Both the position numbers and the translations under genes were made by a program. A DNA stretch of 25,644 bases from a virus (lineage: Duplodnaviria; Caudoviricetes): IMG/VR virus record IMGVR_UViG_3300037047_000281, positions 1 through 25,644 of that record; one strand, given 5' to 3'. Shown piece by piece: positions 1 to 25,644 of this stretch (positions within the stretch are counted from its first letter, which is position 1; each line of letters starts with the position of its first letter). The notes beneath the pieces were generated by a model. That model searched no databases and was not told where the DNA came from. It worked only from the letters and a program-made list of their open reading frames with translations.

Positions 1-306
1 ATGAAGCCGCATTACAAACTTCAAATTGACGGGCATATAGTCTTTCTGCCCAAATCAATTGAGCAAGTGCAGGCCGACTTCAAGGCGGCTGGCATCACGC
101 TCAGCGAATGGGCCCGGGCCAATGGTTTCCACCGCATGACCGTGGTGGACTTGTTGCGCGGCGCCCGCAAGGGCCTGCGCGGCGAAACCCACCGCTGCGC
201 CGTGGCCCTTGGCCGCAAAGAAGGCGTGGTGGTGGACGTGGCCAAGTTCAAACCCGCCCCGGCCCGCCAGGCCAGCAATGCTCCGCAAGCGAGGGCTGCC
301 GCATGA
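1..306 (+). CDS. Ner/Cro-like phage DNA-binding protein (BcepMu gp16-like family)
   Basis: Motif EQVQADFKAAGITLSEWARANGF...VVDLLRGARKGLRGETHRCAVALGRKEG; first gene of the early operon. Confidence 0.85.
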   Translation: MKPHYKLQIDGHIVFLPKSIEQVQADFKAAGITLSEWARANGFHRMTVVDLLRGARKGLRGETHRCAVALGRKEGVVVDVAKFKPAPARQASNAPQARAAA

Positions 307-677
307 AGGCCCCGCAATACGACGAGGCGGGCTTCAGGACAGACGCACCCATCATTGGCGGCGACTACGTGCCCACTGACGCAACGCTTAGCGACCATGA
401 TGCCCAGTACCTTGCGGCTGGCTTGATGGCCCCTTTTCGCCCGATCTCTTTTGATCCTGCGCTTGTAAAAAGACCTTCTGCAATTCTTCCGCCAGATGCG
501 TCATCAGACGTTGCGCAGGTGCCAGTCCATACAGATCAGCTGGCAGCGTATCTGTGCGCCGCCGCAGCATCGCTTGCAGATATTGCGCGTCAACTAGCCC
601 TTTGTGCTCAAGCGCTGCACCAAAAACCAGCAGGCTCTGCGCCAGGCCCTCAATCTGACCTTGGAGGTCCTCTGTGA
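303..677 (+). CDS. hypothetical protein (MKAPQYDEAGF...)
   Basis: ATG at 303 overlaps the previous stop (ATGA), suggesting translational coupling; overlapped by an antisense ORF. Confidence 0.45.
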   Translation: MKAPQYDEAGFRTDAPIIGGDYVPTDATLSDHDAQYLAAGLMAPFRPISFDPALVKRPSAILPPDASSDVAQVPVHTDQLAAYLCAAAASLADIARQLALCAQALHQKPAGSAPGPQSDLGGPL

Positions 678-696
678 TGTCTTCGTTGTGCCTCAT
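388..696 (-). CDS. small helical hypothetical protein on the opposite strand (MRHNEDITEDLQGQIEGLAQSLL...)
   Basis: On the - strand CTGGAGACGAC precedes the ATG (GGAG Shine-Dalgarno at normal spacing); amphipathic, protein-like sequence. Confidence 0.6.
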   Translation of the reverse strand: MRHNEDITEDLQGQIEGLAQSLLVFGAALEHKGLVDAQYLQAMLRRRTDTLPADLYGLAPAQRLMTHLAEELQKVFLQAQDQKRSGEKGPSSQPQGTGHHGR

Positions 697-816
697 GTCG
701 TCTCCAGTTGTGTTGGTTGCGATGCCCACACTGTGCGCCCAAAAACCCCAAAAACGCATTTCCAGCCCGGCCATTTGTTTCGCAGCCGCTTTCAACCCCA
801 CGACGAGGGCCTTCCA

Positions 817-1293
817 ATGATCCGCCGCAACTGGAAACGGGTGCACCCGAACAGCCTGGTCGATGCCTTGCGCCTGTGCAAGGAATACGCCCAAGAGAAA
901 TCAAACCTGTCTATCGAGCGCATTGCCGACCGCATGGGTGTCAGCCATGACAGCCTGTACAAGTGGTTGGCCACGGGGCGCTTGCCCGCCATCCTGATCC
1001 CGGCGTTTGAACACGCCTGCGGTTGCCACTTTGCCAGCTGCTGGCTGGCCGCCAGCGCGGGCAAGCTGGCCATTGACATGCCCACCGGTCGCACCGCCAC
1101 GCAGACCGACATGGTGGAGCTCAACAGCTGCTTTGGCGCCGCCCTGCAGTTGCTGTCCGACTTTTATGCCGCGCCTGGCAAGGCCGACGCGGCCGCGACC
1201 CTGGCCGCACTCACCAGCCACCTGCAGCAAGTGGCCTGGCACCACGCCAACGTGGGCCAGCACAGCAACCCTGAACTGGACTTCTGCGCATGA
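817..1293 (+). CDS. phage regulatory HTH protein (CII-like), conserved in B3-type transposable phages
   Basis: MIRRNWKRVHPNSLVDALRLCKEYA...SIERIADRMGVSHDSLYKWLATGRLP (HTH); GAGGG upstream of ATG 817. Confidence 0.75.
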   Translation: MIRRNWKRVHPNSLVDALRLCKEYAQEKSNLSIERIADRMGVSHDSLYKWLATGRLPAILIPAFEHACGCHFASCWLAASAGKLAIDMPTGRTATQTDMVELNSCFGAALQLLSDFYAAPGKADAAATLAALTSHLQQVAWHHANVGQHSNPELDFCA

Positions 1294-1526
1294 ACCAACA
1301 AGACATTCACTACGCCCTGGACAAGCAGGTGCCCGACATGAAAGCCCGGGGCTTCACCATTGGCACCAGTTACGGCCAGATTGACATGCCTCCAGGCTGG
1401 ATGGCTGACCGCATGGCCGAGCACCTGGTGCGCGCCCTGCAGTGCGAGCTGCTGTACCTGGAACGCGCCCGCCACCACGCGGGGGCATGCACACCGCAGC
1501 CGGAGGGCGACAGCCATGGCCACTGA
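1290..1526 (+). CDS. hypothetical protein
   Basis: ATGA overlap with upstream gene; phage-like codon usage. Confidence 0.65.
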   Translation: MNQQDIHYALDKQVPDMKARGFTIGTSYGQIDMPPGWMADRMAEHLVRALQCELLYLERARHHAGACTPQPEGDSHGH

Positions 1527-1839
1527 AGCCGCAGCGCCCAAACTCAATGACGCCATCCGCAAAACCTGCGAGCTGTTTCGCCTGCTGGCCGGGCACGAGC
1601 TGCTGGGCCTGGCCCCGGGCGAGATCGCCAAGGGGCTGAACGTGGGCGCACCGTGGGTCAGCGTCAACCTGCCCGCCATTGCCGCCGAGACCGGCTTTGT
1701 CGAGCGCGTGGACGGCACCAACCGTTGGCGGTTGGGCGTGCCGCTGGTGCGCATTGCTTTTTCTGTCAGCACCCAGTACAGCACCGCCGTCAAGAAGCTT
1801 GACGAAGTAGGCAAGCGCTACGCCGTACCCATCAACTAA
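1516..1839 (+). CDS. IclR-like winged-helix DNA-binding protein
   Basis: LFRLLAGHELLGLAPGEIAKGLNV...GFVERVDGTNRWRLG; GGAGGG upstream of ATG 1516. Confidence 0.8.
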   Translation: MATEAAAPKLNDAIRKTCELFRLLAGHELLGLAPGEIAKGLNVGAPWVSVNLPAIAAETGFVERVDGTNRWRLGVPLVRIAFSVSTQYSTAVKKLDEVGKRYAVPIN

Positions 1840-1867
1840 CCCCTCAACCCACAGAAAGACAAGCCCC

Positions 1868-2776
1868 ATGGCCAACAAACCTACCCCCGCCGCTCAAGTC
1901 ATTGATATCCCCATGAACCAGGTCGTGCTTGACCAGGAGCGCAGCGCCCTCACCAGTCTGGCACTCATCACCGCCCAACAAGACAGCGCCGTGCGCGCCG
2001 TGGCCCTGCAAATGGGCTATGCACTGCCCGCCGACTGCACCGACCCCGACCTGATCCAGCGCGACATCAGCGCCAACATGCGCCGCAGCGTGGAAGCTTG
2101 CCTGGAAGTGGGCAAGGGCTTGCGTGTGCTGAAAGAGGCTTGTGTCCATGGCAGCTTTATGGCCCGGCTGGATGTGCTGAATATTGATGATGGGGTCGCC
2201 CGCAAGTTCATGCACGCAGCGGCCAAGTTTTCAAATCGGTCGTCAACGACCGTTTTAAAGGCGATCAACTCCCAGACCAAGCTTTTTGAAATGCTGGTCC
2301 TGGATGACGATCAAATGGAAGAACTCGAACTCACCGGCCAGACCGGCGAACTCGCCCTCGACGACGTGGCCACCATGTCGGTCAAGGAATTGCGCAAGGC
2401 GGTGCGTGAGGCCAAGGCAGAAAAAGAAGCCACAGAAAAGCTGCTGGAAAGCAAAAACAAGCAGATCGACAAACTGAGCCGCCACATTGCCAAGGCCACG
2501 CCCGACACCGTGCTGCTGGAGCTGCAGAAAGAAACCACCGCCTTCACCAACGATGCGCTGGGCTGCATTCAGGGCCAGCTGCGCCAGGCCTTCATTGCCC
2601 TCAAGAACCATGGCGACGGCAGCGCCGACCACAGCCTGTTCATGGCCGGGCTGCTGGGCCAGGTGCAGGCCGAGCTGGCCGCGCTGCGCGATGAATTCAA
2701 TTTGCCCGACATCAGCAACGCCCGAGACCAGGAGCTTGCCGCCGAGGTGGCGCAATGGGCCCCTGTGAGCCACTAA
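1868..2776 (+). CDS. DUF3102-like phage protein
   Basis: MRRSVEACLEVGKGLRVLKEACVHGSF...ARKFMHAAAKF and LDDVATMSVKELRKAVRE motifs; usual position before the transposase. Confidence 0.75.
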   Translation: MANKPTPAAQVIDIPMNQVVLDQERSALTSLALITAQQDSAVRAVALQMGYALPADCTDPDLIQRDISANMRRSVEACLEVGKGLRVLKEACVHGSFMARLDVLNIDDGVARKFMHAAAKFSNRSSTTVLKAINSQTKLFEMLVLDDDQMEELELTGQTGELALDDVATMSVKELRKAVREAKAEKEATEKLLESKNKQIDKLSRHIAKATPDTVLLELQKETTAFTNDALGCIQGQLRQAFIALKNHGDGSADHSLFMAGLLGQVQAELAALRDEFNLPDISNARDQELAAEVAQWAPVSH

Positions 2777-2790
2777 GCCATACCAACACC

Positions 2791-4569
2791 ATGGCCCTGA
2801 ACCCCGCCACCGTCGCGCGCCTGGTGCAGCTGGCGCAAGCCATTGCCAGCGCGCCACGCGGCAGCAAGCAGGCGCTGTACGCAGCGGCCTGTGCCGAGCT
2901 GGGGGTCAGCCTGCCCACCGTCCACCGTTACCTGGAACAAGTCACCGTGAAACCCACCCGCAAACAACGCTGTGACGCCGGCGCCGTGGAGCTGTGCCGC
3001 GACGACGCCCGCGCCATCAGTGCCCTGCTCACCACCAGCGCCCGCAAAACCGGCAAGCGCCTCATGAGCATTGGCCAGGCCGTCGACATGCTGCTGGCCA
3101 ATGGCGAGATCAAACCCTTTGTGCTGGACGACGCAACCGGCGAGCTCACCCGCCTGAGCGACAGTGCCATTGCCCGCGCGCTGCGCGCCTACGGCATGCA
3201 CCCCGACCAGCTCAACCGGCCCACCCCGGCGGTGGAGCTCAAAAGCCTGCACCCCAACCATGTGTGGCAGATCGACGCCAGCATTTGCGTGCTGTATTAC
3301 CTGACCCCCAGCAGCGCCAAAGAGGCCGGCCTGCAGGTGATGGCGCGCGACCAGTTTTACAAAAACAAGCCCGCCAACCTCAAGCGCATCGAAGCCGACC
3401 GGGTGTGGAGCTATGAGGTGACCGACCACAACAGTGGCGCCATCTTTGTGCACTATGTGATGGGCGCCGAAAGCGGCACCAATCTGGCCGAAAGCTTTAT
3501 TGCCGCCATCCAGAAACGCCCCAACGACCCGCTGCACGGCGTGCCATTTATTCTGATGATGGACATGGGCAGCGCCAACACCAGCGGCCTTTTTGGCAAC
3601 CTGGCGCGCCGCCTGCAGGTGCAGTTGATCGCCCACGCCCCCGGCAACGCCCGCGCCACCGGCCAGGTGGAAAAGGCCCGCGACATCATTGAGCGCAGCT
3701 TTGAGAGCAGCCTGCGCCTGCAGCCAGTGGCCGACCTGGCCGAGCTGAACTCCTGCGCCCAGCGCTGGGCCTGCTGGTTCAACGGCAACAAGGTGCACAC
3801 GCGCCACGGCAAAACCCGTTTTGAGCAGTGGCTCACCATTGCCCCCGAGCAGTTGCGCATTGCGCCACCGGCCCCGGTGTGCTTTGAGCTGCTGAGCGAA
3901 AAGGTGGAAACCCGCAAGGTCAATGACAACCTGACCGTGTCATTCAAGAGCGGCACCTATTGCGTCAAAACCGTGCCGGGCGTGATGGTGGGCGAGAAGC
4001 TGCAGATCACCGTCAACCCCTACGTGGCCAACGCCGCCCAGGTGCTGCTGAAAGACGCCGACGGGCACGAGGTGCTGCACAGCATACCGCTGCTGGAAAA
4101 AGACGATGCCGGCTTCCTGGAGCGCGCCAACGTCATCGGCGAAGACTTCGCCCGCCCGGCCGACACGCTGCTGGACACCAACCGCAAAGAGGTGCAGCGC
4201 TTTGCCTATGACGCCGCCACCGATGAAGAGGCCGAGGCCAAGCGCCGCGCCGGTGCCATCCCGCTGGGCAGCCGCATCGACCCCTACAAGGTGATTGCGC
4301 AGGCGCCCGAGCGCAGCTTTATGCCGCGCCGTGGCAATGACCTGGTGCCCGCTGTCACCACCAGCAGCACACCGGTACCGGTGCGCACCTTGAGCCAGTT
4401 CGAAGCCGCCCAGGCGCTGGCCAAGCTGGGCCTGCCTTTGAATGGCGAACTCATCACCACGCTGAAAAGCCTGTACGTTGAGGGCGTGCCCGAGGATGAA
4501 CTGCCCGCCCTGTTTGACCGCCTGACGGTGCGCAAGAGCTTGCGTGTGGTGAACGGGGGTGCGGTATGA
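2791..4569 (+). CDS. transposase A (DDE integrase family)
   Basis: N-terminal HTH; catalytic motifs HPNHVWQIDAS, MMDMGSAN and NARATGQVEK; likely start ATG 2791. Confidence 0.93.
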   Translation: MALNPATVARLVQLAQAIASAPRGSKQALYAAACAELGVSLPTVHRYLEQVTVKPTRKQRCDAGAVELCRDDARAISALLTTSARKTGKRLMSIGQAVDMLLANGEIKPFVLDDATGELTRLSDSAIARALRAYGMHPDQLNRPTPAVELKSLHPNHVWQIDASICVLYYLTPSSAKEAGLQVMARDQFYKNKPANLKRIEADRVWSYEVTDHNSGAIFVHYVMGAESGTNLAESFIAAIQKRPNDPLHGVPFILMMDMGSANTSGLFGNLARRLQVQLIAHAPGNARATGQVEKARDIIERSFESSLRLQPVADLAELNSCAQRWACWFNGNKVHTRHGKTRFEQWLTIAPEQLRIAPPAPVCFELLSEKVETRKVNDNLTVSFKSGTYCVKTVPGVMVGEKLQITVNPYVANAAQVLLKDADGHEVLHSIPLLEKDDAGFLERANVIGEDFARPADTLLDTNRKEVQRFAYDAATDEEAEAKRRAGAIPLGSRIDPYKVIAQAPERSFMPRRGNDLVPAVTTSSTPVPVRTLSQFEAAQALAKLGLPLNGELITTLKSLYVEGVPEDELPALFDRLTVRKSLRVVNGGAV

Positions 4570-4570
4570 T
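4540..4570 (+). promoter_or_regulatory. putative sigma70 promoter of the C4-like cassette, overlapping the transposase stop
   Basis: TTGCGT (4540-4545), 19 nt spacer, TATGAT (4565-4570); spacing is suboptimal. Confidence 0.4.
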
Positions 4571-4597
4571 TCGCTCGCTGTGCAAAAAAAGCGCAGT

Positions 4598-4613
4598 CGG
4601 GATTGGCGTCCCG
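4598..4613 (+). promoter_or_regulatory. upstream antisense target hairpin (a1/b1-like)
   Basis: CGGGA-TTGGCG-TCCCG stem-loop; TTGGCGT is complementary to ACGCCAA (4739-4745) in the RNA. Confidence 0.75.
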
Positions 4614-4684
4614 TTGCACCCCTACGACGAAAGCCGTAGGACTCCCGCAGTCACTGCGGCTTCGTTGTCTGTGCCCCCAGTTTT

Positions 4685-4761
4685 GGTGGCTCGGATGGGG
4701 GGCCGTAAGGCCGCCGTTTCCCGCAAGGGGTGCACGGTACGCCAACCCTGTTCGAGCTACC
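4685..4761 (+). ncRNA. C4/CI-family antisense RNA
   Basis: GGTGGCTCGGATGGGG pairs with CCCTGTTCGAGCTACC (with G-U pairs); internal hairpins GGCC-GTAA-GGCC and CCC-GCAA-GGG have GNRA loops; single-stranded TACGCCAA; overlapping frames show ash-family motifs KSAVGIGVP and YANPVRAT. Confidence 0.85.
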
Positions 4762-4786
4762 TCCCCGGATTGGCGTCTAAGGAGGT
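4759..4786 (+). promoter_or_regulatory. downstream antisense target (a2/b2-like)
   Basis: Second GGATTGGCGTC (4767-4777) inside an ACCTCC...GGAGGT stem. Confidence 0.7.
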
Positions 4787-4820
4787 GGTTTTTGCAAACC
4801 GCACCCCTTGGAGGCCATTC

Positions 4821-5087
4821 ATGGCACGTAATCCCTCGACCCCGGCTATTGCCGTCACTGACGTTGTTGACGCGCTCGACCACCTGTCTGATCACTTTCT
4901 CGCCTTTGAGGCCATCGAGCAATTGATCACCCCGCAAAAGGCCAATTGCAGAGAAGACCTGGCCCACGTAGACCGCCCCGCGCTGGGCGTCCTGCTCACC
5001 ATGCTCAACACCAGCATGCGCAACCAGATCACCGCAGCCCGCGCAGCGGCTGAGGTGGCCCACCAAATGAATCGGGGTGAAGCATGA
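4821..5087 (+). CDS. small protein downstream of the C4-like RNA (icd-position gene); may extend upstream to 4566 as an ash-like ORF
   Basis: GGAGG at 4810-4814 before ATG 4821; stop overlaps the next start (ATGA). Confidence 0.7.
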   Translation: MARNPSTPAIAVTDVVDALDHLSDHFLAFEAIEQLITPQKANCREDLAHVDRPALGVLLTMLNTSMRNQITAARAAAEVAHQMNRGEA

Positions 5088-6652
5088 GCCAAACAAACCA
5101 CAGCTACATGCCAATGGCCATTGATGGCCTCACGGGAACGGTGCGCTACACCTGCCCGCCGGGCGCTGAACCGTTGGTTGATTTGCGTTCCTTGTTTGAG
5201 GCGCTACGGATGAAGTGGCTGACATGGGAGGCACGGATGCTTGTCATTTGCAGCCAAAGGGGTTGGCAGCCACACATTGCAAAGGACTTTCAAGGCCGCA
5301 AAACACAGTTGCTTGCAGCATCCAGCGTGGCGCACCTGTTGTCAGCTCTCGCGGTGTCGCCGCTGGCCTGCCGCCATGCCACCAAAAGCAAATTGACGGC
5401 CTGTGCGCATATGTGGGACCGCAATTGGGAGAGGCTGGCAATTGGTACCGCAAGAGGGCGCGTTATGGGGCCGTTAACGCATGGAGAAGCCCAAGGGCAT
5501 ACCTGCGTACTCAAAAGCGTTGCGGAGGCCTCAAACGGCATTACGCCAACAACCGAGTTTGAGGTCTTGAAACTCACCGCAGACGGGCGCACACCCACCC
5601 AGATCGCCAAAGAACTAGGCCTGAACAGATCCACAGTCAGCCTGCTCGCCCGTGGCAAATACAAATTCGCCAAAAAGTTGGCCTCAGGGATATCGAACAC
5701 CCCTGAGGCCGTTTCCTCAACCCCAACCGTAACCGAAGAAAAGGAAGATCCGATGTTATTGCAAAACCAAGCCCTCAACCCCGAGGCACGCCAGCACTTC
5801 AAGCTGCCGCGCAACCCGTTTGTGGACGACGTGCAGAGCCCCGACGATGTTTTTCAGACGCCCAGCGTGCGTTATGTGCGCGCCGCGCTGCTCGACTGCG
5901 CCCAGCACCACGGCTTTGTGGCGGTGGTGGGTGAGAGCGGCGCGGGCAAGAGCACGCTGGCCGAAGACCTGGAGGAGCGCATCAAGGCCGACAAGCGCGA
6001 GGTGCTGGTGGTGCGCCCCTATGTGCTGGCCATGGAGGCCAACGACCAAAAGGGCAAAACCCTTAAAAGCGGCGCCATTGCCGAGGCCATTGCCTTTGCG
6101 CTCGACCCCCATATCAGCCTGCGCAGCAGCCCGCAGGCGCGTTTTCAGCAGGTGCATGACTTGCTCAAGGCCAGCCGCCGCGCCGGCCGACGCCACCTGC
6201 TGTTGATCGAAGAGGCCCATTGCCTGCCGCTGGCCACGCTCAAGCACCTCAAGCGCTTTCTGGAGTTGAAAGACGGCATGCAGCGTCTGATTGGTGTGGC
6301 CCTGATTGGCCAGCCCGAGCTGCGCGAGCGCCTGGGTAGCCAGAACGCCGAGGTGCGCGAGGTGGCGCAGCGCTGCGAGATTGTGGCGCTGGACCCGCTG
6401 GACGGCGAGCTTGAAGCCTACCTGCAGCACAAGTTTGCCCGCTTCGACCTCAAGCTCTCTGACGTGTTTGCGCCGGACGCCTTTGACGCCATGCGCGCCC
6501 GCCTCATCCACACGCCACGCGGTGGCCGCCCGGCCGATGCGCGCAGCCTGTGTTACCCGCTGGTGGTGAACAACCTGGTGTGCCGCGCCATGAACGCTGC
6601 CGCCGCCGCCCACTGGCCGCAGGTGGACGCCCAGGTGGTGAAGGGGTGCTGA
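5084..6652 (+). CDS. transposition ATPase B (ExeA-like AAA+) with N-terminal antirepressor-like domain and HTH
   Basis: Walker A GESGAGKST, Walker B LLLIEEAH; HTH GRTPTQIAKELGLNRSTVSLLARG; N-terminal ~120 aa resembles P22 Ant N-terminal domain; possible internal start ATG 5753. Confidence 0.88.
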   Translation: MSQTNHSYMPMAIDGLTGTVRYTCPPGAEPLVDLRSLFEALRMKWLTWEARMLVICSQRGWQPHIAKDFQGRKTQLLAASSVAHLLSALAVSPLACRHATKSKLTACAHMWDRNWERLAIGTARGRVMGPLTHGEAQGHTCVLKSVAEASNGITPTTEFEVLKLTADGRTPTQIAKELGLNRSTVSLLARGKYKFAKKLASGISNTPEAVSSTPTVTEEKEDPMLLQNQALNPEARQHFKLPRNPFVDDVQSPDDVFQTPSVRYVRAALLDCAQHHGFVAVVGESGAGKSTLAEDLEERIKADKREVLVVRPYVLAMEANDQKGKTLKSGAIAEAIAFALDPHISLRSSPQARFQQVHDLLKASRRAGRRHLLLIEEAHCLPLATLKHLKRFLELKDGMQRLIGVALIGQPELRERLGSQNAEVREVAQRCEIVALDPLDGELEAYLQHKFARFDLKLSDVFAPDAFDAMRARLIHTPRGGRPADARSLCYPLVVNNLVCRAMNAAAAAHWPQVDAQVVKGC

Positions 6653-6656
6653 GCAC

Positions 6657-6806
6657 ATGAAAACCTACCGCCTCATGGTGACTCAGCCCGACGGCTCGCG
6701 TTGCCTCTTTTGCGGCCTGTATGCCGACGGCTTTGACGCCGTGATCCAGACCATGACCACTTACCCCGATGCCAAGCGCATCAGCGCCCGGAGGATTGCC
6801 GCATGA
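6657..6806 (+). CDS. 49-aa hypothetical protein (MKTYRLMVTQPDGSRCLFCGLYADGFDAV...ISARRIAA), not in the ORF track
   Basis: Fills the gap exactly between B and the next gene, ending in an ATGA overlap. Confidence 0.7.
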   Translation: MKTYRLMVTQPDGSRCLFCGLYADGFDAVIQTMTTYPDAKRISARRIAA

Positions 6807-7138
6807 GCCGAGCTTGTAAAGACCTGGCCGTGTGCCAGCGCATTGACTGCCCGGACTGCGACGCCTTTGAGTGCGAGCTGCCTTGCAGTCCCGAGCCCGC
6901 AGATGGCGAACTCTACCCCTGGCCGCGCTACCCGTTTGCGCCTGGCGTGATCCAGGGCGCCAAAGACAGCCAGTGGAACGGCCTGGGTGAGTCTGACGCC
7001 TACCCGCTGACCACCGGTGAGGGCCTGAAAGTGCTGCTGCTGGTGTTGCTGGTGGCCGTGTTGGGCAGTGTGCTGGGCGGCTTTTTGGCCGGGTACTTGC
7101 CCTGGCCCGCCTGGCTGACCGTGGGGTTGCCAGGATGA
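6803..7138 (+). CDS. hypothetical membrane protein with Cys-rich N-terminus
   Basis: C-terminal hydrophobic helix VLLLVLLVAVLGSVLGGFLAGYL; coupled overlaps on both sides. Confidence 0.7.
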   Translation: MSRACKDLAVCQRIDCPDCDAFECELPCSPEPADGELYPWPRYPFAPGVIQGAKDSQWNGLGESDAYPLTTGEGLKVLLLVLLVAVLGSVLGGFLAGYLPWPAWLTVGLPG

Positions 7139-7674
7139 CGCTCGACCTCAGTTGCCCCGTGTGCGGCGCCGGCCTGGCGCTGGACCACCTGTTTGTCGAC
7201 GCCGACAACCGCGCCGCCGTGGCCCGGCTCATTGCCGTGGCGCTGCCCCTGGGCGGGCCGCTGCTGCAGTACACCCGGCTGTTTGCCCCGCCCAAGACCA
7301 GCCTGACCCAGCGCAAACAGGTGCGCATCATCCTGCAGCTGCTGCCCGACCTGGAGCGCGGCGCCATCACCCACCGGGGCCGCGACTGGGCGGTGCCGCT
7401 GAGCGTGTGGGCGCAGGGCATCGACCAGATGCTGCAGGCGCGTGACGCCGGCCGCCTGGAGCTGCCCATGAAAGGCCACGGCTACCTGTACGCCATCTTG
7501 ACCAGCCTGGCCGACAAGGTGGAAGCCGTGGCCGAGGTGCGCACCGAGGCCGCCAAGCGCCACCCGGTGAGCGTGCCCGTGGCCGGGCAGGGCGCGGCCC
7601 AGCCAGCCGCCATGCCCGAGGCCATACGCCAGCAAATTGCCAGCCTCAAAAACCTTGGAGTCAAAGCCCCATGA
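7135..7674 (+). CDS. conserved Mu-like phage hypothetical protein with CPVC motif
   Basis: LSCPVCG...YTRLFAPPK...LELPMKGHGYLYAIL. Confidence 0.8.
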   Translation: MTLDLSCPVCGAGLALDHLFVDADNRAAVARLIAVALPLGGPLLQYTRLFAPPKTSLTQRKQVRIILQLLPDLERGAITHRGRDWAVPLSVWAQGIDQMLQARDAGRLELPMKGHGYLYAILTSLADKVEAVAEVRTEAAKRHPVSVPVAGQGAAQPAAMPEAIRQQIASLKNLGVKAP

Positions 7675-8138
7675 AAGAGATCGAGAAAACCTGCCACCAG
7701 CAAAGCGATGTCAACCTGGCGCTGCTCAAGCTGATCAAGCAATACGGCCAGGCCTGCTACACCCTGCTGTTCGACCAGTTTGGCAACCTGGAGCGCAACA
7801 CCACTGCTGCCCACACGCGCTTCAGTAAAAAGCTGCAATACCTGTGCTACACCGACCAGCTGCAGCGCACCGGCATGGGCAAGAAGGCGGTCTACACGCT
7901 GGGCCACCTGGCATTCAAACCCCAGCCCGGCACCGCCCTGGCGGCCAGCCGTCATTGCGAGCGAAGCGCGGCAATCCATGACCCCATCGACCCCGCCGAC
8001 TCTTACCTGGTAAGCAAGGCCCTGCCCAACCAGTACGACGTGATGGCCGCCCCGGAATTTACGCCGCCACCCGCCACGGTGCTGCGCCCCGGCGCCCTGG
8101 ACTACCAGCGCTACGCCAGCCATGGCGACCGCTGCTGA
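7671..8138 (+). CDS. hypothetical protein carrying an in-frame palindromic repeat
   Basis: ATGA overlap; C-terminal LRPGALDYQRYASHG motif. Confidence 0.75.
   Translation: MKEIEKTCHQQSDVNLALLKLIKQYGQACYTLLFDQFGNLERNTTAAHTRFSKKLQYLCYTDQLQRTGMGKKAVYTLGHLAFKPQPGTALAASRHCERSAAIHDPIDPADSYLVSKALPNQYDVMAAPEFTPPPATVLRPGALDYQRYASHGDRC
7949..7979 (+). repeat. CGTC-tagged REP-like palindromic repeat, copy 1 (intragenic)
   Basis: CCGTCATTGCGAGCGAAGCGCGGCAATCCAT. Confidence 0.85.
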
Positions 8139-8139
8139 C

Positions 8140-8170
8140 CCGTCATTGCGAGCGTAGCGCGGCAATCCAT
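8140..8170 (+). repeat. CGTC-tagged REP-like palindromic repeat, copy 2 (intergenic)
   Basis: CCGTCATTGCGAGCGTAGCGCGGCAATCCAT; 30/31 identical to copy 1. Confidence 0.85.
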
Positions 8171-8198
8171 ATCCCTTGATTTTTAACCTGGAATAACC

Positions 8199-8840
8199 AT
8201 GACACAACAAACCACCCCCCCCAGCTACAGCCGCAGCACCACGCCCGGCTACTGGCTGGACGCCAATGGCAACCTGGTGCCCGAGGCCAAGGTCAAGCAG
8301 ATCGACCAGGTGCGCAACCAGATGGTGTACGACCTGTGTCGCATGGCCGAGACCGAGAGCGCGGCGCTGCGCGCCTTCAAGCTGGCCGCCATGACCGAAG
8401 TCGCCGCCTTTGTCGCCATGAGCCTGGACCAGTACGGCGTGCGCACCGGCGGCGAAAAAGGCAACGTCACGCTGATCAGCTACGACGGCGTGTACAAGCT
8501 GGTGCGCCAGATGCAGGACAAGATCGTGTTTGGCGAGCAGCTCATGGCCGCCAAGGCGCTGATCGACGAATGCGTGCACATTTGGGCGCAGGGCGCCAAT
8601 GACAACATCAAGGCCCTGGTCAACCACGCTTTCCAGACCGACAAGGAAGGCAAGATCAACACCGGCCGCGTCTTGAGCCTGCGCCGCCTGGACATCCAGG
8701 ACGCCAAGTGGCAGGCCGCCATGCAGGCGATCGCCGACAGCATGCAGACTGCCAGTACCAAGCCCTACATCCGGTTCTACAAGCGCTCTGATGCCACGGG
8801 TGAGTACTTGCCGATCAATCTTGACGTGGCGGCGATATGA
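8199..8840 (+). CDS. DUF3164 family phage protein
   Basis: PGYWLDANGNLVPE...GGEKGNVTLISYDG...AKALIDEC...AFQTDKEGKIN...KPYIRFYKR. Confidence 0.85.
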   Translation: MTQQTTPPSYSRSTTPGYWLDANGNLVPEAKVKQIDQVRNQMVYDLCRMAETESAALRAFKLAAMTEVAAFVAMSLDQYGVRTGGEKGNVTLISYDGVYKLVRQMQDKIVFGEQLMAAKALIDECVHIWAQGANDNIKALVNHAFQTDKEGKINTGRVLSLRRLDIQDAKWQAAMQAIADSMQTASTKPYIRFYKRSDATGEYLPINLDVAAI

Positions 8841-9076
8841 CCAGCACGGCCCAAATCAACTTGGCCAACCTGCACGAGTCCGTAGGATTCAAAAAGGCCG
8901 TCCCGCCTGAGCCAAAAATTTACGCGATGTCCGCAATTGCTGTTACTTCGTTTTTGCGCGGCGAACTGACCCTGCACAGAGTCAACCTGCGCTGCCGCAC
9001 CCACAAATTCAAAGTTCGGATGGAAACCGTCTGTGACTCCCACAGTTTTCAGTACACGAATCGGGGCGACAAATGA
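8837..9076 (+). CDS. hypothetical protein
   Basis: ATGA overlaps at both ends; lower GC than neighbours. Confidence 0.5.
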   Translation: MTSTAQINLANLHESVGFKKAVPPEPKIYAMSAIAVTSFLRGELTLHRVNLRCRTHKFKVRMETVCDSHSFQYTNRGDK

Positions 9077-9594
9077 GCACGCAAGTCCAAACCACCAACA
9101 TCACGGTCAAGTCAGTGTGTGGCACCTACCAGACCAACACCGTGCAGGGCATGCGTGCCAGCTGCACCACGGGTGACAGGCAAGCGGCCCAGCGCCTGGG
9201 CGAGAAGTTATACGGTGCGTCACTGGTCACCGTATCGCAGGTGCCGGTTCGGGGCGACCACACCTGCACGCACTGGAAGTTGTACGCCGAGCCGGTGCAT
9301 GCCTGGGCCTGGCAGTCCGGCCTGATCGAGTTCGGCCGCGAGGTGCCCGAAGGTGCGATTGGGTTCGCCGCCGGTATGGACGTGCCACTGCGCCAACTTG
9401 TGGACGTGTTGGCGCGGCATGGCCAGGGCAAGAGCGAAGGCAAGCTGCTGGTGCCTGGCGTGCCGGAGGCCGAGACCGGAAAAGCCCAGGTTGATGCGTT
9501 GGTCGCATGGGTAGATTGGTGCGCCAAGGGGAATGGCAAGAAAGAATCGGCTGGCGTGGTTTTCACAAATCGCGTTGAAGGCGGAACGTCATGA
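9073..9594 (+). CDS. hypothetical phage protein
   Basis: C-terminal AWAWQSGLIEFGREVPEGAI...LLVPGVPEA motif of a kind seen in Mu-like early regions; coupled overlaps. Confidence 0.7.
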   Translation: MSTQVQTTNITVKSVCGTYQTNTVQGMRASCTTGDRQAAQRLGEKLYGASLVTVSQVPVRGDHTCTHWKLYAEPVHAWAWQSGLIEFGREVPEGAIGFAAGMDVPLRQLVDVLARHGQGKSEGKLLVPGVPEAETGKAQVDALVAWVDWCAKGNGKKESAGVVFTNRVEGGTS

Positions 9595-9995
9595 TCCCGA
9601 CCACCCAAACAGCCCTTCACGACCCGGACAACGGCGTGATCGGCAACTGCCTGTCTGCCGTGCTGGCATCCCTGCTGCACCTGCCGATCGAGTTGGTGCC
9701 GCTGTTCGCCAACAATGAGACTTGGGCTAAAGACCTCAACGTCTGGTTGCGCCCCTACGGCTTGGCCTATATCCAGTTCAACCCGGAATTTAAGCAGTCC
9801 TTGGCTGACTACGGAATCCAGGGGCTTCATCACGAGGTCGCCGGCCCGAGTCCTCGATTTGCGGATGTCCTGCATGCCTGTGTCGGGCTGGACTGCGAGA
9901 TGGCCTTTGACCCACACCCGAGTCGTGACGGCCTGCTTGCTCTAGAGACCTATGGCGTCTTTGTTGCGCTTGAGCCATGGAGGATGCTGGCATGA
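9591..9995 (+). CDS. hypothetical phage protein, possible Cys-His peptidase-like fold
   Basis: GNCLSAVLASLL...HACVG...DPHP. Confidence 0.7.
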   Translation: MIPTTQTALHDPDNGVIGNCLSAVLASLLHLPIELVPLFANNETWAKDLNVWLRPYGLAYIQFNPEFKQSLADYGIQGLHHEVAGPSPRFADVLHACVGLDCEMAFDPHPSRDGLLALETYGVFVALEPWRMLA

Positions 9996-10438
9996 GCCCA
10001 ACACAACACCCATCAAATAACCGTGCGCATGAAGGGCAAAAGCTCATGATGACCGATCAGCAAAAACTCGACCTGGCCTCCAAAGCAGTGACCTGGCTGC
10101 TCCGTCGCATCAAGGAAGACCCGAGGCTGGCTTACCTGATAGGCCCCGGCTCGGAGTCCTTTGACCGGCTCATAGCCGCCAGCGATGCTATTGCTGGCGA
10201 AGAGCCGTATCCGTATTGCGAAACATATCTATCCACCGTGCCGCAACCAGTGCCGCCCATAGGGCAGTTGGGCGCCATCATTCATCCGGAGCATCTGGAG
10301 CGCATCCGGGTGTACGACGACGAGGTCCACGACACGGACGACCAGGACGATCTGAACATGCTGGTCAATCACTTCGTTGGGCGTGGCCTGGATGTGGCCG
10401 AAGCCGAACGCGACACCCAAACCGAAAGTTTGTTCTGA
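9992..10438 (+). CDS. hypothetical acidic protein
   Basis: GGAGG upstream and ATGA overlap at 9992; stop overlaps the gemA start. Confidence 0.65.
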   Translation: MSPTQHPSNNRAHEGQKLMMTDQQKLDLASKAVTWLLRRIKEDPRLAYLIGPGSESFDRLIAASDAIAGEEPYPYCETYLSTVPQPVPPIGQLGAIIHPEHLERIRVYDDEVHDTDDQDDLNMLVNHFVGRGLDVAEAERDTQTESLF

Positions 10439-10890
10439 TGACCACCGCCCCGCGTCAATCTCATCTGGCCGCGATCCACTGCGCGCAAAAGGCGCTGGGC
10501 CTGAGCGCTGAGGACGCCAGCGCGCTCAAGCTGGCAGTCACCGGCCAGGCCAGCAGTGCCACCATGAGCGCGGCGCAGCGCGCCAAGTACCTGGCGCACC
10601 TGAGCGGCCTGCAGGAGCGCGCCGGGCTGATTGCGCCGCGCCCGGCCAAACGCCCCTATGTGCAGCGCAGCGCCCAGGACGACCAGGACGAACGCTGGGG
10701 CAAGGCGCGCGCCCTGTGGCACGCCCTGGCTGTTGAGGGCGTGGTGCACACCGACACCGACGCCGCGCTGCAGGCCTACATCAAGCGCCAGACCAAGTTG
10801 GAACACTGGCGCTTTTTGAACACCTACCAGGTCAACGGCGTGATCGAGGCGCTGAAGCAGTGGTGCCAGCGCAATGGCATGAACGTTTAG
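10438..10890 (+). CDS. gemA: regulatory protein GemA (Mu gp16 family)
   Basis: LAAIHCAQKALGL...KARALWHAL...ALQAYIKRQT...VIEALKQW; position before mor. Confidence 0.88.
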   Translation: MTTAPRQSHLAAIHCAQKALGLSAEDASALKLAVTGQASSATMSAAQRAKYLAHLSGLQERAGLIAPRPAKRPYVQRSAQDDQDERWGKARALWHALAVEGVVHTDTDAALQAYIKRQTKLEHWRFLNTYQVNGVIEALKQWCQRNGMNV

Positions 10891-10902
10891 GAGGGCGACG
10901 CT

Positions 10903-11283
10903 ATGGCCTTGAATGACCCCAATGATGGCCGCATGGCCGAACGCCGCCACGAGCTGTATGCCGACCTGATGGCGTTGGTGCAGCGCCAGCTGGGCGAGTA
11001 TGGTGTGGGCGGCAACGAGGCGGCGTTGATTGCCAGTGACCTGGCTGACCGCCTGGCCGACCACTGGGGCGGGCAAAACATCACCTTCCCCAAGGAATAC
11101 CGGCGCAAGCTGTCGCGCCTGGAGGCCGAGATTTACCAGGCGCACCACGGGCACAATCTGGCCGCGTTGGCGCAGCGTTACGATATCAGTGAGCGCGGCC
11201 TGCGCAAGATGATTGACCGTGTGACCAAGCGCATCCGCGCGGGCAACCAGGGCGGCTTGTTTGATCCGCCCAGTGCGGCCTGA
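10903..11283 (+). CDS. mor: Mor/C family transcription activator
   Basis: HWGGQNITFPK...IYQAHHGHNLAALAQRYDISERGLRKMI; AGGAGG upstream. Confidence 0.92.
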   Translation: MALNDPNDGRMAERRHELYADLMALVQRQLGEYGVGGNEAALIASDLADRLADHWGGQNITFPKEYRRKLSRLEAEIYQAHHGHNLAALAQRYDISERGLRKMIDRVTKRIRAGNQGGLFDPPSAA

Positions 11284-11319
11284 TTTGTTTTAACTTGGCA
11301 GCCCCCGGCGTTTATCCGG

Positions 11320-11376
11320 TGCAAGTTCTGCCCTCGTTCCAATTACGCCGCCCCCGCCACCGCAGATCATTGCGGC
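11320..11376 (+). promoter_or_regulatory. putative Mor/C-dependent late promoter, probably giving a leaderless mRNA
   Basis: Short intergenic gap with an AT-containing box (GTTCCAATTAC), a GC-rich spacer and a -10-like GATCATT 5 nt before ATG 11377; no Shine-Dalgarno. Confidence 0.4.
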
Positions 11377-12525
11377 ATGGCACTCAAAACCCCCATCACA
11401 CTGGCATCAGTAGCCGCAGCCGTTGCGGTTGCAGCCTGCACCTACACGCTGGCTGGCGCCACCGAGCTTGACGGTGGCCTGGTGCTGCTGCAGCTCACCC
11501 CGGCGGGTGAGTTTTTGCCCAGTGACGGCCGGGTGCTTGACTCCCCCGCATGGCGCATTGATGCAGCCAGCGCCCAGGCGGTGATTGCCCGTTTCCGCGC
11601 GCTCATCCAGCCCCCGGTGATCGACTACGAGCACCAGACCCTCAACAAGGAAAAGAACGGCCAGCCCGCCCCGGCCGCTGGCTGGATGCGCGACTTGCGC
11701 TGGATCGACGGCAAGGGCCTGTACGCCGTGACCGAGCTCACAGCGCGTGCCAAGGGCTTTATTGATGCCAAAGAGTACCTGTACATCAGCCCGGTGTTTG
11801 AGTACGCCAAAGACACCGGTACCGTGTTGGCCATTCACATGGCTGCACTGACCAACACGCCTGCCTTGCACGGCATGGACCCGCTCACCCTGCGCGCCGC
11901 TGCAACGGCCGCTTTTTTGATCCCCACCACCCACCAGGAGCCCAACTTGAATCCTTTGCTTAAAGCTTTGCTGGCCGCCCTCGGCCTGCCAGACACCACG
12001 ACCGAAACCGCCGCCTGCGCTGCTCTCACTGCAGTCGGCTCTATTCCCGCGCTGCAAGCGCAGGCCACGGCCGCCCGCCAGGCGCTGGCTTTGCCGGCCG
12101 ACGCCACTGGTGAGGCGGTCATGGCCGCTTGCACCAGTTTGCGCACCGCTGCTGCGCCAGACCCGGCCAAGTTTGTGCCCATCAACGTGGTTGACGAGCT
12201 GCGCGCCAGCCTGGCCGTGTTGTCGTCGCGCCAGGTGCAGGGTGAGATTGATGCCGCTGTGGGCAGTGCCCTGGCAGATGGCCGCTTGTTGCCCGCGCAA
12301 GAGGTGTGGGCGCGCGACCTGGGCAAAACCAACATGGCCGCGCTGACGGCCTACCTGGCCACCGCACAACCCATTGCCGCGCTGGCCGGTACCCAGACCA
12401 ATGGACTGCCGCCGGCACGCACCGGCACGGCCGCTGCTGGCCAGCTCACACCAGAGCAGTTGGCCGTGTGTTCGGCCATGGGCCTGACTGCCGAGCAGTT
12501 TGCCAGCGCGCAGGCTGCTGCCTGA
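11377..12525 (+). CDS. Mu-like prohead protease I (with nested scaffold Z)
   Basis: VIDYEHQT, PAPAAGW, EYLYISPVF and AALTNTPAL motifs; C-terminal LTPEQLAVCSAMGLTAEQF. Confidence 0.93.
   Translation: MALKTPITLASVAAAVAVAACTYTLAGATELDGGLVLLQLTPAGEFLPSDGRVLDSPAWRIDAASAQAVIARFRALIQPPVIDYEHQTLNKEKNGQPAPAAGWMRDLRWIDGKGLYAVTELTARAKGFIDAKEYLYISPVFEYAKDTGTVLAIHMAALTNTPALHGMDPLTLRAAATAAFLIPTTHQEPNLNPLLKALLAALGLPDTTTETAACAALTAVGSIPALQAQATAARQALALPADATGEAVMAACTSLRTAAAPDPAKFVPINVVDELRASLAVLSSRQVQGEIDAAVGSALADGRLLPAQEVWARDLGKTNMAALTAYLATAQPIAALAGTQTNGLPPARTGTAAAGQLTPEQLAVCSAMGLTAEQFASAQAAA
11947..12525 (+). CDS. nested in-frame scaffolding protein (Mu gpZ-like)
   Basis: CAGGAG (11935-11940) 6 nt before an in-frame TTG at 11947 (LNPLLKALLAALGL). 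Confidence 0.6.
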   Translation: MNPLLKALLAALGLPDTTTETAACAALTAVGSIPALQAQATAARQALALPADATGEAVMAACTSLRTAAAPDPAKFVPINVVDELRASLAVLSSRQVQGEIDAAVGSALADGRLLPAQEVWARDLGKTNMAALTAYLATAQPIAALAGTQTNGLPPARTGTAAAGQLTPEQLAVCSAMGLTAEQFASAQAAA

Positions 12526-12557
12526 CCCAACCCCAACCCACTTTACGGAGCACTCAC

Positions 12558-12968
12558 ATGACAGCACTTACCCAAGACCGCAACACCTTGCGCCGCGACG
12601 GCCAACAGCTGGAGCCACCGGTGGCGGGCGCCACAAAGATTTACGCCGGCAGCATTGTGGCCATCAATGCCGCAGGCTACGCTGTGCCCGGTGCCACGGC
12701 CACCACGCTCAAGGCGGCTGGCGTTGCCGAGCACCGCGCCGACAACTCAGCCGGTGCTGCAGGTGACATCCGGGTGCGGCTGCGCAAAGGCACGCATGTG
12801 TTTGCCAACAGCGCTGCTGCCGATGCTATTGCGCTGACAGATATCGGTGCTGATTGCTACATCGTGGATGACCAGACCGTGGCCAAGACCAATGGCACCA
12901 ACACGCGCAGCGTGGCTGGCAAGGTGTTCGATGTGGACGCCAATGGCGTCTGGGTCAACTTCGCCTGA
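12558..12968 (+). CDS. capsid decoration/cement-like protein
   Basis: MTALTQDRNT...KIYAGSIV...DIGADCYIVDDQTV...GVWV; GGAG upstream; lies between protease and capsid genes. Confidence 0.8.
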   Translation: MTALTQDRNTLRRDGQQLEPPVAGATKIYAGSIVAINAAGYAVPGATATTLKAAGVAEHRADNSAGAAGDIRVRLRKGTHVFANSAAADAIALTDIGADCYIVDDQTVAKTNGTNTRSVAGKVFDVDANGVWVNFA

Positions 12969-13003
12969 CGCCCACCAACCCCTCAACTCAAAGGAGCCTT
13001 TCC

Positions 13004-13894
13004 GTGATCATCAATCAATCTAACCTGGCCATCCTCAACCAGGGTTTCAGCGCGGCGTTTAAGGCCGGGCTGACCAACGCCGCCCCCATGTGGAGCCAGT
13101 GCGCCTCTTTGGTGCCCAGCAACACGTCTGAGCAAAAGTATGGCTGGCTGGGCCGCATTACCAAGTTTCGCGAGTGGATCGGCGAACGCCAGCATCAGAA
13201 CCTGGTGGCGCATGACTACGCCATCAAGAACAAGACCTGGGAAGACACCATTGAGGTGTTGCGCGAAGAAATCGAAGACGATCAATTTGGCGTGTATTCC
13301 CCCGTGGCGCAGCAGATTGGCCAGGACGCGGCGCTGCACCCTGACGAGCTGGTGTTTGGCTTGCTCAAAGCGGGTTTCACCACACCCTGCTACGACGGGC
13401 AGTACTTCTTTGACACCGACCACCCGGTGGGTGCGCCTGGCAACCAGAGCAGTGTGAGCAATTTCCAGGGGGGCAGTGGCACCGCGTGGTTTTTGCTGGA
13501 CACCACCAAGGTGCTCAAGCCGGTGATCTACCAAAAGCGGCGCGAATACGCCATCACCGCCAAAACCAGCCTGACCGACGACAACGTGTTTTCCCAGAAC
13601 AAGTTTGTTTGGGGCGCCGATGGCCGGGGCAACGTGGGCTTTGGCCTGTGGCAAATGGCCTATGCCAGCAAAGAGACGCTGGATGCCACCGCCTTTGCTG
13701 CTGCCCGTGCTGCACACCAAAGCATTGTGGGCGACAACGGCAAGCCGCTGGTGATTCGCAGTGCCGAGCTGTGGGTACCGCCCAGCCTGGAAAAGGCGGC
13801 GCTTGAAGTCATCCAGGCAGATCGCCTGGCCAACGGTGCCACCAACGTGATGCGTGGCACGTCGAAAGTTGTGGTCTGCCCCTGGCTGATCTGA
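13004..13894 (+). CDS. Mu-like major head subunit gpT
   Basis: YGWLG...REWIGER, IEDDQFGVY, CYDGQYFFDTDHPV, GFGLWQMAY; AAGGAG before GTG. Confidence 0.95.
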   Translation: MIINQSNLAILNQGFSAAFKAGLTNAAPMWSQCASLVPSNTSEQKYGWLGRITKFREWIGERQHQNLVAHDYAIKNKTWEDTIEVLREEIEDDQFGVYSPVAQQIGQDAALHPDELVFGLLKAGFTTPCYDGQYFFDTDHPVGAPGNQSSVSNFQGGSGTAWFLLDTTKVLKPVIYQKRREYAITAKTSLTDDNVFSQNKFVWGADGRGNVGFGLWQMAYASKETLDATAFAAARAAHQSIVGDNGKPLVIRSAELWVPPSLEKAALEVIQADRLANGATNVMRGTSKVVVCPWLI

Positions 13895-13926
13895 CAGCTA
13901 CCCCCTCAATTTTTTAATCAGGAGCA

Positions 13927-14193
13927 ATGTTCATGGCAACAGCTTTCAAAAAGGCAACCCCGGCACCCGCACTCGCGACAGCGAAGGCAGCGGCCAAGCC
14001 CAGCGGCGACAAGCCGCAAGGCCTCAAGGTGGTGCCCAAGCGCGCCGGCTTTCGCCGCGCCGGGTACGCATTCCCCGACGGTGAGACGGTGCTTGCGCTG
14101 GCCGACATCACCGAAGAGCAGTACAACCTGCTCGTTACCGAGCCCATGTTGGTCACCTTTTTGGTGGATCTGCCTGGCGCGGCCACGGCCTAA
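13927..14193 (+). CDS. HI1506-related (Mu gp35-like) protein
   Basis: GFRRAGYAF...ITEEQYNLLVTEPMLV; CAGGAG upstream. Confidence 0.8.
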   Translation: MFMATAFKKATPAPALATAKAAAKPSGDKPQGLKVVPKRAGFRRAGYAFPDGETVLALADITEEQYNLLVTEPMLVTFLVDLPGAATA

Positions 14194-14208
14194 CAGCGCG
14201 CCCCAAGC

Positions 14209-14748
14209 ATGGCCTACATCACCCCCGCAGAGCTGGCCGAGCGCCCTGGCGCCCGGGAGCTCGCGCAGCTTGCCAGCGCAGAGCATCAGGTGGTGAGTGA
14301 CTACGCCTTGATGGACGCCACCTTGCGTGGCACCAGCCGCGCCGCCTGGACGCTTGAGCAGACCACGGCGGCCGATGCGGCTTTGGCGCGCATCAATGAC
14401 GCGGTGGCCGAGGCGGGCGGTGTGATTGATGGCTACCTGGTGCAGCGTGGCTACGCGCTACCACTGGACCTGCCAGCCACCAGCACGGGCAAGAGTGTGC
14501 TGGCTGCTTGGGCGCGGGCCATTACGCGCTATTTGCTCAACAAAAGCCGCATCACAGACGAGACCAAAGACCCGGTGGCCCGTGACTACCGTGACGCACT
14601 CAAGATGCTGGGCCTGTTGGCCATGGGCAAATACAGCTTGGGCGCGGGCGACCCGGCCAGCAGCAGCACGGCCAGCAGCAACACCGACGTGCGCTTTACC
14701 GGCGCAGCCACGGTGTTTGGGCGCGACCAGATGAGCAGCTTTCGCTGA
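14209..14748 (+). CDS. Mu gp36-like head-tail adaptor (DUF1320)
   Basis: MAYIT...IDGYL..RGYALPL...ITRYLL...RDYRDALKML. Confidence 0.88.
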   Translation: MAYITPAELAERPGARELAQLASAEHQVVSDYALMDATLRGTSRAAWTLEQTTAADAALARINDAVAEAGGVIDGYLVQRGYALPLDLPATSTGKSVLAAWARAITRYLLNKSRITDETKDPVARDYRDALKMLGLLAMGKYSLGAGDPASSSTASSNTDVRFTGAATVFGRDQMSSFR

Positions 14749-14759
14749 TTGGGAGCCAG

Positions 14760-15179
14760 ATGGACATCGCACTCTTTGTGGCGCGTTTGCAAGCCGAGGT
14801 CACCGGGCTCAGGGAGATTGAGGCGGCTGCCGGGCTTGACGCCGCCATGCGCGCCAACCTGGTGGCCCCGGCCGCTTATGTGATCCCCTTGGGTGAGCTG
14901 GTTGAGCAAATGCCTTTTGTCAGCACCACGGAACACCTGGAGTCGCGTGTGTTTGGTGTCATTTTTGTGGTGGAAACACTGGCCACCACGGGCGCACCGG
15001 CTGTGCTGGATTTGAGTGTGGTGCGCAACCAGGTGAAAACCGCGCTGATTGGCTGGGTGCCGGATGAAGCGACTGGCGAGCCGGTCATTTTTTTGGGTGG
15101 CAAGCTGGTGCAGTTTGAAGGCGACGGCTGCATGTGGTGGTCTGACGAATACCAATTTAAAAGCTATTGGAGAAAATGA
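14760..15179 (+). CDS. Mu gp37-like tail terminator
   Basis: PAAYVIPLGE...VKTALIGWVPD...WWSDEY; position after the adaptor. Confidence 0.75.
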   Translation: MDIALFVARLQAEVTGLREIEAAAGLDAAMRANLVAPAAYVIPLGELVEQMPFVSTTEHLESRVFGVIFVVETLATTGAPAVLDLSVVRNQVKTALIGWVPDEATGEPVIFLGGKLVQFEGDGCMWWSDEYQFKSYWRK

Positions 15180-15180
15180 A

Positions 15181-15381
15181 ATGGCACGTGTAACTAAAAA
15201 AAATACTGACGGCGCACAAGCCTCCAGCGTGACGGCTGTGGTGGACACGGCGCCCGCTGTGCAACCCAACACCCCAGTTGCCGTTGATGTACCCACCCCG
15301 GAAAACACCCCTGTGCCCGGCGGCGGCAGCTGGCGTTGGAGCGACACCGCCCCGCACTGGCTGCCCAACACGCCAGACTAG
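15181..15381 (+). CDS. small hypothetical protein before the tail tube gene
   Basis: GGAG upstream; PGGGSWRW motif. Confidence 0.6.
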   Translation: MARVTKKNTDGAQASSVTAVVDTAPAVQPNTPVAVDVPTPENTPVPGGGSWRWSDTAPHWLPNTPD

Positions 15382-15441
15382 CCGTTGCAACCCGGTGACA
15401 CCGGCGCGTTGCGAACCACCGACCCACTTCAGGAATAAACC

Positions 15442-16407
15442 ATGGCCCGCTTCATCAAAAAAACAGTCATCCTCGTCAAGATCGAAACCACCAGCGGCAC
15501 CGACGCCGTGCCCACCGGTGCGGCCAACGCCATCCAGGCGATGGACTTGTCCATCACCCCGCTGGACGCCAGCAACATTGATACCGGCATCAACACCCCC
15601 TGGTTCGGCAACTCACCCAGCCTGGTGGGTACCGCCTCGGTCAAATGTTCTTTCTCGGTGCTGCTGGCGGGTGCCGGCACAGCGGCCACGGCCCCGGCCT
15701 GGAGTGCCCTGATGCTGGCCTGCGCCAGCGCCGAGACCACCGGCCTGCTGACACCCAACCGCGTGGAGTACTTGCCCGCCACCGATGCGCTCAAGACTGC
15801 GACCATTTACTGGTACGACGACGGCCTGCTGCACAAGCTGACCGGCTGCTTTGGCAACGTGAAGCTGTCGGCCAAGTCGGGCGGGGCTCCCAAGCTCACT
15901 TTTGACTTTACCGGCATCGACTCGGGCGTGAGCGCCGTGCCCAACGCCACCGCCACACTGACCGGCTGGAAAGTGCCGGTGGCCATCACCAAGGCCAATG
16001 TGACCGACATCCTGCTCGGCTGCACCTACGCCGCCGGCGCGCTGAGCGGCGGCGTCAGCTACAACAGCACCGGCCTCACGCTGGACTGGGGTAACGAGGT
16101 GGCCTTTGCGCCCATGCTGACCACCGAGCAGGTGGTGCTTGGCGACCGCAAGGTGACCGGCTCACTGAGCGTGGAGCTGAGCGCCGCGCAAGAGGTGACG
16201 CAGATGGCCGCTGTCAAGGCCAACACGCTGCAGGGCGTGGGTTTTGTGATTGGTACCGTCACCGGCAACAAGATCATGCTGCACATGCCCAGCGTGCAAC
16301 TGATCAACCCGAAAAAAGAAGATTTCAACGGCATGCGCCTGATCGGCTTTGATTTGCGCGCGCTGCCGGTGGCCGGCAATGATGAAGTTCGCATTGTGTC
16401 CCTGTAA
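15442..16407 (+). CDS. major tail tube protein (non-contractile tail)
   Basis: KKTVILVKIETTSGTDAVPTGAANAI...GNDEVRI; 321 aa; no sheath gene nearby. Confidence 0.85.
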   Translation: MARFIKKTVILVKIETTSGTDAVPTGAANAIQAMDLSITPLDASNIDTGINTPWFGNSPSLVGTASVKCSFSVLLAGAGTAATAPAWSALMLACASAETTGLLTPNRVEYLPATDALKTATIYWYDDGLLHKLTGCFGNVKLSAKSGGAPKLTFDFTGIDSGVSAVPNATATLTGWKVPVAITKANVTDILLGCTYAAGALSGGVSYNSTGLTLDWGNEVAFAPMLTTEQVVLGDRKVTGSLSVELSAAQEVTQMAAVKANTLQGVGFVIGTVTGNKIMLHMPSVQLINPKKEDFNGMRLIGFDLRALPVAGNDEVRIVSL

Positions 16408-16429
16408 CCATTTTTTGAAAGCCGCCACC

Positions 16430-16759
16430 ATGTCATTCAAGATTGCCATTGGCAACATTGTTCAAGTGCCCCTCAAGTTCACCCTGCGCGACGGGTCGGT
16501 GGACAAGCTGTTTGCCTTCAGCCTGACCGCCATGCGCCGCACGCCCGAAGAGATCGATGCCGATACTGAGAAGACCTTGAAGGATTTTCTGCTCGACAAC
16601 ATCACCGACTGGTGCGGCCAGACCCTGGTGCTGCAGGACAACAACGAGCCGGCACCTTTCAGCCGCGAGGCGTTTGACTTCATGCTCAAGCAGCCCGGCA
16701 TGGTTGGCTGCGTGTGGCGCTCCTACCAGCACGAGTGCGGCAGTAAAGAAAAAAACTAG
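16430..16759 (+). CDS. tail assembly chaperone (lambda gpG-like)
   Basis: Between tube and tape measure genes; ends KEKN-stop over the slippery A AAA AAC. Confidence 0.85.
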   Translation: MSFKIAIGNIVQVPLKFTLRDGSVDKLFAFSLTAMRRTPEEIDADTEKTLKDFLLDNITDWCGQTLVLQDNNEPAPFSREAFDFMLKQPGMVGCVWRSYQHECGSKEKN

Positions 16760-17136
16760 CGCAGGCCACCCGCCTATGGGCCAGCGGCCAGCTTGACACT
16801 CGCAACAAGGACGATGATGAAGATGAATACACCAGCGCCCTTGCAGCACTTGGATTGCAGGCCGAACAGGGAGACGCACCGTCCGAGGGCAGCGACACCT
16901 TCTTTCTCTGGCCGGAAAACGTGGGCGTGTGGTCTGTCTGGCACCGCTGCCAAACGCTGTGGCGCGTGGGCGTGTATGGCCGCGACGGCCTTGACTACGC
17001 CGGTCTGTGCGCCTACCTGCGCGAGGTGGAGCGCATCAAGCCGCGCAAATTCCCCCAAGTATTCGCCTGCCTGCAAGCCATGGAGTTTGCCGCGCTGGAC
17101 GAATGGGCCAGGCAGCGTGAGCAACAAAGCAAATAA
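16756..17136 (+). CDS. -1 frameshift extension of the chaperone (gpT-like, DUF1799-like)
   Basis: -1 frame is open from 16756 (LAQATRLWASGQL...) through LWPEN...GLDYAG...LQAMEFAALDEW. Confidence 0.8.
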   Translation, partial: LAQATRLWASGQLDTRNKDDDEDEYTSALAALGLQAEQGDAPSEGSDTFFLWPENVGVWSVWHRCQTLWRVGVYGRDGLDYAGLCAYLREVERIKPRKFPQVFACLQAMEFAALDEWARQREQQSK

Positions 17137-17150
17137 CCCGGGTGCGCACC

Positions 17151-19799
17151 ATGGCCAAGAATGAACTCAACCTGAAACTATCGGTAGAAGGCGGGAAGAT
17201 TGTCATCCAAGAGATCGACGGGGTGAACAAGAGCCTGGGCGGGCTCAACACCGGCGCGCGTAATGCCGCTGGTGGTGCTGATGTGCTCAAGGGTGCGCTG
17301 GGTTCGCTGGCCACCATTGGCACGGCGCTGGCGCTGGTCAAGATGGCTGACAGTGTGACCTCGCTGCGCACTGCGCTTAACTTGGCGTCGGGCAGCGCAG
17401 CGGAGGCTGGTAAGGCCTACGACGCGCTGTTTGACATTGCCCAGCGCGGGCGGGTTAGCTTTACTGAGCTGGGATCAACATATGCGGCTGTAGCCCGCAA
17501 CGGGCGCGAGCTTGGTATTTCTCAAGACCGATTGCTGGCGGTCACCCAGTCCATCAGTCAGGCGATGACCATTGGCGGTGGTAGCGCAAGCTCTATGCAG
17601 GCGGCGCTGGTGCAGTTGGGGCAAGGTTTGTCTAGCGGGGTGCTGCGTGGCGAAGAGCTGAACAGTGTCATGGAGCAAACGCCACGGCTGGCCAAGGCCA
17701 TTGCCGACGGTTTGGGGGTGCCGATCGGCAAGCTGCGTGAGATGGGCCAGGCTGGCGAAATTACCAGCCAGAAACTGATCATGGCCCTGGAAAAAGCAGG
17801 CCCCCAGCTTGCCAAAGAAATGGAGTCTGCCACCTTGACGGTGGGCCAGGCGTTCACCCTGCTGACCAACAGCGCGGTCAAATTTACCGGCGATGCCGAC
17901 ACCGCCACCGGTGCCACCCATAGCCTGGCCAGCGCCATGCAATCACTGTCGGGTGGTATTGATACGGTGGGCAGCACCATCAAAAACAACCAGACGGCAT
18001 TTGCCGTCATCACCGGTGGCCTGGCGGGGGCTGTCACCCTTGCGGGTGTGGCAGCATTGGCCGCCAACATTGGCAAGGTCACCCTGGCTGTTCGTGGTTT
18101 AACGCTGGCCATGGCCGCAAATCCATTTATGGCACTCGGTATCGGCCTGGCTACCGTCGCCGGGGCGGTGTATACCGCTGGAGAGGCTAACAAACACTCT
18201 TTATCCAGCATGAAAGCCACGCTGAAGGAGTTGGAAACCATGGGCACCCGTGGCGGCATGTATGGTACGGCGGCATCGCAGCAAGTGCTTGACAAGCGTG
18301 CTGCAGACATAGTTCGGCTTCGTCAAGAAATATCAGTGATGGAGGCTGCCAGCAGCACCGCCAGCGACTCGTACAACGCCAAAGAAATGGCGCTCCTGAC
18401 GGGCAAAGAAAACGCCTTCAAAAAGCTGGCTGCAGATCGAGCCTCATTCGCCAAAGCAGGCGAAGCCTTTGCCACCAAAGACCAAAAAAACCAAGCCATC
18501 CTGAACGCCGCCATTGAGTCAGCCGGCGAACTTCTGGCCCGTGGCAGCATCACCGCCACCGAATACGCCACCCGCATCAATGCCGTGCAGGCGTCGTTTG
18601 CTGGGGTGAAAAAGGCGGCGGCACAAGGGGTCAGCGAAGCGGCCAAAGGCCTGGCCCTGTACAACGACTTGATGGCCAAAGACAGCGGCCTGGCTGCCAA
18701 CTTTGAAGAGCAATGGGCCAGCCTGAAAAAAGCCAAACTTGGCACTGAGCAGTTTGCCGCTGCGCAGGCCGTGTTGCTCAGCCAGCAGCCTTACATGGTC
18801 AAGGCGGCAGCCGATCAGGCCCGTGCTGACCAGGATGCAGCGCATGCCAAAGAAGAAGACTTCCAGGCCCTGCTCAGGCAAATTGACGTGTACGACAAAG
18901 CCCGTACGGCTGTGCAGGCCTACAAGGCAGCCCAAAGCGCCGAGGTCTCTGGCATGGGCTTGGGCCAAGCTGGGCGTGACAAAGCCGCTGGGGTTTCCCA
19001 GCGCGAAAAGCAGTTTGCCGACCAGCCCGAGTTGCTGGCTCAATCCCTCAAGGACTGGGACGCCCACCTGGCCGCAAAAAGCGCTGCGCAGGCCAGTTGG
19101 CAACTGGGTGCAAAGGACAGCATGGCTGATTACCTGAGCACCGTGGGCAACGTCTACCAGTCCGCCAGCGCGCTGGCGACCAAAGCCTTCAAAGGCATGG
19201 AAGACGCGCTGGTGAGCTTTGTGACCACGGGCAAGCTTGACTTTGCCAGCCTGGCCAGCAGCATCATCAGCGATCTTGTCCGAATCCAGATTCAGCAAAG
19301 CATCACCGGGCCCATGGCTGCGGCCATGAATGGCGGCGGAGGGCTGTTCAGTCTGTTCAGCGCCAACGGCAACACATTTGACGCTGGGGGCGTACAAGCT
19401 TTCGCCAACGGTGGTGCGTTTACAAACCAGGTGGTTAGCCGCCCCACACCGTTCAAATTTGCCAGCGGTGGTGGCTTTAAAGCCGGGCTGATGGGCGAGG
19501 CCGGGCCAGAGGCCATCATGCCGCTCAGGCGTGGGCCGGGCGGTGCGCTTGGGGTACAGGCTTTCTCAGCCGGCCCAGCTCAGGCGGGCACCAGCAACAG
19601 CGTGGTGGTGAACATCATTGAGGCACCAGGCCAAGGCGGCACGCAAAGCCGCCGCACTGAGAACGGCGTGGATATTCTGGACGTGTTTGTGGAAAAAGTG
19701 AAGAGCGCCATTGCGGTCGACATCAGCCGTGGCGCTGGTGCAGTGCCTGCGGCCATGAATCAGACGTATGGTCTGAACCGCGTGGCGGGGGCGTACTGA
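17151..19799 (+). CDS. tail tape measure protein
   Basis: QLGQGLSSGVLRGEELNSVMEQTPRLA tape-measure motif; lambda-like C-terminal MEDALVSFVTTGKLDF; GLMGEAGPEAIMPL. Confidence 0.95.
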   Translation: MAKNELNLKLSVEGGKIVIQEIDGVNKSLGGLNTGARNAAGGADVLKGALGSLATIGTALALVKMADSVTSLRTALNLASGSAAEAGKAYDALFDIAQRGRVSFTELGSTYAAVARNGRELGISQDRLLAVTQSISQAMTIGGGSASSMQAALVQLGQGLSSGVLRGEELNSVMEQTPRLAKAIADGLGVPIGKLREMGQAGEITSQKLIMALEKAGPQLAKEMESATLTVGQAFTLLTNSAVKFTGDADTATGATHSLASAMQSLSGGIDTVGSTIKNNQTAFAVITGGLAGAVTLAGVAALAANIGKVTLAVRGLTLAMAANPFMALGIGLATVAGAVYTAGEANKHSLSSMKATLKELETMGTRGGMYGTAASQQVLDKRAADIVRLRQEISVMEAASSTASDSYNAKEMALLTGKENAFKKLAADRASFAKAGEAFATKDQKNQAILNAAIESAGELLARGSITATEYATRINAVQASFAGVKKAAAQGVSEAAKGLALYNDLMAKDSGLAANFEEQWASLKKAKLGTEQFAAAQAVLLSQQPYMVKAAADQARADQDAAHAKEEDFQALLRQIDVYDKARTAVQAYKAAQSAEVSGMGLGQAGRDKAAGVSQREKQFADQPELLAQSLKDWDAHLAAKSAAQASWQLGAKDSMADYLSTVGNVYQSASALATKAFKGMEDALVSFVTTGKLDFASLASSIISDLVRIQIQQSITGPMAAAMNGGGGLFSLFSANGNTFDAGGVQAFANGGAFTNQVVSRPTPFKFASGGGFKAGLMGEAGPEAIMPLRRGPGGALGVQAFSAGPAQAGTSNSVVVNIIEAPGQGGTQSRRTENGVDILDVFVEKVKSAIAVDISRGAGAVPAAMNQTYGLNRVAGAY

Positions 19800-19800
19800 T

Positions 19801-20160
19801 ATGGCTACCTGGCCCAGCACCCTGCCGCAGCCCACGGCCAACTTTGGCCTGAACCCGCAGGACCAGACGGTGCGCACCGACATGGAAGGTGGCGCCGCCC
19901 GGGTGCGCAGGCGCTCTAGCGCGCGTAATGACCGGGTCACGGTGGCGCTGCGCCTGACGGCGGCGCAGTTTGCCACCCTGCGCGCCTGGTTTGACGACGC
20001 CACCACGGGTATTGCCGGGGGAGCGGCTTGGTTTGCGGTGGATTTGCCGGTGAACGGGGGTGCTGCGGTGACGCTGGATGCGCGCTTTATGGCGCCGTTC
20101 AAGGCCACGCTGCTGAGCGGCTACAACTGGGATGTCAGCGCCGAGTGGGAGCTGCGCTAA
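19801..20160 (+). CDS. distal tail protein (lambda gpM-like)
   Basis: TWPSTLPQP...VRTDMEGGAARVRRR...WF; directly follows the tape measure gene. Confidence 0.75.
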   Translation: MATWPSTLPQPTANFGLNPQDQTVRTDMEGGAARVRRRSSARNDRVTVALRLTAAQFATLRAWFDDATTGIAGGAAWFAVDLPVNGGAAVTLDARFMAPFKATLLSGYNWDVSAEWELR

Positions 20161-20685
20161 ATGCCCGATACCACCCTGAGCCAGGCCCTCAAGGAAGCCT
20201 ATGCCAGCGCCCCGGTGAATGTGGTGATCTACCACACGCTGGAGCTGTGGCACCCGGCGTTTAGCGCGCCGATACGGGTGGTGCGCGACCATGCGGCGCT
20301 GACGGCCACGCTGGAGGCCACGGCACCGCGTGACCCGGGTGCGGCGGTGCTGTTTGCAGCGTTTGCCTTTAACTTTACCAAGCCTGAGGTGTCGCCCAAC
20401 GGGGTGCCGCAGGTAACGATCGAGATTGACAACGTGGACCGGGTGATTGTGGCCAACATTGAAGCGGCCATGGGCACCACGGATCTGGTGCAGGTGATTT
20501 ACCGCGAGTTTTTGAGCAGCGACCTGACGGCGCCGCAGAATGATCCGCCGCTGGTGCTGACGGTGATGAGTGTGACAGCCGATGTGTTCAAGGTGACGGC
20601 AACGGCAGGGTTCCCGGACCTGGCCAACCGGCGCTTTCCGACCCTTGAGTACGATGCGCAGACGTTTGCCGGGTTGGTGCCATGA
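20161..20685 (+). CDS. DUF1833 family tail tip protein
   Basis: LSQALKEAYASAP...YHTLELWHPAF...IEIDNV...NRRFP. Confidence 0.85.
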   Translation: MPDTTLSQALKEAYASAPVNVVIYHTLELWHPAFSAPIRVVRDHAALTATLEATAPRDPGAAVLFAAFAFNFTKPEVSPNGVPQVTIEIDNVDRVIVANIEAAMGTTDLVQVIYREFLSSDLTAPQNDPPLVLTVMSVTADVFKVTATAGFPDLANRRFPTLEYDAQTFAGLVP

Positions 20686-21074
20686 GTAATTTTGCCCAGT
20701 ACATTGGCACGCCGTGGCAGGCGGGGGCGCAGGGGCCGGAGGCGTTTGATTGCATGGCGTTCTTTCGCCACATTCAACGCCGCCATTTTGGGGTGGCGGT
20801 GCCGCAGGTGATTGCACCGGACTACGACGACGCCACCGCGCTGGCAGACCTGATGAGCACACACCCTGAGCGGCAACGCTGGCTGCGCATTGAAAAGCCT
20901 GCGCATGGTTGTGCTGCCATTGTCCACCGGCCCATGCATATTGGGGTGTGGCTGGACGTGGATGGCGGCGGCGTGCTGCACTGCGTGCGGGGTGCGGGCG
21001 TGGTGTTTACCAGTGACAGCGCCTGGCCTGTGAGCGGCTTTGGGCGGCGCGAATTGTTCAGGCACGCGCCATGA
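20682..21074 (+). CDS. NlpC/P60 family tail assembly protein (gpK-like)
   Basis: YIGTPW...FDC, HIGVW and VLHC motifs. Confidence 0.88.
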   Translation: MSNFAQYIGTPWQAGAQGPEAFDCMAFFRHIQRRHFGVAVPQVIAPDYDDATALADLMSTHPERQRWLRIEKPAHGCAAIVHRPMHIGVWLDVDGGGVLHCVRGAGVVFTSDSAWPVSGFGRRELFRHAP

Positions 21075-23692
21075 GCCAGATGCAGGTGTCTTACCTGAAG
21101 CATGCACTGGTGCCGCAGGCCTGCGTGCGCCAGCTGGTGCCGTGTGGGCCGATTGCGGCGCTGGCACCGGCGTGGGATACGCCGTACATTGCTTTTGTGG
21201 ATGGTGCGCCGATGCTGCGGGCAGACTGGGAACTGGTGCTGGAAGACGGGCAAAGCCTCGCGTTCGTGGACGTTCGGGCGCTACCGCAGGGTGGCGGCGG
21301 TGGGGGGTCAGACCCGATGCGCATGATTTTGACGCTGGGGGTGATGTATTTCACGGCAGGTCTTGGCGGCGCCATGTTGGGTATCAACGGTGCTGCTGCC
21401 GTGGGCAGTTTTGGTGTGGGTCTGGCCAACATGGCCGTCACGATGGCCGGTATGGCCCTGGTCAACGCCATTGCGCCGCCACCCAAGCCGACCAGCCCGC
21501 AGCAAGCCGCCGCTCTGGCAGCACCCAGCCCCACCTATAGCTTGCAGGCCCAGGGCAACAGTGCCCGCCTTGAGGCCGCTATCCCTGAGCATTTTGGCCG
21601 CATGCTGGCTTACCCGGACTACGCGGCGCAGCCGTATGCCGAGTACGCGGGCAATGAGCAGTTTTTGTACACCCTGCTGTGTATTGGCCGGGGCGAATAT
21701 GAGATTGAGCAGATTCGCATCGAGGACACGCCGATTGCCAACTTTGAAGAGATTACCTATGAGGTCATTGCACCTGGCGGGGCCTTGAGTTTGTTTCCGG
21801 CCAATGTGATCAGTAGCGTTGAAATTGGCGGGCAAGATATTACGGCGACAGAGTTGGGGCCGTTTGTGGCGGCAGCGGCAGATACGCAAGCCAATTACCT
21901 GGGTATTGATTATGTGTACCCCCGGGGCATCTACCATGTGAATGGCAGCACGGGCGCGCTGGAGACGGTCAGTATTACCGTACGGGCGCAGGCGCAGGCG
22001 ATCAACGCCGTGGGCACGGCTATAGGTGCGTGGTTTGACCTGGGTACCGAGGTGGTGAGTGCGGCCACCACCACCCCGCAGCGCAAGAGCTTTCGCTACG
22101 CAGTGACGCCCGGGCGCTACCAGGTGAAGGTGGTGCGCATCGACACCAAGCAAACGGACAGCAGCTATGGCCACGATGTGGTGTGGGGTGGCCTGCGCTC
22201 GTACTTGCAGGACAGCCGCACGTTTGGTGACACCACCTTGCTGGCGGTGCGCATGCGTGCCAGTAGCAACCTGAGCCAGCAGGCCAGCCGCAAGATCAAT
22301 GTGATTGCCACACGCAAGGTACCGGTCTACAGCGGCAGCACCTGGAGCGCCAACACCGCTACCCGCAGCCCGGCCTGGGCGCTGGCTTACGCGGCCAAGC
22401 AAGTCGGCCTGGCTGACACGCAGATCGACCTGGCGGCGCTGTTGGCGCTGGACGCCACATGGGCGGTGCGCAACGATTATTTCGACGCGCGGTTTGACAA
22501 CTTTTTGAGCTTTTGGGAGGCCGCCAGCAAGATTGCCGGTGCGGGCCGGGCCAAGGTGTACATGCAGGCCGGTGTGCTGCGCGTGGTGCGCGACCAGGCG
22601 GCCACGGTGCCGGTGGCGCTGTTTGGCATGCGCAACATGGTCAAGGGCAGTTTCAGCGTCAACTACCTGATGCCAACCGCAGACACGGCCGATGCCATCA
22701 ACGTGGGCTATTTTGACAGTACCAACTGGGCGCCGCTGCGGGTGCAGGCCAAGTTACCGGGCAGTACGGCGGCCAAGCCCGCCCGGATCGACCTGTTTGG
22801 GGTGACCGGGCGTGACCATGCTTTCCGCGAGGGCATGTACCAGGCAGCGGCCAACCGCTATCGGCGCAAGATCATCAAGTTCACCACCGAGATGGAAGGG
22901 TTCATCCCCAGCTTTGGCGACCTGGTGGCGTTGCAGCACGATATGCCCGCCTGGGGACAGGGCGGGGAGGTGTTGGCGTTTAACTCGGGCACCCGCACGC
23001 TCACCTTGTCTGAGCCGCCCCAGTGGGGCGCGGGCACGCATTACATTGGCTTGCGCCGGCGTGACGGCAGTATGGAGGGGCCGTTTGTGGTCACGGCGGG
23101 CACCACGGCAAATGAGGTGGTGCTGGGCAGCGCGCCCACCTTTGCCATTTACACCGGCGGTGCCGAAGAACGCACGCATTACAGCTTTGGCTGGGCCGAT
23201 ACCTGGCGTCAATTGGCACGGGTGCTGGCGGTGCGCCCGCGTGGGCTGCACCTGGTAGAGCTGGAGTGCGTGAACGAAGACGATAACGTGCACTCGGCTG
23301 AGGTGGGTGAGATAACCCCCACGCGCCAAACCAGCCAGTTGGCGGGCTACACCAATGCGCCGGTGGTGAGTGGCTTGTCTGCCAGGTCAATGCCCGCAGC
23401 GCCCGAGCGCATGCTGCTGACGTGGCAGCCCAGTGCGTGGGCTGACTACTACCTGGTCGAGCAAAGCAGCGACGGTATTGAGTGGACGCGCACGGGCGAG
23501 ACCAGCACCAGCAACTTTACGGCGACCGCGCTTTACGGCTCAGCCACCATTGTGCGGGTGGCGGCGGTGGGCATTGCCAAGGGACCATGGGCGCAGGTTT
23601 ATTACGGGCTGGCGGCGGACTACATGTGGGGCGCGGTGGACACGGCCCTGATGTGGAACGCCAGCACGACAAATTTGATGTGGAGATATTGA
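21071..23692 (+). CDS. central tail tip/host-specificity protein (TipJ family)
   Basis: SPTYSLQAQGNSARL..IPEHFGR, GRYQVKVVR, TRSPAWAL; 873 aa; FnIII-like C-terminus. Confidence 0.88.
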   Translation: MSQMQVSYLKHALVPQACVRQLVPCGPIAALAPAWDTPYIAFVDGAPMLRADWELVLEDGQSLAFVDVRALPQGGGGGGSDPMRMILTLGVMYFTAGLGGAMLGINGAAAVGSFGVGLANMAVTMAGMALVNAIAPPPKPTSPQQAAALAAPSPTYSLQAQGNSARLEAAIPEHFGRMLAYPDYAAQPYAEYAGNEQFLYTLLCIGRGEYEIEQIRIEDTPIANFEEITYEVIAPGGALSLFPANVISSVEIGGQDITATELGPFVAAAADTQANYLGIDYVYPRGIYHVNGSTGALETVSITVRAQAQAINAVGTAIGAWFDLGTEVVSAATTTPQRKSFRYAVTPGRYQVKVVRIDTKQTDSSYGHDVVWGGLRSYLQDSRTFGDTTLLAVRMRASSNLSQQASRKINVIATRKVPVYSGSTWSANTATRSPAWALAYAAKQVGLADTQIDLAALLALDATWAVRNDYFDARFDNFLSFWEAASKIAGAGRAKVYMQAGVLRVVRDQAATVPVALFGMRNMVKGSFSVNYLMPTADTADAINVGYFDSTNWAPLRVQAKLPGSTAAKPARIDLFGVTGRDHAFREGMYQAAANRYRRKIIKFTTEMEGFIPSFGDLVALQHDMPAWGQGGEVLAFNSGTRTLTLSEPPQWGAGTHYIGLRRRDGSMEGPFVVTAGTTANEVVLGSAPTFAIYTGGAEERTHYSFGWADTWRQLARVLAVRPRGLHLVELECVNEDDNVHSAEVGEITPTRQTSQLAGYTNAPVVSGLSARSMPAAPERMLLTWQPSAWADYYLVEQSSDGIEWTRTGETSTSNFTATALYGSATIVRVAAVGIAKGPWAQVYYGLAADYMWGAVDTALMWNASTTNLMWRY

Positions 23693-23693
23693 T

Positions 23694-24497
23694 ATGGCAG
23701 CTTTACCACCCAGTGCAGACTTTACCGGCGGCGGCGTAACCGAGGGCGGCTTCAAGACCGCGATGGCCGGGTTGCGGGACTTTTTGAACGGACTGTTCGG
23801 GGCCACGGGCACCGCAGCAGACGCCCGGGTGGCGCTGGGGGTGACCACCGACGTGGCCGAGGCGATCGTGGTGGCTGCGGCTACCACCAACATTGGCTCA
23901 GCGGCGAGCAGCAATGTGCTGGTGACGGGCAATACCACCATCACCAGCTTTGGCACGGCTGCGGCCGGGCTGGTGCGGTTTGTGCGCTTTAGCGGCACGC
24001 CAGTGGTGACCCACAACGCCACCAGTTTGATCTTGCCAGGTAATGTCAGTATCACTGCGGCCGCAGGGGATTGTCTGGCGGCCTGCTCGCTTGGGGGCGG
24101 CAACTGGGTGGTGCGGTTTTACCAGCGGAAAGATGGTGACGTGCTGGTGCCTGTGAGCACAGCCAAGCTGGGCACCGGCACCGCCAACAACACCACATTC
24201 CTTCGCGGCGACAAGACGTGGCAAGTAGTGAGCACGACGCCTACAACGGAACAGGTGCTGGCGGCTAATGTCGGAATGACAAACGGCGTTGTTGGTGCAT
24301 TTCACGTCGCAGGACAGGAATGCAGCGGTCTCGGTGGGGGGGCATTTTCTGTTGGTGGGACGTATGCGTCAACAACTTATCGTTCTCTGCCCGCAGGTAG
24401 CTGGCGATGCCTATCTGCAGCCTGGACGATTATTACCGCAGAAGGTTCGGGACAGCCCCCATATGGGTATGCTTCTCTGTGGCTCCGTGTCGCCTAA
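23694..24497 (+). CDS. tail fibre/receptor-binding protein
   Basis: TTITSFGT...THNATSLILPG module, LGTGTANNTTFLRGDKTW motif, divergent C-terminus with GSWRC. Confidence 0.75.
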   Translation: MAALPPSADFTGGGVTEGGFKTAMAGLRDFLNGLFGATGTAADARVALGVTTDVAEAIVVAAATTNIGSAASSNVLVTGNTTITSFGTAAAGLVRFVRFSGTPVVTHNATSLILPGNVSITAAAGDCLAACSLGGGNWVVRFYQRKDGDVLVPVSTAKLGTGTANNTTFLRGDKTWQVVSTTPTTEQVLAANVGMTNGVVGAFHVAGQECSGLGGGAFSVGGTYASTTYRSLPAGSWRCLSAAWTIITAEGSGQPPYGYASLWLRVA

Positions 24498-24509
24498 AAG
24501 GAAAACAAA

Positions 24510-24965
24510 ATGCAAATGCAATATGCACACACACCAAAATACCTGAACGCTGACGGCACCCTGGTTGACCTTGTGGTCAAGTTTGCCGAGTTTGATACTG
24601 AGCTTCCGTTTGCCGCTTCGCCAACAGACATTGAAGCGCATGGCCGCGAGCTGTTTACCCGCGCGACCGCTGGAGAGTTTGGCGCCATAGCTGCTTACGT
24701 TGCCCCTTCGGCGCTGCCACCGCAGGTACCGCAGTCTGTGACCATGCGCCAGGCCAGGCTTGCATTGCTGGGCGCGGGTCTGCTGGCCGGGGTCGAAGCC
24801 GCCATTGCCGCCCTGCCAGAGCCGCAAAAGAGCGCCGCGTTGATTGAGTGGGAGTATGCGGCGGTGGTGCAGCGCAGCAGCGGCTTGGTGCCAATGATGG
24901 GCACAGAGCTGGGTTTGACCGAGACGCAGCTTGATGACTTGTTTGTGGCTGCGGCAGCGCTATGA
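24510..24965 (+). CDS. tail fibre-associated (chaperone-like) protein
   Basis: PFAASPTDIEAHGRELF...GEFGAI plus VPQSVTMRQARLAL...IEWEYA...LDDLF; AAGGA upstream. Confidence 0.75.
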   Translation: MQMQYAHTPKYLNADGTLVDLVVKFAEFDTELPFAASPTDIEAHGRELFTRATAGEFGAIAAYVAPSALPPQVPQSVTMRQARLALLGAGLLAGVEAAIAALPEPQKSAALIEWEYAAVVQRSSGLVPMMGTELGLTETQLDDLFVAAAAL

Positions 24966-25297
24966 GCCGCATGCTGACCGTCCTCTATACGTTTGACTGC
25001 TTTGTGCTGGCGATGCTGACGCTTGGAAATTGTCGGGTCGGTGAGACCATCAGCTCCGTGGCCTGGGAGCCTGAGACCGACGGCAAACTGCTGGGCTTGG
25101 TGCTGCGCCCGATGATCGACCACTTGTTTTGGTTTGACCGAGACCACTGCCAACAGGCTGAAGTTACGTTTTTGCGGATCACTACCGGATCGGCTCAAAA
25201 AGTGGAGCAGGTGCCGGTAGATGTTTTTCGTTGCGCAATTTCGTTGCGTGGCACGAAATGTTTTTCTGAACCAAATATCGCGCTTATTTCAATATAA
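24962..25297 (+). CDS. conserved phage hypothetical protein
   Basis: ETISSVAW...RPMIDHLFWFDRDHC motif; ATGA overlap; C-terminus runs into the terminal repeats. Confidence 0.65.
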   Translation: MSRMLTVLYTFDCFVLAMLTLGNCRVGETISSVAWEPETDGKLLGLVLRPMIDHLFWFDRDHCQQAEVTFLRITTGSAQKVEQVPVDVFRCAISLRGTKCFSEPNIALISI

Positions 25298-25315
25298 ATA
25301 TCTCAGCGCGCTTTA
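25221..25315. repeat. putative prophage right end (attR) with repeated transposase-binding-like motifs
   Basis: ATGTTTTTC x2 (25221, 25258), TTTCGTTGCG x2 (25226, 25239), AAATATC x2 (25273, 25296); abruptly AT-rich. Confidence 0.55.
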
Positions 25316-25644
25316 GTGTGCCGGTGTTTGTGAACCCCACCTCCGCGCTCAGTCCCCGGCTTCGCTGGCAGGCCAGCCTCACCCCGGCCGGGATGATCAA
25401 GCTCAAGGTGTCCAACGAGGGAAATTTCCATATTCACCTGACTGACCTCAAACTGATGGAGTCGGGCGGTCACCGTCAGATCATCGACAAGAATCGGGTC
25501 CATGCTTATATGCTGCCGGGGAAGTCGCTGGAACTGACGCTCAAGCCTGAATTCGACTGGAAAGGCGAGCGTTTCAGACTGTCCGCTTCTACCGACAGGG
25601 GTGTTGTGGATACCGAACTTGTGCTGGAAGAAGAAAAGCCGTAG
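25309..25644 (+). pseudogene. 3' fragment of a fimbrial/pilus periplasmic chaperone (PapD/CsuC-like), host gene
   Basis: (RF)SVPVFV.P...LRW...LKVSNEGNFHI...YMLPG; in-frame TGA at 25267, so the signal peptide and N-terminal domain are missing. Confidence 0.7.

Follow-up and report, generated by a model that had tools for sequence, protein, structure and literature searches.

What does an RNA switch known from phage immunity regions do when it lies between the transposase gene A and the ATPase gene B of a transposable phage? The question is raised by a 25.6-kb virus record (IMGVR_UViG_3300037047_000281; 25,644 nucleotides, here called the window), in which family scans find, in this order, a BcepMu gp16-family gene, a CII-like gene, A, B, DUF3164, gemA, mor and Mu-like head genes. 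With homologues of A and B, gemA, mor and Mu-like head genes all present, its gene content identifies the phage as a B3/BcepMu-type transposable phage. B3-like (Beetrevirus) and BcepMu-type phages share the gene order gp16/ner-like, A, B, DUF3164, gemA, mor and, as described in the accessible text of PMC9936078, also share accessory genes in the early operon; the same text describes a single repressor-controlled operon, pE, that carries A, B, gemA and mor in B3-like Fc02. The B3/BcepMu-type transposase of the window (2755–4569, 604 aa; phrog_310, E 3e-101; features are on the plus strand unless stated) is ~49% identical to A of the Pseudomonas B3-like phages JD18, JBD25 and Fc02, and the repressor and pE lie beyond the ends of the record. 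The host may be related to Rhodoferax sp. U2-2l, the source of the nearest named homologue (82%) of the 88-aa ORF described below. In run X1, which may represent the source sample, a single contig spans 3800–5421 with zero differences and a second contig, from run X2, short and of low depth, crosses 4488–4638 with 4 differences, which argues that the cassette junction is not an assembly artefact. One sequencing run is labelled RNA-Seq, but its contigs are probably of DNA and bear no information on expression. Elsewhere in the window, family scans place, around 10903–11377, the head protease gene I directly after mor, with no lysis, terminase or portal block seen between them, and a small unlisted ORF (ATG at 6658, ~49 codons, 6658–6805) lies between B and a 111-aa gene, whose start its stop overlaps. 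A candidate Mor-type activator site in the dyad at 4532–4545 was dropped, given that the sequence is coding-constrained and is not kept in L016 or L001.

A first-pass annotation of this DNA had proposed a complete C4/CI-like switch between A and B, and both the covariance model and the covariation found in 46 cassettes (below) support it. The Rfam C4 model (RF01695) matches 4679–4767 over its full length (model positions 1–87) with a score of 55.7 bits (E 2e-08) that exceeds the gathering cut-off of 45; the cloverleaf itself (4685–4761) has GUAA and GCAA loops and holds the antisense element ACGCCAA at 4739–4745. Only two other Rfam matches occur in the window at E up to 1, isrK at 4577–4666 (34 bits, cut-off 50) and c4-a1b1 at 4564–4617 (19.8 bits, cut-off 46.7), so that the covariance-model check confirms the C4 RNA but leaves the leader matches below cut-off, although both sit at the expected upstream position with the expected fold. 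From these matches, the folds and a terminator-like site we delimit a putative seqA/IsrK-like leader (4577–4666), consisting of a 7-bp hairpin with an A7 loop (4577–4597), a target hairpin (4598–4613) and a terminator-like stem (4624–4664; terminator-like site predicted at 4645–4659), the U-tract behind which is weaker in the window than in many relatives. The upstream target TTGGCGT (4603–4609) pairs 7/7 with the antisense element, as does a second TTGGCGT (4770–4776) in the loop of a downstream target hairpin of the seqC/a2-like type (4757–4788). A search of both window strands places the longer string GGATTGGCGTC at 4600 and 4767 only. The 5' arm of the downstream target hairpin overlaps the closing stem of C4, and the two folds are mutually exclusive. 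The fold of 4560–4830 has a z of -6.69, with 0/200 shuffles equally stable, and in the minimum-energy fold of the unprocessed leader the upstream target is paired in cis with the antisense element. The A7 hairpin, the TTGGCG target, the cloverleaf with two GNRA loops, ACGCCAA and the second target that the first-pass annotation had listed were all found where it had placed them. By covariance model and predicted fold, the element is a complete C4/CI-type cassette of a known RNA family, placed between A and B; the suggestion that it is an undescribed system falls, given that the RNA belongs to an Rfam family and that such cassettes are frequent among prophages of the host group.

The homologous cassettes allow the pairing scheme to be followed through sequence change. 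The alignment comprises 46 full-length cassettes, and its counts describe complete cassettes only; left out were duplicates (L089, L184, L190, L216, L234), cut copies (L188, L194, L248), the loci L235, L237 and L246, and loci in which the second target was judged by eye to be missing (L167, L222, L225, L230, L232, L242). L222, L225, L230 and L232 present a C4 subtype with an upstream target and no downstream target in the loop of the following hairpin. The alignment shows a match between the five variable bases of the antisense element and the upstream target in 45/46 cassettes, the downstream target in 43/46 and both in 42/46, over 15 sequence variants, whereas 10,000 permutations gave a both-target match in 4.7 cassettes on average and 13 at most. 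Upstream target and antisense element are paired in 98.4% of 321 cells, with 78 compensatory cells, and downstream target and antisense element in 97.8%, with 76 compensatory cells, in each case unreached by 500 shuffles. The C4 cloverleaf is paired in 92% of cells, with two-sided change in 17/29 pairs (0/500 shuffles as high), and the downstream target hairpin in 93%, with two-sided change in 8/11 pairs. For the targets, the cloverleaf and the downstream hairpin, percent paired and covariation score exceed all 500 shuffles and all slid controls; both kinds of control leave the kinship of the cassettes in, and the slid controls are nonetheless much lower. At one C4 pair the window has U-A and the other 45 cassettes have G-C, and this private compensatory change argues that the window copy is not decaying. 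Judged by the three-way covariation of the antisense element and two targets, the cassette is under selection, and since both cis targets covary with the antisense element, cis control appears to be under selection too.

Ribosomes coming from A may carry translation on through the switch. The A stop overlaps, as ATGA, the start of an eta-like read-through ORF (4566–5087, 173 aa; ORF173) that is stop-free across the switch, and nested in the same frame lies an 88-aa ORF in the kil/icd position (4821–5087; ORF88) with a Shine-Dalgarno GGAGG at 4810–4814. This layout, in which an ORF coupled to the gene before it runs through the switch without a stop and encloses a shorter ORF in its frame, is of the P4 eta/kil type. 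According to the available part of PMC10111431, translation of P4 eta, which is coupled to the gene before it, keeps transcription from terminating; the CI RNA comes from a promoter within eta, and kil is the nested form. ORF173 has no Pfam match at E 10, and neither ORF falls into a Pfam (including Phage_ASH), PHROG or NCBIfam family or shows Kil or Icd membership. For ORF88, the ESM Atlas gave nothing at or above 0.9 and an alignment used against metagenome contigs gave 292 pattern matches with 0 confirmed; it has 9 homologues besides its own record (64–84% identity, Rhodoferax sp. U2-2l among them), which in the loci read always stand behind a cassette.

Across the 46 cassettes, the read-through frame is open in 31, compared with 9 and 11 for the other forward frames and 10, 14 and 4 for the reverse frames, counts that are not independent since the cassettes are related and only ~4–5 separate junction events are represented. 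Stops interrupt the frame in the other 15/46. Among Mu-like cassettes behind an early gene, 9/12 have a start -4 to +5 nt from the stop of that gene with the frame running past both targets, and 3/12 (L242, L201 and L095) lack the coupled read-through; together with the 15 interrupted frames, these show that an override would not be universal. The two phages with the cassette between A and B, the window and L091, are coupled by different overlaps, ATGA and TAATG respectively, and the ORF has 173 aa in both. Among the 80 best of 452 confirmed IMG/VR transposase relatives, B was also seen in 78, and 43 of these 78 have ATGA at the A stop, which suggests that the A/B overlap is ancestral and that the cassette took over an old B start. 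An eta-like coupled ORF across the switch would mean that the switch is overridden whenever A is translated and that B stays tied to A. The first-pass annotation had seen in the switch a way of uncoupling transposase expression from replicative transposition; an A stop that overlaps an ORF reading through both targets and the RNA, with override as the P4 precedent, argues the opposite. As a separate observation, the non-Mu cassettes L172, L177, L178 and L182 follow a ~900-aa ORF, and the coupled start is kept in two of them.

The same overlap bears on where the RNA could come from. The -10 box TATGAT that the first-pass annotation had read over the A stop is present as a hexamer at 4565–4570, which contains the stop and would mark a putative internal promoter like P4 PLE, but its ATGA is the ancestral overlap, only its last T is cassette-specific and the -35 box is absent. 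A TAnnnT occupies the same alignment columns in 33/46 cassettes and is found at this place in 0/78 cassette-free relatives (from the best 80 of 452). At spacers of 16–18, the best -35 match in the window is 1/6, compared with 2/6 in L091 and 4–5/6 in L042, L090, L092, L095 and L195, and a promoter scan of window positions 1–9000 returned 0 sites. With the -35 box missing in both A–B phages, constitutive C4 synthesis in the lysogen is doubtful.

What lies downstream of the switch also differs from the first description, which had put it between transposase A and ATPase B. The cassette does lie between A and the B core, but B is not directly behind it: the 88-aa ORF and ~220 extra codons fused to B intervene. 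The first ~196 residues of "B" belong to a family of 191–334-aa proteins with an N-terminal domain and an HTH; the extension has 13 phmmer homologues, 12 of which are proteins of that size, most with a weak HTH match. This candidate antirepressor-N/Bro-like domain plus HTH (5084–5670) is fused in frame to the front of B, and its start overlaps the ORF88 stop (ATGA). Its structural model has a pLDDT of 82, with an antirepressor ant N-terminal domain protein as the best viral fold match (E 4.7e-05), and the ESM Atlas, used for leads only, gave Bro-N at 0.91 on 14% of members and P22_AR_N at 0.89. The domain has no Pfam match, Foldseek against the PDB gave nothing at E 0.001 (best a Dachshund domain, E 0.08), pairwise BLAST against the P22_AR_N of L042 was not significant (E 0.093) and a word-index search found no homologue of the extension. 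In relatives, the third gene of the module carries P22_AR_N, KilA-N (twice), Rha or Bro-N, in 5/5 tested loci downstream of B; the third gene of the L091 module has no family. On the strength of the fold prediction, the third gene of the module, of putative antirepressor type, has fused to B in the window. This domain, the ORF173 read-through and the missing -35 box had all escaped the first-pass annotation.

The B ATPase core (5753–6652; phrog_296, E 5e-58; AAA_22) has a Shine-Dalgarno and ATG of its own. A Shine-Dalgarno 4-mer precedes the B-core ATG in 75/76 relatives (from the best 80 of 452) versus 32/865 internal A ATGs, and B is possibly made in two forms, given a core with its own ribosome-binding site in nearly all relatives. 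Since the core can start for itself at 5753, B could be gated by termination only; the predicted products are a fusion of 522 aa and, from the ATG at 5753, a B of 299 aa. From the A stop to the B-core ATG, the distance is -11 to 541 nt in 76 relatives (from the best 80 of 452; L068 was left out and L076 had no ATG) versus 1184 nt in the window. Over relatives L001–L080, the stretch from A to the B core is a length-plastic slot that may or may not keep the frame. In the window, the linker leading into the core contains a 14-bp hairpin with a preceding A run (5680–5710) that is terminator-like on the minus strand, and a similar motif occurs in 27/76 relatives (from the best 80 of 452); the hairpin might terminate antisense transcription or mark the internal start of B.

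A survey of A–B regions in relatives, which the first-pass annotation had named as a check, came out both ways: none of the 78 relatives with A and B (from the best 80 of 452) has a cassette there, but motif and ORF88 searches found one further phage, L091, that does. Its junction is near-identical and its heptamer the same, so that the A–B insertion is probably one old event; cassettes of the window and L091 are identical in 195/265 aligned columns and their ORF88 copies at 64–65%. Across the 80 whole relative records, 4 carry C4 elsewhere. In other B3/Mu-like phages the cassette stands behind DUF3164 (L042, L088/L089, L090, L092), in L095 a gene further on, behind a 175-aa gene in L195 and behind gemA in L201; it follows mor or a mor-like gene in L219, L234/L198 and L242 and precedes DUF3102 or A in L024, L241 and L065/L066. 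Most Mu-like cassettes are downstream of B and head an antirepressor-type gene, which suggests that this gene is the natural target of the cassette. Of 48 pattern loci, 27 are cassettes, many in loci without a match to window genes; C4 is present in 11/144 genomes of the genus Rhodoferax, and at least 6 other C4 loci, read by eye, lack a second target. With several early-operon sites and further copies in loci that do not match window genes, the cassette has the distribution of a mobile accessory module.

Other searches returned no further A–B case. Cassette-plus-junction DNA matched 12 of 401 Rhodoferax-family genomes, none of them between A and B; blastn of the window and L042 cassettes against 50,697 GenBank phages gave no match; the leader-hairpin pattern found 71 metagenome loci, none with a cassette by nhmmer; and the junction pattern found 3 loci in viral contigs, L091 again and 2 chance matches. 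In L024 (2159–2466), L241 (1444–1738, minus strand) and the similar L236 (1351–1642), a cassette stands at the operon front leading to DUF3102, and in L024 the operon behind it also leads to A and B. Front cassettes of the L024/L241 type have their own -10 box and stops in the read-through frame, and such a switch could gate the whole transposition operon without a ribosome override; for the idea of RNA gating, they are a better case than the window. The cassettes of L091 and L201 are further followed, as second and third gene, by cysteine-rich ORFs that are related to each other (167 aa at 802–1305 in L091, 189 aa at 2151–2720 in L201), and the one in L091 has no Pfam match.

Comparison with known systems shows which parts are borrowed. 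The P4 immunity region (PLE, seqA, CI RNA, seqC, eta/kil) shares the upstream target in a putative leader, the CI/C4 RNA, the downstream target and a long upstream-coupled ORF that crosses the switch and encloses a shorter one in frame, as far as the accessible parts of PMC10111431 and PMC4825925 describe it. The window differs from P4 in that its host is a transposable phage, the coupled upstream gene is a transposase, the internal promoter is without a -35 box, ORF173 and ORF88 fall outside Pfam including Phage_ASH, and the B ATPase rather than P4 replication genes follows. In P1, the downstream C4 target lies on the Shine-Dalgarno/ribosome-binding site, whereas in the window the downstream target (4770–4776) is 34 nt ahead of the Shine-Dalgarno (4810–4814). 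The opening of the ribosome site was tried as evidence and rejected: with the downstream target blocked it went from 15.7 to 8.0 kcal/mol in the window, and over 21 cassettes (5 mis-parsed) there was no consistent direction. The P1/P7 immI region (c4-icd-ant; RF01695, RF03163) shares the C4 match and, with a candidate antirepressor-type gene in third place, the order of RNA, small ORF and antirepressor gene, going by the available text of PMC8201110, whereas in the window the antirepressor-like domain, predicted from a fold match, is fused to B. Gifsy-1 isrK-orf45-anrP resembles the window in its IsrK leader with terminator, putative in the window, and in a read-through ORF coupled to an antirepressor gene (PMC4825925, in part), which in the window is a candidate domain, and N15 immA has the same likeness as cited in the accessible portion of PMC3632133; their hosts, however, are lambdoid or linear-plasmid phages, and isrK is below cut-off in the window. 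IsrK and C4 are stated to be homologues of seqA and CI in the available sections of PMC3632133 and PMC4825925.

The reading that we favour, and which we consider modestly probable, is that the C4 cassette is a translation-sensing attenuator that guards the repressed prophage and ties B to the translation of A. In the repressed prophage, transcripts that carry no ribosomes, started by leak or at a predicted weak internal promoter, would give rise to the ~77-nt C4 RNA; C4/CI RNA is processed by RNase P. By pairing with both TTGGCGT targets, this RNA would end transcription before orf88, the antirepressor-domain/B fusion, gemA and mor, and in the lysogen it might perhaps also stop incoming elements that have this heptamer. 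Once the phage grows lytically, ribosomes that reach the end of A would re-initiate at the overlapping ATG and translate ORF173 through the switch, which would prevent termination, and B would thus be made together with A. For override, termination, processing and promoter activity alike, we infer from P4. Like its counterparts in P1, P4 and N15, the cassette could provide a second layer of immunity, based on RNA.

The position in the early operon also admits a delay: C4 RNA could accumulate after infection and end early-operon transcripts behind A, yielding transposase but little B or Mor and favouring lysogeny. No transcript from pE can arrive at B, gemA or mor without passing the switch, re-initiation at an overlapping start is, as far as known, never complete, and C4, now that the -35 box is gone, may derive chiefly from pE transcription, a source that would give delayed negative feedback; moreover, the A–B position has persisted while cassette and ORF88 diverged between the window and L091. 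We nevertheless think such a delay unlikely, since the coupled read-through ORF, a known override, is kept in both A–B phages by different overlaps, since 0/78 relatives (from the best 80 of 452) need a gate of this kind, and since most Mu-like cassettes are downstream of B, where separating A from B is impossible. A wider version, in which transposable phages have repeatedly captured the C4 switch as a ribosome-sensing checkpoint, the B fusion and Mor are made only when transposase translation outruns C4, and the timer sets the A:B ratio and so one-time integration versus replicative transposition, also strikes us as doubtful.

If the 15 specificity variants among 46 cassettes reflect an arms race, the RNA may instead act mainly in trans, silencing incoming phages or satellites with the same heptamer, with the A–B site incidental. 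The window variant is common to 7/46 cassettes, including L206, L212, L217 and L245, which have no match to the Mu-like genes of the window, and the idea has been raised for lambdoid prophages against P4-like satellites in the accessible part of PMC3632133. Covariation of both cis targets with the antisense element indicates, however, that cis control is selected as well, and without a -35 box the promoter would yield little RNA in the lysogen; a mainly trans role seems to us quite improbable. That the cassette is a passenger, a recent accessory insertion whose promoter was disrupted when it arrived and which the phage tolerates since ribosomes read through it, would fit its rarity at the A–B site, the lost -35 box and a slot before the B core that varies anyway (-11 to 541 nt in the 76 relatives), but is very improbable given the intact 7/7 pairing at both targets, the private compensatory pair and the same junction in the diverged phage L091.

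The cassette itself is a known RNA switch, unusual in its position and new in the type of phage that hosts it. C4 is an established Rfam family (PMC2864571, in its available text; its supplement on c4 may list hosts), and in the literature searched, mostly without subscription papers, we found nothing on C4/CI RNA in Mu-like or transposable phages; the accessible parts of PMC4378225 and PMC12540744 make no mention of it there. C4/CI RNA immunity has been studied in P1, P7, P4 and N15; the finding adds transposable phages to its range, and in these the cassette behaves as a mobile accessory module with several early-operon sites and many specificity variants. At the A–B site, an ancestral A/B start overlap would have been taken over as the override signal, with an antirepressor-type domain left on B. 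If the switch only guards the prophage, this is the ordinary reuse of a known device; if it shifts the A:B ratio, it would open a simple, testable way into the question of how Mu-like phages keep integration apart from replicative transposition.

Follow-up and report, generated by a model that had tools for sequence, protein, structure and literature searches.

The B gene described here, from a Mu-like phage, is a 522-aa fusion that is real, under purifying selection and conserved in relatives. The reading that we favour, with a probability of roughly 0.55, is that of a B3/BcepMu-type B variant whose N-terminal cassette was likely replaced by a whole accessory gene, and which would work as B with an enlarged, likely DNA-binding appendage. 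The window, i.e. the whole 25,644-nt stretch of viral DNA that was analysed (IMG/VR record IMGVR_UViG_3300037047_000281), holds most of a transposable phage of this kind, with early regulators, A, B, DUF3164, Mor and virion genes recognised by Pfam/PHROG. Its last ORF (25303-25644) resembles by eye a fragment of a host pilus-assembly chaperone, which would place the prophage's right boundary at about 25.3 kb.

The fused gene and its relatives

The early genes in and around the fusion are arranged as follows.

2755..4569 (+): transposase A (phrog_310), with a TGA stop that shares bases with the start codon of the following frame (ATGA)
4566..5087 (+): frame of 173 aa that runs across the C4 region, coupled to the stop of A and P4 Eta/Ash-like by position only
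4821..5087 (+): orf88, a nested gene in icd/kil position, with a stop that overlaps the start codon of long B
5753..6652 (+): AAA+ core of B (ExeA-like/phrog_296), with Walker A at aa 283 and Walker B at aa 373-379

Long B (ORF 5084..6652, + strand) is free of stop codons from Met1 to Met224. The preliminary description was thus right that an N-terminal part runs uninterrupted into the ATPase core, and also that this part is lower in GC (0.575, with a GC3 of 0.65, over aa 1-196 vs 0.66 and 0.84 in the core). The core matches AAA_22 (aa 275-417) and phrog_296 'DNA transposition protein' in Pfam and PHROG and, with its Walker motifs and its position downstream of a DDE transposase A, is a bona fide transposable-phage protein B. 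The closest named B cores are those of Rhodoferax and other Comamonadaceae, while among cultured phages BcepMu, phiE255 and Fc02-type phages come nearest, at 50-54%. Among the best 120 of 1688 homologs, only the query itself is covered over its full length, the others being mostly proteins of 395-450 aa with unrelated N-termini that end in a common linker. Neither the 173-aa frame nor orf88 has a match in Pfam/PHROG. Both are found in L018 and L039, with orf88 65% and 55% identical in amino acids, respectively.

The same open fusion is carried by L001 and L032, which come from two samples, are 88% (N-terminal part) and 94% (core) identical to the window at the protein level, and are counted as one lineage because they are 99.87% identical to each other; their fusion protein, of 524 aa, is recorded on three contigs. 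Between the window and this lineage, dN/dS is 0.22 over aa 1-120 (Fisher p 6e-5), 0.02 in the helix-turn-helix (HTH) and 0.11 in the core, with a non-significant 0.36 in the linker and, likewise, no significant constraint over aa 121-155. A contig from a run of another study (X23) is gap-free and collinear with the window over 5000-5149 and 5514-5685, at 85-87%, and a second run of that study (X24) has matching pieces; among the changes listed for X23 in the long frame, 17/24 are in third position, 15/21 changed codons are synonymous and none is a stop. The caveat of the preliminary description, that the fusion might stem from a sequencing error or a recent stop loss absent in relatives, is therefore answered by L001/L032. 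That the fusion is an assembly artefact, or reflects a recently lost stop codon, has a negligible chance of being right: a candidate run tiles the region, yet with two short contig overlaps (27 and 14 nt), and against this stand independent lineages that hold the frame under selection at a dS of about 0.3, L001/L032 being in themselves a refutation.

In L001 (1-3329), transposase A is only about 34% identical to that of the window in the matched segment, rising to 77% in the last 190 nt, and the junction of such a divergent A to a 94%-identical B means that A and B are exchanged independently. Word-based protein searches with the fused N-terminal part returned the query itself as the sole match, tblastn of cultured phages gave weak HTH matches only, and scans of 144 genomes of the genus Rhodoferax and 401 of its family gave weak matches that were mostly to the HTH part (the one inspected, L195, is a LuxR regulator). 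A metagenome collection gave no match for the two-sequence alignment or the junction pattern, and no RNA dataset was listed as containing the exact stretch of the window.

The cap and its exchange on a near-constant core

The N-terminal part, or cap, comprises two regions.

5084..5443 (+): domain of KilA-N/Bro-N/P22_AR_N fold, predicted to bind DNA (aa 1-120; predicted fold, dN/dS 0.22)
5549..5671 (+): HTH part of the cap (HTH_23, profile homologs, fold match, dN/dS 0.02)

In Pfam and PHROG, the cap matches an HTH only (HTH_23 at aa 159-186, 25.7 bits for a Pfam cut-off of 24.6), residues 10-120 being without a match. This first region had been likened by eye to the N-terminal domain of P22 Ant, a likeness that holds at the level of the fold and is not significant for the single sequence. 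P22_AR_N (PF10547) gave no match at E<=10 with aa 1-131 of the window or of L069 and none at E<=0.05 across 13 homologs, and an earlier two-sequence hhalign comparison fell inside the shuffle range. Against our own shallow P22_AR_N profile, hhalign aligned 77-78 columns in register (E 0.003-0.009, at a probability of only 4-10%), and a 15-row alignment scored 23.1 (probability only 10%) vs 11.0 +/- 1.9, with a maximum of 17.3, in 200 shuffles. The fold modelled from this 15-row alignment has a pLDDT of 85-96 over aa 11-110 and is confident also over aa 151-190, while the single-sequence fold was unusable (pLDDT 39). Its beta-beta-beta-alpha-alpha-beta-hairpin-alpha-alpha topology is that of the KilA-N/APSES/Bro-N/P22_AR_N superfamily. 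BFVD ranks an 'Ant N-terminal domain' protein first (E 3.2e-5), with numerous Bro-N and Ant rows behind it, and the Atlas lead is Bro-N/P22_AR_N (0.88-0.91). In VIA, the top four rows for aa 1-120 have Z scores of 8.3-6.7 that are near the usual background (4ye7, Z 8.3, rmsd 2.7, 94 aligned; Dachshund, 7.2; two Mbp1 entries, the better at 7.0), and the HTH part matches IstA and Tc3; Foldseek on the PDB found no match at E<=0.001. The likeness to P22 Ant is thus right at the superfamily level, by the predicted fold, yet it lies below the Pfam thresholds, and by HMM score the cap domain is no member of Pfam P22_AR_N.

Searched with a profile, 1.84 billion representatives yielded 27 matches to the cap, of which 13 span aa ~6-197 in proteins of 191-334 aa without an ATPase match, which stop soon after 'GxYxFA' or carry a second HTH. 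Phages of the same clade have two further free-standing homologs (L021 and L046, i.e. 2/50 records) among their early accessory genes, and the stretches retrieved around these contain no C4. Viral scans with two free-standing homologs found nothing. With its HTH, the cap belongs to a small family of accessory genes that otherwise stand alone; it is a whole gene of two domains, shaped like the front half of an antirepressor and predicted to bind DNA. Another window ORF (9073-9594), with PHROG matches including phrog_1518 'host nuclease inhibitor', has a homolog in L021, two genes ahead of the free-standing relative of the cap.

How B acquires its N-terminus was addressed by comparison of relatives, in a set of 77 non-redundant loci (111 in all). 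An upstream start at the stop of A, in frame with the core, could be assigned automatically in 63 of them, where the N-terminal additions measure 28-48 aa without HTH (10 loci), 82-139 aa (52 loci) or 225 aa (L001), and an in-frame HTH is retained ahead of the core in 52/63. Among the remaining 14 are the window, L092, L015 and loci with small genes between A and B. On a quick tree of 75 B cores (L068 and L113, which are truncated, were left out), 44 cores carry an XRE-like HTH, 17 an accessory-type HTH, 13 none and one another type. The accessory label, assigned from HMM or blastp scores in 14/17 cases and by inspection in 3/17, requires at least four changes forced by the starred branches of this tree. 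As to where the breaks fall, L002 resembles the window only from 5668, L001 resembles L002 only from the linker, and the X2/X4 contigs join 4569 to 5705 through 341 other bases. These crossovers place the exchange of N-terminal cassettes at a hairpin linker (about 5668-5710). The earlier idea that the native N-terminus of B was replaced is supported, in a family in which the cassette is routinely swapped between three types. The proposed route, recombination through the HTH, is not borne out, since the crossover sits at the linker and the HTH is part of the gene that came in. In this comparison, the window appears as the extreme case, in which an entire accessory gene was taken up and not an HTH alone. 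Small unrelated genes are inserted between A and B in L036, L096, L097, L098, L013 and L048, which makes the A-B junction an insertion hot spot.

Fc02 (a B3-like Pseudomonas phage) and Burkholderia BcepMu (gp08) have a B with the same phrog_296 'ExeA-like' AAA+ core, 50-53% identical, and an N-terminal extension, directly after A; their extension is of about 100 aa, whereas that of the window is of 223 aa, has two domains and lies behind a C4 cassette. MuB of phage Mu, which belongs to a different B subfamily (no MuB-specific model in Pfam/PHROG matches the B of the window), is likewise an AAA+ ATPase for target capture, whose N-terminal HTH domain is attached by a flexible link (PMC11292022), and a title cited in that paper has this domain mediating filament-filament contacts. 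Such a flexible link to AAA+ would explain how B tolerates such different caps, and it speaks against the view that the cap is a tethered passenger, which would do its own regulation while short B (from 5753) transposes and the open frame only feeds ribosomes to the internal start. We regard this view as unlikely, albeit the best placed of the alternatives. The same two domains do stand alone in 15 homologs, 10/63 loci keep merely a leader of 28-48 aa in frame, and the linker evolves faster (at a dN/dS that is not significant), but retention of the HTH in frame in 52/63 loci argues for the usefulness of a capped B.

Candidate internal start and minus-strand hairpin

Immediately upstream of the core lie two further elements.

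5672..5710 (-): conserved hairpin (5680-5710) with a U-tract, resembling an intrinsic terminator, at the point of N-terminal cassette exchange
5741..5758 (+): SD-like site, ATG (5753) and rare second codon TTA, found family-wide and also in Fc02 and BcepMu

The preliminary description had suggested that the purine-rich AAGGAAG (5741-5747) and the ATG at 5753 could give a short B as an outcome of the fusion. The site is indeed there and is a plausible start, but it is no product of the fusion: the internal ATG is found in 110/111 loci (that of L102 is out of register) and any short form therefore predates the fusion. In 76/77 non-redundant loci it is preceded by an SD of -4 kcal/mol or stronger, as are 32% of 415 other internal ATGs. 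The second codon is TTA or CTA in 71/77 (these make up 43/2410 of the Leu codons in the core), and codons 4 and 6 end in A. When the same acidic residues are recoded synonymously, the SD comes out equally strong (-7.85 +/- 0.3 vs -7.5 observed), which means that the SD may partly follow from the choice of amino acids. Translation likely starts at 5753 as well, giving a cap-less B of 299 aa throughout the family. L015 (3895-4003), where B has hairpin, SD and ATG and no upstream in-frame start, is a candidate for a natural short-only B. In L092 (3100-3500), a frameshift in a G run hits the N-terminal HTH region of B, the public annotation having the 299-aa form only; either the assembly is at fault or this is a natural allele that makes the short form alone. 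We found no report in the open-access literature of an internal start or isoform of B. To our knowledge, neither an internal start nor swapping of N-terminal cassettes is known for MuB.

The hairpin is labelled a minus-strand terminator by a terminator scan. A strong hairpin precedes the internal ATG in 66/77 loci vs 29/228 control windows, it is stabler on the minus strand in 75/77, and its stem, behind an A-run, mostly lies 42-51 nt from the ATG. The mismatches in 47 anchored stems (50 A.C, no G.T and 10 others) correspond to G.U pairs on the minus strand. On that strand, 96% of the cells of a covariation alignment pair and 54 changes are double-sided, vs 14.4 when shuffled and at most 17 when slid; these values come from 35 rows (loci with a clear stem, and Fc02), with a structure derived from the same sequences, and include a few rows that are shifted and one whose coordinates are wrong. 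Fc02 and BcepMu have the same hairpin, SD and ATG[CT]TA. This last motif, read on the minus strand, is TA[AG]CAT (TAACAT in the window), which is -10-like and present in 71/77 loci, while no conserved -35 box for a minus-strand RNA was found across the 77. A -1 frameshift signal at AAAAAG was considered and rejected, given that the stem begins just 2-3 nt downstream, that the plus strand folds worse in 75/77 loci and that the reading phase of the 5' arm varies (LAP or VGP).

The arrangement of hairpin, SD and ATG, which occurs once in the window, recalls that of Sar and oop, i.e. an intrinsic terminator on the opposite strand, upstream of a start codon. Common to the annotated P22 Sar, lambda oop and the B site are a terminator on the minus strand, 40-70 nt ahead of a start codon, and a candidate -10 box where the coding region begins. 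Unlike in both of these systems, the hairpin in B is inside a reading frame and the RNA is a candidate. A consensus scan detected no sigma-70 promoter on either strand of 4300-6000, which, with the lack of a conserved -35 box, makes the antisense RNA hypothetical. By analogy, the hairpin suggests an oop/Sar-like antisense RNA across the internal start of B, and a short RNA of this kind, ending at the minus-strand terminator, would tune the 5753 start. No report of an oop/Sar-like RNA in Mu-like phages was found in the open-access literature, and the main text of the Fc02 transcriptome paper mentions no RNA in B (PMC9936078).

It could be argued instead that the long form is the only product, with Met224 structural and the hairpin a plain terminator that keeps leftward read-through out of A and the regulatory genes' region. 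The synonymous control, which shows no extra SD signal, the missing promoter and a G.U pattern that proves merely which strand folds are all in keeping with this. We nevertheless consider it improbable in view of TTA/CTA as codon 2 in 71/77 loci, the A-ending codons 4 and 6, the fixed spacing of hairpin and ATG, and L015, which lacks the upstream start. What appears to be new here is a covarying minus-strand terminator hairpin, 42-51 nt upstream of an internal ATG, that doubles as a recombination point.

The C4 cassette and the role of long B

Between A and long B lie the elements of a C4 cassette.

4603..4623 (+): C4 target 1, with b1 at 4603-4609 (in the loop of a CGGGA..TCCCG hairpin) and a1 at 4615-4623
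4679..4767 (+): C4 antisense RNA (Rfam RF01695, 55.7 bits for a gathering score of 45), with a' at 4724-4734 and b' at 4739-4745
4770..4810 (+): C4 target 2, with b2 at 4770-4776 and a2 at 4801-4810, just upstream of the ribosome site of orf88

The RNA scores above the Rfam gathering threshold and its a'/b' are complementary to targets both upstream and downstream, as in C4 RNAs; Rfam c4-a1b1 and isrK match the region of target 1 below gathering. With no sigma-70 promoter found, the c4 promoter is hypothetical. A c4-2 match on the minus strand of the linker (19.7 vs 41 bits, poorly aligned) was taken as chance. C4 is present in 4/33 related loci scanned. In L018 (284-1730), the same C4-orf88 cassette (74% over 502 nt) follows A and is in turn followed by an unrelated Cys-rich gene of 167 aa and a B with another unrelated N-terminus, of 143 aa; the a' loop and one target differ from those of the window, which suggests a different immunity specificity. 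C4 cassettes lie elsewhere in the early operon of related Mu-like phages (L039:3429-4911, L010:436-782, L103:6994-7082), preceding a KilA-N gene in L039. No report of C4 in Mu-like phages was found in the open-access literature.

L001 is without the cassette (4570-5081 of the window are absent), yet it retains GCATGA, the last bases of the cassette in both the window and L018, and in X23/X24 the end of orf88 is joined to an Ant-like gene at a deeper divergence than that of L001. Loss is the simpler history because of these two traits, and L001, the closest relative, has probably lost the cassette, although a gain via crossover at AGCATGA may be an alternative. Since the fusion exists in L001 without C4, the cassette is dispensable for it. 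Of the claim that a c4-icd-ant module recombined into B through the HTH, arrival as one unit is plausible (X23/X24 junction, intact c4 module), and entry via the HTH is not supported. We infer that the accessory gene entered behind the c4-orf88 cassette, by recombination between the 3' end of A and the linker hairpin.

The cassette resembles P1 c4-icd-ant and P4 CI/eta/kil in its C4 RNA with two a/b targets, its coupled long frame and its nested short ORF, followed by an Ant-fold gene. It differs from both in its location, which is between A and B in a transposable phage, so that an essential replication gene lies behind it. In P4, translation of the coupled eta/kil long frame prevents CI termination (PMC10111431). 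During lytic growth, ribosomes would go from A to the 173-aa frame and on to long B via ATGA overlaps, and this coupled translation would override C4 termination, by analogy with P4 Eta; in a lysogen, C4 would halt leak transcripts ahead of B and the downstream early genes. Control of the long form alone, as first proposed, does not fit this picture, in which (going by P4 and P1) C4-type control would act on the entire downstream transcript, for long and short forms alike.

A further reading, which builds on the preliminary description, takes long B for an antirepressor-ATPase under C4 control, by which transposition would be coupled to induction. Such a protein seems more improbable still than one made in the long form only, even though it would account for the Ant-N-like fold, for a place behind C4 and an icd-like ORF that matches the P1 gene order c4-icd-ant (PMC8198154), for the orf88-Ant-like junction retained in X23/X24 and for the cassette ahead of a KilA-N gene in L039. 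Neither long B nor its 13 homologs have the C-terminal domain of a P22 Ant or P1 Ant type antirepressor, no ANT/KilA-C, P22_AR_C or AntB domain being found (Pfam, PHROG), and the fusion in L001 runs directly from A without C4. In Listeria AriS, moreover, N-terminal domains that can be swapped are described as putative DNA-binding modules, separate from the activity of the C-terminal part, and overexpression of its AntA/B N-domain lowered phage gene transcription and left excision unchanged (PMC9043618). The cap shares its predicted fold and in-register motifs with the P22 Ant N-domain (PF10547), Bro-N and KilA-N, and for satellites both domain swapping and C4/CI association of Bro network proteins have been described (PMC10111431). 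The cap differs from Bro/Ant proteins in being below all Pfam/PHROG thresholds and in having an HTH and an ATPase as partners, not an antirepressor C-domain. It likely contributes DNA binding and not antirepressor activity.

Returning to B with a DNA-binding appendage, its importance lies in that transposition ATPases choose the insertion sites of the element. B alleles with no cap, an XRE or accessory HTH, or two domains on a near-constant core are a ready-made test of the role of the N-terminal domain, as asked for MuB, and the presence of internal start and minus-strand terminator in cultured Fc02 and BcepMu makes the isoform and antisense ideas directly testable. A broader view, which we put forward tentatively, is that B3/BcepMu-type B might be a two-isoform cassette device, in which an antisense RNA would set the ratio of capped to cap-less protein and the hairpin would be a recombination socket for the repeated uptake of Bro-network DNA-binding modules that retune target choice or target immunity; the whole replication operon would here also have come under C4 as a second layer of immunity. 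By analogy, with a C4 cassette ahead of B, a Mu-like phage would have its replication genes under RNA immunity in the manner of P4 and P1.
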